Shown here: positions 1 through 64,000 of the stretch, in pieces
How the letters are laid out: every line of letters begins with the position of its first letter
How positions within the stretch are numbered: the stretch's first letter is position 1
Assembly: GCA_017415025.1 (NCBI GenBank)
Contig: JAFQJH010000009.1
Coordinates: 23,570 to 87,569 of the forward strand
Origin: Clostridia bacterium
GTDB lineage: Bacteria; Bacillota; Clostridia; Oscillospirales; Acutalibacteraceae
Reading direction: 5' to 3'
Length of the DNA stretch: 64,000 nt
Position numbers and translations under genes: made by a program
Notes under the pieces: model-generated
Database searches by the model: none
Seen by the model: only the letters and a program-made list of their open reading frames with translations
Told to the model about the DNA's origin: nothing

Positions 1-838
1 CTGTTTCGTTAAAGCGCTTTGTGAATTCGTTGAAGTAACCGAAGATTTCAGTACGGTCACGCCATGACGGCTGAACAGATGCGATTGTTACGTCATTCTG
101 AAGGAACTTACCCCAGGCATAAGCAAGTGAGGTTTTACCTGTACCTGAAATACCCTGAAGGATGATAAGACGAGTTGATGCAAACGCTGAAAGGAAAAGT
201 CTAATAACCTTGATTTCGTAGAAAAGACCGAGTCTTGAGCAAGCGAAGTTACGGAACATATCACAGATTTCGGGAAGTGTGATTTCGTTATCATACTCCG
301 GTGCAACATAGTTTTCAAGCTCAAGGTCAACCTGTGTACATTTGTAGAAACGGCTGTAATCGTCGGCTGTCTTGTCAACCTCACCGTCAGCCTTCTTCTC
401 GCCTTCCTCTGCTTCAGCATTCTCTGCAATATCAGCATAAGCGCTTTCGCCGGGCTTGAGACCGAGCTGTGAAACCTTCATAGCAAGGATTTTTTCCTTC
501 TCGTTTGAAAGCTTGATGATTTCGCGGTTAAGATTGCCGACCTCATTGAGGAGCTCTTCCTGGTCAACGAGTGTCTTGCGAACTCTGATATACTTTCTGA
601 TAAGAACAACTGCAAGAATAACTGCTGCCACGAGAACTGCAACTGTTGCAACTACTGCGAGGATCGCAAGAATCCAGTCAACTGCCGTAAAATCGCCCGA
701 CCAGGACTTGAAGATTGCAACATACTCGGGGATGTTGAAGATATTTGCGATACCGAGGCCGATACCCTTGAAAATACCCCAGACACCCTTTATGAAAAAC
801 TGATTTAAGAATTCTGCAATGAATTTTGTTACTGTCAT
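1..838 (-). CDS. Membrane-anchored AAA+ ATPase, McrB/AAA_5-like (N-terminal part; gene runs off the left edge)
   Basis: The minus-strand frame is open from ATG at 838 (AAGGGTGG 6 nt upstream) to position 1. It is missing from the ORF track because it is edge-truncated. My translation reads MTVTKFIAEF..., then a hydrophobic helix DWILAILAVVATVAVLVAAVILAVVLI and a coiled-coil-like stretch. This is followed by Walker A ILQGISGTGKTSLA and SVQPSWRDRTEIFGYF, the layout typical of McrB-type cores. Confidence 0.6.
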   Translation of the reverse strand, partial: MTVTKFIAEFLNQFFIKGVWGIFKGIGLGIANIFNIPEYVAIFKSWSGDFTAVDWILAILAVVATVAVLVAAVILAVVLIRKYIRVRKTLVDQEELLNEVGNLNREIIKLSNEKEKILAMKVSQLGLKPGESAYADIAENAEAEEGEKKADGEVDKTADDYSRFYKCTQVDLELENYVAPEYDNEITLPEICDMFRNFACSRLGLFYEIKVIRLFLSAFASTRLIILQGISGTGKTSLAYAWGKFLQNDVTIASVQPSWRDRTEIFGYFNEFTKRFNET

Positions 839-923
839 TTTCAGCCACCCTTTAAAACTTAATAACTATTTGCCGTAGGCTTATATATTTAATAGGTTCA
901 GTGAATGTATTTGTGTGTAAAAA

Positions 924-1637
924 TTATTCCTTGGGTCCGTCGCCTGATTCAGCCTGTTTAGCAGCCTGTTCAGCGAGATATTCTTCAATAGCGCGGCGCT
1001 TTGTCTCTTCGTCAATGTCTGCAGCTTTGGCTTCCATAAACATTGCGATGAGCTTGTAAATCTGCCAGATGAAGAACAGAGCAAGAGGAATAATGATGCA
1101 GATCATAAATCCTGTTCTTGACTGGAGGAAGTTGAGAGCCGAACCGAAGTTCGCAATCATAAGACCTTCCTTATAGTTTCCGTTTTCATCAATACCCGAG
1201 TTTACCTGCTTTGCGATAACCTCATCGGGAAGAACGAGGGTGTTATCCTCTGCCGTAATACCGTCACCCTTTGTTGCAAAGGCCTTGATGGTCTTATCCT
1301 CGTTGTATTCGATATCAATGATACGGTGAGTATTGAATCCGCGGACGCTTCTGCCCTCTGCATCGGTAAGAACCGTTGAATAGGTGATGACGTCACCCTT
1401 CTGAAGCTCGTTGATATTTTTTACTTCCTTTGTGATGATAAGGTCACCGGTTTTGAAGGTCGGTCTCATTGAATCAGACTGAATTGAAAACGGTGTGTAA
1501 CCGAAGATGTTACCGATGCCTGTATCTGAATTCTTTGATGTGAAGGTCATAACCGTGATTACAATCGCGATTACGAGAATCAACACCAACAGTATGTCGG
1601 AAACGACTCCGACTATCTTTTTGCCCTTTTCTTTCAT
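924..1637 (-). CDS. sipW: Signal peptidase I, SipW/archaeal-ER type (S26B)
   Basis: 237 aa. N-terminal TM helix, catalytic-Ser motif SDSMRPTFKTGDLI, His motif NTHRIID, and a C-terminal TM helix with a charged tail. It lies directly downstream of genes with TasA-style signal peptides. Confidence 0.8.
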   Translation of the reverse strand: MKEKGKKIVGVVSDILLVLILVIAIVITVMTFTSKNSDTGIGNIFGYTPFSIQSDSMRPTFKTGDLIITKEVKNINELQKGDVITYSTVLTDAEGRSVRGFNTHRIIDIEYNEDKTIKAFATKGDGITAEDNTLVLPDEVIAKQVNSGIDENGNYKEGLMIANFGSALNFLQSRTGFMICIIIPLALFFIWQIYKLIAMFMEAKAADIDEETKRRAIEEYLAEQAAKQAESGDGPKE

Positions 1638-1830
1638 TTTTTACACTCACTCCTGATTATATTTGACTTAAAGGTCATTTCCGGACATCTGACGATGCCC
1701 AAAAATCGCCCTTAAGGCTTTGAAAACGCTTCGGGGGTATATCGGGTGACACGTTTGAGCGTCACCCGTTAAATGTGACGGAGTTCCGCAGAGCAGAGCC
1801 CTGCTCTGCGGAGAAAAGCTTTTTTCAATA

Positions 1831-2763
1831 TTAAAGATCCTGTGCGAGCTGAAGAACGAGATTGAAGCTGATTGTTGCTCCAGCTACATCGTTTGCGCAG
1901 TCAACGTCGTTACCTTCCATCCAGAGATATACACGGATACGGTTAACGCCTACTGCTGCGTTGAAGTATACGTCTTCTACTGCAGAATCCTGATCAACTT
2001 TTGTTGCATAGGTAGCACCAGCCAAATGCGTTGCTTCCGTATAATTCTTTCCAGCCGGTCTAGCTGCATTAGTTGATGTAGCAGACATATAGTTATCCGG
2101 AACCGTTTCACCTGCAGCAAAACCAGATTCAGCAGTATGATTGTACGAATCAAATTCATACATAACCGCTCTGTTATCCAAATAGTTTTCAGGAAGTACA
2201 GCTTGAATTGTTCCAGCATCCGATCTTTCTGCAACAGTTCCACAATTAACAAGTGCAAGACGCATTGCCGTCAAAACATCCGGATTCGTTTCACATTCTA
2301 CTGTACTGTTACCCCAATATACCTTCTGGGATTCTCCGACCTTAACAAAAAGGTCAAATGCCAGCACGCCGCTTCCCTGCTCTGAGTCAACCTTCTTTAT
2401 AGCAAGAACATCAGCTGCATCGATTGAACCCTCATAGAAAGTAGGCAAAGCATTTCTAATCTGGAAACGTGATGACGACGGTCTAAGGCTATCAGGAATA
2501 TTATTGATATTTCCTTCGTATGCATTCCAACGAGCTGTTGATTCGCCCTTAAGGTCTGCAAGCGTAAGTGTTGTTGTGAAAGCGCTTGTATTAGCAGAAA
2601 TCTGAACACCGTCAGGTGAAGTGATGTTAAGATCCATACTTTCAACTTCAACTCTTGTTGCCATTGAGAACCATGCAAATGTTGATGATGTCAACACGAT
2701 TGCAGAAACGAGAAGCATCGCAATGGCAGAAATGAACGTACGTTTTCTTAATGTGTTTTTCAT
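1831..2763 (-). CDS. Secreted/fibre-subunit-like protein, paralog 1 (SipW-cognate-like signal peptide)
   Basis: ORF 1831..2901 trimmed to ATG 2763, which has GGAGGT 11 nt upstream in the same context as the paralog start at 3949. N-terminus MKNTLRKRTFISAIAMLLVSAIVLTSSTFAWFSM. Shares QISAN, PSSSRF, MRxxxVNCGTV and the C-terminal IRVYLWMEGNDVDC motif with 2981..3949. Confidence 0.75.
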   Translation of the reverse strand: MKNTLRKRTFISAIAMLLVSAIVLTSSTFAWFSMATRVEVESMDLNITSPDGVQISANTSAFTTTLTLADLKGESTARWNAYEGNINNIPDSLRPSSSRFQIRNALPTFYEGSIDAADVLAIKKVDSEQGSGVLAFDLFVKVGESQKVYWGNSTVECETNPDVLTAMRLALVNCGTVAERSDAGTIQAVLPENYLDNRAVMYEFDSYNHTAESGFAAGETVPDNYMSATSTNAARPAGKNYTEATHLAGATYATKVDQDSAVEDVYFNAAVGVNRIRVYLWMEGNDVDCANDVAGATISFNLVLQLAQDL

Positions 2764-2980
2764 TTGTTTCTTTACCTCCATAAAGATTTTTTGCTTGGCG
2801 ACCGTTAACTCGCCGCCATGCGGGGTTTCTGAATTATGTTCCGTGCACCGGGAGTAAATACGGTTTTCCGGTAACCCGGTTTGCAAGAATTGCATCTCCA
2901 AATTTCAGCTGAATATTACCTTTCAACCGGATACATCCCGGAGTCATTGAAACATTATTCAGAAGATAAGAAATTTGGAA

Positions 2981-3949
2981 TTATACCATTGAGAATACAA
3001 GGCTTGCAGAAATGAGCTGACTCTGGAGAGAGTCTGTGCAAGCTGCGTCCTGACCTTCCATCCAGATGTAAATTCTGATCTGGTTGACACCTGCTTTAAG
3101 AGTAAGTGTCTGGTCAAGAGCACCTGTTTCAACAGGACAATCGTAAGCATTAGCAACTGTAAGAGTTCCTGCTGCTGACGGAGGTACTGTATAAGCATCG
3201 TCTGCAAGAGTGCCGCTGATACCTGTGCCTGCGATAGGATTGGTATTACGTGCATCCTCGTTGGTAGCGAAAATGACTGCCTCAGAACCTGAAGTTGCTG
3301 CAGGGGGAGTCTGTCCCTTTGTAACTGTACCACAGTTGACAAAACCTACTCGCATAGCATTAGCTGCTTCAGCAATAGCTGTTGTTCCGTCGCTCTCGTC
3401 ATTTTTAACAGCGATAGCAGAGCTGCCGATCTTAACCTGAGTTGTAGCATCGGGTGAGCTTGCGCTGTAATCAATGAAAACGTCAAAAGCGTAGAAGCCT
3501 GCTCTTTTCGCACCGCTCGGAATCTCAGCATCGCCCTTACCGTAAACAGTTACACCGTCAGCGGAAGTTGCTGCGAGGCTTTCCATTGTCTTTGTTGCCT
3601 TATCAATACCGCCTGCGAAGAATGCAGGAAGACTGTTGAGGCTGAAGCGTGAGGATGAGGGGCTGATTTCAGCAGGGAAGAAGTTGAATTCTTCGCTGAC
3701 TGCCTGGAAGCCTGATGTTGAAGTACCGTTAAGGTCCTCAAAAGTAAGCTCATCCGTAAAAGTTGTGGCATTTGCAGAGATCTGAATACCTTCGCCCTGC
3801 TTAGTAACCTTAAGGTCAAGATTACTTGCCATTGCGCTCTTACCCAATGTGAACCAAGCAAAAGATGCTGTTGTAATTACGATAGCAGAAAGGAGTATCA
3901 TCGCAATTGCAGCAAAGAATGCGCGATTTTTCTGATTCTTTTTGAACAT
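2981..3949 (-). CDS. Secreted/fibre-subunit-like protein, paralog 2 (SipW-cognate-like signal peptide)
   Basis: 322 aa. N-terminus MFKKNQKNRAFFAAIAMILLSAIVITTASFAWFTLGKS. Clearly paralogous to 1831..2763. C-terminal motif IRIYIWMEGQDAAC. Confidence 0.75.
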   Translation of the reverse strand: MFKKNQKNRAFFAAIAMILLSAIVITTASFAWFTLGKSAMASNLDLKVTKQGEGIQISANATTFTDELTFEDLNGTSTSGFQAVSEEFNFFPAEISPSSSRFSLNSLPAFFAGGIDKATKTMESLAATSADGVTVYGKGDAEIPSGAKRAGFYAFDVFIDYSASSPDATTQVKIGSSAIAVKNDESDGTTAIAEAANAMRVGFVNCGTVTKGQTPPAATSGSEAVIFATNEDARNTNPIAGTGISGTLADDAYTVPPSAAGTLTVANAYDCPVETGALDQTLTLKAGVNQIRIYIWMEGQDAACTDSLQSQLISASLVFSMV

Positions 3950-4059
3950 TGTCTTTTTCCTTACCTCCTTATTAGATTTTATGTACGGGTTAATCGCAAC
4001 CCTCCATAATATATCTCAAATGTGTTGAGTTTTCCCTCGGGAAACAAGACGAACAGGTC

Positions 4060-4884
4060 TTACTGCTCAGCGGATGATCCGTCACCGTCATCCAGCTCAT
4101 AGCACCAGAAGCCCATAGACATCTTGATTTCGCCGTCGAGAATCTTGTTAACACATTCAGGATCCCAACCTTCGAGCCAAATTACAACCGTATACTTATC
4201 AACGTCGCCAACCGGGAAAAGCTTCTCTTCCTCTTCCATAACCTTTGTGCTGGAAACGAAGTTTTTGTCAACGGTGTACTGAATTACGCCTGCAGAGTTT
4301 TTGTTTTCCTCAAGCTGATCCGTCGTACCGTTTTTCGGTTTGGCGTAAATTGTAGGCTCGCCGTTCTTGTAAACCATAACACGGACTGCATCATCGGCAC
4401 CCAAAGCAACAGAATCAATAAGGATCTGTGAATTATAGCCGACGTCAACATTACCTGCATTCTTCACATAGAAGGTATATGCAAGGAACTCCTGACCGTT
4501 CGAACGGTTATGTGAGCCGTCGATCCGGTCAATATCGTCGGGAAGCCAGCTGAAAGTACAGTCGCCCATATTTTCACACTTTTCACCGGCGAGGAAACGT
4601 GAGGGATTTTCGAATCCCGGAGTTTCCGAAAGAGTAATGCCCATGTTATATGCGTCTTTATCCATTGTAACCGTAAAGTCACCTGCTTTATTTACGTAGG
4701 ATGAGCAAGCGAACATTATGGAAAGGAAAAGCAGAAGTAAAACAAGGATAATCACGAGGATTCGGATTAAAGCTTCTCTCTTCTTAACTTTTTTTGATTC
4801 GGTCTTAACGCCGTAGCGGTCCATCTGACCGTTCTGCTGCAAAGCGGCATCGTTCGGCGCCTGATCCTTTTTCTTTTTAGCCAA
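4060..4884 (-). CDS. Membrane-anchored divergent paralog 3 (possible anchor/accessory subunit)
   Basis: 274 aa with a TTG start preceded by AGGAGGAGGA. Lys-rich cytoplasmic N-terminus and one TM helix (LIRILVIILVLLLLFLSIMFA). The ectodomain aligns loosely with paralogs 1 and 2 and ends in VVIWLEGWDPEC followed by an acidic tail. Confidence 0.7.
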   Translation of the reverse strand: MAKKKKDQAPNDAALQQNGQMDRYGVKTESKKVKKREALIRILVIILVLLLLFLSIMFACSSYVNKAGDFTVTMDKDAYNMGITLSETPGFENPSRFLAGEKCENMGDCTFSWLPDDIDRIDGSHNRSNGQEFLAYTFYVKNAGNVDVGYNSQILIDSVALGADDAVRVMVYKNGEPTIYAKPKNGTTDQLEENKNSAGVIQYTVDKNFVSSTKVMEEEEKLFPVGDVDKYTVVIWLEGWDPECVNKILDGEIKMSMGFWCYELDDGDGSSAEQ

Positions 4885-4899
4885 GCGAATCCTCCTCCT

Positions 4900-5640
4900 T
4901 TAGCTGATTTGTTTATCCTTAACGAATTCTCCGAAGTACGGACCGCTGAAACGGTCAGCACCCATTTTATTTATTAAGTCAAATTCCTCTTTAGTCTCGA
5001 TTCCGTCAACGATAACCTGTGTATCAATTTTTTTGCAGAAATCAATGATACCCTGAACCGTGTTCTGTACCTTCTCGTTGTAGAGAATATCCTCGATCAT
5101 ACTCTTATGTATTCCGATGTAATCGACATCGTAGTGAGAAAGGTTTGAAAGTGACGTATATTCAAGACCGAGATCGTCAATCGAAATTCTGAAGCCGAGC
5201 TCACGAAGAGCGTTTATTGTTTCGATAACCCTGTCCTTCACCGCCTCAAGAATACTCTCTGTAATATTGAAGCAGAAGCTGTCGGGTGAAATATCGTACT
5301 TTTCAACAATCTTTTTTACCTGATTTACAAAGTTCTTTTTTGTAAGCGTTTTGACTGAAACCCAGATGATGACGCTGTTCATATCAACCTCGCGCTCGGC
5401 ACAGCGCTTGATTGCCTCGCACGCCTCTTCGACCGCCCAGAGATTAAGCTGAACAACCTGGTTTGATTTTTCGGCAACGGGAAGGAAAACCTTTTCGGGA
5501 ATAACACCCTGCACCCTGTCGTTGATTCTCATTGAAGTTTCGTAATCAATCGCCATATTAAGATGAATGTCAAAAACAGGTCTGTAAAAAAGTTCGATTG
5601 TTCTGATTCTTGAACCTGTATTCCTTTGATTTTCAGCCAT
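4900..5640 (-). CDS. Stand-alone EAL-domain protein (degenerate active site)
   Basis: 246 aa with EAL-family landmarks: YRPVF, YETSMRI (in place of EALxR), FLPVAEKSN, NITES, SIDDLG, VDGIETKEEF. Several metal and catalytic positions look substituted; see findings. Confidence 0.75.
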   Translation of the reverse strand: MAENQRNTGSRIRTIELFYRPVFDIHLNMAIDYETSMRINDRVQGVIPEKVFLPVAEKSNQVVQLNLWAVEEACEAIKRCAEREVDMNSVIIWVSVKTLTKKNFVNQVKKIVEKYDISPDSFCFNITESILEAVKDRVIETINALRELGFRISIDDLGLEYTSLSNLSHYDVDYIGIHKSMIEDILYNEKVQNTVQGIIDFCKKIDTQVIVDGIETKEEFDLINKMGADRFSGPYFGEFVKDKQIS

Positions 5641-5825
5641 AGTTACTCACTCCAACAAGTTAGTCAAAAAGTCGTTTGCTATATATATTATAAATGTATA
5701 CGTTTTTTTCTGCCTGATGATCTTTTATATGATTTTAGGCGCACCTATACTCATAGAGATACTAATATACATATAGTACTTTATCACAAATTACAATAAT
5801 AGTCAACAAAAAATTTGTTTTTGAT

Positions 5826-5862
5826 GAAAAAAAATCCCGCCAAAACTGACGGGATTTTTTTG
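5826..5862 (-). terminator. Intrinsic terminator after the oxidoreductase gene
   Basis: Hairpin AAAATCCCG/CGGGATTTT, followed by a T-run when read on the minus strand. Confidence 0.6.
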
Positions 5863-5869
5863 TTCATTT

Positions 5870-6844
5870 TTATTTGATTCTGCATTGGTTTTTAACTTCA
5901 TACATCATCTTGTTTACTTCAAAAATCATTTTGTTAATATAGAAATATTCTTTCTTATTTTTTTCAAAATCCGTGATGAATTTGTAAAAATTTTCTGCTT
6001 CGTAAGCCATAAGAATATGCTTGTCAACCTCGCCCGTAACCTCTTCGGTTCTGCCGTCGGAATAATGAATTTTTACGCCGGTTAATTTTGAAATTGATTC
6101 AATCGTAACCGTACCCTCATCACCGAAAATCTGCGAGCCGAGGTAATCCTGACCGATCTTTGAATATGTAAGCGTAATCTGCTTGTCGGGGTAATCAAGA
6201 ACCGCTGTTCCGTAGCCGTCCGCACCTGTTTTGATAAAGCCTGCGGAGGAAGAAATCTTTTCGGGAATACCGAAAAATTCGACTGCGGGATAATAGCAAT
6301 AAATACCTAAATCGCGTAAGCAACCCGTCTTCATTTCAGGGTTAAAAATATTCGGATTTTCGCCGTTTTTGAGTGCCTTATATTTTGAAGAAAGCTGAGA
6401 AAAATCAAAGTGTGCTGTGGTAATTTTTCCGATTTTTCCGAGTGCATTTTTAACCTTGTCTTTTAAAGGAGAATGCATCATCATTATCGCTTCGGTGTAA
6501 ATCAGATTTTTACTCTGCGCAAGAGAAAAAAGCTCTTCAAATTCGTCGGGAGTAATTGTAATCGGCTTTTCGCAAAGCACGTGCTTTCCGTGCTCAAGCA
6601 TCATTTTGCTCTGCTCATAATGAAGCAAATTCGGGCTTGCAATGTAGACCGCATCAATGTCACTTTTTGCGAGCTCTTCAAGGTCGGTATAAACCGTTTC
6701 GCAGCCGAATTTTTCGGCAAATTCCCTGCCCTTTTTATAGGTTCTTGAATACATCGCGGCAAAGCACATACCTTCAACCGTCTGCGCACCCTTTACAAAT
6801 TCCTCGGCAATCCAACCCGAGCCGATAACACCGTATTTAATCAT
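5870..6844 (-). CDS. Gfo/Idh/MocA-family NAD(P)-dependent oxidoreductase
   Basis: MIKYGVIGSGWIAEEF Rossmann N-terminus and EKP motif (LCEKPIT). Start moved to ATG 6844, which has GAGGAG 7 nt upstream. The gene is AT-rich. Confidence 0.8.
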   Translation of the reverse strand: MIKYGVIGSGWIAEEFVKGAQTVEGMCFAAMYSRTYKKGREFAEKFGCETVYTDLEELAKSDIDAVYIASPNLLHYEQSKMMLEHGKHVLCEKPITITPDEFEELFSLAQSKNLIYTEAIMMMHSPLKDKVKNALGKIGKITTAHFDFSQLSSKYKALKNGENPNIFNPEMKTGCLRDLGIYCYYPAVEFFGIPEKISSSAGFIKTGADGYGTAVLDYPDKQITLTYSKIGQDYLGSQIFGDEGTVTIESISKLTGVKIHYSDGRTEEVTGEVDKHILMAYEAENFYKFITDFEKNKKEYFYINKMIFEVNKMMYEVKNQCRIK

Positions 6845-6862
6845 AATATTTCTCCTCAAAAT

Positions 6863-7612
6863 TTATTTCTTTTTAATGCATTTTATAATCTGAAACACAC
6901 CTGCTGCAAGCATCAGTATCGGAACAAAAATCCAAAGACCAAAGGCTTGAAATGTTTTTATTAAAGAAAAGGTTTCCGTGAATTTTAGAACAGGAAATCC
7001 TGCACCGATTACCGTGAAAACTATGCCGATATACAATCCGAAAATATCTGTTTTAATTTTATCAAAAAGTCCCGTTGCCGACAAGCCGAAAAGCACAAAC
7101 GCACCTGCAACCAGAATAAAAAATACACCCGCAAAAATCATTATTTTTTCTGCTTTGATAATACCGAAAATCAATAATAATAAGCCTGCAAAAACTGCGG
7201 CAAAAACCAAGCCTGCGCTCGCAAATTTTATTAAATTAAATCTTGATTTTTCCTCTTTTTCTGCGTCACCTTTAAACAGCTTTCTTTTCAGAAAATAAAT
7301 TCCGATAAGCCAGAACGGTATTGAAAAAACGGTTAAAGAATAGTTTTTATCTCTTAGGGTTATGTAATCTGCAACAGCGAGGAAGCCGAACCAGAAAAGA
7401 AAAAATCCTGCTTTGAATAATTTATCAAACAGTGATGCAATTTTTTCTTTATTTAAAATTATTGCCAGACTTTTTCCCGCCATTGATAAGCTGCAGACTA
7501 AAAACGGAACAAAAATTATTTTCGGACTTGTTGTTTTTATCATAAAATAAATCAGCAAAGCCGTGATGAAAATTGACGAAATCAACCTGCCTGTAATACT
7601 GTTTATTCTCAT
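6863..7612 (-). CDS. Polytopic membrane protein, unknown function
   Basis: 249 aa with about 7 hydrophobic helices. AT-rich. No recognisable motif. Confidence 0.55.
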   Translation of the reverse strand: MRINSITGRLISSIFITALLIYFMIKTTSPKIIFVPFLVCSLSMAGKSLAIILNKEKIASLFDKLFKAGFFLFWFGFLAVADYITLRDKNYSLTVFSIPFWLIGIYFLKRKLFKGDAEKEEKSRFNLIKFASAGLVFAAVFAGLLLLIFGIIKAEKIMIFAGVFFILVAGAFVLFGLSATGLFDKIKTDIFGLYIGIVFTVIGAGFPVLKFTETFSLIKTFQAFGLWIFVPILMLAAGVFQIIKCIKKK

Positions 7613-7642
7613 ATTTTTTCTCTTTCCTTTTTAGAATGGTTT

Positions 7643-8263
7643 GATAAATTGGGAGTTTGTCGTGCAAAGTCTTTGACTTTGCAATGATATATCCGCAATG
7701 CGGATATGATGAATGATGTTCGTTTCGCGAATGATGTGTTTGCGCAGCAAACATTAAGGGGCTGCGCCGCGATTATAAACGGCGGCAGCTAGCCACCGCC
7801 CTACCGCGCGAGTTTCATTTGAGGCGGTAGGGGCAGATATCATCTGCCCGCGGATTTTGATGTAATTCTTCGGGAGCATACTATGCTCCCCTACTGACAC
7901 TATCTTATTAAAATGCGTAGGGCGTGTCTCAAGAGCCACGCCCTTAGTTGGTTTAAAAATCTTCGGCACGTCGGCAAGCGCCGTGCCCTACGAAAACAAA
8001 TTTTAATCTGCTCGATAAATTGGGATTTGTCGATATCTTTTCAAAATTGAAACAAGCCAAAGACAAGCAACCTTCTCTGAAAGGGAAGGTGCCCGACAGG
8101 GCGGATGGGTGGAGCGTCAGCGACCAAAAAGTTCTTTGATATATCTTGTTTCCCTCGTTGCTTCGCAACGAACCCCTCAGTCACGACTTTGTCGTGCCAG
8201 CTCCCCTTTCAGGGGCGCCATTGTTCTACTGACTTTTTATTTTTCCCCGACAAATTAAATTTT
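7643..8263 (+). repeat. Mosaic intergenic repeat, copy A (GTAG-headed palindromic units plus mini-hairpin string)
   Basis: Shares long near-identical blocks with 34705..35265 and 37742..38010, and in inverted orientation with 56738..57255. Contains five GTAG/CTAC-headed palindromes at 7781-7804, 7827-7849, 7872-7894, 7917-7943 and 7965-7991. Confidence 0.9.
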
Positions 8264-8278
8264 GCAAAGTTTTTTCTC

Positions 8279-9301
8279 TTACTTTCTGTATTCAGATACA
8301 GAAAATGCAACATTTTCATTATCTCTGTACTCTTTGCGCGATATAAGTTTCATTCCTAAGTTATTGCAAATTTCATCAAGATTATTCAAATCACTATACA
8401 TTCTGCAATCCTTAAGAATTTTCAATGTTTCTTTTTCTGTAAATCCAAAGGGTTCTAAAATTCTGTATTGTCTCATAAATGCATTGTTTCTTGAAATAAC
8501 AACAAATCTTCCGTTATCTGCCAGCACTCTCGACACTTCTTTTAAAGTTTCAATTATTTCTCTTGATTCATCCAAACCGCAAACGGTACAAATTGTTTTA
8601 AAAGATTTATCCTTAAAAGGCAAATACCAAAAATTTGCACATACGGGAATAATTTTTTTCTTTTGATATCTTCCAATACCAAAAGCATTTCCCAGACAAT
8701 CAAAGCCTATATCAACAGTATACAATTCACAATCTTTCGGCATATACAATGCAACCGAAGCCGTTCCTCCACCCGCACCTGTTGCCAATTCCAATATTCT
8801 ATCGGTTTGTTCTTTACAAACTAATTTACCAAAGTAACGATATCTGTCCCAAAGAGGACCTTCTCCTTTTATTTTTGTTATTGTTCTTTTCTTACCTATG
8901 CTCTTCTTTGAAAATTTTTTAAAATCCTTTATTTGATTTTTAGTTACATTTCCGCTTTTGTCTCCTGTAATCCAGATATCTGTTTCTTTTTGCTTATACG
9001 AATCAAAAGCCTTCAGAATATTCTCTTTTGTTCCGTGTATTTCATTTATGTATTTGATATAAATCTCGTTACGATCAGCAACATTATCACTTTCTATTTC
9101 TTCATAAATCTTTGTAATTATATTACTATGTTCCCAAAAAATAATTTCAATCAGCTCACGACTCCAATCAGGGTTTGTCTTTTCGGGAAGCAAAATCGGA
9201 ACTCCTTTAATTACGGAATAGCTTTCTTTGCCATCCGTTGAAACAAGTTTATTTTTATTTAAACTCAATTTCTTATGGCTTTGAGGTGCAACAAAAATCA
9301 T
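8279..9301 (-). CDS. Class I SAM-dependent methyltransferase with Trm112-like N-terminal segment
   Basis: 340 aa. Motif I ILELATGAGGGT and N-terminal VIKGVPILLP. Very AT-rich compared with the neighbouring core genes. Confidence 0.7.
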   Translation of the reverse strand: MIFVAPQSHKKLSLNKNKLVSTDGKESYSVIKGVPILLPEKTNPDWSRELIEIIFWEHSNIITKIYEEIESDNVADRNEIYIKYINEIHGTKENILKAFDSYKQKETDIWITGDKSGNVTKNQIKDFKKFSKKSIGKKRTITKIKGEGPLWDRYRYFGKLVCKEQTDRILELATGAGGGTASVALYMPKDCELYTVDIGFDCLGNAFGIGRYQKKKIIPVCANFWYLPFKDKSFKTICTVCGLDESREIIETLKEVSRVLADNGRFVVISRNNAFMRQYRILEPFGFTEKETLKILKDCRMYSDLNNLDEICNNLGMKLISRKEYRDNENVAFSVSEYRK

Positions 9302-9418
9302 TTTAATTTCCCCTTGTGTATGGTGTCTTAAATTGATATATAATTATTTAACAAATTCCATTTTACAACTTGATTATATCTTTTTTCCTCACTTTTTTCA
9401 ACGATTAAATATATTCTC

Positions 9419-9447
9419 TTGAAATTTCGGCGGCTTACGTTTATAAT
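9419..9447 (+). promoter_or_regulatory. Sigma-A-type promoter upstream of ychF
   Basis: TTGAAA, 17 nt spacer, TATAAT. Confidence 0.5.
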
Positions 9448-9480
9448 GTTATAGTAATTTTTGAAAAAAGGAAGAAAAAT

Positions 9481-10575
9481 ATGAAGCTTGGTATAGTAGG
9501 TCTGCCGAACGTCGGCAAGAGCACGCTTTTTAACGCAATCACAAACGCAGGTGCACAGTCTGCAAACTATCCGTTCTGCACAATTGAGCCGAACGTCGGT
9601 GTTGTTGCAGTTCCCGACAGCAGAATTGACGCTCTCTGCGAGATGTATAACCCCGCAAAGGTTACTCCCGCAGTAATCGAATTTGTTGACATCGCAGGTC
9701 TTGTCCGCGGTGCATCAAAGGGTGAGGGTCTCGGCAACAAGTTCCTTTCACATATCCGTGAGGTTGACGCGGTTATCCACGTTGTTCGCTGCTTTGAAAA
9801 TGACGACATTATCCACGTTGACGGCAGCGTTGACCCTGCAAGAGATATTGAAACAATCAATCTCGAGCTTATTTTCTCCGATATCGAAATGGTTGAACGC
9901 CGTATCGACAGAACTTCAAAGGCTATGAAGGGCGACAAGAGCCTTGCAAAGGAGTATGAATTCCTTAAGGCACTCAAGGCTCACCTTGAAGAGGGCAAAT
10001 CCGCAAGAAGCATTGAATGTGACGACGATGAAAAAGCAATCATCGGTGATATTGCACTTCTCACCTCAAAGCCCGTTATCTACGCCTGCAATATGAGCGA
10101 GGACGACTTTGCAAACAGCATCCAGTCCAACGAAAGATTCAACGCGGTATGTAAGATTGCGGCGGAGGACGGCTCACAGGTGCTCCCCATCTGTGCCGAA
10201 ATGGAGGCAGAAATCGCGAGCCTTGACAAGGAAGAAAAGGAAATGTTCCTTTCTGACCTCGGCATTGAGCAGGGCGGTCTTGACCTTCTTATTCAGCGAA
10301 GCTACGACCTTCTCGGTCTTATCTCATACCTCACCGCAGGTACTCCCGAGGTTAGAGCCTGGACAATCAGAAAGGGCACAAAAGCTCCTCAGGCTGCAGG
10401 TAAAATCCACTCCGATTTTGAAAAGGGCTTTATCCGCGCAGAGGTTATCAGCTTTGAAAACCTTATGGAATGCGGCTCACTTGCGGCCGCAAGAGAGAAG
10501 GGACTTATCCGCTCCGAGGGTAAGGAATACGTTATGAAGGACGGCGACGTCGTTCACTTCCTTTTCAACGTTTAA
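9481..10575 (+). CDS. ychF: Ribosome-binding ATPase YchF
   Basis: MKLGIVGLPNVGKSTLFNAIT G1 motif. 364 aa with the TGS-like C-terminus typical of YchF/OLA1. Confidence 0.95.
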   Translation: MKLGIVGLPNVGKSTLFNAITNAGAQSANYPFCTIEPNVGVVAVPDSRIDALCEMYNPAKVTPAVIEFVDIAGLVRGASKGEGLGNKFLSHIREVDAVIHVVRCFENDDIIHVDGSVDPARDIETINLELIFSDIEMVERRIDRTSKAMKGDKSLAKEYEFLKALKAHLEEGKSARSIECDDDEKAIIGDIALLTSKPVIYACNMSEDDFANSIQSNERFNAVCKIAAEDGSQVLPICAEMEAEIASLDKEEKEMFLSDLGIEQGGLDLLIQRSYDLLGLISYLTAGTPEVRAWTIRKGTKAPQAAGKIHSDFEKGFIRAEVISFENLMECGSLAAAREKGLIRSEGKEYVMKDGDVVHFLFNV

Positions 10576-10622
10576 AATTTAATATAATTCCTGCAATATC
10601 TTAAAAAAATTTGCAATTTTAC

Positions 10623-10651
10623 TTGATATATAAGGTAAAATATATTATAAT
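10623..10651 (+). promoter_or_regulatory. Promoter for SRP RNA
   Basis: TTGATA, 17 nt spacer, TATAAT, about 25 nt upstream of the SRP RNA helix. Confidence 0.5.
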
Positions 10652-10677
10652 ATATGGGATATTGCAGGCGATTTATC

Positions 10678-10822
10678 GAAGCATTATTTCAGTCATGTGG
10701 TGTGTTGGTCCTGTGCGACGGGGTGCCACGAACCATGTCAGGCGGGGAACCGAGCAGCATTAAGAGGTTAACACCGTGCGACACAGTCCGGCCTGCGCAC
10801 CATATGACTGAGGTAATGCTTT
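10678..10822 (+). ncRNA. ffs: Signal recognition particle RNA (small/4.5S-like type)
   Basis: Long closing helix: GAAGCATTATTTCAGTCATGTGGTG pairs with CACCATATGACTGAGGTAATGCTT. Conserved domain IV-like core GTCAGGCGGGGAACCGAGCAGC. A T-run follows. Its position just upstream of dnaX matches the scr-dnaX arrangement in Bacillus. Confidence 0.75.
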
Positions 10823-10844
10823 TTATTTTTAGGGTGGTGATTTT

Positions 10845-12452
10845 TTGTACAGAGTTCTTTACCGTAAATGGAGACCGCAGACCTTTGCCGATGTTGTCGG
10901 TCAGGAGCATATAACCTATACTCTTGCCCACGAGGTCCAGTCAGGTAAGGTTTCCCACGCCTATCTTTTCACAGGCTCAAGAGGTACGGGTAAAACCACC
11001 TGTGCAAAAATTCTCGCAAAGGCGGCTAACTGCCTTAATCCCGTTGACGGTAACCCGTGTAACGAGTGCGCTGTATGTAAAGGTCTTGACGACGGCTCGA
11101 TTCTCGACGTTATCGAAATTGACGCAGCGAGCAACAACGGCGTTGACAACATCCGTGACCTTCGCGAAGAGGCTAACTACACACCCGTTCATACAAAATA
11201 CCGCGTTTACATCATCGACGAGGTTCATATGCTTTCAATCGGTGCGTTCAACGCCCTTCTGAAAACTCTTGAAGAGCCTCCCGCCCACGTTAAATTCATT
11301 CTCGCAACAACGGAAGTCCACAAGCTTCCCGCGACGATTCTTTCAAGATGTCAGAGATTTGATTTTCACCGTATCACACCTGAAAACATCACCTCGCGTC
11401 TTCGATATGTTGCAGAATGTGAAAATATCGACCTTGACGAAGATGCGGCACTCCTCATCGCAAGAATTGCAGACGGCGCAATGCGTGACGCTCTTTCAAT
11501 TCTTGACAGATGCTCTGGTATAACAAACCATGTCACGACCGAGGTTGTCAGCAATGCGGCAGGACTTGCCGGCAAGGATTATCTTTTTGAGCTCGTTGAC
11601 AATATTAACGAAAACAATCCGTCCGAGGTTCTCTCAATCGTTGCAAAGCTTCATAACGATTCGTGCGATATGGAAAGGCTCTGCACCGAGCTTATCAACC
11701 ATTACCGCAATCTTATGATAATCAAAACGGTCAAGGATCCGCAAAAGCTTATTGTCTGTACGGACATTGACCTTGAATCCTATAAAAAACAGGCCGATAA
11801 AACCACACTTTTTAAGGTTCTTTCGTGCATAACAACGCTCGAGGAATGTTCTGCAATGCTCAAATCCTCTTCAAGCAAGCGCACGGAAATGGAAATGAGC
11901 GTTATCAAGCTCTGCATCCCTGATATTTCGAGCGACAACACGGCAATTCTTTCAAGAATTGAACGTCTTGAAAATATGCTCAAGGACGGTAAAATCACCG
12001 TCAGCGCAAAAACCGAGACTAAACCGCAGGAAAAGCAGTCCGAAGCGCCTGCACCTGCTCCCGTTCAGGAGAAAAAAGAGGAAGCTCCCCTGCCTCCTCC
12101 CCCGCCGGAAGCTCCGACAGCTCCCGTTCAGGACACATCACCCGACGTTGACGTGCTTTTCACGGGCTGGGGTGAGGTGCTCGAAAAGCTCAACGTTACG
12201 GACAAGCCTCTGACAGGTATTCTCGGCTCGTCCTCGGCTTATATCAGAGGCGATTTTCTTCTTATCAAATGTGATAACCCCGTATTTTCACAGTTTATCC
12301 GTCAGGGAAATCACGCTAATGCAATTAAAACCGCAGTTTACGAGGTTACGGGAAGAAAATTCCGTCTCGGTATATATAAATCCGACGATTCAAAGGCAAA
12401 TTCAAACGATCCCCTCGCGGATCTCGTAAATAAAATAAATAATCTTCAATAA
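10845..12452 (+). CDS. dnaX: DNA polymerase III subunit gamma/tau
   Basis: TTG start after AGGGTGGTGA. MYRVLYRKWRPQTF and Walker A GSRGTGKTT. Pro-rich linker and tau C-terminal region. Confidence 0.95.
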   Translation: MYRVLYRKWRPQTFADVVGQEHITYTLAHEVQSGKVSHAYLFTGSRGTGKTTCAKILAKAANCLNPVDGNPCNECAVCKGLDDGSILDVIEIDAASNNGVDNIRDLREEANYTPVHTKYRVYIIDEVHMLSIGAFNALLKTLEEPPAHVKFILATTEVHKLPATILSRCQRFDFHRITPENITSRLRYVAECENIDLDEDAALLIARIADGAMRDALSILDRCSGITNHVTTEVVSNAAGLAGKDYLFELVDNINENNPSEVLSIVAKLHNDSCDMERLCTELINHYRNLMIIKTVKDPQKLIVCTDIDLESYKKQADKTTLFKVLSCITTLEECSAMLKSSSSKRTEMEMSVIKLCIPDISSDNTAILSRIERLENMLKDGKITVSAKTETKPQEKQSEAPAPAPVQEKKEEAPLPPPPPEAPTAPVQDTSPDVDVLFTGWGEVLEKLNVTDKPLTGILGSSSAYIRGDFLLIKCDNPVFSQFIRQGNHANAIKTAVYEVTGRKFRLGIYKSDDSKANSNDPLADLVNKINNLQ

Positions 12453-12469
12453 TGAAAGGATAAATTACA

Positions 12470-12802
12470 ATGAAAGCAAGAATTCCCAACGCTCCGAGTC
12501 AGGGCAATATGATGAAGCAGATCCAGAAAATGCAGGAGGATATGGAGAGAATCCAGGCTGAGGTTGAAGCAAGCGAATACACTGCTTCTGTCGGCGGCGG
12601 TGCAGTTGAAGTTACCGTCAACGGTTCACACGAGGTACTTTCCGTTAAAATGAAGCCCGAGGTTGTAGACCCCGAGGACATCGAAATGCTCGAGGACCTT
12701 CTTATTTCTGCTCTTAACGAGAGCATCCGCAAGGCTAATGATGCAATGTCACAGGGTATGGAAAAGGCAAAGGGCGGACTTTCAATCCCGGGTCTTTTCT
12801 GA
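12470..12802 (+). CDS. ybaB: Nucleoid-associated protein YbaB/EbfC
   Basis: 110 aa. MMKQIQKMQEDMERIQAEV, and lies in the dnaX-ybaB-recR synteny. Confidence 0.9.
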   Translation: MKARIPNAPSQGNMMKQIQKMQEDMERIQAEVEASEYTASVGGGAVEVTVNGSHEVLSVKMKPEVVDPEDIEMLEDLLISALNESIRKANDAMSQGMEKAKGGLSIPGLF

Positions 12803-13401
12803 TGGCAAGAAACGTAGTTCCGCTTGCTAATCTTATCGAGCAGTTTGAACGTCTGCCGGGTATCGGACATAAAAGTGCGCAGAAGCTCGCTTTTCATATT
12901 CTTAATATGACCGATGCCGAGGCAAAACGCTTTGCAGATACGATTATGCTCGCTCACGAAAAAATTCACCGTTGCTCTGTCTGCTGCGACCTTACCGATT
13001 CCGACCTGTGCAACATCTGTCTTGACGGTAAAAGAGACCGCTCGACAATCTGTGTGGTCGAAAATTCAAAGGACGTTATTGCAATTGAGCGCACGCACGA
13101 ATATAACGGAATGTATCACGTGCTTCACGGCTCAATTTCTCCGATGAACGGTATCGGCCCCGATGAAATCACAATCAAGGAGCTTCTCAACCGTCTTAAT
13201 AACGATGAGGTTCAGGAAATTATTATGGCGACAAATCCCACAGTTGAGGGCGAAGCGACAGCAATGTATATTTCAAGGCTTATAAAGCCGCTCGGTATCA
13301 AGGTTTCCCGTCTCGCTTACGGTGTTCCCGTTGGCGCCGACCTTGAATATGCCGATGAAATCACGCTCACGAGAGCTATTGAAGGAAGACAGGCTTTATA
13401 A
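12802..13401 (+). CDS. recR: Recombination protein RecR
   Basis: 199 aa. LPGIGHKSAQKLAFH helix-hairpin-helix, C4 zinc finger CSVCCDLTDSDLCNIC, and a Toprim domain. Confidence 0.95.
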   Translation: MARNVVPLANLIEQFERLPGIGHKSAQKLAFHILNMTDAEAKRFADTIMLAHEKIHRCSVCCDLTDSDLCNICLDGKRDRSTICVVENSKDVIAIERTHEYNGMYHVLHGSISPMNGIGPDEITIKELLNRLNNDEVQEIIMATNPTVEGEATAMYISRLIKPLGIKVSRLAYGVPVGADLEYADEITLTRAIEGRQAL

Positions 13402-13403
13402 AA

Positions 13404-13615
13404 ACTTCCACACTTTCTTCAACATTCTTTCCACAGCTTTCCACACTTTCAACAGCGATATATTTTTAACACTTTTTTCCACAAATTTTTCACAGCGGTA
13501 ATGTTGGAATTTTTTAAGAAAAAACCTTGATAATAAAAGGTTTCAGCAGTTTTCCATACTTTCAACATCCCCTACTGCTACTAATATAATATATATATAA
13601 TATAATTATTAAATT
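13404..13615 (+). other. oriC-like region: DnaA-box cluster plus AT-rich unwinding tract
   Basis: Six co-oriented TTTCCACA-type boxes at 13404-13412, 13427-13435, 13437-13445, 13475-13483, 13486-13494 and 13550-13558. An almost pure A/T tract follows at 13581-13615, immediately upstream of dnaN. Confidence 0.6.
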
Positions 13616-13636
13616 TCCCGAAGCGGAGGAATTAAA

Positions 13637-14758
13637 ATGAAATTTATCTGCGAAACAGCATCACTTTCAAGCGCTTGTCAGAACGTGCAGAGAGCAGTTT
13701 CTGCAAAGTCATCAATCCCGGGAACAGAGGGTATTCTTATCAAAGCTCAGGGTAATGAACTCAACCTTACCGGATATGACCTTGAGATTGGTATCAACAC
13801 TTCAATCTATGCTAAAATTGAAGAAGCCGGCTCAGTTGTGCTTAATGCAAAGGTGCTTTGCGAAATTCTTCGCCGTATTCCGAACCAGACGGTTACAATC
13901 GAATGTGACGAAAGAAATTTTGCCGTTATAAGAAGCGGTGATATCAAATACGAGATTATGGGCATTTCTGCCGAGGATTATCCCGAGCTTCCCACAGTTC
14001 AGGGCGGTTTTACAATAGATATCAACAGAAAAATGCTTTCAGAAATGGTAAAGCAGACTATTTTTGCCGTTGCCGTTACTGATTCAAAGGTAGTTTATAC
14101 AGGTATCAAGTTCGAAATTTCCGACGGTGAGCTCAAGCTTATTGCAGTTGACGGCTTCAGAATGGCTATCAGAACAGAAAAAATTGACTACCACGGCGAG
14201 GATATAACCTTCATTGTTCCCGCAAAGACAATGTCAGAAATTATCAAGCTTTCTGTTGAAGATGCAGATAACGAGGAAGGCGTTGTTTCACTCGGACTCG
14301 GCAGTCGTCATATTATTTTTGAAGTTAACGGATACAGCATAATTTCAAGACTTCTCGAGGGTGAATTTATCAACTATAAGTCAACAATCCCCGTTTCCGT
14401 TGCAACTACTGTTGAGGTTGATACAAGAAGTCTTATTGACAGTATCGAAAGAACATCGCTTATTATCACGGATAAGACAAAGAGCCTTATCAACTGCGTT
14501 TTTGATACAGATTTTATCAGAATTTCAAGTATTGCCGCTCTCGGTACTGCTAACGATAAGGTTGCTGCCGATATTGAAGGCAACAGAGTTGAAATCGGCT
14601 TTAACAACCGCTATCTTCTCGATGCACTCAGAGCCTGCAACACGGACAGAGTTAAAATTCAGCTCAACGGCGCAATTTCCCCGATTCTTATTCTTCCGAC
14701 AGAGGGTGAAAGCTTCATCTTCCTTGTTCTTCCTGTGAGGTTGAAGAAAAATGATTGA
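13637..14758 (+). CDS. dnaN: DNA polymerase III beta sliding clamp
   Basis: 373 aa, MKFICETASL..., three-domain clamp length, followed by yaaA-recF. Confidence 0.95.
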   Translation: MKFICETASLSSACQNVQRAVSAKSSIPGTEGILIKAQGNELNLTGYDLEIGINTSIYAKIEEAGSVVLNAKVLCEILRRIPNQTVTIECDERNFAVIRSGDIKYEIMGISAEDYPELPTVQGGFTIDINRKMLSEMVKQTIFAVAVTDSKVVYTGIKFEISDGELKLIAVDGFRMAIRTEKIDYHGEDITFIVPAKTMSEIIKLSVEDADNEEGVVSLGLGSRHIIFEVNGYSIISRLLEGEFINYKSTIPVSVATTVEVDTRSLIDSIERTSLIITDKTKSLINCVFDTDFIRISSIAALGTANDKVAADIEGNRVEIGFNNRYLLDALRACNTDRVKIQLNGAISPILILPTEGESFIFLVLPVRLKKND

Positions 14759-15002
14759 TAAGAGAAAAATAAGATTAAAAATCAAGGAAAAACCCGTTGT
14801 TCAGAAAAGTATTCACACGGAATTTATCCGTCTTGATGCGTTTTTAAAGCTTTGCGATGCCGTTCAGTCAGGCGGTCACGCAAAAATCGTTATTCAGGAC
14901 GGAGAAATCAAGGTAAATAACGAAATTTGCACCCAGAGAGGTAAAAAGCTTCATCCGGGTGACAGGGTTGAATTTGAAAATACGGTTTACGAGATAGTTT
15001 GA
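14751..15002 (+). CDS. yaaA: S4-domain RNA-binding protein YaaA
   Basis: 83 aa with an S4 fold signature (FIRLDAFLKL ... GGHAKIVIQDGEIKVNNE). Conserved dnaN-yaaA-recF position. Confidence 0.85.
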   Translation: MIDKRKIRLKIKEKPVVQKSIHTEFIRLDAFLKLCDAVQSGGHAKIVIQDGEIKVNNEICTQRGKKLHPGDRVEFENTVYEIV

Positions 15003-15003
15003 T

Positions 15004-16098
15004 ATGAATATAGAAAATCACGTAATAAAAAATTTCCGCAATATCGAGCATATAGAAATCGAACCCGTGAACGGAATCAACGTAATTTACGGCGAAAACG
15101 GTCACGGCAAGACTAATATTATCGAAAGTATATGGCTTTTCACGGGCTGTAACAGCTTCAGGACAAGAAAAAACACCGAGCTTATAAAAAAAGACTCGGA
15201 TTTTTCGGAAATTAATACGGATTTCTTCTCTTTTGACAGACCGCAGACGGCAAAGCTTGTTATCAGCAGTCAGAAAGAGGCTTATTTAAACGGCATCAAA
15301 CAAATCTCGCCGAGAAAATTTTTGGGAGAATTTCAGGCGGTGGTTTTTTCACCGTCTGTTCTTTCTGTTATAAAGGACGGCCCTTCCGAAAAGAGAAAGT
15401 TTCTTGATATCGCAATAAGCCTTGTAAAGCCGAATTACGCAGTTTTACTTTCAAAGTATAACAAGGCGGTATTTCAGCGTAACGCACTTTTAAAGCAGAT
15501 TAATCAGACCTCAAAGGGAGAAGATCTCCTCTTCGCCTTTGATGAGGAAATTGCACGCTACGGCGGAAGAATTATTGAATACCGTCTTAACTATATTGAA
15601 GATTTAAAAGAATTTTCGGCAGACGTTTACAGAGAAATTTCATCCGACCGCGAACAGATGGAAATTGCTTATATCAATTCTTTAAAGGAAACGGGCAATA
15701 ATGCCGGTGAATGGTCGGAGCTTCTTTATAACGAATGTGTAAAAAATCATAAGAAGGATGTTTTCCGCCTTGCTACGAGTGTCGGACCGCACAAGGATGA
15801 CCTAAATATTATGTTAAGCGGTATGGATGCGAGAAGCTACGGCTCACAGGGACAGCAGCGTTCCTGCGCTCTTTCACTTAAATTAAGCGAAGCATCAATT
15901 ATAAAAAAGTATTCGGGTGAACAGCCGATTGCTCTGCTTGATGACGTTATGAGCGAGCTTGACGGTAAAAGACAGAAATATCTTATAAAATATTTTGACG
16001 GCTGGCAGGTATTTGTCACCTGCTGTGACAGGTCGCATTTAAGAAAAATAAAATCGGATAAAACATTTAAAATAGCAGACGGAAAAGTAAAGAAATAG
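15004..16098 (+). CDS. recF: DNA replication/repair protein RecF
   Basis: Walker A GENGHGKTNIIE, signature SYGSQGQQRS, Walker B LLDDVMSELD. Confidence 0.95.
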   Translation: MNIENHVIKNFRNIEHIEIEPVNGINVIYGENGHGKTNIIESIWLFTGCNSFRTRKNTELIKKDSDFSEINTDFFSFDRPQTAKLVISSQKEAYLNGIKQISPRKFLGEFQAVVFSPSVLSVIKDGPSEKRKFLDIAISLVKPNYAVLLSKYNKAVFQRNALLKQINQTSKGEDLLFAFDEEIARYGGRIIEYRLNYIEDLKEFSADVYREISSDREQMEIAYINSLKETGNNAGEWSELLYNECVKNHKKDVFRLATSVGPHKDDLNIMLSGMDARSYGSQGQQRSCALSLKLSEASIIKKYSGEQPIALLDDVMSELDGKRQKYLIKYFDGWQVFVTCCDRSHLRKIKSDKTFKIADGKVKK

Positions 16099-16107
16099 GG
16101 TGATAAA

Positions 16108-16380
16108 ATGTTTTTGCATCTCGGTCAGGATACAATTATTACAACTGACGAAATAATCGGAATATTTGACCTTGATACGTCAACGGTTATGAAATCGACC
16201 AGAGATTTTTTATCAATGATGACAAAAGCAAAAAAGGTTGTTAATGTCAGCTACGAATTGCCGAAATCTTTTGTACTGACCTACGACGAAAAAACAAAAG
16301 AAAAAACGATGTATATCTCCCCTATCTCAAGTATGACCCTGCTCAAGAGAATTGAGAATGTTAATTATATTAAGGAATAA
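16108..16380 (+). CDS. remB: DUF370 protein (RemB/YaaB-like)
   Basis: 90 aa in the conserved post-recF position. IIGIFDLD and YISPISSMTLLKR are typical of DUF370. Confidence 0.8.
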   Translation: MFLHLGQDTIITTDEIIGIFDLDTSTVMKSTRDFLSMMTKAKKVVNVSYELPKSFVLTYDEKTKEKTMYISPISSMTLLKRIENVNYIKE

Positions 16381-16383
16381 GTT

Positions 16384-16427
16384 AAAGCAGTAACTCTCAG
16401 ATGAAAGTTACTGCTTGATTTTTTTAT
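16384..16427. terminator. Convergent (bidirectional) terminator between remB and serS
   Basis: Hairpin AAGCAGTAAC/GTTACTGCTT followed by a T7 run. Confidence 0.7.
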
Positions 16428-16433
16428 ATTATC

Positions 16434-17702
16434 TTATTTAATAATATCCGTACCCATATAAGGAACGAGAACCTCGGGGATTGTTACTGTGCCGTCCTCA
16501 TTCTGGAAGTTTTCGAGGATTGCCGCAACTGTTCTGCCGACTGCAACGCCTGAGCCGTTGAGTGTATGAACAAGCTGTGCCTTTGATTTCTGATCCTTCT
16601 TGAAGCGAATAGCCGCACGGCGTGCCTGGAAGTCCTCAAAGTTTGAGCAGGAAGAAATCTCAACGTATCTGCCGTAGGAGGGCATCCATACTTCAATATC
16701 ATAAGTCTTCGCCGATGAGAAGCCGATATCACCCGTTGAAAGGCATACAACTCTGTGAGGAAGACCGAGGAGTTGAAGAACTCTCTCTGCATCGTTTGTG
16801 AGCTTTTCGAGCTCGTCATAAGATGTTTCGGGGTCTACAAACTTAACAAGCTCAACCTTGTTGAACTGATGCTGACGGATAAGACCTCTTGTGTCGCGTC
16901 CTGCAGAGCCTGCCTCTGCGCGGAAGCAAGCGGAATATGCGCAATAGCTGATAGGAAGCTTGCTGCCGTCAATGATTTCATCGCGGAACATATTTGTAAC
17001 GGGAACCTCTGCTGTCGGAATGAGGAAGAAATCGTCAGTAGTCTTGAATGCATCCTCTTCAAACTTCGGGAGCTGACCTGTGCCTGTCATTGATGCACGG
17101 TTTACAAGGTACGGAGGAAGAACCTCTGTGTAGCCGTTTTCTGTATGAGTATTAAGGAAAAAGCTGATGATAGCTCTTTCAAGGCGTGCGCCGAGACCCT
17201 TATAGAAGTGGAAGCGTGTGCCCGTTACCTTTGCGGCTGTTTCCGGATCAAGGATTCCGAGGTCAGCACCGATATCCCAATGTGCTTTAGGCTCAAAGCC
17301 AAATTCTCTCGGCTCACCAAAGCGTCGGATTTCAACGTTTTCGCTGTCGTCCTTACCCTGCGGAACGCTTGAGTTGGGAACGTTCGGGAATTCATACATA
17401 ATTGTTTTCTGCTTTTTGTCGAGCTCTGCGATTTCAGCATCGTTAGCCTTGACCTTTTCCTTAATCTCGTTCATACGAGCCATAATTTCGGAAATGTCGC
17501 CGCCTGCCTTCTTAATCTGCGGAATCTGCTTGCTTGCGGAGTTCTGCTCCTGCTTCATTGCATCGGTAATCTGCATAAGCTCACGGCGCTGAACGTCGAT
17601 TGCGAGAACCTCGTCAACAAGTGCATCCATATCCTTATTTCTCGACTTCATAGCCGCCTTGACCAAGTCGGGATTTTCTCTAATTAGTTTGATATCTAAC
17701 AT
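16434..17702 (-). CDS. serS: Seryl-tRNA synthetase
   Basis: 422 aa. N-terminal coiled coil [12 protein letters not shown] and class II motifs ([30 protein letters not shown]). Confidence 0.95.
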
Positions 17703-17724
17703 TTATTATCACTCCTGATAAATA

Positions 17725-18591
17725 TTATTTTCCGTAATTTTCAAGCTGTAATGCAAGACTTTCGAGGTCAGACTTGTCAAAAAATTCAATTTCAAGCACG
17801 CCTGCACCCTTCTTGCCGCTTTCTTTAATCTTAACCTTTCTGCCAAGGTTGTTTTTGAGAGCAAGCTCAACCTCGCTGAAAAACTTTTCTCTCTTTTTGG
17901 GCTCTTTCGGTTTTGCCGGTGCTGTTTTTGCCGCCTTTACGAGAGCCTCAATCTGACGGACTGATATATCCTCTTTAATAATCAGATTTGCAGTTGCAAG
18001 CATATCGGATTCATTTGCAAAACCGAGCAAAGCTCTTGCGTGTCCTGCAGAAATAAGATTATTTTTAACCATTTCCTGAATTTCCTCGGGAAGCTTCAGA
18101 AGACGAAGAGAGTTTGCGATTGCAGGACGGGATTTGCCGACCTTTTCAGCCGCTTCTTCCTGTGTTATCTTGAGCTCCTGCATCATATAGCTGTATCCTA
18201 GTGCTTCTTCAAGCGGATTGAGGTCTTCGCGCTGAAGGTTCTCAACCATAGCAATTTCAATGGTTTCCTCATCAGTAAGCTCTTTAATTATAACAGGAAC
18301 CTCTGAAAGACCTGCAATTCGTGCTGCGCGCCAGCGACGTTCACCCGCAACGAGCTGATAACCGCCGTTTGTCATCGGACGGACAACAAGTGGCTGAAGT
18401 ACACCGTGCTGTGCAATGCTGTCTGCAAGCTCCGCCAAAGCCTTTTCATCAAAAATCTTTCTCGGCTGGTCGTGATTTGGCTCAATTTCCATAAGCTTCA
18501 GCTTATTTGTTGAAGCGTTAATCTCTTCTACTGAATTGTCAACGAAAAGTGACTCGAGTCCCCTGCCGAGACCGTTTCTTTTAGCTGCCAT
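17725..18591 (-). CDS. parB: Chromosome partitioning protein ParB/Spo0J
   Basis: 288 aa. LQPLVVRP...YQLVAGERRWRAA ParB box and an HTH. Lies downstream of parA. Confidence 0.9.
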   Translation of the reverse strand: MAAKRNGLGRGLESLFVDNSVEEINASTNKLKLMEIEPNHDQPRKIFDEKALAELADSIAQHGVLQPLVVRPMTNGGYQLVAGERRWRAARIAGLSEVPVIIKELTDEETIEIAMVENLQREDLNPLEEALGYSYMMQELKITQEEAAEKVGKSRPAIANSLRLLKLPEEIQEMVKNNLISAGHARALLGFANESDMLATANLIIKEDISVRQIEALVKAAKTAPAKPKEPKKREKFFSEVELALKNNLGRKVKIKESGKKGAGVLEIEFFDKSDLESLALQLENYGK

Positions 18592-19367
18592 TATTTCACT
18601 ACCTTTCCGTTAAGTTTTAAAAATTCTTCGCTGAGTGAATCATAAGCGATTGCACCCTTCGAATTTTTATCGTAATAATTGATAGGTAAGCCGTAGCTCG
18701 GTGCTTCGGAAAGCTTAACGTTACGCGGAATGACCGTAGTATAAACCTTTCTCGGGAAAAACCTCTTAAGCTCATCCACAACCTGATGAGTAAGATTAAG
18801 TCTTCCGTCATACATTGTCAGAAGCACGCCTTCCATATCAATCAGCGGATTATAAAGCCTTTTAATCTGTCTGATTGTTGCCATAAGCTGTGAAAGGCCC
18901 TCAAGAGCGTAATATTCGCATTGAATCGGCACAAGAACGGTATCTGCAGCGCATAGTCCGTTGAGTGTAAGCAATCCGAGTGACGGCGGACAATCAAGAA
19001 AAATGAAGTCAAAGCTGTCCTTTACGAGAGCAATGGCATTTTTAAGCTTTGCCTCTCGCCTGTTCATATCAACAAGTTCAAGCTCTGCACCTGCAAGATT
19101 CATACTTGACGGAAGCACCCAGAGGTTATCAAACTCTGTTTTTACCATTACTTTTTCAATCTGCATCGAATTTACAAGCACATCGTAGGATGAAAGCTTC
19201 AATTCACGCTTATTTATGCCGAGACCGCTTGTTGCATTACCCTGCGGGTCAATATCTGCAAGAAGTACGCGGAAGCCTTTGGCAGCAACGCAGGCGGCAA
19301 GATTGACGGTTGAAGTGGTTTTACCCACACCGCCCTTCTGATTAACAACTGCAATTGTTTTAGCCAT
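18591..19367 (-). CDS. parA: Chromosome partitioning ATPase ParA/Soj
   Basis: Deviant Walker A VVNQKGGVGKTT. 258 aa. Confidence 0.95.
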   Translation of the reverse strand: MAKTIAVVNQKGGVGKTTSTVNLAACVAAKGFRVLLADIDPQGNATSGLGINKRELKLSSYDVLVNSMQIEKVMVKTEFDNLWVLPSSMNLAGAELELVDMNRREAKLKNAIALVKDSFDFIFLDCPPSLGLLTLNGLCAADTVLVPIQCEYYALEGLSQLMATIRQIKRLYNPLIDMEGVLLTMYDGRLNLTHQVVDELKRFFPRKVYTTVIPRNVKLSEAPSYGLPINYYDKNSKGAIAYDSLSEEFLKLNGKVVK

Positions 19368-19452
19368 TATTATCTCTCCAAAAAATTACTGAAATATATT
19401 ATAGCATAAGTATTTTAAAAATTAAAGTGGAAAAGTATAATTTTATAAAAAA

Positions 19453-19468
19453 TGTTTCACGTGAAACA
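19453..19468. promoter_or_regulatory. parS site (perfect TGTTTCACGTGAAACA)
   Basis: Exact 16-bp palindromic Firmicutes parS consensus in the parA / noc-like intergenic region. Confidence 0.9.
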
Positions 19469-19490
19469 GCGTTTTTAGTCTCCACTGCTC

Positions 19491-19506
19491 TGTTTCACGT
19501 GAAACA
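19491..19506. promoter_or_regulatory. parS site (perfect TGTTTCACGTGAAACA)
   Basis: Second exact copy, 22 bp from the first, abutting the stop codon of the noc-like gene. Confidence 0.9.
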
Positions 19507-19508
19507 AA

Positions 19509-20318
19509 TTATATAGGCTTATTTATTCTGACAACATATTCTATGTACTCGTCAGTATCATTCCTTGTGGCTTTTGCATTAATTCCGCTTTTGCGCATTG
19601 TGCTGACTGCGTGGTTAAGAGTATTTATAAATATCCGTACATCCTTAAATACCATTACTGTTTTACCTTTTTTCGCTTTATCGCTTGGTTTTGCCAGCAT
19701 TTCACAGATTAGCTGTTCCGTTGCGCTGACAGACATCCCCTCTTCAACTATGCGGTCAATCGCCTGCTCCATAAGCGAAGTTGTAGGAAGCTTTAGTAAA
19801 GCGCGTGCGTGTCGCTCCGTAAGACCGTAAAGCATTATATTATATCTGATTTCATCCGGAAGTCTTAATATCTGAAGCTTGTTTATAAGAGTTGAGACAG
19901 ATTTTCCCGTTTTCCTTGCAATTTCTTCTTGCGTAAGACCGAATCCCTTAATAAGCCTTTCAAGCGCGATTGCTTCTTCAAAAAAATGTAAATCCTCCCG
20001 TTGCAGGTTTTCGGTTATGGAAAGCAATGCCGCCTTTTCTTCATCAATATCAATTACAATTGACGGGATTGATGATAAGCCTGCCATTTTACAGGCGCGG
20101 AGTCTGCGTTCGCCCGAAATCAGCTCATATTTGTTATCGTTCTTCTTTCTGACGGTAATCGGCTGTAAAAGACCGTTATAATGTATGCTTTGTGCGAGCT
20201 CTTCAAGATCGTCCCAATTAAAGCTCGTTCTGAGCTGATGCGGATTAGGCAGAATCATCCGTGCAGGAATCAGAATAACCTCATTGCTTCTTTTTAATTT
20301 GTTTCGGTTTTTTAACAT
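19509..20318 (-). CDS. ParB/Noc-family protein (nucleoid-occlusion-like)
   Basis: 269 aa. LQPITVRK...YELISGERRLRA ParB box and an HTH. Sits between rsmG and parA, as noc does in Bacillus. Confidence 0.8.
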   Translation of the reverse strand: MLKNRNKLKRSNEVILIPARMILPNPHQLRTSFNWDDLEELAQSIHYNGLLQPITVRKKNDNKYELISGERRLRACKMAGLSSIPSIVIDIDEEKAALLSITENLQREDLHFFEEAIALERLIKGFGLTQEEIARKTGKSVSTLINKLQILRLPDEIRYNIMLYGLTERHARALLKLPTTSLMEQAIDRIVEEGMSVSATEQLICEMLAKPSDKAKKGKTVMVFKDVRIFINTLNHAVSTMRKSGINAKATRNDTDEYIEYVVRINKPI

Positions 20319-20419
20319 AAAAAGCCTCCCTTAATACTAAAAATAATTTAGCATTTAAAAGGGAGGTTGTCCAACATTTTTGATTGACTGAAATTTAGGT
20401 ATTTTTCGCATTTTCTGCC

Positions 20420-21142
20420 TTATGCGAGCGGCTTTTTTGAAATCTGTGCCGAAGCACGCGGATATTTTGGCGGAGTTTGCGATATTTTTTTTGTAATAAT
20501 AATGCATCTTTCGCCGCAATTATCAATATTAAGGTGGCAAACCCTGTCAACCTTACCGCCGAGCAGCTTTATTGCGTTCTCTGCGCTCTCAAGCTCTTCG
20601 TCAGCTTTTGCCGCCTTCATTGGAGCAAAAATACCTCCGAACTTTACAAAAGGTAAACAATATTCGCTCAAGGTATTCATATTTGCAACTGCACGTGCGG
20701 TTACAAGGTCAAATTTTTCACGGTAAACCTTATCCTTGCCTGCAAGCTCTGCGCGTGAATGAAGAATCTCCGCGTTAAGACCAATTTCATCAAGAACACT
20801 CTGAATAAAGTTAAGTCGCTTATTTGTACCGTCCATAAGCGTAATTTTAATATCAGGACGTGCAATAAGCAGTACTACACCGGGAAATCCCGCGCCCGTA
20901 CCTACATCAATGACCTTTGCACCTTCTTTAAGGTCAACAACCGTCAGAAGGCTCAGGCTATCAATAAAATGCTTGTAAAGAATCTCGTCGGGCTCTGTAA
21001 TAGCTGTCAGATTGAGCGTTTTATTGGTTTCTACAATCATTTCTGCATATTTATCAAGGCGTGAAAGTGCAGTATCATCAAGAATGATGCCGATTTTTTC
21101 GGCTTCTGACTTCAAAAGGGTAGTGTTAATCATTTTCTGCAC
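20420..21142 (-). CDS. rsmG: 16S rRNA (guanine527-N7)-methyltransferase RsmG
   Basis: 240 aa. VIDVGTGAGFPG motif. mnmG-rsmG synteny. Confidence 0.9.
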   Translation of the reverse strand: MQKMINTTLLKSEAEKIGIILDDTALSRLDKYAEMIVETNKTLNLTAITEPDEILYKHFIDSLSLLTVVDLKEGAKVIDVGTGAGFPGVVLLIARPDIKITLMDGTNKRLNFIQSVLDEIGLNAEILHSRAELAGKDKVYREKFDLVTARAVANMNTLSEYCLPFVKFGGIFAPMKAAKADEELESAENAIKLLGGKVDRVCHLNIDNCGERCIIITKKISQTPPKYPRASAQISKKPLA

Positions 21143-23004
21143 TCCTTTTCAAGATAAATTAGCAATACGGATATATCAGACGGGCTTACGCCTGATATAC
21201 GCGATGCCTGACCGATATTATGCGGTCGGATTTTTGAGAGTTTTTCTCTCGCTTCAAGGCGCAGACCGTGGATTGTGTTATAATCAGTGTCCTCGGGCAG
21301 TATTTTAACTTCAAGACGGTGCATTTCGTCCACCTGTGCTTGCTGACGTTTGATATAACCCTCATATTTGATATCAATCTCTACCTGCTCAAAAATTTCG
21401 TAGGGGAGGGGAGGACGTTCCGTATCAAACGGTGTTAACAACTCATAATTAAGCTGCGGTCTTTTAAGAAGCTCCGCAAAGCGTACACCTGTGTTCAGCG
21501 GTGATGTTTCACGTGAAACAAGAAGCTCATTTATCTCATCAGACGGAGAAATTACGAGATTCTGCACTCTTTTTTTCTCAATATCAATAAGCTCGAGTTT
21601 TTTAAGATATTTCTGATATCTTTCTTCGCTGATAAGTCCGATTTCATAGCCGATCGGCGTTAAACGTCTGTCCGCATTGTCCTGACGGAGCAGAAGTCTG
21701 TACTCTGAACGGGATGTCATCATTCTGTACGGGTCGGAGCAGCCCTTTGTTACAAGGTCGTCGATGAGAGTGCCTATATATGAGCCTGAACGCTCAAGAA
21801 TAAGCGGCTCTTTACCCAATATTTTGTGGGCAGCATTTACACCTGCAACAAGACCTTGTGCCGCGGCTTCTTCATAGCCTGAAGAACCGTTGAACTGTCC
21901 CGCGCCGAAAAGACCGCTGTAATCATTAAATTCAAGGCTCGCTTTGAGTGCAAGCGGGTCAACGCAGTCATATTCGATAGCGTAAGCTGTTCGCATTGTT
22001 TCTGCATTCTCCAGACCGGGGATTGAACGGATGAATTTTAACTGAACGTCCTCGGGCAGGGAAGAGGAGAGTCCCTGAAGGTACATTTCCTCTGTATTTT
22101 CGCCGCAGGGCTCAATAAAAATCTGATGTCTCTCTTTTTCTGCAAAGCGGACAATCTTATCTTCAATGCTCGGGCAGTATCTCGGGCCTTTGCCGTCAAT
22201 TTTTCCGCCGTAAAGAGGGGAGCGGTGCAGATTTTTAAGAATAATATCCTTTGTTTCAAGATTTGTGTATGTAATATAGCAGGGGAGCTTGTTCTGAATT
22301 TCGAGATTATTGTCGAAAGAGAACGGAACAATATGCTTGTCGCCCTCCTGAATTTCTAATTTAGAAAAATCAACAGTTTTTCTGTTGACACGCGACGGTG
22401 TTCCTGTCTTGAATCGGCGTGTAGGCAGACCGAGATTTTTAAGAGCAACACCAAGCTTATTTGCGGGGAACATTCCGTCAGGGCCGCTTTCATAGGAAAC
22501 GTCGCCGACGTAGACCTTACCTGCGAGGAAGGTACCCGTTGCGAGGATAACGCAATCCGCCGTATATACTGCCTCAAGGTGAGTTTTAACCTGCCACGTG
22601 CCGTCCTCGAGCTGAGAAAGGTCTGTAATCTCAGCCTGACGGAGGTCAAGGTTGTCCTGAAGCTCTAGCACATGCTTCATATAGTCGGAATAAAGTCTGC
22701 GGTCAATCTGCGCGCGCAGACTGTGAACGGCAGGTCCTTTACCGAGGTTAAGAATACGGCTCTGCAGGGTGTTTGCATCAGCCGCTTTGCCCATTTCACC
22801 GCCGAGAGCATCAATTTCACGAACAAGATGTCCCTTTGAAGTGCCGCCGATTGACGGATTGCAAGCCATATTGCCGACCCAATCGAGATTTATAGTAAAT
22901 ACGCAGGTTTCGCAACCGAGGCGCGCGGAAGCAAGTCCCGCCTCAATTCCTGCATGACCTGCACCGATGACAATAACCTGATATTTTTTTGCAAAATATT
23001 CCAT
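21130..23004 (-). CDS. mnmG: tRNA uridine 5-carboxymethylaminomethyl modification enzyme MnmG (GidA)
   Basis: 624 aa. VIVIGAGHAGIEA FAD motif. Full-length GidA-like sequence. Confidence 0.95.
   Translation of the reverse strand: MEYFAKKYQVIVIGAGHAGIEAGLASARLGCETCVFTINLDWVGNMACNPSIGGTSKGHLVREIDALGGEMGKAADANTLQSRILNLGKGPAVHSLRAQIDRRLYSDYMKHVLELQDNLDLRQAEITDLSQLEDGTWQVKTHLEAVYTADCVILATGTFLAGKVYVGDVSYESGPDGMFPANKLGVALKNLGLPTRRFKTGTPSRVNRKTVDFSKLEIQEGDKHIVPFSFDNNLEIQNKLPCYITYTNLETKDIILKNLHRSPLYGGKIDGKGPRYCPSIEDKIVRFAEKERHQIFIEPCGENTEEMYLQGLSSSLPEDVQLKFIRSIPGLENAETMRTAYAIEYDCVDPLALKASLEFNDYSGLFGAGQFNGSSGYEEAAAQGLVAGVNAAHKILGKEPLILERSGSYIGTLIDDLVTKGCSDPYRMMTSRSEYRLLLRQDNADRRLTPIGYEIGLISEERYQKYLKKLELIDIEKKRVQNLVISPSDEINELLVSRETSPLNTGVRFAELLKRPQLNYELLTPFDTERPPLPYEIFEQVEIDIKYEGYIKRQQAQVDEMHRLEVKILPEDTDYNTIHGLRLEAREKLSKIRPHNIGQASRISGVSPSDISVLLIYLEKECRK
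21505..21520. promoter_or_regulatory. parS site inside mnmG coding sequence
   Basis: Third exact TGTTTCACGTGAAACA. Confidence 0.85.
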
Positions 23005-23013
23005 AAAAATCCT

Positions 23014-24384
23014 TTACTTTCCTACACAGAATTGCCTGAATACCTCGTCAACAACGGCTTCACTTGCCTTCTGCCCCGTCAGCTCGAGCAGAGCCGCGAT
23101 TGCGCCGTCAATGCAGACACCGATTGCATCAAGAGTAAGACCAAAATCTATTGCCTCAAGTGCTTCGTTAAGGCTTGCAACGGCATTTTCACAGCAGAGA
23201 CGCTGTCTTTCGTTGGCAAGCATAGCGGCAGAGGTATCAAAATCCTTCGTGCCGATTAGTGTTGTCACTTTTTCGCAAAGCTCGCCGTAGCCGTCACCGT
23301 CTTTTGCGGAAATTGCAACGCATTTGCCGAGTGTATTTTCTATAACAGAAATATCAGCCTTACGGTCGAGGTCGGTCTTGTTTATAATAGGTATAACCGT
23401 TCTGCCCTTGCACATTTCAATAAGCTCAAGATCCTCCGCTGAAAGCTCGCGCGAAAGGTCAAACACGGCAAAAATCACGGCCGCGCGTTCAAGCTTTTTA
23501 CGGCTGCGGTCAACGCCGATTTTTTCTACGATGTCGCCCGTCTCGCGCATACCTGCGGTATCGGAAAGGCGGAGAATACATCCGTCAAGATTGACGGTCT
23601 CCTCAACAACGTCGCGAGTTGTTCCCTCAACTGCGGTAACGATTGAACGGTCATAGCCCGTAAGAAGATTCATCAGTGTGGATTTGCCGACATTCGGCTT
23701 GCCCACGATTGCGGCATCAACGCCTGTTGTAACAGCCATACCGCTGTCAAAGCGTGAAAGGAGCAGATTTATCTTGTCAAGTGCCGCTTGCACTGTATTT
23801 CTGAGGTTGTTTTCGTCAATTTCCTCAATCTCATCGTCGGGATAATCAACCCACGCGGCAAGGTGAGCCGCAACGGAAAGAAGAGAGGAGTTGATTTCTT
23901 CAATTTTTCTGCTCAATGAGCCTTCGAGCAGGTTGTAGGCGGCATTTGCACCCTGTTCACCCTGCGCGGAGATGAGCGACATAACGCCCTCCGCCTTCGA
24001 AAGGTCCATTTTTCCGTTAAGAAATGCTCTTTTTGTAAATTCACCGGGAGCGGCAGGGGAGGCACCGTTTGCGAGAACAAGGCGGAGTATCTTTTTGGTA
24101 AGAAAAACACCGCCGTGGCAGTTGATTTCAACCACGTTTTCTCCGGTGTAGCTGTGCGGTGCTCTGAAAACGAGGCAGATGGCTTCGTCAACAGCCGTTT
24201 CACCGTCAAAAATTCTGCCGTAATGCGCTTTGTAGCCCTCGGAATCTGCAAGAGCCTTGCCCGAAAAAGCCCTGAAAATCTTATCAGTAATTTCCATAGC
24301 CTTTTCGCCCGATATTCTTATAATTCCAACGCCGCCTGTACCCATAGGCGTGGATATGGCGGCGATAGTTGTCTTGTCTGTCAT
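23014..24384 (-). CDS. mnmE: tRNA modification GTPase MnmE (TrmE)
   Basis: 456 aa. G-domain GKPNVGKSTLMN, DTAG, and the C-terminal FCVGK motif. Confidence 0.95.
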   Translation of the reverse strand: MTDKTTIAAISTPMGTGGVGIIRISGEKAMEITDKIFRAFSGKALADSEGYKAHYGRIFDGETAVDEAICLVFRAPHSYTGENVVEINCHGGVFLTKKILRLVLANGASPAAPGEFTKRAFLNGKMDLSKAEGVMSLISAQGEQGANAAYNLLEGSLSRKIEEINSSLLSVAAHLAAWVDYPDDEIEEIDENNLRNTVQAALDKINLLLSRFDSGMAVTTGVDAAIVGKPNVGKSTLMNLLTGYDRSIVTAVEGTTRDVVEETVNLDGCILRLSDTAGMRETGDIVEKIGVDRSRKKLERAAVIFAVFDLSRELSAEDLELIEMCKGRTVIPIINKTDLDRKADISVIENTLGKCVAISAKDGDGYGELCEKVTTLIGTKDFDTSAAMLANERQRLCCENAVASLNEALEAIDFGLTLDAIGVCIDGAIAALLELTGQKASEAVVDEVFRQFCVGK

Positions 24385-24396
24385 AATAAAAATCCT

Positions 24397-25128
24397 TTAT
24401 ATAACAAGATTAACGTTTATACCTTCAATTCGCTTTGCGATGCGGTAAAAAGCGGATTTTGCAGGAGATTTAAGGAGTATCTGCATTCCCGTTACCGAGC
24501 AATAGGAGAGCTTTCTGTCCTCGGGAACAACTCCGATAAGCTGAAGCACGGTCGCATCAATTACCTCATCAACGTTAAGATAATGTCCGTGAGTCGTGAG
24601 CTTTTTGTTAAAGCGGTTGATAATCAGGCGGACATTTTCGATACCGAGAGAATAGAGCTTATCACCTGCATACTGACCGACACGCACACAGACGTCGTCA
24701 GGAGTTGAAACAATAATTCCTTCGTCGGCACATTCAGCCGCAAGGAGAAATCCTCCGCTGACACCTGCAGGTGCATCAAAAAGAATGTAGTCAAAATCTC
24801 TGTCGTATGAAGCAATCATTTTTTTAACAGCATCAGCGGTGAAGGCGACATCATCTGACGTCGGAGCGACAAGAAGCTTAGGCCCGATTGTTGTACGAAG
24901 TGCGGTTTCGGGCTCGCAGATGCCGTTTATAACATCGCCCCAGTTGAAAATTCCCGTATCATCGGCGGCAAGAATAAGGTCGAGGCAGCCCATACCGATA
25001 TCAAAATCGACAACAAGTGTCTTGAATCCGATTTCGCAAAGAGCGATAGCAACGCCTGCGGTCAGCGAGGATTTGCCGACACCGCCCTTACCGGAAGCGA
25101 ATATAATTTTTCTTGCCATAGTTTTCAC
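24397..25128 (-). CDS. MinD/ParA-family ATPase (MinD-like)
   Basis: Deviant Walker A ASGKGGVGKSS. 243 aa. Located at the end of the mreBCD-mrdA block. No minC is nearby. Confidence 0.75.
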   Translation of the reverse strand: MKTMARKIIFASGKGGVGKSSLTAGVAIALCEIGFKTLVVDFDIGMGCLDLILAADDTGIFNWGDVINGICEPETALRTTIGPKLLVAPTSDDVAFTADAVKKMIASYDRDFDYILFDAPAGVSGGFLLAAECADEGIIVSTPDDVCVRVGQYAGDKLYSLGIENVRLIINRFNKKLTTHGHYLNVDEVIDATVLQLIGVVPEDRKLSYCSVTGMQILLKSPAKSAFYRIAKRIEGINVNLVI

Positions 25129-25131
25129 TCC

Positions 25132-27198
25132 TTAATAAAGAAGACTGCTGTTTATATCCGTATCTGTTTCATCCTCCGAAAGCTCGGAAGAATCGTTTAC
25201 CTTATCTTCAAAATAATAGTTGTAGATATCGCAGGCAACGGGTGCACATCCGCCGCCCGAGGTTGCACCCTCAACGGCGACCGCAACTGCAAGCTCGGGG
25301 TCGTCATACGGTGCAAAAGAAATGTTAAAGCCGTTTGTATAAGTCTTTTTTGTGCCGTTAATAACCTTATCAACCTGCGAAGTACCTGTTTTGCAGGCAA
25401 CGGCAATATCGAGCAGACCGAAATTGTATTGGCACGAGCCGTTGGTAACAACAAGGCGCATACCCTCGTGAACGGTCTTGATATTTTTTTCTGAAAAGCC
25501 TGTCTCTACAACGACCTTCGGCTCTTTTTCGAGAAGTGTCATTGTGTTATCGGCTGTGAGGATTGATTTGATGAGGTGAGCCTCATATCTTGTACCGCCG
25601 TTTGCGATAGTTGCAACGTAATTGCAAAGCTGGAGCGGAGTGAAGAGGTTACCTGCCTGTCCGATAGCGGACTGAAGCGAGAAGCCGGGCATCCACGTCT
25701 GTCCGATAGACGTGCGGTAGCTCGGGGAGTCGAGAACACCTGTATTTTCGCTGATTTCAATGCCCGTCGGCTGACCGAGACCAAGCATTTCGCGGTACAT
25801 ATTCATCTTGTCAATGCCGAGCTGTTCACCGCCGTAAAAATAGAAGAAGGAGTTACAGGAGTCCTGCAAAGCGGTGCGGACGGTCAGAGTTCTGTTTGCG
25901 TGATTAATCTGGCAGACAAAGTTGTGTCCGCGGTAGGGATAGTTATAAGCACAGTATTTTGACGAAGAGCCGTCAATAATTCCCTCCTCAAGGCAGGCGA
26001 TAGAGGTCGAAACCTTCGCCGTCGAACCGGGCGCATAGGTGCTTAAGGTTGCGCGGTTGTAAAGGGGAGAGTTTGTATTTTTAGCAAGCTTGCTGTAATC
26101 GTCGTAGTAGGTTGAAAGGTCGTAGGACGGGTAGGATGCCATTGCAAGGATTTCACCCGTTTTGCAGTTCATAACAACAACTGCGCCGCCGCCCGAGTTA
26201 GCCGTGCCGACGGAATCGCACTTCGCCTTGAGCGCATCCTGAGCGATTTTCTGAAGCTTTGCATCTATTGTAAGAACAATGTTGTCACCGTTTTTAAGTC
26301 CCGTAACCTTCGTCTGCTGTGTGCCGTCCGTTGAGGTTGTAACGGTTTTTGTTCCGTTAGTGCCCTTGAGATTTTCTTCGAAAACCTTTTCAATACCGCT
26401 CTTGCCGAGGATATCGTCCATCGCATAGCCCTTCGCCTTGAGGGTTGCATATTCTTCGGCATTGATAACACCCGTTACACCGAGAATGTGAGGTGCAATC
26501 GTGCCGTCGGTATATTCGCGGTAGGTGACAATCTGAACGTCAACGCCCTTGTAGAAATTGCTGTTTTCTTTAATAACAGAAACAACCTCGTCGCTGACAT
26601 CCTGCGCAAAAACGTAGGGATTTGCGGTGTTGAATGCCGTCTGCTTCATATTACAGCAGACCGAAGCGATACGCAGAGTATCGTATTTTGAATAATTTTC
26701 GAGCTTATATTTCTCAACAATTTCCTGCATACAGTCGTCTGCCGTTGCGTACTTGTTGAGGTGGAGCATATCGCGCGACTTGAGCTTTGCGATGTCGGAT
26801 TCTCTGTCCTCGATGAACTGATAATTTCCGTTTGCATTCAGAGTGATGGGAAGCTCGTTTATCCATTCCTCCTCGGTTTTATCAAAAAGATTGATAAGCG
26901 AAAGTATGATTTCGTTGCGCTGCTCCTGATTGCTCAAGGAGGGGAATTTACCCGCATTGAAAATGATGTCATTACCCTGACGGTTGCCGACGAGCACATT
27001 GCCGTTGCGGTCGAGAATCTGACCTCTTGTAGCCTTCACGGTTGTTGTCGAGGTCGAAGCGGTGCTCGTAGCGGCATATTTATCGCCGTTTATGACCTGA
27101 ATATTAACTAGTCGGGCGCAAAAAACAAGAAAAAGGCAGACGAAGATTGATATAAGGGCAATAAATCTGCCTTTTTTCTCTTCTCTTGCCAGTCTCAT
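25132..27198 (-). CDS. mrdA: Penicillin-binding protein 2 (elongation transpeptidase)
   Basis: 688 aa with an N-terminal TM helix. SxxK (GSTAK), SxN (SCNSFF), KTG (CKTGTS). Sits downstream of mreD. Confidence 0.85.
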   Translation of the reverse strand: MRLAREEKKGRFIALISIFVCLFLVFCARLVNIQVINGDKYAATSTASTSTTTVKATRGQILDRNGNVLVGNRQGNDIIFNAGKFPSLSNQEQRNEIILSLINLFDKTEEEWINELPITLNANGNYQFIEDRESDIAKLKSRDMLHLNKYATADDCMQEIVEKYKLENYSKYDTLRIASVCCNMKQTAFNTANPYVFAQDVSDEVVSVIKENSNFYKGVDVQIVTYREYTDGTIAPHILGVTGVINAEEYATLKAKGYAMDDILGKSGIEKVFEENLKGTNGTKTVTTSTDGTQQTKVTGLKNGDNIVLTIDAKLQKIAQDALKAKCDSVGTANSGGGAVVVMNCKTGEILAMASYPSYDLSTYYDDYSKLAKNTNSPLYNRATLSTYAPGSTAKVSTSIACLEEGIIDGSSSKYCAYNYPYRGHNFVCQINHANRTLTVRTALQDSCNSFFYFYGGEQLGIDKMNMYREMLGLGQPTGIEISENTGVLDSPSYRTSIGQTWMPGFSLQSAIGQAGNLFTPLQLCNYVATIANGGTRYEAHLIKSILTADNTMTLLEKEPKVVVETGFSEKNIKTVHEGMRLVVTNGSCQYNFGLLDIAVACKTGTSQVDKVINGTKKTYTNGFNISFAPYDDPELAVAVAVEGATSGGGCAPVACDIYNYYFEDKVNDSSELSEDETDTDINSSLLY

Positions 27199-27210
27199 TT
27201 TGTATACTCC

Positions 27211-27738
27211 TTAGTTTTCTTTAAATTCTTTAAAAATTGCACGGACGATGATGTAATAAACGGGTGTCATCAGCACCGTGAAGATTGCCGAAGCAAGATA
27301 GTATCGCAGAAAGAAAATAAAATGATTTTCTATCGGGTCAAATGCGCTGTAAACGACAAAGGAAAGTGTCGAATAAAAAACCGAAGCCACGGCTGTCATA
27401 ATTGTGGCACAAAGCAGGTTGTTACGCATAAGATAGGTAATCAGTGCGCCCGCGGTAAAGCCTATAACTGTAAAAAAAAGCGAATTGAAAACAACGGACT
27501 GCGAGCTGAAGGAATCAAGCATAACGCCCGACAGCAGACCAAAGAAAATTCCTGCAAATTCACGCTCAAACATCGCAATACATATTGTCAACGGAATGAG
27601 GAGAATTGCCTTTATTCCGAAGGGTGAGGGGAAAAGACCGCCCGTATTCTGAAAAACAAAAGTAAGAACGGCAAGCGCAATAAGGACAGCACGCCGCTCA
27701 ACCGTTTTTTTACCGCCGAGTTTGCCGATGTAATCCAT
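27211..27738 (-). CDS. mreD: Rod shape-determining protein MreD
   Basis: 175 aa polytopic membrane protein following mreC. Confidence 0.8.
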   Translation of the reverse strand: MDYIGKLGGKKTVERRAVLIALAVLTFVFQNTGGLFPSPFGIKAILLIPLTICIAMFEREFAGIFFGLLSGVMLDSFSSQSVVFNSLFFTVIGFTAGALITYLMRNNLLCATIMTAVASVFYSTLSFVVYSAFDPIENHFIFFLRYYLASAIFTVLMTPVYYIIVRAIFKEFKEN

Positions 27739-27777
27739 AATTACAGCCGTTCTCCTTCCCTGAATTTTATTGAAAGC

Positions 27778-28638
27778 TTAATCAGTATTAACGGTAACAA
27801 CTCCCTGTCCGTCAAAGCTCTTGATGATGAAAACTTCTGAAAGCTCGGCAAAGTTGACAGCCGAACGGATTGTCGCAAAGGAGGAAATTCCGTCCTTTGC
27901 ATCGTCAACCTCAACAACAGTTCCGACGATGAGGTCCTTGGGATAAATTCCGCCGCTGCCCGAGGTTGCAAGAATTCCGTTGGGGGAGATTGCCGTTTCA
28001 GCCGTAAGACCGGGGAGCTTGCAGTAGACTCTGTCCTCTGCGTTGCCCGTGCCCGTTGTATAGCCGACCTCGCCCGTGTAGGTTTCGTAAACGCTGACGT
28101 TCACGTTCGGATTTGCGATTGTGCTCACCGTGCACGAAGCAGGGGAGACGGAGGTGACAACTCCGACAAGATTTGTACCGTAAATTACGGGGTCGTTGAC
28201 CTGAATATCGTCAAGCGAGCCTTTGCTGAGTGTAAATGATTCATAAGGGTCGGTTGAATCCCTTGAAATAATGGTTGCGCTTTCAAAAATAAAGTCGGGA
28301 TTCTCTTCCTTAACACCGAGGAAATCCTCGTAGGTTTCGAGCTTCTTTTTCGCTTCGTTGTAGCCGATGATTTCCTTCTGATACTGTTCAATCTGTGATT
28401 TCAGCTCCTTGTTCTCCTTTTCAAGAGTAGCCGCGGACTGAAAATTATCGTTAAAATTCGAGAGCTTGTAGCTCAGATAAGCGGAGACACGCTGAAGCGG
28501 ATATAACGCCGTGCTTGTTGCCGATGAAAGGGGAGTATTGTTGCTGTGGGAAAGGGCGGCAATTACCGCACCGAGAATTATCGCAATGATGACACAAACA
28601 AATGCCTTCAACGCTCTGCTTTGTAAAAATCTGCGCAT
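27778..28638 (-). CDS. mreC: Rod shape-determining protein MreC
   Basis: 286 aa with an N-terminal TM helix, a coiled coil (LEKENKELKSQIEQYQ) and a beta-rich C-terminal domain. Confidence 0.9.
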   Translation of the reverse strand: MRRFLQSRALKAFVCVIIAIILGAVIAALSHSNNTPLSSATSTALYPLQRVSAYLSYKLSNFNDNFQSAATLEKENKELKSQIEQYQKEIIGYNEAKKKLETYEDFLGVKEENPDFIFESATIISRDSTDPYESFTLSKGSLDDIQVNDPVIYGTNLVGVVTSVSPASCTVSTIANPNVNVSVYETYTGEVGYTTGTGNAEDRVYCKLPGLTAETAISPNGILATSGSGGIYPKDLIVGTVVEVDDAKDGISSFATIRSAVNFAELSEVFIIKSFDGQGVVTVNTD

Positions 28639-28741
28639 ATCGCTTCACCTCCATAGCTTTGCAGTGATATATTTTTCTTTGGAAAATGTTTCGGGGCTGC
28701 GCCGCTGATTATAAAAATTTTTCCGTAAAAATTTCTTTAAA

Positions 28742-29728
28742 TTAATGATGCTTTTCAAGGCAGATGCCCGTTCCCTCAACAACGCAGTCGAGCGGATTGT
28801 CGGATATTGTAACGGGAATCTTTACTTCTTTTTCGATAAGCTTGTCGAGTCCGCGGAGGAGTGCACCGCCGCCCGTGAGAGTGATACCGCCGTCAATGAT
28901 GTCGGCTGAAAGCTCGGGAGGAGTATTTTCAAGCGTTGTGCGGATTGCGTCGAGCACCTGGCTGATGCTGTCCTTGAGTGCCTCGCGGATTTCGTCAGCG
29001 GAAACCTCAACGTCCTTCGGAAGTCCGTCAACAAGGTTCCTGCCTTTAACGTTCATTGCGCCCTCGCCCTCGTAGGGGAAGGCTGAACCAATCTGAATTT
29101 TAATATCCTCTGCGGTTCTTTCACCGATGAGGAGACTGTACTTCTTTCTTATGTAATTGATGATTGCCTCGTCGTAGCTGTCGCCTGCAACCTTAACGGA
29201 ACGCGAGGTTACAATATCGCCGAGTGCAACAACGGCAACCTCGGCTGTACCGCCGCCGATGTCAACAATCATTGAGCCCTTTGCCGCCTCAACGGGGAGT
29301 CCTGCACCGATAGCAGCCGCCATAGGCTGTTCGATAAGGCTGACGTATCTTGCGCCCGCGCTCTTTGCGGCATCGTTTACGGCTCTGCGCTCAACCTCGG
29401 TAACGCCAGACGGAACGCATATCATAACGCGTGTCTTGCTGAAGGGAGAAGCGGTGATTGCCTTGCGGATGAATTTGCGCAGCATTTCTGCTGTTGCATC
29501 AAAGTCAGCAATAACACCGTTGCGAAGCGGACGGACAGCACCGATTGAACCGGGAGTTCTGCCGATCATATCCTTCGCTTCCGAGCCTACTGCAACAACA
29601 CGCACGGGATTATATCTCTGGTCAACGGCAACAACCGAAGGCTCGCGGATGATAATACCCTTACCCTTGACAAAAACGAGGGTATTGGCTGTGCCCAAAT
29701 CTATACCGATGTCCTGTGAAAACAACAT
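28742..29728 (-). CDS. mreB: Rod shape-determining protein MreB
   Basis: 328 aa. DIGIDLGTANTLV actin-fold phosphate-1 motif and IVDIGGGT. Confidence 0.95.
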   Translation of the reverse strand: MLFSQDIGIDLGTANTLVFVKGKGIIIREPSVVAVDQRYNPVRVVAVGSEAKDMIGRTPGSIGAVRPLRNGVIADFDATAEMLRKFIRKAITASPFSKTRVMICVPSGVTEVERRAVNDAAKSAGARYVSLIEQPMAAAIGAGLPVEAAKGSMIVDIGGGTAEVAVVALGDIVTSRSVKVAGDSYDEAIINYIRKKYSLLIGERTAEDIKIQIGSAFPYEGEGAMNVKGRNLVDGLPKDVEVSADEIREALKDSISQVLDAIRTTLENTPPELSADIIDGGITLTGGGALLRGLDKLIEKEVKIPVTISDNPLDCVVEGTGICLEKHH

Positions 29729-29747
29729 ATCAATTTCTCCCTAATAT

Positions 29748-30482
29748 TTATTCTGCAGAAGTGTCTGTGCTTGCCTCGGTGGACGGAACGGTAGGTCTTA
29801 CGCCGCCGAGGTCCTTAAGTACGTAGGCTTTTTCGATAACTTCCTTGAGCTCGTCTTCCGTAAAGCATCTGTCGTTTGCATAAGCCTCAATTTCGAAGGC
29901 AGCAAGTCCGCGCTCAACGAGGTAATAGTAGAAGGTGCCGCCCTCGCCGTCAGTGCGGTAAGAAATTGCTCTTGCGGGAAGACCGAAGATTTCTGTTTCA
30001 TATTCCTTAAGGTCGCCGAAGTTGAACTGACTTTCAACAAGCCAGCGTACGGGGCCAAGATATTTTTCGTAAAGATCGTCACTTGTTGCCATAACGTCCC
30101 ACTTGATTTCAACCTGACAGCGCGGCTCCTGCATATCAAGACATTCGCCGTTATGCTGGATGGAAAGCTTGTTGTTGGCACTGAAGTTAGACCATCCGCG
30201 GGGAATCTTGAGCTTTATGAAGGAGTTTTCGATTTTGTTACCGCTTTTATTGGTAACTCTGTCGGGGAAAATGAAGCCCTTTGTCTGCTCCTCACCGCGG
30301 GAATTTGTAACAACCTCGAAAAGTCCGCCGTATTCGTCCTGAACAAATTCGCCGTGCTTGTCCGTGAGAATAACGTGCTTTTCGCCGTTTTCATCATAGA
30401 TAACATTTTTCTTACTGCAAGCAGTAAAGGTTATTGAAAGAACGATAATTAAAGCAGAAATAACAGCAATAGATTTTTTCAC
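29748..30482 (-). CDS. Putative lipoprotein, unknown function
   Basis: 244 aa with a lipobox-like signal LSITFTAC. Confidence 0.6.
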   Translation of the reverse strand: MKKSIAVISALIIVLSITFTACSKKNVIYDENGEKHVILTDKHGEFVQDEYGGLFEVVTNSRGEEQTKGFIFPDRVTNKSGNKIENSFIKLKIPRGWSNFSANNKLSIQHNGECLDMQEPRCQVEIKWDVMATSDDLYEKYLGPVRWLVESQFNFGDLKEYETEIFGLPARAISYRTDGEGGTFYYYLVERGLAAFEIEAYANDRCFTEDELKEVIEKAYVLKDLGGVRPTVPSTEASTDTSAE

Positions 30483-30579
30483 AAAAAACGCCTACTTTAC
30501 AATTTTATTCAGTTTAATAGTATATCATTACACAGTCAAAAAGTCAATGCACAAACAGCCATTTATGGCGGAAATATAG

Positions 30580-30608
30580 TTGACAATAAAGGCGGTTTTT
30601 GGTAGAAT
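30580..30608 (+). promoter_or_regulatory. Promoter for tRNA-Arg
   Basis: TTGACA, 17 nt spacer, TAGAAT. Confidence 0.5.
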
Positions 30609-30671
30609 GTTAACGCTCAAATTGCTGTAACGGTTTTTGGGTTACCCGTTCTGAAACAAATGTGAATAAAT

Positions 30672-30748
30672 GTCTTCGTAGCTCAGATGGATAGAGCGTT
30701 CGCCTCCTAAGCGAAAGGCCGTGGGTTCGACTCCCGCCGAGGACGCCA
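30672..30748 (+). tRNA. tRNA-Arg (anticodon CCT)
   Basis: Hand-folded cloverleaf. Acceptor GTCTTCG/CGAGGAC, anticodon stem TTCGC/GCGAA with loop CTCCTAA, T-arm GTGGGTTCGACTCCCGC, encoded CCA. Confidence 0.9.
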
Positions 30749-30750
30749 GA

Positions 30751-30787
30751 AAACGACAGACTTATTCCAAAGTTTGTCGTTTTTTAT
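30751..30787 (+). terminator. Intrinsic terminator after tRNA-Arg
   Basis: AACGACAGAC/GTTTGTCGTT hairpin followed by a T-run. Confidence 0.7.
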
Positions 30788-30869
30788 TTCCTAAAATACA
30801 TCTATACCCTTCTTTCATTTGACAAACTCTCTTTTTTGCTCTAAAATTCTTTTTAAGGAGGAATGAAAA

Positions 30870-32540
30870 ATGAAAAAAGTTAAAATTTTGCCGTACATTA
30901 TCGGTGCAGTTACGGCAATCGTCTTTGCGGGCTTGTGCTTGTATATTTTCTGTCCCGCTTTCAATGTGCATAATCCCGCGCTCTGGATTATCGGTGCACT
31001 TGCGCTGTTTGTGTTCACCATTGTTGAGCGTCTTTTAAAGGGCGAAAGGGATTTCGGCAGAGTGAACATCAGCAAGAAAAAGGGAAACGGAAAAAAATAT
31101 TCAAAATTTAAGTTTGATGTCAAGTATTACGCTGTCCCGATAGCCTTGCTTGCGCTGGTTGCTTTAATCGGTGTTTTCAGCAGCTCTGTATTTAATGCAA
31201 CGAGGTATTCAAAAATTCTTACAGTATCAGAATCCGATTTTTCAACTGACCTGTCCGAATCGGTCGGAACGGATTCCATTGCACTTATGGACACCGCTTC
31301 CGCACAGATGCTCGGCGACCGTGAAATCGGTGCGCTTTCCGATGTTGTCAGCCAGTTCAACGTTTCTTACGAATACATACAGATTGATTACAACGGAAAG
31401 CCGATTAAGGTTTCAGCATTGGAGTATGCAGGCTTTTTTAAATGGATGAACAATAAAAATAACGGTGTTAAAGGTTATGTTACCGTTGACCCTGTTTCGA
31501 TGTCCGCTTCGTTTAAGGAATGCGAAGGAATGAGGTTTGTTCCGTCTGCGTTTTTCTCGGAGAATGCGAGAAGATATATGTGGATGAAATATCCGACCCT
31601 GATGCTCGAAAATCTGCATTTTGAAATTGACGAAAACGGAAAGCCGTATTATGTTGCTTCGATTATTGAAAAAACAGTTGCACTTTTCGGAGGAAAAACT
31701 GTCAGCGGTTGCATTGTTCTTGACCCCGTAACGGGCGAAACGGTTAAATATGACCTGGAGGACATTCCGCAATGGGTTGATGTTGTTTTCAGCGGCGACC
31801 TTATCTGTCAGCAGTATAATTGGCATGGAATGTATCAGAACGGTTTTATGAACAGCCTCTTTGCTAAAAAGGGTTGCAAGCAGGTTACTACTTATACATC
31901 TGACGAAGATACCTTTGACGAAACTCCCGTTTCGGACTTCGGCTATGTTGCAAAGGACGGAGACATCTGGATTTACACAGGTGTTACGTCCGTCAACGGC
32001 GACAGCTCGAACATCGGCTTCCTTCTTGCAAACGAAAGAACAGGCGAAAGCCGTTACTATTCAGTTGCGGGTGCGGATGAAAAATCTGCAATGGCGGCCG
32101 CCGAGGGCGAGGTGCAGGAAAAGGGATATCAGGCATCCTTCCCGTCACTTATCAATATCGAGGGTAACCCGACATACATAATGGTTCTCAAGGATTCTGG
32201 CGGACTCGTCAAGCTTTATGCCGCGGTAAATGTTGAGCAGTATAATATCGTAACCACGTCGGCAACGCAGGCGGATTGTATTGAAAAATACAAGTCCATT
32301 CTTGGCATAGAAACGCAGGATGTTACAGACGATACAAAAGAAATTACTGTAACAATTTCTTCTGTGAAATATATTGATATTGACGGTAATACTTACATTT
32401 ATCTGATTGATACCGAGAATAATATTTACAAAGCAAAGGCGGCGGAACACGAAGAAATGCTCCTGCTCAAGGACGGAGACAGGGTGAAGCTCTCCTGTGC
32501 AGGTACAAAGATTGTTTCGTGTGAAAAAGCAGAGAAATAA
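30870..32540 (+). CDS. Conserved membrane-anchored protein, unknown function
   Basis: 556 aa with three N-terminal TM helices and a large extracytoplasmic domain. Good RBS (AAGGAGGAATG...). Confidence 0.65.
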   Translation: MKKVKILPYIIGAVTAIVFAGLCLYIFCPAFNVHNPALWIIGALALFVFTIVERLLKGERDFGRVNISKKKGNGKKYSKFKFDVKYYAVPIALLALVALIGVFSSSVFNATRYSKILTVSESDFSTDLSESVGTDSIALMDTASAQMLGDREIGALSDVVSQFNVSYEYIQIDYNGKPIKVSALEYAGFFKWMNNKNNGVKGYVTVDPVSMSASFKECEGMRFVPSAFFSENARRYMWMKYPTLMLENLHFEIDENGKPYYVASIIEKTVALFGGKTVSGCIVLDPVTGETVKYDLEDIPQWVDVVFSGDLICQQYNWHGMYQNGFMNSLFAKKGCKQVTTYTSDEDTFDETPVSDFGYVAKDGDIWIYTGVTSVNGDSSNIGFLLANERTGESRYYSVAGADEKSAMAAAEGEVQEKGYQASFPSLINIEGNPTYIMVLKDSGGLVKLYAAVNVEQYNIVTTSATQADCIEKYKSILGIETQDVTDDTKEITVTISSVKYIDIDGNTYIYLIDTENNIYKAKAAEHEEMLLLKDGDRVKLSCAGTKIVSCEKAEK

Positions 32541-32572
32541 AAAAATGGGTTGCAACAACCCGAGGTGATTCT

Positions 32573-33310
32573 ATGAAATTTATGTCCTTTAACATTCAGC
32601 ACGCGACGGACTACATCCGTCAGGTGATTGATCTTGATTATTTTGCAAAGGAGATTAAGCGTCTTAATCCCGACTTTCTCGGTCTTAACGAGGTTATGAA
32701 CGAGGGCGACGATGAGGAATATACCGATCAGGTCGGATTTTTTTGTAAAAAGCTCGGCTGGAACGGATTTTTCGGTCTCGGCGATTTGATTGACGGAAAC
32801 AACCCCTTCGGCAACGCAATTCTTACAAAATATCCGATACTTGAGGTTGAGAATTTCCCCATTCCCGACCCCGAGGATAAGAGCGAGCCTGCATATTACG
32901 AATCTCGTTGCGTTATCCGTGCGACGGTTGATGTTGACGGCGTTGAGGTGTGCTGGCTTGTGTGCCACATGGGGCTTGCAAAGCTCGAAAGGGTGAATGC
33001 GGTTGAGCTTATCACTCTTCTTATCGACTCGACGGACAAGCCGATTATCCTTATGGGCGATTTCAACGTTGAGCCCGACGATGCCGTGCTTGACCCCATT
33101 CGCGAGAGGCTTATTGATACAGCCGACCTCTTTGAGGGAGCAAGGGAGTGTACCTACCCGTCGGACAAGCCGTTCAAGAAGATTGACTATATCTTTTTCC
33201 GCGGTCTCGAATGTACGGGCGCGGAAACCCTGCACGACGTTATCGCGGACCACTTGCCCGTTGTCGCAAACTTTGAGGCACTTGAGCAGCCTAAACTGCA
33301 CATAATCTGA
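32573..33310 (+). CDS. Endonuclease/exonuclease/phosphatase (EEP) family protein
   Basis: SFNIQH, LGLNEV, GNAILTKYP, MGDFNVEPDD and DHLPVVANF motifs. Confidence 0.85.
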   Translation: MKFMSFNIQHATDYIRQVIDLDYFAKEIKRLNPDFLGLNEVMNEGDDEEYTDQVGFFCKKLGWNGFFGLGDLIDGNNPFGNAILTKYPILEVENFPIPDPEDKSEPAYYESRCVIRATVDVDGVEVCWLVCHMGLAKLERVNAVELITLLIDSTDKPIILMGDFNVEPDDAVLDPIRERLIDTADLFEGARECTYPSDKPFKKIDYIFFRGLECTGAETLHDVIADHLPVVANFEALEQPKLHII

Positions 33311-33382
33311 CGTTTGTGTTCTTCTTTTTTCTCCCGTGCGGCTTTATAATGAGCTTGTAAAAAACATTCGGGAGGAAAAAAT

Positions 33383-33733
33383 ATGAACACAGATAAGATT
33401 TTGGCAGAGGCAATCGCAAAGGAATATGCACCTAAGGATAATTCAAAAATAGTTGCGCTCAAAAAGCTTGATAATAAGGCAAAGCTTCCTGCAACTGTTT
33501 TTACCTACACCTTCGGCATCGTAGCCTGCCTTGTTGCAGGACTCGGAATGTGCCTTGCAATGCAGGTTATCGGCACGGGAACGGCTATGATGGCTCTAGG
33601 TATAGTTATCGGAATTATCGGCTTTGCAGGTTGCGGAATCAATTATCCGATTTACAAAAAGCTTCTTGAAAAGGGAAAAGCAAAGTACGCTTTTGAAATT
33701 GTTGAGCTTGCGCGTCAGATAAGTGAGCAATAA
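33383..33733 (+). CDS. Small membrane protein
   Basis: 116 aa with two TM helices and RBS GGGAGGA. Immediately upstream of a TetR gene. Confidence 0.55.
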   Translation: MNTDKILAEAIAKEYAPKDNSKIVALKKLDNKAKLPATVFTYTFGIVACLVAGLGMCLAMQVIGTGTAMMALGIVIGIIGFAGCGINYPIYKKLLEKGKAKYAFEIVELARQISEQ

Positions 33734-33738
33734 AAGAG

Positions 33739-34359
33739 GTGGTTGGCTTGACCAAGTCAGAAAGCAAATATTTCAACACAGCGCAGAAAATGGATAATGC
33801 GCTGCTTGAATTGCTTGAAAAAAAGGATTTTGAATATATTACCATTAAGGAAATCTGTAAAAAAGCAGACGTGAGCCGCTCAACGTTTTATCTTCATTAT
33901 CAGAACACAAGAGATCTGCTGGACGAAACGGCGAGATATATTCTTGACGGATTTATGGATTATTTTACCGATGAAAAAAAGCTTATTACAGGCGGATTTT
34001 CTGACTGTTCGCTGTCAGAGCTTAATTTTATGACAGAAAAATATCTGATGCCGTTCTTACAATATTTCAGAGAAAATAAAAGACTTTTCAAAACGATGAT
34101 GTCAAACTCGGTTTCGTTCGATTTCAACGGCATTTATGAGCGTTTGTTCAAATATGTATTTAATCCCGTTCTTTCAAGATTTGATTTTCCCGAAAAGGAA
34201 AGGCATTACGTAATGAGATTTTACCTGTCGGGAATATTCGCGGTTATTATGCAGTGGGTTGAAGAAAATTGCGAAAAGTCCGATGAAGATATTGCAGGGA
34301 TTATTACCACCTGCGTTTTAGGCAAAAACAAGGAACTGAAAAAACTGATTGACCGGTAA
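33739..34359 (+). CDS. TetR/AcrR-family transcriptional regulator
   Basis: HTH ITIKEICKKADVSRSTFYLHYQNTRDLL. The exact start (GTG/TTG cluster at 33739-33757) is uncertain. Confidence 0.8.
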   Translation: MVGLTKSESKYFNTAQKMDNALLELLEKKDFEYITIKEICKKADVSRSTFYLHYQNTRDLLDETARYILDGFMDYFTDEKKLITGGFSDCSLSELNFMTEKYLMPFLQYFRENKRLFKTMMSNSVSFDFNGIYERLFKYVFNPVLSRFDFPEKERHYVMRFYLSGIFAVIMQWVEENCEKSDEDIAGIITTCVLGKNKELKKLIDR

Positions 34360-34433
34360 ATGAAAAGAGAAGCAAAGAGTTATTTCTTGCTTCTCTTTTG
34401 AAGTTTTGTCGGACAAAAATCAGAGGGTTTTGC

Positions 34434-34461
34434 TTGACATTTGGCGGTTATGTGATATAAT
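34434..34461 (+). promoter_or_regulatory. Near-consensus promoter upstream of tRNA-Leu
   Basis: TTGACA, 16 nt spacer, TGATATAAT (extended -10). It lies about 90 nt upstream of the mature tRNA 5' end. Confidence 0.55.
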
Positions 34462-34552
34462 CACATTGTGGATCAAGCCGAAAGTAAGTTTGTAACTGAA
34501 AGTAAGCTCCGCCTCGGTTACCCCGCCGTGTAAAAATTGAGGGTTTTTTCTT

Positions 34553-34639
34553 GCAGAAGTGGCGGAATCGGCAGACGCGCTAGATTCAGGTTCTAGTGAA
34601 TGCAAATTCGTGAGGGTTCAAGTCCCTTCTTCTGCACCA
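34553..34639 (+). tRNA. tRNA-Leu (anticodon CAG)
   Basis: Type II tRNA with a long variable arm. Anticodon stem CTAGA/TCTAG with loop TTCAGGT. T-arm GAGGGTTCAAGTCCCTT. Encoded CCA. Confidence 0.9.
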
Positions 34640-34642
34640 AAG

Positions 34643-34678
34643 ACATCTTGACGCCGTCAGGCGTTGAGATGTTTTTTT
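34643..34678 (+). terminator. Intrinsic terminator after tRNA-Leu
   Basis: ACATCTTGACGCC/GGCGTTGAGATGT hairpin followed by a T7 run. Confidence 0.75.
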
Positions 34679-34704
34679 GTTTGGGACTTGAATCCTAAAT
34701 TGTT

Positions 34705-35265
34705 GGTTTGCGCGCGTTTCTGAAAAGGCGGCAGCAAGCCACCGCCCTACCGCACAATTAAAATTTAGTCAGTAGGGGCAGATATCATCTGCCCGCGGAT
34801 TTTGATGTAATTCTTCGGGAGCATACTATGCTCCCCTACGAACATAACTGTATTAAGGCGCGTAGGGCGTGGGTCTTGAGACACGCCGTTAGTTGGTTTA
34901 AAAATCTTCGGCACGTCGGTAAGCGCCGTGCCCTACAAAACAATTTTTAATCTGCTCGATAAATTGGGGTTTGTCGGTATGTTTGGTATAATTAAATTTA
35001 CGCACAATCATAATCGCCCCTGAAAGGGGAGATGTCTGCGGAGCAGACAGAGGGGTTGCCCACAGGGCAATTTTTCTTATAATATCAAATTTCCCTCGTT
35101 GCTTCGCAACGAACCCCTCAGTCACGGCTACGCCGTGCCAGCTTTTTCTCCGAAAACTGGCACCCTTTTGTCTGCTTCGCAGACATTTCCCCTAACAGGG
35201 GAATCCCCTTTCAGGGGCGCCATTGTTCTACTGATTTTTTATTTCTTCACGACAAATTAAATTTT
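34705..35265 (+). repeat. Mosaic intergenic repeat, copy B
   Basis: Has the same GTAG-headed units as copy A (for example GTAGGGGCAGATATCATCTGCCC ... GGGAGCATACTATGCTCCCCTAC). The central module is different (CCCCTGAAAGGGG, GTCTGCGGAGCAGAC, TTGCCCACAGGGCAA). The 3' module CCCCTTTCAGGGGCGCCATTGTTCTACTGA is shared with copy A. Confidence 0.9.
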
Positions 35266-35310
35266 GAGGGTTAATACCGAGGCTTTGTTGTGGTCTTTTT
35301 TATAAAACTA

Positions 35311-35340
35311 TTGAAAATTTGCAGGCGGTTGTGATATACT
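35311..35340 (+). promoter_or_regulatory. Promoter of candidate structured RNA
   Basis: TTGAAA, 18 nt spacer, TGATATACT (extended -10). Confidence 0.45.
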
Positions 35341-35345
35341 AATTG

Positions 35346-35566
35346 TGCCAAACGAACTTAATAAACAGATGTACGGGGATTTTTATCTTTTTACGGAATA
35401 ATTGCGTCCTTTTTATATCACAATGTTTTTTGAATTTGTAAAAATGCAAATTCCATTAAAACATTGTGATGCGGATTATTATCCCCATTCTGTTTGAGTT
35501 TGTTTGGCGACAACCGGAGTTTGCGTTTTATGTGCGTCGGCTTTGGTTGACGCACTTTTTTATTTT
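35346..35566 (+). ncRNA. Candidate structured RNA: rod-like (possibly 6S-like) sRNA, or a terminator-containing leader
   Basis: The ends pair (TGTGCCAAACGAACT with GAGTTTGTTTGGCGACA). Internal pairs are AAACAGA/TCTGTTT and GGGGAT/ATCCCC. The apical hairpin is ATCACAATGTTTT...AAAACATTGTGAT, enclosing GAATTTG/CAAATTC. An intrinsic terminator GTGCGTC/GACGCAC plus T6 lies at 35532-35561. Confidence 0.35.
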
Positions 35567-35577
35567 GGGGTGAAAGC

Positions 35578-35910
35578 GTGGATATCAACGAACTTACCGA
35601 GCTCATTCTCGATACCGAAGATGAAATGTTGCAAAGTGATATCGAAGAACCACCGATGTCAGTCAGACAAAAAAGAAACGAAAATGCATTTTTGCGCGAG
35701 GATATCGGTTTTGACTATGCCGTATTTCCCGAAGCAGATAATGCTTTTGAGCGTTTGCGTACCCGACTTTATCTTCGTTTTCCCTGTTGTCCGTGGATAT
35801 CACGGATGTACAAATCAAGAAAACGGAGAGAAGAACGTATGAAGAATTACGATTTTACTACCCCGGAAGAATTTCTCGAAGCGTGGAAGATTGCTTTTCC
35901 CGAAGAATAA
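35578..35910 (+). CDS. Hypothetical acidic protein
   Basis: 110 aa with a GTG start 5 nt after GGGGTGA. No recognisable domain, so its coding status is uncertain. Confidence 0.35.
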   Translation: MDINELTELILDTEDEMLQSDIEEPPMSVRQKRNENAFLREDIGFDYAVFPEADNAFERLRTRLYLRFPCCPWISRMYKSRKRREERMKNYDFTTPEEFLEAWKIAFPEE

Positions 35911-36255
35911 TTATTTGTTATCGTGAGCAAAGGAGCCTGAAACGGTAATAAAGATTTTTCACTGCGTTCAGAATGACACGATTGAAGATACGAACGACTT
36001 AAAAATCACATTACACCAACAAATAAAGGGAAGATTCTGCGCGAATCTTCCCTTTAGTATTTTTATTTCATCACCGCATATCCTTCACAAAGTCGGGCAT
36101 AAAACCTCCGCCGTGTATTATATTATCAAAAAATTTCTTTTCCATAGTATCAGTCCTTTTCAGGATAAAATTACTATACTTTACTTTTTACGTACTTGCA
36201 ACAGCAAAGCAAATGGGGTATAATTCTTTTATAAACTTAAAAAGCGAGGGATTTT

Positions 36256-37653
36256 ATGGAAAAGTATGATGTTTTAATCATCGGCGGCTCAACAACGGGC
36301 TGTTGGTTTGCGGACAAAATGGCGCAGACGGGCGCAAAGGTGCTTGTTATCGAAAAGCAGATGCCCGATGACGTTTCACGCGATTACGATATTTTCCACA
36401 TGGGCGAGGCGGATATGAAGCGTTTTGACCTCGACATCCCCGAAGAGGGAAATCCCGTGCGCGAATTCCGCTTTGAACATTCCAATATGATTTCTCCCTA
36501 CGGCACAATCTGCAAGCAGGGTGCTGATGCCCCCGTTATCGGTCTGCACAAGCACGATTACATAATGCTTATGGCAGAAAAGGCAAAGAGCCACGGCGCA
36601 GAAATTATTTACGGTGCAGCTTTTACCGATTTTATTTACGGGCACGGCAAAATCGTCGGTGCAAAGTACAAGACCGCTGACGGTGAGCAGGAGGTTTATG
36701 CAAAAATCGTCGCTGATTGCTCGGGTATTCCGTCCGTTGCGAGAACAAAGCTCCCCGGCACATCCGCGGTGTGCAATTTCAAGCTCACACCGAGAGACAT
36801 TTTCTACGTTGTTCTTTATTACATTAAGTATACAGACAAAAATATAAATCCGCGTGACCTTGACGGCTTCTTTATGCAATACAAGTCATGGTCCGCACCC
36901 GCAGGCAAGGATTACGATGCGATTCTCGGTATAGGCGGCAGTTATTCCTACGACTATTCCGAAGAGATTTTCAATGCGCATTATATGCGAAACGTCAGAT
37001 ATCCCGAATATACGGTTGAAAAGGTCGAAAAGGGAATGACACCTTATCACCGTTCGGTTTATTCTTTTGTTGACGACGGCTTTATTGTTATGGGTGATGC
37101 CGCTTGTCTTACAAAGCCGACCTGCGGTGAGGGATGCACCTCGTCACTCGTTCAGGCGGAGATTGCCGTTGATGTTATTTCTACACTCCTTAAGGAAAAG
37201 CTTCCGCTTTCAAAGGAGAATATGTGGAGCATCAATAAGCGTTATATGGATGCGCAGGGCAAGGATTTTGACTTTATGCGTCCGCTTCTTATGGGCATCG
37301 TTACGCTCAATTATGATGAAGCTGAATATATGTTTGAAAACGAGATTATTTTCAGCGATGCTCTCTTCAGCGGTATGGACGGTGACGACCTTAACCTGAA
37401 GCCTGCTGACGTTGCAAAATGGTTTGCAGGAATTGCAAAGGGCGTTGCAAACAAGAAAATCCGCGCATCGGCAGTCGGAAAGGTTATAAAGGGACTTAAG
37501 CAGGCGCTTGAGATTGCCGCGCTTTATGAAAAGTACCCCGAAACACCGCACGGCTTTGATGAGTGGAAGGCGAAGGCGGAGAAGAAATGGACCGAAATCG
37601 GCTCGCTTGCCGATACCTGCGACCCCGAGATTATGGAAAAATTAGGATATTGA
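36256..37653 (+). CDS. FAD-dependent oxidoreductase (geranylgeranyl-reductase-like family)
   Basis: 465 aa. N-terminal dinucleotide-binding motif YDVLIIGGSTTGCWFA...KVLVIEK. Confidence 0.75.
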   Translation: MEKYDVLIIGGSTTGCWFADKMAQTGAKVLVIEKQMPDDVSRDYDIFHMGEADMKRFDLDIPEEGNPVREFRFEHSNMISPYGTICKQGADAPVIGLHKHDYIMLMAEKAKSHGAEIIYGAAFTDFIYGHGKIVGAKYKTADGEQEVYAKIVADCSGIPSVARTKLPGTSAVCNFKLTPRDIFYVVLYYIKYTDKNINPRDLDGFFMQYKSWSAPAGKDYDAILGIGGSYSYDYSEEIFNAHYMRNVRYPEYTVEKVEKGMTPYHRSVYSFVDDGFIVMGDAACLTKPTCGEGCTSSLVQAEIAVDVISTLLKEKLPLSKENMWSINKRYMDAQGKDFDFMRPLLMGIVTLNYDEAEYMFENEIIFSDALFSGMDGDDLNLKPADVAKWFAGIAKGVANKKIRASAVGKVIKGLKQALEIAALYEKYPETPHGFDEWKAKAEKKWTEIGSLADTCDPEIMEKLGY

Positions 37654-37660
37654 TAAATCA

Positions 37661-37692
37661 GGGAACAAATCGGAAACGGTTTGTTCCTTTTT
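37661..37692 (+). terminator. Intrinsic terminator after the FAD oxidoreductase gene
   Basis: GGAACAAA/TTTGTTCC hairpin followed by a T-run. Confidence 0.65.
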
Positions 37693-37741
37693 CGGGTGAC
37701 GATAATAGTGAAGATGTGAGTGGCTGTGCGCGCTTTGTATA

Positions 37742-38010
37742 GCACAATTTACAGTTGGTGAGTAGGGGCAGGTATCATCTGCCGTTGTTTTTGCTGAATC
37801 TTCGGCACGTTGCAAGCGCCGTGCCCTACAAAACAATTTTTAATCTGCTCGATAAATTGGAGTTTATCGGGATATTTGCAATAAGCCGCGTAGGGACGGG
37901 CGTCCTCGACCGTCCTGAAAAAAGCAGAATCCACGGATGGTCCGGGAGGCCCATCCCTACACGCACAAAGTTTGTTTGTGCAATTTTTACTCCCCGACAA
38001 ATTAAAATTT
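37742..38010 (+). repeat. Mosaic intergenic repeat, copy C (shortened variant)
   Basis: Retains GTAGGGGCAGGTATCATCTGCC, GGCACGTTGCAAGCGCCGTGCCCTAC, the CGATAAATTGGAGTTTATCG module and the terminal CCCCGACAAATTAAAATTT. It adds a new GTAG doublet: GTAGGGACGG...CCGTCC and GGATGG...CCATCCCTAC. Confidence 0.85.
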
Positions 38011-38059
38011 ACAGCCTTCTTTTCGTTACAACGGTTAATTGTAAAATTTTCTTAAAGTG

Positions 38060-38089
38060 TTGAGATTTGGCAGGGGATAGTGGTATAAT
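38060..38089 (+). promoter_or_regulatory. Promoter upstream of the SEDS gene
   Basis: TTGAGA, 18 nt spacer, TGGTATAAT (extended -10). Confidence 0.45.
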
Positions 38090-38121
38090 GATTATATATA
38101 TCTTAAAAAGGAGGGCAGACC

Positions 38122-39702
38122 GTGAGCAACGAAAACCTTAACAAGCGTTTTAATTGGGGATTGATGATGATTATCGTCACCGCCTTTCAGGCTCTGACGT
38201 CAACCGTTGTTATTGTCAAGGGTGAAGTAAACCTGAAGCTTCTTGCGGTTTTTGCCGCTTATATCGCCGCCGAATGGATTTACTTTTTTATTGCGTCCAA
38301 CTTCTGCGGTCAGAATAACTTTGAGCTTGAAACAATCGGCTTTCTTTTTTCGGGAATCGGGCTGACGGTTTGCGCGAGCGTTTATGACGATTATGCCCTT
38401 AAGCAGGCGGTTTCAATTCTGCTCGGTCTTTTTGTGTTTATCTTCCTGCTGCTTGTTCTGCGGCGCACGGATATCGTAATGAAGCTGCGTATGCCTGTTG
38501 CCTTCGCCGCTGTCGGTCTGCTTGCGGTCAATCTCCTGCTTGCGGAGTACAACAACGGCGCACTCAACTGGATTACGATTGCAGGCTTCTCAATTCAGCC
38601 GTCGGAGCTTGTCAAGCTCGCGTTCATCTTTGTCGGCGCGGCTTCGCTGGACAAGCTTCAGAGCACAAAGAGTCTTACAAAATATCTTATATTCTGTCTC
38701 GGCTGTGTCGGTGCACTCTTCCTTATGCGCGACTTCGGCACGGCACTCATCTTCTTTTTCACATTTATGATAATTGCGTTTATGCGCTCGGGCGACGTAA
38801 GAACGATTGCACTCGTCTGCGTTGCGGCGGCGCTCGGCGCGATTATGATTATCTATTTCCGCCCGACTGTTGCGGCGCGTTTTTCGACATACCGCCACAT
38901 CTGGGAGCAGATTAACGGTGCGGGTATGCAGCAGACGCGCGTACTCATTTATTCCGCGAGCGGCGGACTTTTCGGTCTGGGTATCGGCAACGGCAAGCTC
39001 AAGGGAGTCTACGCTTCAACCACCGACCTCATTTTCGGTATGCTTTGTGAGGAGTGGGGAATGATTGTTGCCTTCCTTATTGTCCTGACCTACGTTTTTA
39101 TTCTTCTTTATGCTATCAAGGTTGCGCGCACAACACGCTCGGCTTTCTATGCAATCGCTGCTTGTGCCGCGGCGGGACTTATGCTTTTCCAGACGGCGCT
39201 CAACATCTTCGGCGTTACGGACATTCTTCCGCTGACGGGTGTTACTCTGCCCTTTATCAGCCGAGGCGGCTCGAGTATGATTTGCTCGTGGGGACTTCTC
39301 GCCTTCATCAAGGCGGCGGATATCCGCACATATCCGAAGCTCTCAAAAACAATTCTGCCCGACCATCCGCTTTATCCGCCCGATATTAAAATCGGCAAGC
39401 GTTCAACACGTCCGACACGCCGTCAGGTTTCCGTTCCGAGAGTTGTCGGCGATCCGATAAATCAAAAGCCGTCGTCACAGAGCACGGCAAGAAAAACAAC
39501 TGCACAGACTAAAACAACAGCCCGTTCAACGGCAAAGGATATTCCCGTCAGCAGACAGACGACGGCACGGAAAAAGACGGCGGCTTCTTCACCGCAACGT
39601 ACAACGTCGGCAAGAAGCACGGGCACGGCTAAACGTACAACAGCCGCAAAGGATATTCCGATAAGCCGCAAAGCATCCTCAAACGGGAGGGCAAAACGAT
39701 GA
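38122..39702 (+). CDS. SEDS-family peptidoglycan polymerase (RodA/FtsW) with long basic C-terminal tail
   Basis: 526 aa. Polytopic core with SEDS hallmarks (QPSELVKLAFI, LPFISRGGSSM). The last ~120 aa are T/A/R/K-rich low complexity with a repeated AKDIP(V/I)SR. Confidence 0.85.
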   Translation: MSNENLNKRFNWGLMMIIVTAFQALTSTVVIVKGEVNLKLLAVFAAYIAAEWIYFFIASNFCGQNNFELETIGFLFSGIGLTVCASVYDDYALKQAVSILLGLFVFIFLLLVLRRTDIVMKLRMPVAFAAVGLLAVNLLLAEYNNGALNWITIAGFSIQPSELVKLAFIFVGAASLDKLQSTKSLTKYLIFCLGCVGALFLMRDFGTALIFFFTFMIIAFMRSGDVRTIALVCVAAALGAIMIIYFRPTVAARFSTYRHIWEQINGAGMQQTRVLIYSASGGLFGLGIGNGKLKGVYASTTDLIFGMLCEEWGMIVAFLIVLTYVFILLYAIKVARTTRSAFYAIAACAAAGLMLFQTALNIFGVTDILPLTGVTLPFISRGGSSMICSWGLLAFIKAADIRTYPKLSKTILPDHPLYPPDIKIGKRSTRPTRRQVSVPRVVGDPINQKPSSQSTARKTTAQTKTTARSTAKDIPVSRQTTARKKTAASSPQRTTSARSTGTAKRTTAAKDIPISRKASSNGRAKR

Positions 39703-41069
39703 ATAATACAACAAAAAGAGCCTACGTGCTTTATGCTTTTATCCTCGCGTTTATGGTCGGACTCGGCATAATGGTATGGTCGTTTTACACGAACGGCGGA
39801 GAATGGACCTCCAATCTTGTCAACAAGCACATCTATTCTAACGGACAGATTGCGAATGCAGGTGCGGTTTATGACTGTAACGGCATTGCTCTTGCTTTCA
39901 GCGAGGACGGCGTAAGAAAGTATCACAAAAGTGAAACGGTGCGCAAGGCGACTCTCCACGCTGTCGGCGACCAATCCTCGTTCATTGCAACGGGTGTTCA
40001 GTCAATTTACAGCTCCCGTCTCTCGGGCTACGATTTTGTAAACGGTGTTTATAATCTTAAAAAGTATAACCGCGGAAATGATATCAACCTTACGCTTGAT
40101 TCGGAAATCTGCAAAGTCGCATACAACGCGATGAACGGCAGGAAGGGTACGATAGGTGTATACAATTACAAAACGGGCGAAATCGTGTGTATGGTTTCCG
40201 CGCCGACTTATGACCCGATTAACAAGCCCAAGAATATGGACGGTAACGAAAAATATGAGGGCGTTTACCTCAACCGTTTCCTTTCGGGTGTCTACACTCC
40301 CGGCTCGACCTTCAAGGTTATAACCGCAATCTGCGCGCTGCAGAATATTCCCGATATTGAAGACCGCACCTTCACCTGCACGGGTAAGTACCACACGGAT
40401 TCGGGTGACGTTATCTGCAACTCAACGCACGGTACTGTCAGCTTTGAAAGAGCCTTTAACCGTTCCTGTAACAGTGCGTTTGCCCAGCTTGCAATTGAGC
40501 TCGGCAGAGAAAAGCTGATGACAACCGCAGGTCAGCTCGGCTTCGGGGCAAAGGATTATATGGGCGAAATCCCGATAACAAAAAGCTCCTTTGACGTCAG
40601 CAACACCAAGGACGTTGACCTCGGCTGGGCGGGAATCGGTCAGTACACAACACTTGTCAATCCCTGTCAGATGCTCACGATTATGGGCGCAATCGCAAAC
40701 GGAGGAGTTGCGGTAAAGCCCTATTTCGTCAAGGACATCATTTCTCCCTCGGGCGAAATTACCGTAGAGGGCGAAACCGAGCAAAGCGGTCTGATAACTC
40801 TCGACAAGGCGGTCGCCGACCGTATGAGGGAGCTTATGAGGTCGAATGTCGTCAATTATTATTCGGATTCAAGCTTCCCCGGACTTAAAATGTGCGGAAA
40901 AACAGGAACGGCACAGATTGATGACGGAGAGCCTCATTCCTGGTTTGTAGGCTTCTCAATCGACCCCGAAACACCATATGCTGTGGTCTGTGTTGCAGAA
41001 AATTCTGGATCTGGTCTTTCGGGTGCAGGCAAGATTGTGAACAAGGTTATGCAGGCAATTTGTAAATAA
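39699..41069 (+). CDS. Class B penicillin-binding protein (transpeptidase), PbpA-like
   Basis: 456 aa. Its start overlaps the SEDS stop by 4 nt. SxxK (GSTFK), SxN (SCNSAF), KTG (GKTGTA). Confidence 0.85.
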   Translation: MNNTTKRAYVLYAFILAFMVGLGIMVWSFYTNGGEWTSNLVNKHIYSNGQIANAGAVYDCNGIALAFSEDGVRKYHKSETVRKATLHAVGDQSSFIATGVQSIYSSRLSGYDFVNGVYNLKKYNRGNDINLTLDSEICKVAYNAMNGRKGTIGVYNYKTGEIVCMVSAPTYDPINKPKNMDGNEKYEGVYLNRFLSGVYTPGSTFKVITAICALQNIPDIEDRTFTCTGKYHTDSGDVICNSTHGTVSFERAFNRSCNSAFAQLAIELGREKLMTTAGQLGFGAKDYMGEIPITKSSFDVSNTKDVDLGWAGIGQYTTLVNPCQMLTIMGAIANGGVAVKPYFVKDIISPSGEITVEGETEQSGLITLDKAVADRMRELMRSNVVNYYSDSSFPGLKMCGKTGTAQIDDGEPHSWFVGFSIDPETPYAVVCVAENSGSGLSGAGKIVNKVMQAICK

Positions 41070-41232
41070 AATAAAGTTTACAAAAAGTTTGTTTATTTTC
41101 TTTTTTAGAATTATAAAATATAACTCTTGTGCTAATATATAGAAAATACGTTACTCTCGCTGTCAATTCAGTAAAAAGTGACGTAAAAAAATAAGCGTGA
41201 AAACGCAAATCAAAGAAAAGGAGAAATCTATT

Positions 41233-42030
41233 ATGAAAAAGATTTTAGCAATCCTTCTCGCTGCACTTATGGTTTTCACTCTCGGCGTTACAGCTTTTGC
41301 TGAGGGCGAGGAAGAGAACACAGGTATTCTTCTTCCCGATTTCCCGACACAGACAGAGGGTCAGATCATCTTTGCAAGTGAGAACACACACGTTGAAGCA
41401 GGCGGCGTTTATGACATCCCTGTTTACCTCGTATCAGATTACACATCAGAGCTTTGCGCAGATGCTGAGTACATCCTTATTGGTATGAACATCACTCTCA
41501 TCGGTCAGGCTTTTGATGCAAACCTTATGACAATCACAGCTATCACTCCTTCTGCAGAGGTTCAGGCTCTTGCAGGCTATCAGCTTTTCGGTGCTGATGT
41601 TGTTGATATGTATCTTAACACATTCAACTTCATGGTTACAGATACAAGCATCCTTCATCAGGAAAAGCTTCCTCTCGCTTATGTAACAGTTGAGGTTTCT
41701 CCTGAGTACACAGGCTACAACGAGGACGGCTCAGAGATGGATTGCCAGCTTGAGATCGGTGCAGCACAGTGGGATAACTACCGTGATACTGCTTACACAT
41801 TTTATGCAGCATCACAGGTTGAAATCTGTAATGATACAACTATGGAGTATGACCTTCTTGACATCAACGCAGGCGTTGTTTCTGTTGTTGCAGGTCACGT
41901 TATCGTAACTCCTCCGGTTCCCACATGGCAGGATAGACTTAAGGCTTGGGCTATCGAGCAGGCTATTAAGATCCTCACATTCTTCCAGGGTATCACAGAA
42001 GTTCTTCTTGGTCTCCTTCCGACTCTTTAA
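41233..42030 (+). CDS. Secreted protein, unknown function (possibly cohesin-like beta domain) with hydrophobic C-terminus
   Basis: Start moved to ATG 41233, which follows AAGGAG. Signal peptide MKKILAILLAALMVFTLGVTAFA. Hydrophobic C-terminal segment ILTFFQGITEVLLGLLPTL. Confidence 0.55.
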   Translation: MKKILAILLAALMVFTLGVTAFAEGEEENTGILLPDFPTQTEGQIIFASENTHVEAGGVYDIPVYLVSDYTSELCADAEYILIGMNITLIGQAFDANLMTITAITPSAEVQALAGYQLFGADVVDMYLNTFNFMVTDTSILHQEKLPLAYVTVEVSPEYTGYNEDGSEMDCQLEIGAAQWDNYRDTAYTFYAASQVEICNDTTMEYDLLDINAGVVSVVAGHVIVTPPVPTWQDRLKAWAIEQAIKILTFFQGITEVLLGLLPTL

Positions 42031-42050
42031 TCCTTAAGATTAAATACATA

Positions 42051-42082
42051 AAGGCAGTGTGAAAACACTGCCTTTTCTTTTT
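42051..42082 (+). terminator. Intrinsic terminator
   Basis: AAGGCAGTGT-GAAA-ACACTGCCTT followed by a T-run. Confidence 0.75.
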
Positions 42083-42095
42083 ATATCCCCTAGCC

Positions 42096-42130
42096 CTGAA
42101 AAAAGGAGCTGTAATTTTTACAGCTCCTTA
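42096..42130 (-). terminator. Intrinsic terminator after galM
   Basis: AAGGAGCTGTA/TACAGCTCCTT hairpin, followed by T6 on the minus strand. Confidence 0.7.
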
Positions 42131-42135
42131 CTGTT

Positions 42136-43182
42136 TTATTTTTCAACGCTGATTCTGAACATCGTTGTGGATTCAAATTTCTCTCCTGCTTTGAAAACAC
42201 AGCTCGGGAAATTCGGCTGATTCGGTGAATCGGGATAGAACTGGGTCTCAAGACAGAAGCCTGCGTGCTTAACAATCGGCATTCCGCCCTTGCCGATAAC
42301 CGTGCCGTCAAGGAAGTTACCCGTATAAAGCTGGACGCCGGGAAGGTCAGTGAACATCTCGAGCTTTCTTCCGCTGACACTTTCCTTAACCGTAACGTCA
42401 GCCTCGCCGTCCTTACCGTCAAGGCAGAAGTTGTGGTCATAACCCTTTGCAAGAATCAACTGCTCATCGTTATCGTTGATGCGCTTTCCGATTGTGCACG
42501 GAGTTCTGAAATCAAATGCCGTTCCCTCAACCGCGCGGATTTCGCCCGTCGGGATTGAATCTGCATCAATCGGTGTGTAGTGGGAAGCGTTCATCTGCAT
42601 CTCGTGGTCGAGAACGTCGCTTATCGCTGAGCCGTTGAGGTTGAAATAAACGTGGTTTGTGAAATTTATCACGGTGTCCTTGTCGCAGACGGCGGAATAC
42701 GCAATCACCACTCTGTTATCGTCGGTCAGAGAATATGTAACCTTTGCTGTGAGATTGCCATCAAAGCCTGCCGTGCCGTCGGGACTAGTGTAAGAAAACT
42801 CAACAGCGTTCGTGTCAATTACGATTGCATTCCATACTGCATCGGAAAATTCTCCTGCGCTGTGAAGGCAGGTTTTGTCCTTCTCGTTCTGCGTGAGCTG
42901 ATAATTTTTATCTCCGAGAGAGAAAGCGCCGTTAGCGATTCTGTTAGCATATCTGCCGACAACCTTACCCTGATAGTCGGTGAAATTAAGATGACCGTAA
43001 AGACTGTCAAAGCCGACTGTGATATCGCTGATTCTGCCGAATTTGTCGGGCGCATAGAGGGCCTGAAGCGTTGCGCCGAGATTGATAAGCTGGAGCGTAA
43101 CGTTGTTATCGTTTGTTATTGAATAAAGCTTGACTTCCTTGCCGTCGGGCATAAAGCCGTAATGTGAAATATTAATTTTCAT
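42136..43182 (-). CDS. galM: Aldose 1-epimerase (galactose mutarotase)
   Basis: ORF 42136..43365 trimmed to ATG 43182, which follows AAGGAGGAC. The upstream extension overlaps the preceding gene. MKINISHYGF..., NLGATLQAL, HSAGEF... and FCLETQ are typical mutarotase motifs. Confidence 0.85.
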   Translation of the reverse strand: MKINISHYGFMPDGKEVKLYSITNDNNVTLQLINLGATLQALYAPDKFGRISDITVGFDSLYGHLNFTDYQGKVVGRYANRIANGAFSLGDKNYQLTQNEKDKTCLHSAGEFSDAVWNAIVIDTNAVEFSYTSPDGTAGFDGNLTAKVTYSLTDDNRVVIAYSAVCDKDTVINFTNHVYFNLNGSAISDVLDHEMQMNASHYTPIDADSIPTGEIRAVEGTAFDFRTPCTIGKRINDNDEQLILAKGYDHNFCLDGKDGEADVTVKESVSGRKLEMFTDLPGVQLYTGNFLDGTVIGKGGMPIVKHAGFCLETQFYPDSPNQPNFPSCVFKAGEKFESTTMFRISVEK

Positions 43183-43195
43183 AAAAAAGTCCTCC

Positions 43196-44368
43196 TTACA
43201 TCTGGTCCGCACTGAAAATGAAAGCAGGGAGCGGGAACCACTGCTGTGCCGCGCCGTTGAGCTTTTCGCGCTCATAGGTGAAGTTGGAAAGGAACGCGCG
43301 CGTTGCCTCGGTGTGGCTGAATTCGATTTCGGGCTCGCCGTCAAATTTTTCGACGCTGACCTCATTGTTGCAAACCGCGATTTTCAGCTTCTCGTCAGCC
43401 TTTTTGCCGTGGATGAGAACCGTCAGCTCGCCGTCAGCAAGCTTGGTGTAGCTTGCCTTTGCCTTAAGATAAGCGCGGAGCACCTTTTCGTAGTTATAGA
43501 CAAGGATAGATTCACATCCTCCGACGGAAATGTTTTCCGAATTGACGGTGAAAAATCCGTGCTTTTCTTTGTCAAAGGGAGCGGCATTGAAGCGGACGGA
43601 GTCCTTTCCGCTTATTTCAAGAGCGGCAAGTGCGAGCTCTGCGTAATACTCGTTTTTAGTTACTGCGCACTCTGAAATCCACTCGTAGCTGTAACCCATA
43701 AGGAAGTAGCCTGCAAATTCGTCACCGTCGTAGAGGACATAGGGAGTGTGTCTCCAGGAGGTGATTATTCTGTAATAATCCTTGTGCGGACGGCTCGCCT
43801 TGATGACGTTTTTCTGATAAAGCTCATCAATCTTTGCGATTGCTTCAAGGTCATTTTCCTTGAGCTTTTCAGCGCGGAGAGTTGATTTTCTTGAGCCGAA
43901 GATATGCTTTGCAGTTTTCTTGTTAAATTCAAAATTATACGAAACACCCGAGGTCTCGAAGCCGAAATAACCGTAACGCTGACGCTGACCGCCGAGATAA
44001 GCGATGTCAGCACCCTTTTCTGCCATATCCTTGACGCTCATTTCCATAAGGTCAACCATATAGCCCTTTGAGCGGTACTCGACGCCGACCGCAACGTTGC
44101 CGATACAGCAAGCCTTCACAGCCTCGCCGCAGACGTCCAGGTCAACATAAAAATTGCCGACAGCCGCACGGAAGTTTCCGTTTTCCTCCTGAACGACAAA
44201 GTTGTTGTAAGCAGGTCTGTATTCGTCGTGATAAATTTTAGGTAAGATAGAGACAAAGTCACGCTTTGTTTCCTCGTCGTCGTCAATGAAGAAAACCTCG
44301 TCAAGAAAAGCAATAAGCTTTTTGTTGTCGCAGTCCTTGCCTCTGCCGTAATAAAGTTTCTCGTCCAT
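43196..44368 (-). CDS. GNAT-family N-acetyltransferase, Eis-like (GNAT + SCP2-like C-terminus)
   Basis: 390 aa. VAVGVEYRSKGYMVDLMEMSV...YLGGQRQRYGYFGFE. Confidence 0.7.
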   Translation of the reverse strand: MDEKLYYGRGKDCDNKKLIAFLDEVFFIDDDEETKRDFVSILPKIYHDEYRPAYNNFVVQEENGNFRAAVGNFYVDLDVCGEAVKACCIGNVAVGVEYRSKGYMVDLMEMSVKDMAEKGADIAYLGGQRQRYGYFGFETSGVSYNFEFNKKTAKHIFGSRKSTLRAEKLKENDLEAIAKIDELYQKNVIKASRPHKDYYRIITSWRHTPYVLYDGDEFAGYFLMGYSYEWISECAVTKNEYYAELALAALEISGKDSVRFNAAPFDKEKHGFFTVNSENISVGGCESILVYNYEKVLRAYLKAKASYTKLADGELTVLIHGKKADEKLKIAVCNNEVSVEKFDGEPEIEFSHTEATRAFLSNFTYEREKLNGAAQQWFPLPAFIFSADQM

Positions 44369-44378
44369 AGTCTACTCC

Positions 44379-44762
44379 TTAAAAATTTTCGGGCAACAGC
44401 TCACCCAAGGTATATGTTTTTATTTCTTCACCGTTGTAAAGATGAATTTTAAAATCCTTATCGCAAAATTCACTCATCACCTGACGGCATACACCGCACG
44501 GCGGACAAAAATCAGTAATTTCGTCCTCGCCGCCGACAACAGCAATTTCGGAAAATTCACGCTCGCCGTCTGCAACAGCGGAGAAAAACGCTGTTCTTTC
44601 GGCACAGCACGTCGGCGAAAAAGCCTTGTTTTCAACATTACAGCCCTTGTAGATTTTTCCGCTTTTTGTCAGTAATGCCGCGCCGACCTTAAAAGACGAA
44701 TAGGGTGAATACGATTTTTCTCTTGCATCCAGTGCAAGCTTTACAAGCTCGTTTTTATCCAT
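44379..44762 (-). CDS. cdd: Cytidine deaminase
   Basis: 127 aa. CAERTA and PCGVCRQ zinc motifs. Confidence 0.9.
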   Translation of the reverse strand: MDKNELVKLALDAREKSYSPYSSFKVGAALLTKSGKIYKGCNVENKAFSPTCCAERTAFFSAVADGEREFSEIAVVGGEDEITDFCPPCGVCRQVMSEFCDKDFKIHLYNGEEIKTYTLGELLPENF

Positions 44763-44763
44763 A

Positions 44764-45429
44764 TCAATAGCCCTGCGCTTCTTCGTTTTTGATGATTTTT
44801 ACGATTCTGCTCGTGCCGAGACGTGATGCACCGAGCTTTATGAAATCCTCGGCATCCTCAAGCGAAGCGATACCGCCCGCCGCCTTGATTTTAAGATGAG
44901 GTGCAACGTGCTTTGCAAAAAGCGCAACGTCCTCGCGTGTAGCTCCGCCTGTTGAAAAGCCCGTCGAGGTCTTGATATAATCCGCGCCCGAAGCGGAAAC
45001 AATTTCGCACATCTTGATTTTTTCTTCATCGGTCAGAAGGCAGGTTTCGATAATAACCTTCAGCAGCTTACCCTCGCAAGCCTCTTTGACCGCCTCGATT
45101 TCTTCAAGGACAAAGCCGTATTTTTTATCCTTGAGAGCGCCGATGTTGATAACCATATCAATTTCCTCGGCACCGTTTTTTACGGCATTGTTCGCCTCAA
45201 AGCACTTTGCCGCAGTTGTCGAATATCCGTTGGGGAAGCCGATAACCGTACAAATCGGCAACTTGCCGTTAACGTATTCTGCCGCCTGACGGACGTAGGC
45301 TGCGGGAATACAGACCGATGCACAGCCGTACTTCATTCCGTCGTCGCAGATTGCCTTAATTTCGTCCCACGTTGCGGACTGTGAAAGAAGCGTGTGGTCA
45401 ACCTTTGATAAAATTTCCTTGATATCCAT
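44764..45429 (-). CDS. deoC: Deoxyribose-phosphate aldolase
   Basis: 221 aa. VIGFPNG and the IKTSTGF Schiff-base lysine motif. Confidence 0.9.
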
Positions 45430-45440
45430 TTTAGTTCTCC

Positions 45441-46133
45441 TTATTTAACCAATTCGCCCGTGCGGACATCTATAAGATTTTTGAAAACCGCAATCTGTGA
45501 TGCGGAAACAAATTTATCCTCGTGCAGTGAGCCGAAGAACCAGCGCGTGTAGTCACAGCTTGTGCTCAACTCCTGAAAATATGCGTTAAGTCCGCTGACG
45601 AGGAGAGGCTCATTATCCTTGAGCTTGAGGAAGTTTTTGATTTTCTGTGCCGGCTCGTGAGTGATGACGTAATCGACCTTGAATTTGTATTTTTCAAGGT
45701 TTGTTGCACCCTCGCGCATTTCCTCTCGCGTGGGAATTTCAGCGTTTGACCAGCTTTCATTACCGTAGCGAAGGTCAACGTCGGGACTCTCGCCGCCGCC
45801 CATTGCAAAAATTGTTTCACCCTCGATTTCAAAAATCTGACCGCGCATCAGGTGGAAGATATTGTCCCTGATTTTATGCGCCTTACCGCCGGCAAAGCCT
45901 GTTACGGGATATTTTGAAAGAAGCTCAAAATTTTCGTGAGTTCCGTCAACGAAGCAGATGTTAAATTTTTTCTTGGCAAGCTTATCGAGAATTTTTTTCT
46001 CTTTGGCATCGCCTGTCCAGATAAAACCGAAATCTCCGCAAACAATAAGCGTGTCGCCCTCTTTGATGTTTTTAAATTTTTTCTGCGAAAAGATGCGGTA
46101 ATCGCCGTGCATATCACCTGTGACGTAAATCAT
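45441..46133 (-). CDS. Metallophosphoesterase family protein
   Basis: [16 protein letters not shown] and GTHEN motifs. Confidence 0.75.
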
Positions 46134-46237
46134 CTCAAGTCAACTCCTCAAAATCGACATTTTTTTAAAATCATTGTTTATTTTTGCAAAAATATCTGCT
46201 ATAATCTAACATATATAATACTACAAAATCGGGTGTC

Positions 46238-47620
46238 TTGTCTATGAAAAAATTGATAATTTTTCTTTGCACATTAACAATAGTTTTATCCTCGCTGATT
46301 CTGCCCGTTTCGGCACAGAATTATATCGGCAGTGTGGAAACAAACGACGTCAAGCTCAACTGTCAGGTTGACCTGCTGATAAGCCTCGACGACGGTTCGG
46401 TTATTGTTGAAAGAAACGCGGATAAGCCCTATGCACCCGCCTCGCTGACGAAGGTTATGACAGCACTTGTCGTACTCAAAAACACGGAAGACCTCAACCG
46501 CGTGATGACCGTCAGCCCCCTTGCACTCGAAAGCATTGCAGGCACGGGAAGTTCGACCTCGGGCATCAAATCGGGCGAGCAGATGAGCATTTACAATATG
46601 CTTTGCGCTCTGCTCATACCCAGCGGTAATGATGCCGCGGCGGCACTCGCGATTGAATACGGCGGCACGATTGACGGCTTTGTCAAAATGATGAACGATA
46701 CCGCAAAGGAAATCGGCTGTCAGAACACCCACTTCGACAATCCGCACGGTCTTGACACTCCGACTCATAAGACAACCGCAAAGGACCTTGCGATTATGGC
46801 GAAGGAGGCCCTGAAGTTCTCCGCTTTTGAAACAATCGTCGCACAGAAAACCTATATAATGCCCGAAACGAATATGAACAAGGCGCGTCAGCTTGTCAAT
46901 ACGAATTTCCTTATCAACTCTGCTTACGTTTCGTATTACAACAAAAACGTAAAGGGTATCAAAACAGGATCGACCGAAAATGCAGGCAGATGCCTTATCT
47001 CCTACGCTTCGAAGGACGGCTACAACTACCTTGCTGTTGCGATGGGCGGTGACTACCGCGACTCTGACGGCGACGGTATTGAAGAAAATCAGGCTTTTAT
47101 GGACACCAATAAAATGTATAATTGGGCGTTCAAGAACCTCAAATATGAGGTTGTTACACGTGAGGGTCAGTTCATCTGCTCTCTGCCGCTTAATTATTGC
47201 TGGGATTCCGAATCAATCCGACTTGTAGCACTTAATGAGGTTATGGCTCTCGTTCCACAGGGCAATAATTCAGAAAGTGTGAGCTTTGAGCCTTACGATG
47301 TTCCCGAAAGCGTTGATGCACCTATCAAAAAGGGAGATAAAATCGGCAAGGCAAAGATTATGTTTGCGGGTCAGCAGATCGGCACGGCAGACCTTGTTAT
47401 TGCAGAGGATGCGAATATGAGCGTTCTTCTTTATGCAAAGGCAATGATTCAGCGCGTTACGTCAAAAACTGTTTTTAAAATCATTTTTGCTCTTGTTGTA
47501 ATTCTTGTTGTTGCCTACGTTGTGATGTTCATCATCTCCAATAACCGCAGAAGAAAAAAGCGCGCAATAAAAATGGTTAAATATAACGAGCTTCAGCGCA
47601 ATACCCAAAAGAAAAAATAA
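46238..47620 (+). CDS. D-alanyl-D-alanine carboxypeptidase (S11, PBP5-like) with C-terminal TM anchor
   Basis: Signal peptide. SxxK (ASLTK), SxN (SGND), KTG (KTGST). C-terminal TM helix and a basic tail. Confidence 0.85.
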   Translation: MSMKKLIIFLCTLTIVLSSLILPVSAQNYIGSVETNDVKLNCQVDLLISLDDGSVIVERNADKPYAPASLTKVMTALVVLKNTEDLNRVMTVSPLALESIAGTGSSTSGIKSGEQMSIYNMLCALLIPSGNDAAAALAIEYGGTIDGFVKMMNDTAKEIGCQNTHFDNPHGLDTPTHKTTAKDLAIMAKEALKFSAFETIVAQKTYIMPETNMNKARQLVNTNFLINSAYVSYYNKNVKGIKTGSTENAGRCLISYASKDGYNYLAVAMGGDYRDSDGDGIEENQAFMDTNKMYNWAFKNLKYEVVTREGQFICSLPLNYCWDSESIRLVALNEVMALVPQGNNSESVSFEPYDVPESVDAPIKKGDKIGKAKIMFAGQQIGTADLVIAEDANMSVLLYAKAMIQRVTSKTVFKIIFALVVILVVAYVVMFIISNNRRRKKRAIKMVKYNELQRNTQKKK

Positions 47621-47636
47621 ATTTTTTGATATAAAA

Positions 47637-47675
47637 ATCGGCTTGCAGTGTTTTCTGCAAGCCGATAAAATTTTT
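47637..47675. terminator. Bidirectional terminator between the carboxypeptidase gene and clpX
   Basis: ATCGGCTTGCAG/CTGCAAGCCGAT hairpin flanked by A-runs and T-runs. Confidence 0.7.
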
Positions 47676-48939
47676 ATGCTTCAAGTTTTTTCTTACCCTT
47701 GTGCTCAACGAGCGGTGCGACACCGTTGTTGATGCATTCCTCGGTAATCTTTACGCTGACGATTGATTTGTCGCTCGGTACTGCGTACATAATCGGCATA
47801 AGAATTTCTTCCATTACCGCACGAAGTCCGCGTGCGCCCGTTTTTCTTGCGAGTGTCTTTTTTGCAACAGCCGTCAGTGCCTCGGGTGTGAACTCGAGCG
47901 TTACGCCGTCCATTCCGAGAAGTGACTGATACTGCTTGACGATAGCGTTTTTCGGCTCGGTAAGAATTCTGATGAGAGCCTCCTCGTCAAGCTCCTTGAG
48001 TGTTGTGATAACGGGAAGTCTGCCGACAAGCTCGGGGATAAGACCGTATTTTGTGATATCCTGCGGAACAACCTTTGAGACTGCCTTTTCGAGTGAAAAA
48101 TCCTTCTTGCTCTTGATTTCTGCGCCGAAGCCGACCGAAGAACCGCCGAGTCTCTTTTCGATTGTCTTTTCAATGCCGTCAAATGCACCGCCGCAGATGA
48201 AAAGGATGTTCGAGGTGTTCACCTGGATGCATTCCTGCTGGGGATGCTTTCTGCCGCCCTGCGGAGGTACGTTGGCAACCGTTCCCTCAACAATCTTGAG
48301 GAGTGCCTGCTGAACACCCTCACCGCTGACGTCACGGGTGATTGACGGATTTTCGGACTTTCTTGCAATCTTGTCGATTTCATCAACGTAGATGATGCCC
48401 TGCTCCGCTTTATCAATATCGTAATCCGCCGCCTGAATAAGTCTTAAAAGAATATTCTCGACGTCCTCACCGACGTAGCCCGCTTCGGTAAGCGTTGTTG
48501 CATCGGCAATTGCAAAGGGAACGTTAAGAATTTTTGCAAGAGTCTGCGCAAGCATAGTCTTGCCGACACCTGTCGGGCCGAGAAGAAGAATGTTACTCTT
48601 CTGGATTTCAACGTCACTTTCCTCTGCCTTGAAAACTCGCTTATAGTGGTTATAAACCGCAACGCTCAGCGCGATTTTTGCCTCGTCCTGACCGATAACG
48701 TACTCGTCAAGACCGTTTTTGATTTCCATCGGTGTGGGAAGCTTCGGGATATTTTTTGCCTTCTTTTTCTTGTTAAGACGTCCGCCGCTTTCTTCTTCAA
48801 TAATCGCCTGACAAACCTCGATACATTCGTTGCAGATATAAACGCCTTCACCGGCAATCAATCTTTCAACCTGATCCTTGGTCTTATGGCAGAAGGAACA
48901 ACGGACAAACTTATCGCGTCTTTCTTCATCTCTGGGCAT
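47674..48939 (-). CDS. clpX: ATP-dependent Clp protease ATP-binding subunit ClpX
   Basis: N-terminal zinc finger CSFCHK...CNEC, Walker A GPTGVGKT, 421 aa. Confidence 0.95.
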
Positions 48940-48954
48940 TGTTACACCTCTGAT

Positions 48955-49536
48955 TTATCTTTTGTAAAGAACCTTATCAACAAGGCCGTATTCCATAGCC
49001 TCCTGAGCTGAAAGGTAGTTGTCTCTCTCGGTATCAAGAGCGATCTGCTCGACTGACTTGCCTGTATTTTCTGCAAGGATTCTGTTGAGCTTATCTCTTG
49101 TCTTAAGGATGTGGTCAGCTACAATTTTGATTTCTGTTGCCTGACCTCTTGCACCGCCGAGCGGCTGATGAATCATAATTTCGCTGTTCGGGAGAGCGTA
49201 GCGCTTGCCCTTTGCACCTGCAGAGAGAAGAAACGCACCCATAGAAGCAGCCATACCCATACAGATTGTTGAAACGTCGCACTTGATGTACTGCATTGTG
49301 TCATAGATTGCCATACCGGCAGTTACAGATCCGCCGGGGCTGTTGATGTAAAGGCTGATATCCTTCTCGGGGTCCTGACTCTCAAGGTGGAGAAGCTGTG
49401 CAACAACAAGGCTTGCTGTTGCATCGTTCACTTCGTCGGAAAGAACGATAACTCTTTCGTTAAGAAGGCGAGAAAAAATGTCATAAGAACGCTCGCCTCT
49501 GCTTGTCTGTTCAATAACATAAGGTACTAAAGCCAT
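48955..49536 (-). CDS. clpP: ATP-dependent Clp protease proteolytic subunit ClpP
   Basis: Start set at [10 protein letters not shown], which has GGAGGA 7 nt upstream. Catalytic Ser context GMAASMGA. Confidence 0.95.
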
Positions 49537-49635
49537 ATTTATTTCCTCCATTCGATATGTTGTTTAAATAAAGGGTGGTGACAGTTGAATTCTGCTCCAC
49601 TATCCCCACCCTAATATTGTCGTTTATTTTGCTGA

Positions 49636-50982
49636 TTATTCAGCAGCTTCCTCTGTCTTCTTTGCAGCTGCCTTCTTTGTTGTCTTCTTCGGCTTCTCCG
49701 CAACGATAGCCTTTGCATTCTTTACAAGGAAATCAACTGTCTTCTGGCCGACAACGTCCTTCTTAACGTCCTCGATGCGAACAAATTTCTTAATCTGCTC
49801 TGCTTCCATCTGATACATATCAGCCATTTCCTGAATCTTTGCCTCTGCATCCTCGTCAGTAGCTTCGATCTTCTCGAGCTCGGCAATCTTGTCGATAGCA
49901 AGCTGAAGCTTAACCTGCTTAACAGCGTTTGCTCTCATACTCTCTTTGAAAGCATCCTTATCCATACCCATATACTGAAGGTACATATCAAGACCGATGC
50001 CCTGCTGAGCGAGTCTCTGCTCATATTCCTTAACGTCGTCCTCGAGCTTGTTGTCATACATAACCTCGGGGATTTCGCCCTCAACGAGCTCAACAACCTT
50101 TTCAAGAACATTGCTCTCGAATTCGCGGTCAATCTGCTCTGTCTTTGTCTTAACGAGGTCAGCCTTGATACTCTTCTTAAGGTCAGCAAGTGTTTCGCAA
50201 TCCTCGCTTACGTCCTTTGCGAACTCGTCGTCAAGAGCGGGAAGCTCCTTAACCTTGAGCTCGTGAAGCTTTACCTTGAATGTAGCGTCCTTGCCTGCAA
50301 GCTCTGCTGCATACTCTGTGGGGAAAGTAACGTTAACGTCGAACTCTTCGCCTGCCTTGTGACCGATAACCTGATCCTCAAAGCCGGGGATGAACTGACC
50401 TGAGCCGAGAGTAAGGTCAAAGTTTTCGCCCTTACCGCCGTCAAATGCTACGCCGTCAACAAAGCCCTCAAAGTCGATAACTGCGATATCGTTCTTCTTT
50501 GCTTTTCTTGCTTCCTCAACTGTAACTGTGCGTGAGTTTCTCTCCTGCATTGAAGCAAGCTCTTTCTTAACATCGTCTGCTGTAACGGATGCGTCACCCT
50601 TATCAGCCTCGATGCCCTTATAGCCCTCGATTGTGATTTCGGGCATAACTGTAATTTTAAGTGTGATTTCAACACCTGTTTCGTCCATCTTTGTAACCTC
50701 AACGTCGTGAGGAGCTGCAACGGGGTTGATGCCTGCTTCTTCAATAGCAGCGCCTACTGTTTCGGGATAAACGATGTCAAGTGCATCCTCGTAGAATACC
50801 TCTTTGCCGTAGAACTTCTCAATCATTGCAAGAGGTGCCTTACCCTTACGGAAGCCGGGGAGCTGAATCTTGTTCTTCTGCTTGTTATAAGCCTTAACGA
50901 CAGCAGCCTTAAAATCCTCTGCGCTTACCGCAACTTCAAGTGTGTAGATGTTTGTTTCTGTTTTGTTTGCTGATTTTAACAT
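49636..50982 (-). CDS. tig: Trigger factor
   Basis: Start set at MLKSANKTE, which follows AGGAGGA. GFRKGKAP ribosome-binding motif and an FKBP domain. Confidence 0.9.
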   Translation of the reverse strand: MLKSANKTETNIYTLEVAVSAEDFKAAVVKAYNKQKNKIQLPGFRKGKAPLAMIEKFYGKEVFYEDALDIVYPETVGAAIEEAGINPVAAPHDVEVTKMDETGVEITLKITVMPEITIEGYKGIEADKGDASVTADDVKKELASMQERNSRTVTVEEARKAKKNDIAVIDFEGFVDGVAFDGGKGENFDLTLGSGQFIPGFEDQVIGHKAGEEFDVNVTFPTEYAAELAGKDATFKVKLHELKVKELPALDDEFAKDVSEDCETLADLKKSIKADLVKTKTEQIDREFESNVLEKVVELVEGEIPEVMYDNKLEDDVKEYEQRLAQQGIGLDMYLQYMGMDKDAFKESMRANAVKQVKLQLAIDKIAELEKIEATDEDAEAKIQEMADMYQMEAEQIKKFVRIEDVKKDVVGQKTVDFLVKNAKAIVAEKPKKTTKKAAAKKTEEAAE

Positions 50983-51103
50983 TGAAAACTTCCTCCTGTT
51001 TGGCATTGCCTGTGAGCGATACTCCCACATATACCATTACCCTACATTATAGCAGACTATTTTTGCTTTTTCCATACCTTTTTTATATATTTTTGGACTT
51101 TTA

Positions 51104-51796
51104 TCAAAATTTTACCAACAATTTCGGACAAAATTCGAGAAAATCCGCGGAAACGAGGTCAAAATTGACTCCGTCACGCTCTCCGCGGAACGCCCAATTG
51201 ACGGACGGTCCGTGAAGATGACCGTAATAACAGTGCTTTGCGCCCGAAGAAATAACGATATCGTAAATTTCCGAGCAGGTCTGCGTAAGGCTGACGGGCG
51301 GATAATGCAGGAAAATTATCGGCTCACCGCCGAGCTTCTTCGCTTCGTCAAGAGACATCTGAAGTCTGCCTGCCTCGCGCAGGAGAACCTTTTCGTCCTC
51401 CTTTTTTTCGCAGTCGAAGAACCAGCCTCTTGTACCGCAGACGGTGTAATCGCCGACTCTGAATGCGTTGTTGAAAAGTACTTTCACGGTGTTTATATCA
51501 TTTTCGGCAAAGAACTTTTCCGTCTTGCTTTTCGTTGACCACCAATAGTCGTGGTTGCCCTTCATTATGATTTTTGTTCCGTTTAATTTTTCCAGAAAAC
51601 GGAAATCCTCGAGCGTTTCTTCCATATTCATTCCCCACGAAATATCACCCGGAATGACGACAAAATCATCCTCGCCGACAACAGCGTTCCAATTTTTTTC
51701 GAGTCTTTTTTCAAAATCCTGCCAACCGCGGAAAATATCCATCGGCTTGTCAACGGAAAAAGAAAGATGTGTATCGGCAATAGCAAACAAAGACAA
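51104..51796 (-). CDS. Metallophosphoesterase family protein
   Basis: FAIADTHL, IPGDISW, GNHDYWW and HYPP motifs. Confidence 0.75.
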   Translation of the reverse strand: MSLFAIADTHLSFSVDKPMDIFRGWQDFEKRLEKNWNAVVGEDDFVVIPGDISWGMNMEETLEDFRFLEKLNGTKIIMKGNHDYWWSTKSKTEKFFAENDINTVKVLFNNAFRVGDYTVCGTRGWFFDCEKKEDEKVLLREAGRLQMSLDEAKKLGGEPIIFLHYPPVSLTQTCSEIYDIVISSGAKHCYYGHLHGPSVNWAFRGERDGVNFDLVSADFLEFCPKLLVKF

Positions 51797-51888
51797 TGTT
51801 CTTCACCTCTTTTCAGTATATTCGTAAATTAAAAATTCATAATAAAGATGTGACCTTTTGGCACAAAAAATTTTAAGGAGAAACCTGA

Positions 51889-52032
51889 AATGAAAAAAGA
51901 AATCAAAGAAATCAAGTGTAATGCCCATAACTGCATTTACAACGAGGATGGCTGCAAGTGCGTTGCAGGTCATATCGAGGTCGGCCCTTCAAGCGCCTGC
52001 ACCTGTGCAGACACAATCTGCGCTACCTTTGA
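51889..52032 (+). CDS. DUF1540-like small Cys-rich protein (C-terminus possibly frameshifted)
   Basis: Not in the ORF track because it is under 60 aa. RBS AAGGAGA. My translation is MKKEIKEIKCNAHNCIYNEDGCKCVAGHIEVGPSSACTCADTICRYL, which matches the C-x3-C / C-x-C-x-A-x2-I-x-V pattern of DUF1540. Confidence 0.55.
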
Positions 52033-52228
52033 GCCGGGAAACAAGAATAACTAAGTTTGCCTTATCAGGCAAGTGAAGTTGACTTGCGTCAGTGAAGTTG
52101 CAAGGCAGTGAAGTTTGCTTTGCAAGTGATGCAACCGCACTGACAAACAACTACCACCCGAAAAAGAACGCAACGCCTCTCTTTCGGGTGGTTATTTTAA
52201 TTTCAAAAATTTGACCCGAAATCAAATC

Positions 52229-53719
52229 TTATTTAAGCATATCGAAAACGACCTGCTCCATATCCTCTTTCTTGCAGCAGCCTGTAAAGCGCGGTGTCTT
52301 GCCCTTGAGGTTTGCGAGCTGGGGAGGACATTCCTCGCCTGTCTCAACCTTGAGGCCGAGAACCATATCGAACTCGTCCATACCCTCGCTCATACCGGGG
52401 TGAACTGCATCAAGAACAGCCTTGCTGAACTTGTAGGGGTTAGCGGTTGATGCGATAACTGTCGGTGTTGCATCGCCTGTCACTGCCTTGTAATCGTCGT
52501 AAACGGAAACAGCAACCGCAGTATGTGTATCGCAGAGGTAAGCGTTCTCCTTGAAGGTCTTTGCAATACAAGCCTTTGTGCCTTCGTCGTCACAGCAGCC
52601 TGCATCAAAGAGAGCTGTAAGCTTTGCGAAAACCTCTTCGTTTACGCTGTACTTACCTTCGGCTGAAAGTGAGCCCATCCATTCGCGCACGAGAGCATCG
52701 TCCATATCCGAAAGGAGGAAGAGAAGTCTCTCAAGGTTTGAAGAAATGAGAATATCCATTGACGGAGAGATTGTTGTGTAGAAATCTCTGACGCGGTTGT
52801 AGTTACCTGTCTTGAGGAAATCTGTGAGAACGTTGTTTGCATTTGATGCGCAGATGAGCTTCTTCATCGGAACGCCCATTTCCTTTGCATAGTAAGCGGC
52901 AAGAATGTTGCCGAAGTTACCTGTCGGAACAACAACGTTGATTTCGTCGCCTGCCTTGATTGCGCCCTTTTCGAGCATATCGCAGTAAGCGGAAACATAA
53001 TAAACAATCTGCGGAACAAGTCTGCCCCAGTTGATTGAGTTTGCGGAAGAGAACATCATTCCCTTTTCCTCAAGCTTTGCGGCAACAGCCTTGTCTGTGA
53101 AAATCTTTTTAACACCCGACTGTGCATCGTCGAAGTTACCCTCGATTGCGCAAACGCCGACGTTAGAGCCCTCCTGAGTTGTCATCTGAAGCTTCTGCAT
53201 GGGGCTTACACCGTCGTTGGGATAGAAAACAAGGATTCTTGTATTCTTAACATCCTTAAAGCCTTCAAGTGCTGCCTTACCTGTATCACCCGAGGTTGCA
53301 ACGAGGATAACGATTTCCTTGTCGGGTGCAGACTTTGAAGAAGCAACCGTAAGAAGGTGGGGGAGAAGCTGAAGAGCCATATCCTTGAAAGCGCAGGTCG
53401 GACCCTTCCAGAGCTCAAGAATCTCCGTTCCTTTTTCGAGCGTGTGGAGCGGGGAAATCTTCTCGCTTGAGAAGCCTTCGCCGTAAGCACCGTTTACGCA
53501 GGCATCAATCTCCTCTGCAGTAAAATCCGTGAGGTAAAGCGAAAGAATTTCCTTCGCTCTGCCTATGTAATCGAGCTTTGAAAGACGGACGATATCGTCC
53601 ATCGAAATCTGCGGAATTGTTTCGGGGACAAAAAGTCCGCCCTCTTTTGAAATGCCGTGAGCAATTGCCTCGGCAGAGCTTACCTTTATCGACTTGTCTC
53701 TTGTGCTTGTATATAACAT
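52229..53719 (-). CDS. thrC: Threonine synthase
   Basis: 496 aa, long-form ThrC. PLP lysine context GPTCAFKDMAL. Confidence 0.9.
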   Translation of the reverse strand: MLYTSTRDKSIKVSSAEAIAHGISKEGGLFVPETIPQISMDDIVRLSKLDYIGRAKEILSLYLTDFTAEEIDACVNGAYGEGFSSEKISPLHTLEKGTEILELWKGPTCAFKDMALQLLPHLLTVASSKSAPDKEIVILVATSGDTGKAALEGFKDVKNTRILVFYPNDGVSPMQKLQMTTQEGSNVGVCAIEGNFDDAQSGVKKIFTDKAVAAKLEEKGMMFSSANSINWGRLVPQIVYYVSAYCDMLEKGAIKAGDEINVVVPTGNFGNILAAYYAKEMGVPMKKLICASNANNVLTDFLKTGNYNRVRDFYTTISPSMDILISSNLERLLFLLSDMDDALVREWMGSLSAEGKYSVNEEVFAKLTALFDAGCCDDEGTKACIAKTFKENAYLCDTHTAVAVSVYDDYKAVTGDATPTVIASTANPYKFSKAVLDAVHPGMSEGMDEFDMVLGLKVETGEECPPQLANLKGKTPRFTGCCKKEDMEQVVFDMLK

Positions 53720-53780
53720 TGTTCATTCTCCTTCGAATGTGTTTTTCTGCGAAACATTATATCATACCTTGTCAATACTC

Positions 53781-54140
53781 TCAACCATTAAATGCGTTTT
53801 CGATATAATTGATTTTTACGGGCTTTAAATTATTATCAAGATAAACCTCGCAGACGTCAAATCTGTCCTGCTCGAAATGCGGATATGCGCGGGAGAAAAT
53901 CTTTGCTGCGGCAATCAGCTTTCTCTGCTTTTCGTCATCGACCGCCTCTGCAGGTAAAGAAACTGCATTTTCACCTCGTGTTTTAACCTCAACAAGGCAC
54001 ATAAAGCCGTCCTTACGCGCAACGATATCAATCTCGCCCACGCGTGAACGGAAGTTTATCGTAACGGGGTCATATCCGCGGTCGCGCATATACCTGACCG
54101 CAAAAATTTCTCCCCATATTCCTTGCTTATTTATTTCCAT
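53781..54140 (-). CDS. YraN-family (UPF0102) endonuclease-like protein
   Basis: 119 aa. GEIDIVA...VEVKTR motif. rnhB-yraN synteny. Confidence 0.85.
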   Translation of the reverse strand: MEINKQGIWGEIFAVRYMRDRGYDPVTINFRSRVGEIDIVARKDGFMCLVEVKTRGENAVSLPAEAVDDEKQRKLIAAAKIFSRAYPHFEQDRFDVCEVYLDNNLKPVKINYIENAFNG

Positions 54141-54759
54141 AAAAGCTCTTTAAAAAAGTCATACGGTGAATTTCGGATGCACCGTACTGTGTGAGCATCT
54201 CATAATGGAGCTTTGTGCCGTAGCCCTTATGCTTTGCGAACTGGTATTCGGGATATTTCGCATCCATTTCGAGCATAAATCTGTCTCTTGTAACCTTTGC
54301 AAGAATTGATGCGGCGGCAATCGACATTGAGGTTGCATCACCCTTGACGATTGTTCTCGTCGGCACTCCGAGTCCCGGGTCGCGGTTTCCGTCAACGAGC
54401 GCAATATCGGGCTTTACCGAAAGTCCGTCAAAAGCGCGACGCATTGCAAGATACGTTGCCTGCAGGATGTTGATTTCGTCAATCTCTTTTTCGTCGGCAA
54501 CGGCTATACTGTAAGCGAGAGCCTTTTCTTTGATAACGTCAAAAAGAGCCTCACGTTTTTTCTCTGTTAATTTTTTGGAATCATTCACGCCGTCAATAAC
54601 GCAACCCTCGGGGAGGATTACGGCGGCGGCACATACGGGGCCTGCAAGCGGACCTCTGCCTGCTTCGTCAATACCGCAGACAACGCCAAAGCCGTCCGCC
54701 TTGGCTTCGTTTTCATATCTGAACCAATCAACGGGTTCTTTTATAACTTCTTTTTTCAT
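54127..54759 (-). CDS. rnhB: Ribonuclease HII
   Basis: 210 aa. GIDEAGRGPLAGPV catalytic motif and DSKKL. Confidence 0.95.
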   Translation of the reverse strand: MKKEVIKEPVDWFRYENEAKADGFGVVCGIDEAGRGPLAGPVCAAAVILPEGCVIDGVNDSKKLTEKKREALFDVIKEKALAYSIAVADEKEIDEINILQATYLAMRRAFDGLSVKPDIALVDGNRDPGLGVPTRTIVKGDATSMSIAAASILAKVTRDRFMLEMDAKYPEYQFAKHKGYGTKLHYEMLTQYGASEIHRMTFLKSFYGNK

Positions 54760-54815
54760 ACTGCATCCTTAAAAAACAAGGGGCTGAAAAATACAGCCCC
54801 TTTAATTTAAAATAA

Positions 54816-55286
54816 TCAGTCAACGATAACTGTACCGTCTTCCTTGATTGTAATCTTGTCGCCGTCCTTAACAGCGTTGAGGAATTCCTCGCCGAGGCTG
54901 TCAACAGCAACGATTGAATTGTCTGTCCATACGTCTGCAAGGATTACACCTGCAGCTGCAAGTGAGTCAATCGGCTGTGAGAAAAGCATTGCGCTCGGAG
55001 CAAGCTCAAGAGCTGCAACGGTATAGATAACCATACCGCCTGTTGTTGAACCGATTGTCTGCGGAAGGCAGAGAACCTTGCCTGTAAGGTTTTTGCCGTA
55101 AACGTCGGGATTGTTCTGGTCAGAACCGATAACGTAGTCCTTGCCGAGAACGGGGATGTCGTGAAGAAGAGCTGTCTTCTGGAATGTTGCAAGAGTATTG
55201 ACACCGTTGTGGGATACTACTGCTTCGCCCTTATCGATTTTACCTGCTACGACAGGACGGCCTTTAAATGTTTTACTCATAATCAA
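54816..55286 (-). CDS. Aconitase X swivel-domain subunit (DUF126, AcnX small subunit)
   Basis: 156 aa. GEAVVSHNG... and LCLPQTIGSTTGG. The upstream gene's stop overlaps this start by 4 nt. Confidence 0.75.
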   Translation of the reverse strand: MIMSKTFKGRPVVAGKIDKGEAVVSHNGVNTLATFQKTALLHDIPVLGKDYVIGSDQNNPDVYGKNLTGKVLCLPQTIGSTTGGMVIYTVAALELAPSAMLFSQPIDSLAAAGVILADVWTDNSIVAVDSLGEEFLNAVKDGDKITIKEDGTVIVD

Positions 55287-56596
55287 TAACCTCCCTTAAC
55301 AACAATTTTTGTAATATCGTCTGTTGTGAAGTAGCGTGCTGTTGTATATGTACGAAGCTTGTTTGAGCAAGTGATAACGTTGCTTGAGTCGCCGCCGCAA
55401 AGCGGGTTGTTCATATACATAAGCGGGCAGATATAAGAAAGATTTACACCGCGGAGAAGAAGCTTGTTGTAAGCGTCCTTGTTCTCCTTCTTGAATCTTT
55501 CAAGAACGTCGGGTGCTGCAGTCATAACGGTACGGATCTGTACCTTCTTCTGACCCTGCTTCTTGCACTCGTTGTCAATTCTGTCAGCCCACTCGCCGAG
55601 CTGCTCGAAGGAAAGGTGAGGACAGCCGATGAAGCAAAGCTTCGGTGTTGCGCTCTTATCCTTCCAGATAACGGGATAGTTCTTGTAAACTCTTTCAAGC
55701 TCTGCATCGTCGATAACGTAAGTCTTTGCGCCTTCGATGATGAGGTCTTCGCCCATCTCAATTGCTTCGGGAGTAAGGTTTTCAATATGATAAAGACCGA
55801 CAGCACCGTTGGAAGCTGTTGCAGCACCGAAATCCTTAAGGTAAGCCTTTGTCTTATCGTCAAGCTCTGTGCCGATCCACTTGTCAAGACCCTTGACGTA
55901 GGGAACGTCTTCCATAACCTTCATACCGATAGCTGAACCGAGAACCTGAGCCTCGGGGATTTTTGTTGTCTTAACCTCGATAATCCACTTTGCCTTTCTT
56001 CCCTCGTCTGTAACAAGGTCAAAAGCGGGAACCTTGCCGAGGATTGAACCGAAGAGCTCGATGATACCGGAGTTACGGTTACATCTTGCACCGATAACAG
56101 AGTTAGCGTAAACAACGGCTGAAGACTCTGCCCAGGAGAGGATGTCGCCCTTCTTGGGTGCGTTGCCTACCTCGTCCATATAGCAGGTGCAGGTGAAAGC
56201 CTTGTTATCCTTGAGTCCGAGCTTTTTGAGCTGAACCTCGTAGGAATCCTGCATACCGTAGAGAATCTTGTTGAAGATAAGCTTCTGAAGCGGATTGCAC
56301 TTTACGTTTGCGTAGTCGATAGGTCTGGGGTCAACAGTGAAGGTCTCGTCAACCTTGAGTCCTGCATCGATAAGCTCCTGTGTGATATCGAACACGGGCT
56401 TAAGAACAGAGATACCGAAGCTTGTAACAAGGTGACCCTTATTGCCTGCAACAGAAACAAACTTTTCTGCGCCGAAAGCATCACCGTAAAGAACGAGAGT
56501 TTTCATAACCTTTGCCATTGTTTCGCCCTGTGAGCCGTGAAGAATGGCAACCTCGTCATCAGTGAGCTTCATTTTGTAAGTGAAGTTTTCATTCAT
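55283..56596 (-). CDS. Aconitase X catalytic subunit (DUF521, AcnX large subunit)
   Basis: 437 aa. Conserved Cys contexts (CTCY, IGCPH) and the N-terminal LTDDEVAILHGSQGE region typical of DUF521. Confidence 0.75.
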   Translation of the reverse strand: MNENFTYKMKLTDDEVAILHGSQGETMAKVMKTLVLYGDAFGAEKFVSVAGNKGHLVTSFGISVLKPVFDITQELIDAGLKVDETFTVDPRPIDYANVKCNPLQKLIFNKILYGMQDSYEVQLKKLGLKDNKAFTCTCYMDEVGNAPKKGDILSWAESSAVVYANSVIGARCNRNSGIIELFGSILGKVPAFDLVTDEGRKAKWIIEVKTTKIPEAQVLGSAIGMKVMEDVPYVKGLDKWIGTELDDKTKAYLKDFGAATASNGAVGLYHIENLTPEAIEMGEDLIIEGAKTYVIDDAELERVYKNYPVIWKDKSATPKLCFIGCPHLSFEQLGEWADRIDNECKKQGQKKVQIRTVMTAAPDVLERFKKENKDAYNKLLLRGVNLSYICPLMYMNNPLCGGDSSNVITCSNKLRTYTTARYFTTDDITKIVVKGGY

Positions 56597-56737
56597 AATG
56601 ATTTTCCTCCTCTTGATTAAAATACCAAGTGCAAGTATAACTTGCTAAATCCTTTTTATTATATAATAAAGGAAAAGCAATTTCAAGACGATATTGAAAA
56701 TATTGTCATATTTTTGACAATCGGTTTTATATATTTT

Positions 56738-57255
56738 AAATTTTAATTTGTCGGGGAGAAATAAAAAGTCAGCAGAACAATGGCGCCCCTGAAAGGAGAT
56801 TCCCCTGTTAGGGGAAATGTCTGCTAAGCAGACAAAAGGGTGCCAGTTTTCGTAGAAAAAGCTGGCACGACGAAGTCGTGACTGAGGGGTTCGTTGCGAA
56901 GCAACGATAAAAACAAGATAAATCAAAGAACTTTTTGGTCGCTGACGCTCCACCCATCCGCCCTGTCGGGCACCTTCCCCTTCAGGGAAGGCTACTTGTC
57001 TTTAGCTTGTTTCAAAATGAAAAAACATCGACAAACCCAAATTTACCGAACAAATTAAATTTCATTTCGTAGGGCACGGCGCTTGCCGACGTGCCGAAGA
57101 TTTTTAAACCAACTAACGGCATGTCTCAAGAGCCACGCCCTACACACCTTAATGTAATTGTGTCAGTAGGGGAGCATAGTATGCTCCCGAAGAATTACAT
57201 CAAAATCCGCGGGCAGATGATATCTGCCCCTACCGAGCTTAATTGTAATTCGTGC
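56738..57255 (-). repeat. Mosaic intergenic repeat, copy D (inverted relative to A-C)
   Basis: The reverse complement aligns with copy A over essentially all modules. By eye, identity is over 90 percent across the central 150 nt. Confidence 0.9.
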
Positions 57256-57294
57256 TTTGCCCTCCTTTACACAAGGAAGGCTAGAAAACAGCAA

Positions 57295-57354
57295 ACATTA
57301 AAGCTGTGCAGAATCCTTGACTGCACGCCCGACGATTTATTTATAATAGAATAA
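57295..57354 (+). pseudogene. Possible 3' remnant of an XRE-family HTH gene
   Basis: The in-frame tail TLKLCRILDCTPDDLFIIE-stop looks like the C-terminal end of Cro/C1-type HTH domains. The upstream part of the frame is made of repeat copy D sequence. Confidence 0.25.
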
Positions 57355-57398
57355 CAATAAGAAATCCGACAATTCAATGTGAACTGTCGGATTAAACT

Positions 57399-57854
57399 TT
57401 ATTTATCCTTTTTTGCAAGGTCGTTTGTGTTGATTGAGTTGCGGAAGACAAAATATTTCTGATACAAAAACTCAAGCACAAGGTTGCTGAGCATCACCAG
57501 AGCCTGAACGAGGTATTCGTTCCAGCCGCCGTTTGTTGCCATTGTTCCGAGATATGACGAAACGGGTGTGAATATCAGATAGAAAACCGCAACCTTAAGC
57601 ATTGCAATCGGCACGTTGTTCGCCGATTTGAACGTGAAGCGGCGGTTGAGTGTGAAATTCCACAAAACAGACAGTACGAGCGACGGTACGTTACAAGCCC
57701 AATACGGCCACTTTGCAAAGCCGAGCAGAACGGGAACCTCGTTGAATGCGGTGAACGATACCGCCTGAATAATTCCTGCCGAGAGTGAGAAGAGTGTGAA
57801 CTTAATTACGTGCCAGAGACTTTCTTTCTGTTTCTTTTCTGCCATATCAATCAC
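57399..57854 (-). CDS. GtrA-family membrane protein
   Basis: 151 aa with 4 TM helices and NRRFTFKS typical of GtrA. Confidence 0.8.
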   Translation of the reverse strand: MIDMAEKKQKESLWHVIKFTLFSLSAGIIQAVSFTAFNEVPVLLGFAKWPYWACNVPSLVLSVLWNFTLNRRFTFKSANNVPIAMLKVAVFYLIFTPVSSYLGTMATNGGWNEYLVQALVMLSNLVLEFLYQKYFVFRNSINTNDLAKKDK

Positions 57855-58522
57855 CTTTTATTCTTTTTCATCAGCTTGATAACGTATTGGAACGCCTCGA
57901 AGAGTGCAACTGCCGAAATGAAGAAGCAAGCCACGATTGCCGACCAGCGGATTGTCACCATATTGAACAAAAGCATATCGACGGTTGCTTCAATTGCGAT
58001 AAGGTAAACCGCGATTTCAACGCTTACCAGCGACAGCGCGTGCAGACCTTTCAGCTTGCCTGCACCGAGCAGTGCCGCGTCGACAGAGATGAAGATTGCC
58101 GCGAGTATGAATAACGGCAGTCCGACCTTATAGAACCAGAAAATATGACCCGCTTTGCCGATGATGTACGCGACGTACGCCAGCACGGAGAACAGACAGA
58201 TGAGTGCCGTCACGGGCGCGGGTGTTATGCGCAGTACGGGGAAAACGGAAACAATCCAAGCAACAATCAGTGCGCCGACAACGTAAGTGCACCAGCCGTC
58301 GTTCTTGTGAAAAACAAGGTCAAGCGCGATACAAAGGGTAGCGGGGAAAACCATAAGTGCTGTCATCACCGCAGCGTAACCCTTACCGCCGTCCGTCGGA
58401 CCCTTGAAAAAGGCGGACTTTTTGTTTGTGGGCTGAACAGGCGGAGAAGCCAGGTTCGAACCGCAGTTGCCGCAGAATTTGGAATTATCGGGAATAATAC
58501 TGTTACAGTTAGGACATTGCAT
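57851..58522 (-). CDS. Zinc-ribbon membrane protein
   Basis: MQCPNCNSIIPDNSKFCGNCGSNL zinc ribbon followed by about 5 TM helices. Confidence 0.7.
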   Translation of the reverse strand: MQCPNCNSIIPDNSKFCGNCGSNLASPPVQPTNKKSAFFKGPTDGGKGYAAVMTALMVFPATLCIALDLVFHKNDGWCTYVVGALIVAWIVSVFPVLRITPAPVTALICLFSVLAYVAYIIGKAGHIFWFYKVGLPLFILAAIFISVDAALLGAGKLKGLHALSLVSVEIAVYLIAIEATVDMLLFNMVTIRWSAIVACFFISAVALFEAFQYVIKLMKKNKR

Positions 58523-58634
58523 AAAACGACCTCCTTTACAGTAACATTATACATATAGTAAAAGGGAAAAGTCAACAAGTAAACACACGGCGGAGCAAGA
58601 ATTAAAAATATCTTAAAAATTACGTAAAATAATA

Positions 58635-58663
58635 TTGACAATTGCAAAATGTTTTGATAAAAT
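58635..58663 (+). promoter_or_regulatory. Promoter for the tRNA pair
   Basis: TTGACA, 17 nt spacer, TAAAAT. Confidence 0.5.
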
Positions 58664-58685
58664 GATTAGGCTGTTACAGCAACAA

Positions 58686-58762
58686 GGGCCATTAGCTCAG
58701 TTGGTTAGAGCAACCGGCTCATAACCGGTCGGTCCGGGGTTCGAGTCCCTGATGGCCCACCA
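58686..58762 (+). tRNA. tRNA with anticodon CAT, most similar to lysidine-type tRNA-Ile2 (elongator Met not excluded)
   Basis: Cloverleaf with anticodon loop CTCATAA and D-arm AGCTCAGTTGGTTAGAGC, as in Bacillus tRNA-Ile(CAU). G1-C72 is paired, so it is not an initiator. Confidence 0.85.
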
Positions 58763-58771
58763 ATTTAATAT

Positions 58772-58847
58772 AGGGGTATAGCTCAGTTGGTAGAGCAGCG
58801 GTCTCCAAAACCGCGTGCCGAGGGTTCGAGCCCTTCTGCCCCTGCCA
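58772..58847 (+). tRNA. tRNA-Trp (anticodon CCA)
   Basis: Acceptor AGGGGTA/TGCCCCT, anticodon stem GCGGT/ACCGC with loop CTCCAAA, T-arm GAGGGTTCGAGCCCTTC. Confidence 0.9.
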
Positions 58848-58853
58848 AAGAAA

Positions 58854-58895
58854 AGTCCGAAAAACCTTGATTTTACAAGGGTTTCGGGCTTTTTT
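58854..58895 (+). terminator. Intrinsic terminator after tRNA-Trp
   Basis: AGTCCGAAAAACCTTG / CAAGGGTTTCGGGCT hairpin followed by T6. Confidence 0.7.
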
Positions 58896-59169
58896 CATAC
58901 CTGAAATCAATTTTGCTAAAATCGCAATTTACCGTAAAATATCGCACATTTTCGAGTACTATATGTCCCCCGATATGTCCCCCGCAAAAGACCGCGAGTC
59001 CTGTTGTTATAAGGGGTTTTGAGCTTTGGGTTAATTTAAAATATAGCATTTTTTAGGGTGTTTTTTACCGCGTGCCGTAATTTTGATGTTTTTAACACTT
59101 GTTTTATTGATATTTATAACGTAAAAAAATAGAGCAGAATGGCAATAAGATCATTCTGCCCTTAATCGT

Positions 59170-60336
59170 TTATGAAACCAAGGTTTCCTTTATAAATTTG
59201 TCCTGCAGCATAGCGGCATTGGTTTTTGTAGCATCATCAACATGAGTGTAAATATTTGCAGTAACACCGTACTCACTGTGTCCCATAAGCTCCTGTGCCG
59301 TCTTTATATCAACACCCGACCATTGAAGCATTGAGCAATAGGTGTGGCGGAGCTGATGTGCGGTGAATTCTTCAAAGCACTCATCCGCAAAGCAGAGGTT
59401 GTTCTCATCTGCACCGTCAGCCACCCTTAACGCTTCCATATAGCTCTCGAAAAGGCGTTTCCACGCTGTTTCCGTCATTCTTCCTCCGTAAACCTTCTGA
59501 ACGACATAGGAGCCTTTAGAATGCTTTTTAGCTTCAAGAAGTAAATCGCAAAGAAAACCATTCATAGGTATTTTCCTCATACCTGCTTTGGTTTTAGTTT
59601 CCTTCAATTCGCACTGTTTGAAATCATAAGATTTATTAACATTGATGATTTTGTTCTTGAAGTCAATATCAAACCAAGTCAGAGCTGTAAGTTCACCTCG
59701 TCTGAGACCTGCAAGTAGCATTATACAAGCAGGGAGTTTAGCTCTGTGTTCAGTAGTAAGGATTAGTTGGATAGTATGCTTATTTATAGCTGTACGGGTT
59801 TTGGTGACTGAATTTTTAGGGATTTTCAAATCCTCGCAGGGATTACAGAAATTATAAGCTCTCTCTTTTCTTGCAAATTCAAAGACATTAGCGAGAGCTC
59901 TGATATATCTTTGAATAGTTTTCTTCGCCGTAGTTTTGCCTGTTGACGGATTCTTCTTGTATAATTCGTTTATGGCAGGCTGAATGTGAGAAGGAAGAAT
60001 ATCATTGAGTTTTGTTTTTGCAAGTAGTCCGCCTTTATAATCTATAAAGTATTGCAATCTCGCTTTTAGAGTTTTGTACTCAGACTCTTTGATATTATCA
60101 CACATCACTTCACTTTCTATCGTTTCAAGATAATGATTTACCCATTTTATAAGGGTATCATTATTTTTCAGAATGTTCAGACCGCTGTCTATTGCGTTCT
60201 TATACTCTCTTACTCTCTTCTCAAGCTCTTTCTCTGTCTGAGCCTTTAGCTTTTTGTATTTGGGTTTTCCGTTGGCATCTGTACCTATATAAAGTCGGGT
60301 ACAAAAGCTGTTTTTTTCTACATAAATCTTATTCAT
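59170..60336 (-). CDS. Tyrosine-type site-specific recombinase/integrase
   Basis: 388 aa. C-terminal catalytic region HQLRHTYCSMLQ...LMGHS...IYTHV (R-H-R-Y signature). Confidence 0.9.
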   Translation of the reverse strand: MNKIYVEKNSFCTRLYIGTDANGKPKYKKLKAQTEKELEKRVREYKNAIDSGLNILKNNDTLIKWVNHYLETIESEVMCDNIKESEYKTLKARLQYFIDYKGGLLAKTKLNDILPSHIQPAINELYKKNPSTGKTTAKKTIQRYIRALANVFEFARKERAYNFCNPCEDLKIPKNSVTKTRTAINKHTIQLILTTEHRAKLPACIMLLAGLRRGELTALTWFDIDFKNKIINVNKSYDFKQCELKETKTKAGMRKIPMNGFLCDLLLEAKKHSKGSYVVQKVYGGRMTETAWKRLFESYMEALRVADGADENNLCFADECFEEFTAHQLRHTYCSMLQWSGVDIKTAQELMGHSEYGVTANIYTHVDDATKTNAAMLQDKFIKETLVS

Positions 60337-60390
60337 TTTGTCCTCCTGAAAAAGTATTTGAGGGATGCTTTCGCACCCCTCACGTCAATA

Positions 60391-60624
60391 TTACTGTTTA
60401 ACGTCATTATCATCAAATGTGCCGAGTCCCATTTTGAGAAAATCATCCTGACTGACACGCCATTCTCTTCCGATTTTTCGAGCCTTGATTGTACCTTTCT
60501 GACAGTATTTCTTTAACGTCTCATAATTAAATCCCGTCAGACCTGCCACCATCTCCAGAGTAAGCAGATAAGGTAAACCGTCAAGGCTTGAAATATAATT
60601 TCTTTTGATTGCATTAGTCTTCAA
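60391..60624 (-). CDS. Excisionase-family HTH DNA-binding protein
   Basis: 77 aa. LTLEMVAGLTGFNYETLKKYCQKGTIKARKIGREWRV. Confidence 0.75.
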   Translation of the reverse strand: MKTNAIKRNYISSLDGLPYLLTLEMVAGLTGFNYETLKKYCQKGTIKARKIGREWRVSQDDFLKMGLGTFDDNDVKQ

Positions 60625-60638
60625 TAAACATCACCTCC

Positions 60639-61484
60639 TTATCTCGAATCCCAGTCTCTTTGACGAAGAAGGTATCTGTAATAATGCTCACAAGCTTTCA
60701 GTACAAAATTTTCAAAGTCTTTATCCTTAATCTTAGGAGCAACTTTTTGCAGCTTCTCCATAGATACTTTAAACATAGGCTTCTGATTTGCCTTATCTTC
60801 CTGCATAATGGTTTCAATATCTTCATCAGAAAGCTTTCCCGTCTGACTTAATTTTTTGAAACGGACAGCCTGTGAAAGAGATGGTGTTCTGTCTTCAACC
60901 TCAATGACACCGAGAAGTGCATACTGTTCTTCGTCGGTAAGGTATGAAAGCTCAACCGCAGGTGTGAGTGCGATTTTTTCTTCATCAACAAGGTCAAGTA
61001 ATTCGGGGATGAGATAAGTCAGACGAATATAACGTTGAATTTGTCTACCACTGTCTGTATCTGAAATTTCATCTCGTGACTTGTGGCCAACTTGTCCACA
61101 AGTGATACCCTGATGCTTCATTGCTTCAAGCTTCAAATTGTAAGCAAATGCCTTCTCCGACGGGAGAATATGCTCTCGGTGAAGATTACTGTCAACGAGC
61201 ATAATTGCCGCTTCATCACGGTTTATGGCATAAATAAAAGCAGGTACTGTTTCCAGCCCTGCTTTAACCGTAGCGTGTAAGCGTCGGTGTCCGCTTATCA
61301 CCTCATATTCATCTGTGTTTTCAATAGGTCGGATAATTATAGGCGTAAGAATACCTTGCTCCTGAATACTGCATATAAGAGTATTCATTTCATCGTTATC
61401 CAAAACCTTATAAGGATTTCCCTCAAAGGGATGAATTTTTGATACCGGAATGTTTACCGGTGATTTGATGTTTTGATTAAACAT
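60639..61484 (-). CDS. ParB-like nuclease-domain protein (element-borne)
   Basis: 281 aa. ILTPIIIRP...YEVISGHRRLHA ParB/Srx N-terminal motif. Confidence 0.8.
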   Translation of the reverse strand: MFNQNIKSPVNIPVSKIHPFEGNPYKVLDNDEMNTLICSIQEQGILTPIIIRPIENTDEYEVISGHRRLHATVKAGLETVPAFIYAINRDEAAIMLVDSNLHREHILPSEKAFAYNLKLEAMKHQGITCGQVGHKSRDEISDTDSGRQIQRYIRLTYLIPELLDLVDEEKIALTPAVELSYLTDEEQYALLGVIEVEDRTPSLSQAVRFKKLSQTGKLSDEDIETIMQEDKANQKPMFKVSMEKLQKVAPKIKDKDFENFVLKACEHYYRYLLRQRDWDSR

Positions 61485-61502
61485 AGTATACCTCCATAAA
61501 AA

Positions 61503-61688
61503 TTAATAATTTCTTTTATACTTTTTCTGTTCAGCTCTGATAATCTGTAAGTGTTTTCTGACAGAGTACCAAGGTGTACCCGAATACTTGGAAAAATATT
61601 CGCTTGATGACATCTCTTCTTCGTAATACTCATCACTGTCAGCCTTTTTCTCTTCCTGCATTTTCTTGCAAAGCTCTTCAGCATTCAT
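61503..61688 (-). CDS. Small hypothetical protein (element-borne)
   Basis: 61 aa, acidic then basic, tightly packed between the relaxase and ParB-like genes. Confidence 0.4.
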   Translation of the reverse strand: MNAEELCKKMQEEKKADSDEYYEEEMSSSEYFSKYSGTPWYSVRKHLQIIRAEQKKYKRNY

Positions 61689-61693
61689 AGTAT

Positions 61694-63157
61694 CTACCTC
61701 CCTTCATAATGTTTTTCTTTGACCTGAGCTCTTTCAGGGAAGTACCATTCACGGATAAGTGCCTTCTCCACTTCAAGACTTTCCTCAAGCCCCGGTCTGT
61801 CTTTGATAATTCGTTTTGCAATGTTAATCTTTTCACGCAGTGAGCCGATTTTAGACGTAAGAAAATCCCGACGGACAACAAGCTCTTCTTTGTCCGTCGG
61901 GTCTTTGCATCTTCTTATCTGATTGTAAATTTTGTTTCGCTGAGTTTTAAGCTCCTCCATACGAATCTCTGTTCTTGAAATGAATTTATCAACCTCGGCA
62001 AAGTCATAAAGCTTTTCGTTTATTGCAAGCTCAATCTGTTTATGCATAAACTCTATTCTCGGTGCAGAATATTTCATCTTCGGTGAGAACGGATGAGGAT
62101 TGCAGTTGTTCTTTTCAGCTATTGCTCCCACAAACAAGAGGGCAATAAAGAAAAGTGAAATGACAGGTGCACCGAGCACGGCACCACCTACAATCAGCTT
62201 TGTAAAATCAGAAACAGTTCTGTTAAAAGTTTCAGGGTGACGATAATGCTCTGCTGATTCTTTAAACTCATAGCCCTTGTAACAATAAATAAAAGTTTGG
62301 TTACGCAGATAATTATTCGCACGGGTATAGTTATAAAAATTTTCATCCACCTCATAAAGCCTCTGATGGTTAATCCTATCCCAAAGACTTTCGTAAGAGT
62401 ATTCATCACCAAGGTTTGAAAGCTTAACTCCGTACTTGTCGGTACGGTAACCAATCTTACCGTCATCAAACCAATAACCCTTCTGACTCATAATTCTGAA
62501 AAACTGTTTTATACTTCTGCTTCTCGGAATAGCGTAATCAATATCTTCACGCATATAATCATATTTTGTTTTAATACCTTTCTGCTTTGCCTTGTAAACA
62601 TTGTAAGGAATGCGTTTGCCCTTCGGGTTTTCAATAACAGATAATCCGTGTTCAATACAAACTTCATCACTCGTCTTTCTGAACAGTCGGTACATCGCTC
62701 TGTCTTCATTCATCTTTTTTCCGTCAGTCATTGAAACGGAATTTATTACGATATGGCAGTGAACACAGTTAGCATTAAGGTGGGTGGCAACAACCATCTC
62801 ATAATCAGCTCCCCACATCTTATTCGCAACCTCCATTGCAACCTGCTGTGCTTCTTCAGGTGAAACTTCACCGGGTTTAAAAGAAATATATGCGTGATAG
62901 GCAACAATACCTCCCGTCTTTCCATACATTTCTTTTGTATCAATCATCTGTCTTGCAGCAATGTCAGGGTCACAGTTAATGCCGTCAACAAGAAGTCGCT
63001 GTTCGCTTTCAAGATTTGTTTTGTCCTTGTCGGCGGCATAGTGAAGTGATGAAACGAGGTCTGAATATTTTGACAAATCAGTTTTGCTTTTATTAGCAGC
63101 GTAAGACACAACCTGATGAATGTTATTTTTTATCGGCCATATTCTTGTAACTGCCAT
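61694..63157 (-). CDS. Relaxase/mobilization nuclease (MobA/VirD2-type)
   Basis: 487 aa. N-terminal relaxase fold with histidine triad context ATHLNANCVHCHIVINSV. The stop of mobC overlaps this start. Confidence 0.85.
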   Translation of the reverse strand: MAVTRIWPIKNNIHQVVSYAANKSKTDLSKYSDLVSSLHYAADKDKTNLESEQRLLVDGINCDPDIAARQMIDTKEMYGKTGGIVAYHAYISFKPGEVSPEEAQQVAMEVANKMWGADYEMVVATHLNANCVHCHIVINSVSMTDGKKMNEDRAMYRLFRKTSDEVCIEHGLSVIENPKGKRIPYNVYKAKQKGIKTKYDYMREDIDYAIPRSRSIKQFFRIMSQKGYWFDDGKIGYRTDKYGVKLSNLGDEYSYESLWDRINHQRLYEVDENFYNYTRANNYLRNQTFIYCYKGYEFKESAEHYRHPETFNRTVSDFTKLIVGGAVLGAPVISLFFIALLFVGAIAEKNNCNPHPFSPKMKYSAPRIEFMHKQIELAINEKLYDFAEVDKFISRTEIRMEELKTQRNKIYNQIRRCKDPTDKEELVVRRDFLTSKIGSLREKINIAKRIIKDRPGLEESLEVEKALIREWYFPERAQVKEKHYEGR

Positions 63158-63495
63158 TAAACGAATCTCCCTTTTCCCGGTTTAAAATATTTTGCGATAT
63201 CCGATTCAAGTGAACGGATATCTGATAAAACTTCTCTGCATTCAGCACGGTCAATGAAACCGATTGAGTTAGCTTTAGCAGTAAGCTGATTAAGATTAGT
63301 ACCGACTCTGCGAAGCTCAATGATAAAATGTTTGTAATCAATTGGCGGAGCTTCAACAAGCCTACTACCTAAAATCATTGCTCTGATAATTTTGCTTCGG
63401 TCAGTTTTCATTACCTTACAAAATTTGTTTAATACTTCATTTTCTTCTTCACTAAGATAAACATGAAAATCAATTTCTCTTTTTCGTTTTGACAT
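63157..63495 (-). CDS. mobC: MobC-family relaxosome accessory protein
   Basis: 112 aa. LRRVGTNLNQLTAKAN motif. Confidence 0.85.
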   Translation of the reverse strand: MSKRKREIDFHVYLSEEENEVLNKFCKVMKTDRSKIIRAMILGSRLVEAPPIDYKHFIIELRRVGTNLNQLTAKANSIGFIDRAECREVLSDIRSLESDIAKYFKPGKGRFV

Positions 63496-63638
63496 AGGAA
63501 TTCTCCTTTCTTTAATTTTTGTGTTTGGGATGTTGGTAAAAACGCTCTGTTTTTACGGATTTGCGGATACAAATCCAATGCTTGCTAAACTTCGGACCAA
63601 AATCCAAATAGTAAAAGCAAGCGTTGGTTTGTCCTCGT

Positions 63639-64000
63639 TTAATTACCTGCCGCATAAGAAAAGGCGAGCTGTTCAGGCTTGCTTTCTTCAGAGGCTATTA
63701 TCTTATCGGGACCAAAAGGTAAGTCTTCATCATCAGAATCTTCATCCTCGTCGGTTGGTAAGTTCTTATTAAATGTTTCTTTTGAAATACAGATAAGTCT
63801 CTTTGGTGTGCCGAACACTCTGACATTTTTTGTACATTCTCCCTTTGAACAGATACTGACACCTTCATTCTTCAGAGCTTTGATTAATGCCTTCTGCGTC
63901 AAAGGAAAATGCTCACCGACATCATAACAGGATTTTATGACTGCCGCATAAGCCGCATCAGATTCAAAGTAAAAGTTTTCATCGTCATAATATCCGACAA
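63639..64000 (-). CDS. Element-borne hypothetical protein (C-terminal part; gene runs off the right edge)
   Basis: The frame of ORF 63639..63902 stays open upstream to position 64000 (...VGYYDDENFYFESDAAYAAVIKSCYDVGEHFPLTQKALIK...), so the annotated TTG start is probably internal. Confidence 0.5.
   Translation of the reverse strand, partial: VGYYDDENFYFESDAAYAAVIKSCYDVGEHFPLTQKALIKALKNEGVSICSKGECTKNVRVFGTPKRLICISKETFNKNLPTDEDEDSDDEDLPFGPDKIIASEESKPEQLAFSYAAGN

Follow-up and report, generated by a model that had tools for sequence, protein, structure and literature searches.

A CoCoPALM-type locus of gut Clostridia links candidate secreted surface subunits and a SipW-like signal peptidase to a McrB-family membrane GTPase

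The closest described relatives of the McrB-like GTPase considered here are the CoCoNuTs, for which the accessible text of Bell et al. (eLife 2024) predicts a defence function. The same text names a further class, CoCoPALM, in one paragraph and defers its analysis to a later publication. No such publication was found in the literature, and CoCoPALM has had no experimental study since it was named in 2024. As outlined in that accessible text, the class consists of an NxD-branch McrB-like GTPase fused to a transmembrane (TM) and coiled-coil N-terminus, a coiled-coil McrC (DUF2357) partner and associated genes of the signal peptidase family. The clade is large, with at least 8000 90%-identity clusters.

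The tapA-sipW-tasA operon of Bacillus subtilis encodes a dedicated ER-type signal peptidase together with its substrates, a major subunit and an accessory or anchor protein, and includes no NTPase, McrC-like protein or EAL protein. The donor-strand filaments of the TasA superfamily, including AbpA bundling pili, Saci_0406 threads, AbpX, Tafi and CanA, are built from acidic jelly-roll or beta-sandwich subunits encoded beside a TIGR02228 signal peptidase. Their loci also encode minor subunits and tip proteins, anchors in the membrane and, in many cases, c-di-GMP enzymes, and the AbpX paper that summarises them makes no mention of an ATPase.

The window analysed here, a 64,000-nucleotide stretch from a Clostridia bacterium, carries the upstream part of a CoCoPALM-type locus (Table 1). 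The initial annotation had described an uncharacterised system of six closely spaced minus-strand genes. All six open reading frames are found in the window at the positions listed, and the spacing is tight, with 15 bp between the EAL and D genes. Judged by sequence, the GTPase with its TM/coiled-coil N-terminus and a nuclease-less DUF2357 partner matches the published CoCoPALM description, so the class already had a name, although it was left undescribed in the accessible text of Bell et al. (2024). That text mentions neither the B/C/D family with its FAWF signal end and anchored paralog nor the degenerate EAL protein or the giant secreted protein, and it does not record the human gut species Ruminococcus bromii, where the system also occurs.

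Table 1. Features of the locus in the window.
Feature	Position	Strand	Description
McrB-family AAA+ GTPase	1..838	-	N-terminal 279 of 521 aa; runs off the window edge
SipW-like ER/archaeal-type signal peptidase I	924..1637	-	237 aa; TIGR02228 match
Hairpin	1785..1812	-	12-bp, GC-rich, directly 3' of the subunit C stop, without U-tract
Subunit C	1831..2763	-	310 aa; basic N-terminus, 22-24-residue hydrophobic helix, TFAWF
Subunit B	2981..3949	-	322 aa; precursor signal ends SFAWF
Anchored paralog D	4060..4884	-	274 aa; membrane-anchored distant B/C paralog; one TM helix, 33-66
Stand-alone degenerate EAL-domain protein	4900..5640	-	246 aa; PF00563, 170 bits
EAL-upstream intergenic region	5641..5869	-	AT-rich, GC 0.29

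Just beyond the window, the cluster continues with genes for the coiled-coil protein bearing DUF2357, for a secreted protein of 2410 aa and for one more FAWF subunit, the last flanking the gene of the giant protein; FAWF subunit genes lie on either side of the GTPase pair. The giant protein is probably a tip or cargo and the additional subunit probably a minor one. The intergenic region upstream of the EAL gene is likely the operon promoter region. It contains a single extended -10 promoter-like site (5806-5778), its total of promoter-like sites is not above shuffled controls, and a riboswitch search of the region found none. The hairpin following subunit C is unusually stable (dG -25.4 kcal/mol, z -4.46; 0 of 200 shuffles folded as well) and may be an attenuator or a stabiliser of the mRNA 3' end after the subunit genes.

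The GTPase opens with a conserved amphipathic start, followed by a predicted TM helix at about residues 55-82, a basic stretch that reads RKYIRVRK here and KKYVRVRK in locus L001, a coiled coil at about 85-125, an acidic linker and the Walker A motif GISGTGKTS. Its N-terminus gave a sub-threshold FtsB/FtsL-like match only. The full-length ortholog L001:13136-14701 matches E. coli McrB (6hz4; E 1.9e-6, residues 208-419) and the PADLOC entry PDC-M26A (E 9e-36). Walker A, Walker B (LDEMN) and N[NK]DD motifs are conserved across phyla. Characterised McrB-family members are GTPases; the McrB-like membrane protein first annotated as an ATPase keeps its TM helix, coiled coil and Walker A, but belongs to that family. 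Its off-window partner scores 41 bits with PF09823 (DUF2357, the McrC N-domain; cutoff 23.3) and has a tail of ~360 aa that is 53-72% E/K/R; no nuclease or other effector domain was found in it. Like McrBC, the pair combines an AAA+ fold bearing Walker A/B and an N-x-(x)-D signature with a DUF2357-domain protein, and in McrBC the McrC DUF2357 domain inserts into the McrB hexamer. Unlike McrBC, it has no DNA-binding N-domain and no PD-(D/E)xK nuclease, the GTPase is membrane-anchored, the partner bears the long charged tail, and the context is one of envelope proteins rather than restriction. The McrBC ancestry and the sister relation to CoCoNuT systems suggest a role in conflict, which counts against a fibre reading.

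Co-occurrence was surveyed in 29 metagenome loci chosen by the GTPase alone, each with at least 5 kb of flank on both sides. The SipW-type peptidase and the DUF2357 coiled-coil protein occur in all 29, D in 28, B/C-like subunits in 26 and the signal motif in 25, while an EAL gene is found in just 9; the peptidase adjoins the GTPase in 27. The order EAL-D-B-C-SipW-GTPase-DUF2357cc is retained in ~25 Clostridia MAGs, and the components recur, rearranged, in Spirochaetales, Mollicutes and Bacillales MAGs. The neighbourhood is conserved across genomes and the genes form one system, with co-conservation of the SipW-type peptidase complete in this sample. The 85-bp gap between peptidase and GTPase and the strong hairpin after subunit C might suggest two unrelated neighbours, a SipW/subunit operon merely lying beside a McrBC-like pair. 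Co-occurrence in 29 of 29 GTPase-chosen loci, its persistence over four phylum-level lineages despite reordered genes, and the FAWF subunit genes on both sides of the GTPase pair make this extremely improbable and already close to refuted.

The GTPase, an extra component in the initial annotation, is integral to the system and in fact its most conserved part. In locus L026, identity reaches 81% for the GTPase, 59% for a flanking oxidoreductase and 37-41% for the subunits, a gradient expected of conserved machinery with exposed subunits. The locus is neither mobile nor phage-borne, since its chromosomal synteny is fixed and 2.9 M viral contigs yielded a single remote match. These observations weigh on the possibility that it is a McrBC-derived anti-phage or conflict system whose secreted proteins act as envelope effectors or sensors. 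Such a role would suit the homology to McrB, the strong PADLOC candidate match and the predicted defence function of the CoCoNuTs, the closest relatives described in the accessible part of Bell et al. (2024). However, fixed synteny and a GTPase more conserved than a neighbouring housekeeping gene set the locus apart from defence islands with their patchy distribution, viral contigs essentially lack the system, PADLOC matched no component besides the GTPase, and the McrC homolog lacks a nuclease or other effector domain. We consider this role very unlikely.

The peptidase exceeds the TIGR02228 cutoff (74 bits against 51.85), in agreement with its annotation as a SipW/ER-type enzyme; it scores 94 bits with the Bacillus SipW model NF046067, under that model's cutoff of 190, and 25 bits with PF10502. 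It has N- and C-terminal TM segments (4-37 and 170-201) and a charged cytoplasmic tail. S56 (SDSM), H104 (THRI) and D125 (KGDG) presumably form its catalytic triad, going by motifs known from SipW. A TIGR02228-type peptidase is also the type found beside TasA-superfamily subunits.

Subunits B and C share 31% identity (E 3e-43), and a GGAGG 10 nt upstream backs the C start at 2763. The N-terminal pattern described initially is present, with a basic region and a hydrophobic helix leading to SFAWFT (B) or TFAWFS (C). Mature B is predicted to begin WFTL (pI 4.2) and mature C WFSM (pI 4.3). Across all fetched loci the same context ends in TFAWF 55 times, SFAWF 24, TYAWF 18 and SYAWF 5, with examples from Spirochaetales, Mollicutes and Bacillales MAG proteins; this recurrence indicates that the pattern, conserved across phyla as [ST][FY]AW[FY], is not due to chance. 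In TasA the signal residues T-W-A precede A28, and a mature start at A28 agrees with 8aur. The TasA signal end T-W-A/A-F thus compares with [ST]-[FY]-A/W-F here, where the small residues at -3 and -1 resemble those of TasA and are followed by an aromatic residue and Phe. TasA-superfamily subunits likewise have an aromatic residue at the predicted mature N-terminus.

The resemblance to TasA at the signal end did not extend to detectable sequence homology. Pfam and PDB profile searches and hhalign against TasA connected none of B, C and D with TasA, Peptidase_M73, camelysin or TIGR04088, and no TapA is encoded here. On sequence comparison, B, C and D are a single family without annotation: D aligns with the B/C family at 89.9% in hhalign (E 1.7e-6, 226 columns), all three share the C-terminal motif W[LMF]EGxDxxC, the 100 homologs of B are all annotated hypothetical without a Pfam family, and C has no Pfam or NCBIfam family. 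D is indeed a TM-anchored divergent paralog that fits no recognised family, as first proposed, and no well-characterised non-fibre family was found for the paralogs. The FAWF motif is absent from D, so only two of the "three TasA-signal paralogs" deserve the name. Instead, the conserved cytoplasmic tail of D is basic, and D also has a TM helix of the uncleaved type and a predicted acidic extracellular beta-sandwich. Its family comprises 1379 50%-identity representatives at E<=1e-3, and in P0456 a D-like domain is naturally fused to Peptidase_S26.

Structure prediction gave a divided answer. The AF2 model of B (pLDDT 85, pTM 0.82) suggests a beta-sandwich, with residues 24-42 falling below a pLDDT of 50 and the first ~12 mature residues being of low confidence; a structural search with it returned no significant neighbour. 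In its alignment, B is conserved at both ends and variable between them (column conservation 0.72-0.80 N-terminally, 0.62-0.75 C-terminally, 0.38-0.52 in the middle). The D model (pLDDT 80, pTM 0.70) weakly resembles TasA-superfamily donor-strand pilins, a likeness confined to predicted structure. Its Foldseek matches include AbpA (7ueg, E 1.7e-3, rank 3), the Saci_0406 thread subunit (7pnb, E 7e-3, rank 13) and pilin domains of FimA and PapG, the pilin matches being weak (TM 0.2-0.37) and lying amid generic beta-sandwiches. B, C and D might build something other than a filament, such as a 2D layer, a wall-associated matrix or a spore-associated coat or appendage. The missing pilin neighbour of B, the generic beta-sandwich modules that are the best matches of D, the original description of TasA as spore-associated, and the FtsB/L-like hint, which might connect the locus with division or sporulation, would accord with this. 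We regard it as unlikely, however, because conservation at the termini with variability between them, and disorder at the mature N-terminus, fit subunits of a terminal-contact polymer, and because paralogs with an anchored paralog and a TIGR02228 peptidase are typical of a TasA-superfamily filament locus.

The EAL protein lacks four catalytic residues. In alignments with MorA (4rni) and Bd1971 (6hq4), it has W in place of the catalytic Asn and G in place of the catalytic Lys; the first Glu is N in ExTE and D in EGVE, and the QG motif has S for its Gln. Orthologs down to 53% identity keep this pattern. The protein is therefore probably a non-catalytic c-di-GMP sensor rather than an enzyme. It is degenerate and, at 9 of 29 loci, accessory. 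Like FimX and LapD, it has an EAL fold minus catalytic residues and a genetic tie to a surface-structure or adhesin machine; unlike them, it stands alone without GGDEF, PAS or HAMP modules, occurs in only about one third of loci, and has a putative c-di-GMP-binding role.

By analogy with LapD/LapG/LapA, the GTPase might be an inside-out regulator that switches the SipW-type peptidase, its state and EAL-sensed c-di-GMP being transmitted across the membrane to control the release of tethered precursors or of the giant surface protein. The degenerate, receptor-like EAL domain, the adjoining peptidase and GTPase genes (27 of 29), the giant secreted protein and the lack of an NTPase requirement in known TasA-type fibres would all suit such a switch, as would the highly conserved, unusually long signal helices (22-24 residues), which would keep precursors in the membrane until cleavage. 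With an EAL gene in only 9 of 29 loci, however, c-di-GMP control cannot be the core function, and neither a LapG-type protease nor a LapD-type HAMP/periplasmic domain is present. We judge this regulator unlikely.

The best explanation, to which we assign a probability of about 0.58, is a cell-envelope system that couples an outside polymer half to an inside GTPase half, plus a sensor. B and C would be produced as membrane-inserted precursors and cleaved by the dedicated peptidase after [ST][FY]A to expose a mature N-terminus W-F. By analogy with the TasA superfamily, the freed N-terminal segment would serve as a donor strand, and assembly at the cell surface would yield a polymer of acidic beta-sandwiches. 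D, retaining its TM helix and basic cytoplasmic tail, would be the membrane base or nucleator. Inside, by analogy with McrBC, the GTPase would form a membrane-anchored hexamer, its pore filled by the DUF2357 domain of the nuclease-less McrC homolog with its long charged coiled coil. Through its own TM segment and D, this motor would couple nucleotide hydrolysis to polymer assembly, anchoring or release, and in this clade the degenerate EAL protein would probably report c-di-GMP to it. No NTPase is known to take part in the polymerisation of TasA-type donor-strand fibres, and the TasA analogy therefore does not account for the motor. Fibre formation by B and C and the role of the GTPase are what we infer; of the analogous fibre operon first proposed, one co-conserved system with a dedicated peptidase, two cleavable paralogs and an anchored paralog stands.

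Type IV pili and archaella offer a further parallel, as they also tie a cytoplasmic hexameric NTPase genetically to a dedicated peptidase and to membrane-inserted subunit precursors whose N-terminal hydrophobic helices are highly conserved. Here, however, the NTPase is a McrB AAA+ protein rather than PilB/FlaI, the S26 peptidase cuts after the helix whereas the aspartic prepilin peptidase cuts before it, and there is no PilC-like platform protein. In gut Clostridia the locus brings together secreted proteins of pilin-like character, a signal peptidase of their own and a restriction-enzyme-derived membrane GTPase, and its carriage by R. bromii makes it accessible to experiment.

The window encodes six co-oriented minus-strand genes whose coordinates agree with those of the initial annotation (see the table). 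The start assigned to subunit C, at 2763, is supported by a GGAGG site, and the alternative at 2781, the start found in comparison locus L001, was therefore set aside. Proteins identical to those of the window occur in Clostridia metagenome-assembled genome (MAG) entries under the names 'hypothetical protein' and 'signal peptidase I' (MBQ3128319.1 for D, MBQ3128318.1 for B and MBQ3128316.1 for the peptidase). The small SRP RNA and tRNA genes are consistent with an ordinary chromosomal region. Promoter and terminator scans gave counts not above shuffled controls, and no riboswitch of the c-di-GMP or any other type was found in 1-6200. The hairpin that follows the C gene, not listed by the terminator scan because it has no U-tract, may set the ratio of subunit to machinery expression or stabilize the mRNA 3' end.

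Features of the locus in the window and in fetched comparison loci (prefix L); counts refer to the 29 metagenome loci with flanks of 5 kb or more on either side
Feature	Location	Strand	Loci with feature	Remarks
McrB-family GTPase gene	1-838	-		cut by window edge
SipW-type signal peptidase	924-1637	-	29/29	adjoins GTPase in 27/29
Hairpin	1785-1812	-		perfect 12-bp, GC-rich, directly 3' of C stop codon; dG -25.4, z -4.46
Subunits C and B (B/C-like proteins)	1831-2763; 2981-3949	-	26/29	
Signal motif			25/29	
D, anchored paralog	4060-4884	-	28/29	
EAL protein	4900-5640	-	9/29	stand-alone
Membrane-protein gene	6863-7612			
Interval of ~670 bp	7613-8278			short implausible ORFs only, no Rfam match
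Methyltransferase gene	8279-9301			
Bacterial small SRP RNA and four tRNA genes	10703-10800; 30672-30745; 34553-34636; 58686-58844			
DUF2357 protein	L001:14735-16897		29/29	gene just outside window
Giant secreted protein	L115:13830-21062; L001:16898-20965			downstream of DUF2357 gene
Further subunit gene	L115:21085-21557			next after giant gene
Second, shorter S26-type peptidase gene	L030:16816-17388; L032:15576-16262			3' of DUF2357 gene
Two canonical multidomain EAL proteins	L032:3604-7778			Bacillales
R. bromii-type locus	L056:6230-17122			human gut metagenome

Relatives of B in GTDB genomes led to 32 loci, whose ORFs were compared with the window proteins by BLAST. The order oxidoreductase-EAL-D-B-C-SipW-GTPase, followed by a protein of ~720 aa, recurs in ~25 Clostridia, Acutalibacteraceae and Ruminococcaceae MAGs, and rearranged versions are found in MAGs of Spirochaetales, Mollicutes and Bacillales. 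Ruminant gut MAGs, with the label Acutalibacteraceae or just Clostridia, supplied the nearest loci. No other gene of the locus is as well conserved as that of the GTPase; in comparison locus L026 the GTPase shares 81% identity with the window protein, the flanking oxidoreductase 59% and the subunits 37-41%. As a guard against selection bias, 80 metagenome loci were fetched by the GTPase profile alone, their ORFs were scored with HMMs, and components were counted in the 29 loci with full flanks. A survey of other genomes had been proposed by the initial annotation, and subunit genes, peptidase and GTPase are indeed conserved together. The counts define a core of peptidase, subunits and GTPase pair, with the EAL protein as a clade-specific accessory, and the genes of the window form one conserved module.

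The GTPase fragment contains a transmembrane (TM) helix (~55-82), a coiled coil (~85-125) and the Walker A motif GISGTGKTS. Its full-length ortholog in L001 (521 aa) matches Escherichia coli McrB (6hz4) over the AAA+ domain (phmmer, E 1.9e-6) as well as the PADLOC candidate PDC-M26A (E 9e-36); a literature search on PDC-M26 found nothing. From Clostridia to Spirochaetales there is no variation in Walker A, Walker B (LDEMN) or GT[IA]N[NK]DDS. DUF2357 is the N-terminal domain of McrC, and the DUF2357 partner of the GTPase (PF09823, 41 bits against a cutoff of 23.3) ends in a tail of ~360 aa composed of 53-72% Glu/Lys/Arg, with no nuclease domain found by Pfam or PADLOC. The NTPase is a McrB-family enzyme paired with a nuclease-less DUF2357 protein. 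In McrBC, McrC carries a PD-(D/E)xK nuclease and McrB a DNA-binding N-domain, whereas here neither is present and the N-terminus of the GTPase instead comprises the TM helix and coiled coil.

Bell et al. (eLife 2024, PMC11090510) devote one paragraph to this architecture, for which they coin the name CoCoPALM, and leave its analysis to a later paper. The marks given there are an NxD-branch McrB-like GTPase, with NxD usually followed by E or D, an FtsB-like TM and coiled-coil N-terminus on this GTPase, an adjacent McrC homolog (DUF2357) that is usually coiled-coil, and associated signal-peptidase-family genes. Three of these four features, namely the GTPase, the DUF2357 partner and the signal peptidase, are found at the locus of the window; the likeness of the N-terminus to FtsB/FtsL is sub-threshold (FtsL_2 E 0.03-0.06, FtsL_Actino E 0.03). 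The signature N-x-D followed by D fits the NxD branch, an assignment that follows the description by Bell et al. rather than a tree of our own, and a gap-free alignment also reads NxxD. The locus belongs to CoCoPALM, a class so far named from computation alone. A literature search found no later CoCoPALM paper, the text-format supplements of Bell et al. yielded nothing, and nothing relevant was among the results listed by a general search that included Ruminococcus bromii and surface-filament terms. The 'McrB' in the BsaA paper was rejected as a link, being only an E. coli genotype.

At 90% identity the GTPase forms at least 8000 clusters. Human gut metagenomes are rich in a clade with a 60%-identical GTPase, for which the annotation is that of a multispecies Ruminococcus/Oscillospiraceae protein; via a subunit cluster (WP_278868119.1) this clade maps to R. 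bromii, with the same architecture. The R. bromii GTPase shares its 90%-identity cluster with 407-aa members named argininosuccinate synthase, which probably reflects a clustering or naming artefact. An R. bromii-type locus (L056) encodes the same system; its DUF2357 protein (848 aa) has a coiled coil of heptad type and, in place of the E/K/R tail, an additional globular part at the C-terminus, and a total of four FAWF-type subunits (254-637 aa) flank the motor genes. In a sediment MAG labelled Mollicutes (L031), the GTPase, a short DUF2357 protein, the peptidase, D and FAWF subunits are accompanied by a Gly_rich_2 protein of >817 aa. If this organism truly has no cell wall, the role of the motor cannot be to cross peptidoglycan. 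That these loci constitute a defence system has become a weakened explanation, as their synteny is fixed and their conservation strong, an effector domain is absent, and they are near absent from viral contigs. A phage origin was likewise set aside, with only one remote match in viral contigs.

The cluster reaches well past the left edge of the window, as indicated by the genes that follow the DUF2357 gene. The first encodes a giant secreted protein of 2410 aa, for which no Pfam family, repeats, LPXTG or TM segment was found in the L115 version. The next encodes a further subunit that starts with ...VAVSFAWFTNN, placing subunit genes on both sides of the motor and giant genes.

The peptidase is of the ER/archaeal type (TIGR02228, 74 bits against a cutoff of 51.85). 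Its 94 bits fall short of the 190 that the equivalog model of Bacillus SipW requires, which makes it SipW-like and not SipW itself. It carries SDSM, THRI and KGDG, motifs read from the sequence that include the putative Ser-His catalytic pair, and phmmer found nothing for it in the PDB. One D-family sequence (P0456) is a natural fusion of a Peptidase_S26 domain (43-181) with a D-like domain (197-361), a Rosetta-stone hint in favour of D being physically tied to the peptidase. A second S26-type peptidase is often encoded in other loci, including many from metagenomes; the clade of the window has one peptidase only. Given a peptidase so regularly beside it, the GTPase might alternatively serve as an inside-out regulator of proteolysis.

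B and C are 31% identical (E 3e-43). BLASTP relates D to them through a C-terminal motif only, and profile-profile comparison aligns 226 columns (89.9% probability, E 1.7e-6), which makes D a genuine distant paralog. No family was found for B, C or D in Pfam (E<=0.1), NCBIfam or PADLOC, and the B family is unannotated; the D family has 796 matches in 90% clusters and 1379 representatives at 50% identity (E<=1e-3). In B and C, a hydrophobic helix of 22-24 residues closes with [ST]FAWF, and over all loci TFAWF occurs 55 times, SFAWF 24, TYAWF 18 and SYAWF 5. By eye, [ST][FY]A/W[FY] resembles the signal end of TasA, T-W-A/A-F (the slash marks cleavage). A cut behind the motif Ala, giving predicted mature chains from W32 in B and W31 in C, would obey the -3/-1 rule and parallel the processing of TasA. 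The mature TasA chain begins at A28 in PDB 8aur. Of the three TasA-signal paralogs initially proposed, B and C carry the motif and D, though a true paralog, does not; D has a conserved basic cytoplasmic tail.

Confident single-chain AF2 models were obtained for B (pLDDT 85, pTM 0.82) and, built with database matches, for D (pLDDT 80, pTM 0.70), in which a continuous TM helix passes into a beta-sandwich. Residues 24-42 of B, comprising the predicted cleavage site and the first ~12 mature residues, are of low confidence. The termini of the B family are conserved and its middle is variable and indel-rich. Both the low-confidence start of mature B and these conserved termini are indirect pointers to donor-strand complementation. 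Mature B, mature C and the D ectodomain have predicted pI values of ~4.2-4.3. As a family, the subunits are secreted, acidic paralogs of beta-sandwich fold, and their signal end recurs across phyla.

A 2026 preprint unites TasA, AbpA, AbpX, Tafi, threads and CanA in a 'TasA superfamily' with a jelly-roll core that polymerizes by donor-strand complementation, the donor strand bearing an aromatic residue at position 2. Its loci encode a TIGR02228 peptidase, minor subunits, tip proteins, anchors and c-di-GMP enzymes. The layout of the present locus matches this template, and the subunits may be homologous to those of the superfamily. The profile checks of the subunits proposed by the initial annotation returned no match. 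PF12389 Peptidase_M73 (camelysin) did not match B, C or D, and TIGR04088 did not match the N-termini of B, C and five remote subunits at E<=10, in a search where HMMER filters drop weak matches and the presence of the model in the release is unconfirmed. Subunit-family profiles A1 and A3 found neither TasA nor anything relevant among PDB sequences at E<=10, and hhalign gave the subunits a probability of <1% against TasA. The B model has no significant Foldseek neighbour in the PDB (none at E<1e-3) or BFVD. The D model weakly matches the archaeal bundling pilin AbpA (7ueg, E 1.7e-3, prob 0.92, TM 0.23/0.32), the Saci_0406 thread (7pnb, E 7e-3, TM 0.26/0.36) and chaperone-usher pilin domains, all amid generic beta-sandwiches. 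The initial interpretation is partly upheld, as regards one conserved module with a dedicated peptidase; TasA membership of the subunits is not supported. A further alternative holds that these beta-sandwich subunits build a non-filamentous surface structure.

The EAL protein (PF00563, 170 bits) was aligned to the active EAL domains of MorA (4rni) and Bd1971 (6hq4). The EAL-motif Glu, the Arg and the DD pair are conserved in it. The metal-binding/catalytic Asn is replaced by Trp, the first Glu of ExTE by Asn, the catalytic Lys by Gly, the first Glu of EGVE by Asp and the Gln of the QG motif by Ser, a degenerate pattern shared by orthologs down to 53% identity. The catalytic and metal-binding roles of these residues are those reportedly established for RocR and TBD1265. 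With catalytic residues replaced here and in orthologs, the protein is probably not a phosphodiesterase, and by analogy a c-di-GMP receptor of the FimX/LapD kind would be the natural inference. In the Bacillales locus, two canonical multidomain EAL proteins lie upstream in place of the single degenerate one, and locus L113 has four EAL genes upstream of D, which suggests that c-di-GMP wiring is recurrent but variable.

In the favoured reading, the SipW-type peptidase would cleave B and C at FA/W, and the subunits would polymerize by donor strands on a D base, with the giant secreted protein as a putative tip or cargo and the GTPase as a hexameric motor coupled through the membrane. Tentatively, and with a probability of roughly three in ten, the membrane-anchored McrB/McrC-derived GTPase may represent a type of cytoplasmic motor not recognized before, which would serve an extracellular filament, would have been exapted from a restriction enzyme and would be widespread in gut Clostridia including R. 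bromii. It would be coupled via the TM helix and conserved basic tail of D. Its GTP hydrolysis would drive or gate how a donor-strand polymer from a new TasA-like branch is assembled, tensioned or released, with c-di-GMP input via the degenerate EAL protein. To our knowledge, known TasA-type fibres need no nucleotide hydrolysis.

If the motor reading is true, the locus would encode a new class of prokaryotic pilus machinery in which the motor of a restriction enzyme (McrBC) has been repurposed for an extracellular protein polymer, at odds with the current picture of TasA-type donor-strand fibres that self-assemble with no input of energy. The system is an abundant one. The proteins of the D family have no Pfam family or annotation past 'hypothetical'. 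Carriers of the system include rumen and hindgut Clostridia as well as R. bromii, which is in culture and is a keystone degrader of starch in the human colon, where functions in adhesion, aggregation or biofilm formation would have ecological relevance and are directly testable. With this cultured gut bacterium, the proposed coupling between a McrBC-derived motor and a secreted polymer has become accessible to experiment.

Follow-up and report, generated by a model that had tools for sequence, protein, structure and literature searches.

GTAG-footed palindrome clusters between genes of a rumen Clostridia genome as probable REP/BIME-type elements

Results

A gene-free stretch of alternating GTAG-footed hairpins

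The stretch of DNA analysed here (hereafter, the window) is 64 kb long and comes from an uncultured 'Clostridia bacterium' lineage from ruminant gut metagenomes; several same-species contigs end at the repeat described below. The original prediction, made from the sequence alone, had already placed it in a Clostridia-type genome, and the YchF and SerS proteins of the window are indeed named at NCBI as those of a 'Clostridia bacterium' MAG. Positions 7643-8263 form a gene-free stretch of ~620 bp, copy A of four mosaic copies in the window. The surrounding gap (7613-8278, 666 nt) separates two minus-strand ORFs, one encoding a 249-aa membrane protein (6863-7612) and the other a methyltransferase (8279-9301). 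In another part of the window there is an integrase/relaxase element.

Copy A carries five GC hairpins with a GTAG or CTAC foot (T1-T5), followed by four mini-hairpins. A check against the sequence places the five units quoted in the original prediction exactly where it had put them, between 7781 and 7991, and their orientation alternates as claimed, with successive starts 46, 45, 45 and 48 nt apart on the sequence map (Table 1). The four mini-hairpins that it listed (8071-8089, 8156-8170, 8182-8196 and 8203-8215) are present as well. It had also attributed several hypothetical ORFs to the palindromes, rightly so: the minus-strand ORFs 7754-7969 (MPKIFKPT...) and 7953-8168 (...SGTFPFREG...FVGHGACRRAEDF) are palindrome translations. 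What it had passed over are the AT-rich array at 7663-7780, the ~19-nt motif GATAAATTGGGAGTTTGTCG with its inverted partner, and copies B, C and D. Two direct copies of the ~19-nt motif flank the block 7663-8013 of copy A. Within this block, T4 has an interior that is flipped end for end inside its stem (reverse-complemented) compared with T4 of copies B and D, but the side that carries the GTAG foot is unchanged.

Table 1. Positions of the repeat features in the four copies of the window
Feature	Position	Strand	Details
Copy A, IR-L, first ~19-nt end motif GATAAATTGGGAGTTTGTCG	7643-7662	+	regex map; direct repeat at 8014-8032
Copy A, AT-rich mini-hairpin array TGCAAAGTCTTTGACTTTGCA, ATATCCGCAATGCGGATAT, TTCGTTTCGCGAA, GTTTGCGCAGCAAAC	7663-7780	+	sequence and fold; ATGAT-like linkers
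Copy A, REP-like unit T1, GGCGGCAGCTAGCCACCGCCCTAC	7781-7804	- (GTAG foot on minus strand)	sequence, map
Copy A, REP-like unit T2, GTAGGGGCAGATATCATCTGCCC	7827-7849	+	present in 4/4 copies
Copy A, REP-like unit T3	7872-7894	-	hairpin scans and map
Copy A, REP-like unit T4	7917-7943	+	repeat comparison and map
Copy A, REP-like unit T5	7965-7991	-	most widespread unit; several rumen MAGs and metagenome contigs
Copy A, IR-L, second copy of ~19-nt motif	8014-8032	+	regex map
Copy A, GTAG-less GC mini-hairpin cassette	8033-8245	+	hairpins 8071-8089, 8091-8102, 8156-8170, 8182-8196, 8203-8215
Copy A, IR-R, inverted end motif CCCGACAAATTAAATTTT	8246-8263	+	map; conserved at orthologous site of L139, L140, L141
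Copy B	34727-35265	+	T1-T5, IR-L 34958-34976, hairpin cassette, IR-R 35248-35265
Copy C (short)	37762-38010	+	T2, T5, IR-L 37851-37869, cassette, IR-R 37993-38010
Copy C, cassette unit T6	37890-37915		inside cassette
Copy C, cassette unit T7	37935-37960		inside cassette
Copy D (reverse)	56738-57281	-	GC hairpin 57259-57281, T2-T5 57069-57233, IR-L 57029-57047, cassette, IR-R 56738-56755
Copy D, GTAG-footed unit in cassette	56973-56995		

Four mosaic copies and tests against chance

The window holds 19 GTAG-footed units, all of them intergenic and all inside copies A-D. Modules common to several copies are ~88-92% identical, and the spacers between units are common to the window copies and to a related contig, L104. 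All four copies lie between co-directional genes, three of them in the orientation of those genes, and copy B begins 90 nt downstream of a tRNA (34553-34636). About half of each copy consists of hairpins without GTAG feet. Imperfect inverted ends, matching at 12 of 17 positions, bound copies A-D and likewise the orthologous elements of L139, L140, L141 and L104. The ~19-nt motif is restricted to the lineage of the window and is absent from the other REP-rich contigs searched.

We assessed the clusters against chance with several scans. A scan that ignores the head finds 23 non-genic GC-rich hairpins in the window, 19 of which fall inside the four copies; a GTAG or CTAC foot is present on 13 of these 19, as against none of the four other intergenic hairpins. 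Scanned for GTAG plus hairpin, the window yields 14 instances, 13 of them inside the copies, and first-order Markov simulations of the window average 2.8 GTAG hairpins per 64 kb, with 6 at most. The copies have a G+C content of 46-47%, compared with 38.6% outside selected long ORFs. The repeat observation is real and beyond chance.

Relative to shuffled sequences, copy A folds strongly on both strands (z = -9.2 and -8.8); this is the behaviour of a DNA palindrome, and for an RNA gene on one strand a difference in folding between strands would be expected. Scans for terminator-like (two found, 1.3 expected) and promoter-like signals remain at background level. Rfam yields no match at gathering scores, and at relaxed thresholds (copy A at E ≤ 1, the stretch that contains copies B and C at E ≤ 0.1) it returns only a 19-bit chance match of copy A to FsrA. 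Copy A has no blastn match among 72,556 plasmids and 50,697 phages. In the IMG/VR viral contigs the T5 pattern matches once and the T2 pattern never; on these scans, the elements are not phage-borne.

The unit family outside the window

Units of the window type also occur in RUG641, RGIG150 and RGIG4275 and in rumen metagenome contigs, and the unit type is abundant in contigs of rumen and hindgut Clostridia/Oscillospiraceae. Scanning contigs with the 16-mer AAGCGCCGTGCCCTAC matched at least 111 loci, mostly by chance in GC-rich genomes, with about ten relevant. Among the related loci, L061 has ~7-8 units of alternating orientation within one intergenic gap, L133 has 14-15 units per 6.7 kb (the range comes from different scans) and L104, from RGIG150, is a composite of the same build as the window copies.

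The window and related loci together provide 100 unit instances with 52 distinct sequences. Stems are 8-9 bp long in 96 of the 100 and begin with GG(G)...(C)CC, loops are 3-6 nt in all, the base 3' of the hairpin is G in 91%, and a G.A mismatch recurs. Mismatches of G.T and A.C type number nine and five, respectively, a weak difference, and the functional strand is not settled by this count. The third stem pair of T5 was followed in a manner independent of the search, since the search pattern contained the 3' arm only and the 5'-arm base lay outside it. This position is paired in 26 of 27 instances (17 T-A and 9 C-G), with a single T.G intermediate and no C.A. By this pattern of substitution, stems are kept through compensating changes.

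Turnover at orthologous sites

Comparison with genomes 84-99% identical to the window reveals hairpin blocks that have been gained, lost, inverted and swapped. Site A, the location of copy A, is syntenic in three NCBI MAGs, L139 (93-96% nucleotide identity), L140 and L141 (both 83-89%). In all three, the inverted end motifs stand directly upstream of the membrane-protein gene and the T1-T5 block is missing; the direct motif pair 7643-7662/8014-8032 encloses a block that is absent in L139 and L141. In L140 only ~60 nt, devoid of GC hairpins, separate the motifs. L141 shares the GTAG-less cassette of the window (91% identity over 157 nt) and adds a REP pair of its own, and L139 has part of the cassette (a 63-nt match, 84% identity) inverted relative to the end motifs. 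In the gap between ychF and a methyltransferase gene, where the flanks are 93-96% identical, L139 carries a 195-nt hairpin element that the window does not have, flanked by similar but diverged direct repeats of ~18 nt.

Strains with 99% identity to the window contain, at site B, a patch that was copied in from the A/D type; judged by this match, it is gene conversion. Site D is empty in L155, a relative 88% identical to the window. In the 98.7% identical L154, the same site holds a different set, the AT-hairpin array twice together with the T6/T7 units of copy C, and it ends in the same motif; the AT-rich module of 7663-7780 is found at site D of the same-species contigs L154 and L159 at 94% identity. 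The gains observed, of multi-unit blocks and with direct repeats of ~18-20 nt, look more like recombination than like single-unit HUH transposition.

A RAYT-like enzyme in related genomes

The original prediction had raised the possibility that a RAYT encoded elsewhere mobilises the units. Using tblastn with a RAYT query, we find no RAYT, other Y1 gene or RAYT pseudogene in the 64-kb window, and neither a RAYT nor another Y1 gene in ~150 kb (estimated size) of non-redundant sequence of the same lineage. Over all loci compared, the query matched only the RAYT genes described below, and the reading of the copies as a RAYT pseudogene was rejected on the tblastn result for the window. A mobilising RAYT elsewhere is nevertheless plausible, because L061, from a related Oscillospiraceae MAG, encodes a RAYT-like protein with a matching GTAGGG hairpin type. 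The 164-aa product of L061 6940-7434 contains MPNHIHAII (HUH), WQ and YIDTNP motifs and matches the NCBIfam profile REP_Tyr_transpos (NF047646) with E = 2.7e-20, as against 0.0039 for IS200. Its score of 72.7 bits lies just below the NCBI curated cut-off of 80, as do those of all tested family members; the profile match itself is found in 19 of 19 members tested. Among solved structures the family profile matches E. coli TnpAREP (4ER8) alone. By its HUH and Y motifs and its profile matches, the L061-type protein fits RAYT/TnpAREP.

Relatives of the L061 protein form at least 1537 clusters (90% identity) at E ≤ 1e-5. Nearly all of the best 120 are 160-190 aa long; few of these are named, the names being Oscillospiraceae or Clostridia MAG. 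In the L061 gene the hairpin GTAGGGCAGGGGCTTGCTCCTGCC precedes the HUH motif and its reverse complement follows that motif; the two are in-frame and encode VGQGLAPA and AGASPCPT, peptides that are kept with few substitutions in the best 120 relatives. The DNA of these in-gene hairpins is identical in L061, L151 and L152, and also in L137 except for the head, yet the RAYT proteins that share it have no more than 62-74% identity to that of L061, and their genomes are of 41-45% G+C. The stem and loop of T1 in the window resemble the RAYT-internal hairpin GGCAGGGGCTTGCTCCTGCC (compared with L061, L151 and L152), and T1 (GGCGGTGGCTAGCTGCCGCC) and dispersed GGCGGGGGCTTGCTCCCGCC units are compensated variants of the in-gene hairpin.

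The RAYT genes occur as one copy per contig in chromosomal surroundings. The four RAYT clusters that we traced are all in other MAGs, in surroundings non-syntenic with the window. Five of six RAYT loci were scanned, and at these the gene lacks tight REP flanks. REPs outside the gene are few, with a single one ~1 kb upstream in L137, two at a distance of ~6.5 kb in L151 and, for L152, none within 20 kb. The ~19-nt end motif of the window lineage is absent from the RAYT loci L061, L137, L138, L151 and L152.

Discussion

Proposed seeding by a RAYT and reshuffling by recombination

Units lie only between genes, alternate ~45 nt apart, form four mosaic copies and differ in content from locus to locus among close relatives. 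The probable explanation is that these are REP/BIME-type elements of a REP/RAYT system in rumen Clostridia, seeded by a RAYT and then reshuffled by recombination. By analogy with E. coli TnpAREP (PMC3479197, PMC8266576), a RAYT-type HUH/Y1 nuclease, one per genome, would bind the hairpin and its GTAG on single-stranded DNA and would cut and rejoin next to the hairpin, so that new units would be seeded next to older ones and clusters would grow. Binding and cleavage of REP on single-stranded DNA are established for the E. coli protein only (PMC3479197, PMC8266576). Finished multi-unit blocks, to go by the comparisons made here, would be spread and reshuffled mainly by the recombination and replication machinery of the host, through gene conversion among copies, duplications at the ~19-nt motif and the flipping of segments that lie between short inverted repeats; template switching may also take part in the copying, swapping and inversion of clusters. 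Any use to the host, for instance in protecting RNA 3' ends or as protein binding sites, would be secondary.

A different primary mobile unit is conceivable, though we regard it as unlikely: a MITE- or cassette-like element bounded by AAATTGGGAGTTTGTCG ... CGACAAATTAAATTT and moved by some transposase or site-specific recombinase, with the GTAG hairpins as passengers or later nested insertions. The imperfect inverted ends on all four copies and on the L139, L140, L141 and L104 elements fit such an element, as do the minimal form in L140, the single filled/empty site pair with its flanking direct repeats, the position of the T1-T5 block of copy A between two direct motif copies and the confinement of the motif to the lineage of the window. 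There is, however, no consistent short target-site duplication, the filled/empty pair showing diverged direct repeats of ~18 nt (~18-20 nt over all flanking repeats); the interior is extremely variable and invertible, the element has no linked transposase or recombinase, and the GTAG feet, the stem covariation and the hairpin-matching RAYT are left unaccounted for. We give still less weight to the proposal that the hairpins are kept for a host function (RNA 3'-end protection, termination or protein binding) and spread by recombination or template switching alone, which is improbable. It would agree with the placement of the four copies between co-directional genes, mostly in gene orientation, with the compensating changes that maintain stems and with the demonstrable activity of gene conversion and inversion. 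Yet the units are followed by G and not by T runs, the terminator-like signals are close to expectation, folding is equal on both strands and the constant GTAG foot is given no role; moreover, a function tied to the locus is hard to reconcile with hairpin content that differs among near-identical strains and with the empty site D of a relative.

Very stable predicted folds (z about -9) and compensated stems would also be expected if the ~600-nt element were a multi-copy structured non-coding RNA gene. That it is one seems very improbable given the lack of any Rfam family match at gathering scores or E ≤ 1, the strand symmetry of folding, the promoter scan at background and the way modules are gained, lost, flipped and swapped among copies and strains. 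Hardly any credence is due, finally, to the view that an ordinary insertion sequence, a RAYT pseudogene or a prophage has decayed into these copies. They are repeated and lie between genes, and the window does contain the integrase/relaxase element, but the plasmid and phage collections returned no blastn match, IMG/VR returned the one T5 match and none for T2, tblastn with RAYT was negative in the window and the ORFs over the repeats are palindrome translations.

Even under the REP/RAYT explanation, one part of the element stands apart: the GTAG-less half of each copy and the inverted ~19-nt motif are not accounted for by REP/RAYT biology. Three linker types are seen (n = 3), namely GTAG-footed GC hairpins, AT-rich hairpins linked by ATGAW (7663-7780 and L154) and hairpins linked by AGCTAAATT (L157). 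It is possible, if doubtful, that the GTAG units are one flavour of a lineage-specific hairpin-cassette system rearranged at the ~19-nt att-like motif AAATTGGGAGTTTGTCG. Arrays of variable mini-hairpins with constant short linkers would then be inserted, duplicated, inverted and, from one locus to another, exchanged at this motif by a site-specific recombinase or by template-switch synthesis, and not by classical RAYT transposition. If true, this would make the hairpin-cassette system a modular repeat type apart from both REP/BIME elements and MITEs.

Rumen and hindgut Clostridia/Oscillospiraceae are now seen to have GTAG REPs of the canonical form and a RAYT family that is very large, with at least 1537 clusters (90% identity). 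Metagenome assemblies break at the elements, and the translation of palindromes creates spurious 'hypothetical proteins'; hairpins of this kind are also what the RAYT peptides VGQGLAPA and AGASPCPT translate. Strains that are 95-99% identical differ in hairpin blocks per locus and so offer a natural system for dating and dissecting the build-up and reshuffling of REP clusters.

Comparison with known repeat systems

Firmicutes and other bacteria have MITEs and small interspersed repeats, among them BOX and RUP of Streptococcus pneumoniae and the Correia elements of Neisseria. By description, the elements studied here resemble them in being 160-350 bp long, intergenic, multi-copy and non-coding, with imperfect terminal inverted repeats; they differ in having no defined short target duplication and in their variable interior, an invertible set of hairpins.

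The resemblance to REPs and BIMEs is closer. By definition, a GTAG-tagged REP has GT[AG]G at its foot, a stem of 7-20 bp whose first pairs are G-C, and a loop of 2-5 nt (PMC6006769, PMC3733652). The 19 window units carry GT[AG]G 0-2 nt 5' of the hairpin foot, and the 100 instances have a G-C-rich paired basal stem and a short loop. REPs are further expected to be extragenic and of high copy number, typically more than 100 per genome, and the window has its 19 units per 64 kb in four clusters. BIMEs are regular, alternating REPs with recurring inter-REP motifs, and such an arrangement is found here. The REP/BIME-like reading of the original prediction is upheld by this agreement with the published structural definition and by the intergenic, multi-copy, regularly alternating occurrence of the units. 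As in the REPs and BIMEs of Proteobacteria (E. coli, Pseudomonas, SMAGs of Stenotrophomonas; PMC3733652, PMC2817692), an unpaired GTAG precedes a GC stem of 7-10 bp with a short loop, the elements are extragenic and mostly between co-directional genes, alternating units have regular spacing and recurring spacer motifs, and sub-families differ by complementary stem changes; the recurrent G.A mismatch of window-type units is shared with the GTAG-24 repeats of P. aeruginosa. Unlike in Proteobacteria, the host is an uncultured Clostridia with an AT-rich genome (44% G+C), the stems of neighbouring window units are unrelated, clusters recur as wholes (180-550 nt, ~90% identity) and the clusters are fused to a GTAG-less cassette with the inverted ~19-nt motif.

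REPINs, in which two nearly identical, inverted REPs can fold into a single long hairpin, offer a partial parallel. Head-outward doublets are formed by T2 and T5 in copy C and by a T4-like unit and T5 in L104, with an identical spacer, and identical inverted pairs occur in contigs L128 and L136 and inside the RAYT gene. In the window doublet, by contrast, the arms differ in stem and a long REPIN hairpin is impossible; a REPIN reading was rejected for the window on the grounds that the stems of neighbouring units, such as T2 and T3 or T4 and T5, are unrelated.

On the side of the enzyme, RAYT subclass 2.4 is marked by in-frame REPs in the gene, stems starting from three G-C pairs and the motifs NH[IFV]H, WQ and YIxNNP (PMC6006769). 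The enzyme of the related MAG has motifs of the NH[IFV]H, WQ and YIxxNP type, as in this subclass (group 4 of Bertels), with three G-C pairs at the base of the REP stem and in-frame REP hairpins inside the RAYT gene. Its motifs alone would assign it to subclass 2.4; a RAYT with in-gene REPs is a known arrangement, in that these marks match those listed for the subclass (PMC6006769). The insertions of subclass 2.4 are variable, whereas the two in-gene hairpins here are fixed around the HUH motif and conserved in the best 120 relatives. The subclass has been reported mainly from Cyanobacteria, Bacteroidetes and 'various phyla' (PMC6006769, PMC5581495), and for Clostridia Bertels 2017 names group 1 only (PMC5581495).

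Nearly all that is understood of REP/RAYT systems comes from Proteobacteria. Our literature search for REP or RAYT in Firmicutes or Clostridia found nothing relevant, and four surveys report no REP family in Clostridia (PMC3733652, PMC2817692, PMC6006769, PMC5581495). The original prediction had recognised no described family in these repeats. As to kind this needs correction, REPs with three basal G-C pairs, cognate to RAYT subclass 2.4, being described; as to presence in Clostridia, which the four surveys do not mention, it stands. The kind of element itself is known; it is extended here to Clostridia, with a RAYT family of this size, two in-gene hairpins that are fixed, and clusters that are reshuffled at the level of strains.

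Rearrangement within and between copies

Comparison of the mosaic hairpin copies in the window shows one unit that is inverted internally. The interior of T4, one of the GTAG-footed REP-like units, in copy A (7917-7943) is the reverse complement of its counterparts in copies B (34862-34887) and D (57118-57143), and yet the GTAG foot is on the same side in all three. The difference is a short inversion that spans the two arms of T4's own stem. The GTAG-less hairpin cassette also differs in direction between genomes. At the orthologous site in L139, a syntenic contig from a genome 93-96% identical to the window, a 63-nt part of the cassette (9865-9927; 84% identity to window 8157-8219) is inverted with respect to the conserved end motifs.

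Another type of array is AT-rich and consists of mini-hairpins with differing stems, separated by ATGA(A/T)-like linkers. It behaves as a movable module: the window has it at site A, whereas other strains of this species have it at site D.

The repeat family breaks metagenome assemblies. Many short-read contigs of the same species (L115-L121; around window 8279-9301) stop within ~50 to 400 nt of the methyltransferase gene, which puts their ends at copy A or inside it.

Coordinates of repeat arrays, in-gene hairpins and putative mobile-element genes
Feature	Location	Remarks
GTAGGG hairpins of the RAYT gene	L061 7054-7077, 7218-7241	two, in frame; equivalent positions in L151, L152, L137
AT-rich mini-hairpin array	window 7663-7780; L154 about 3091-3340; L159 78-216	
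Replacement array in L157	about 4540-4710	corresponds to window 54760-54815
tRNA genes (n=2)	window 58686-58759, 58772-58844	
Tyrosine integrase	window 59170-60336	after the two tRNA genes
ParB-like protein	window 60639-61484	
MobA/VirD2 relaxase	window 61694-63157	
NikA/MobC protein	window 63157-63495	

Hairpins inside the RAYT gene

The RAYT-like (Y1 transposase) gene found on contigs from other MAGs itself contains GTAGGG hairpins. These are nucleotide-identical across L061, L151 and L152, and the L137 version differs from that of L061 only in a mutated head. The host genomes are AT-rich, and the RAYT proteins of L151, L152 and L137 share only 62-74% identity with the L061 protein. Synonymous sites within the hairpins seem frozen, which suggests that the hairpins either function at the level of DNA or RNA or have repeatedly been re-homogenised.

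Directly upstream of the RAYT gene is a ribbon-helix-helix (CopG-like) ORF of 62-64 aa (L061 6736-6930; L137/L138 9813-10001). In L137 and L138 it overlaps the start of the RAYT gene; none is called in L151, L152 or L163.

Strain differences and other features of the window

Strains also differ at other sites. L157 comes from a strain with 97-98% identity to the window and lacks the terminator hairpin that separates the AcnX swivel subunit gene from rnhB; its place is taken by an array, ~170 nt long, of tiny variable hairpins spaced by the 9-mer AGCTAAATT (4x) and then by its reverse complement AATTTAGCT (4x). Another strain has a ~770-bp insertion (L145 7306-8156) carrying a 23S_rRNA_IVP family gene and bracketed by a 78-nt direct repeat made up of a tRNA 3' end and terminator; it adjoins the equivalent of window 34622-34698 and occupies the place at which copy B starts in the window. 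The ~1 kb that separates copy B from the FAD-dependent oxidoreductase gene (window 35266-36255) has no convincing gene; its ORFs are all small and lack Pfam matches, and one assembly calls a 110-aa gene in this stretch. An extra 322-aa gene with a faint GT-D-like match lies between serS and the remA-like gene in L139 (430-1398) and L140 (1835-2803), and is absent from the window (about 16381-16433) and from the syntenic contig L141.

Just upstream of dnaX, the window encodes the bacterial small SRP RNA (10703-10800; Rfam RF00169, 54 bits). Towards its far end, the stretch running from the two tRNA genes through the NikA/MobC gene (58686-63495) resembles an integrative mobilisable element at a tRNA site.
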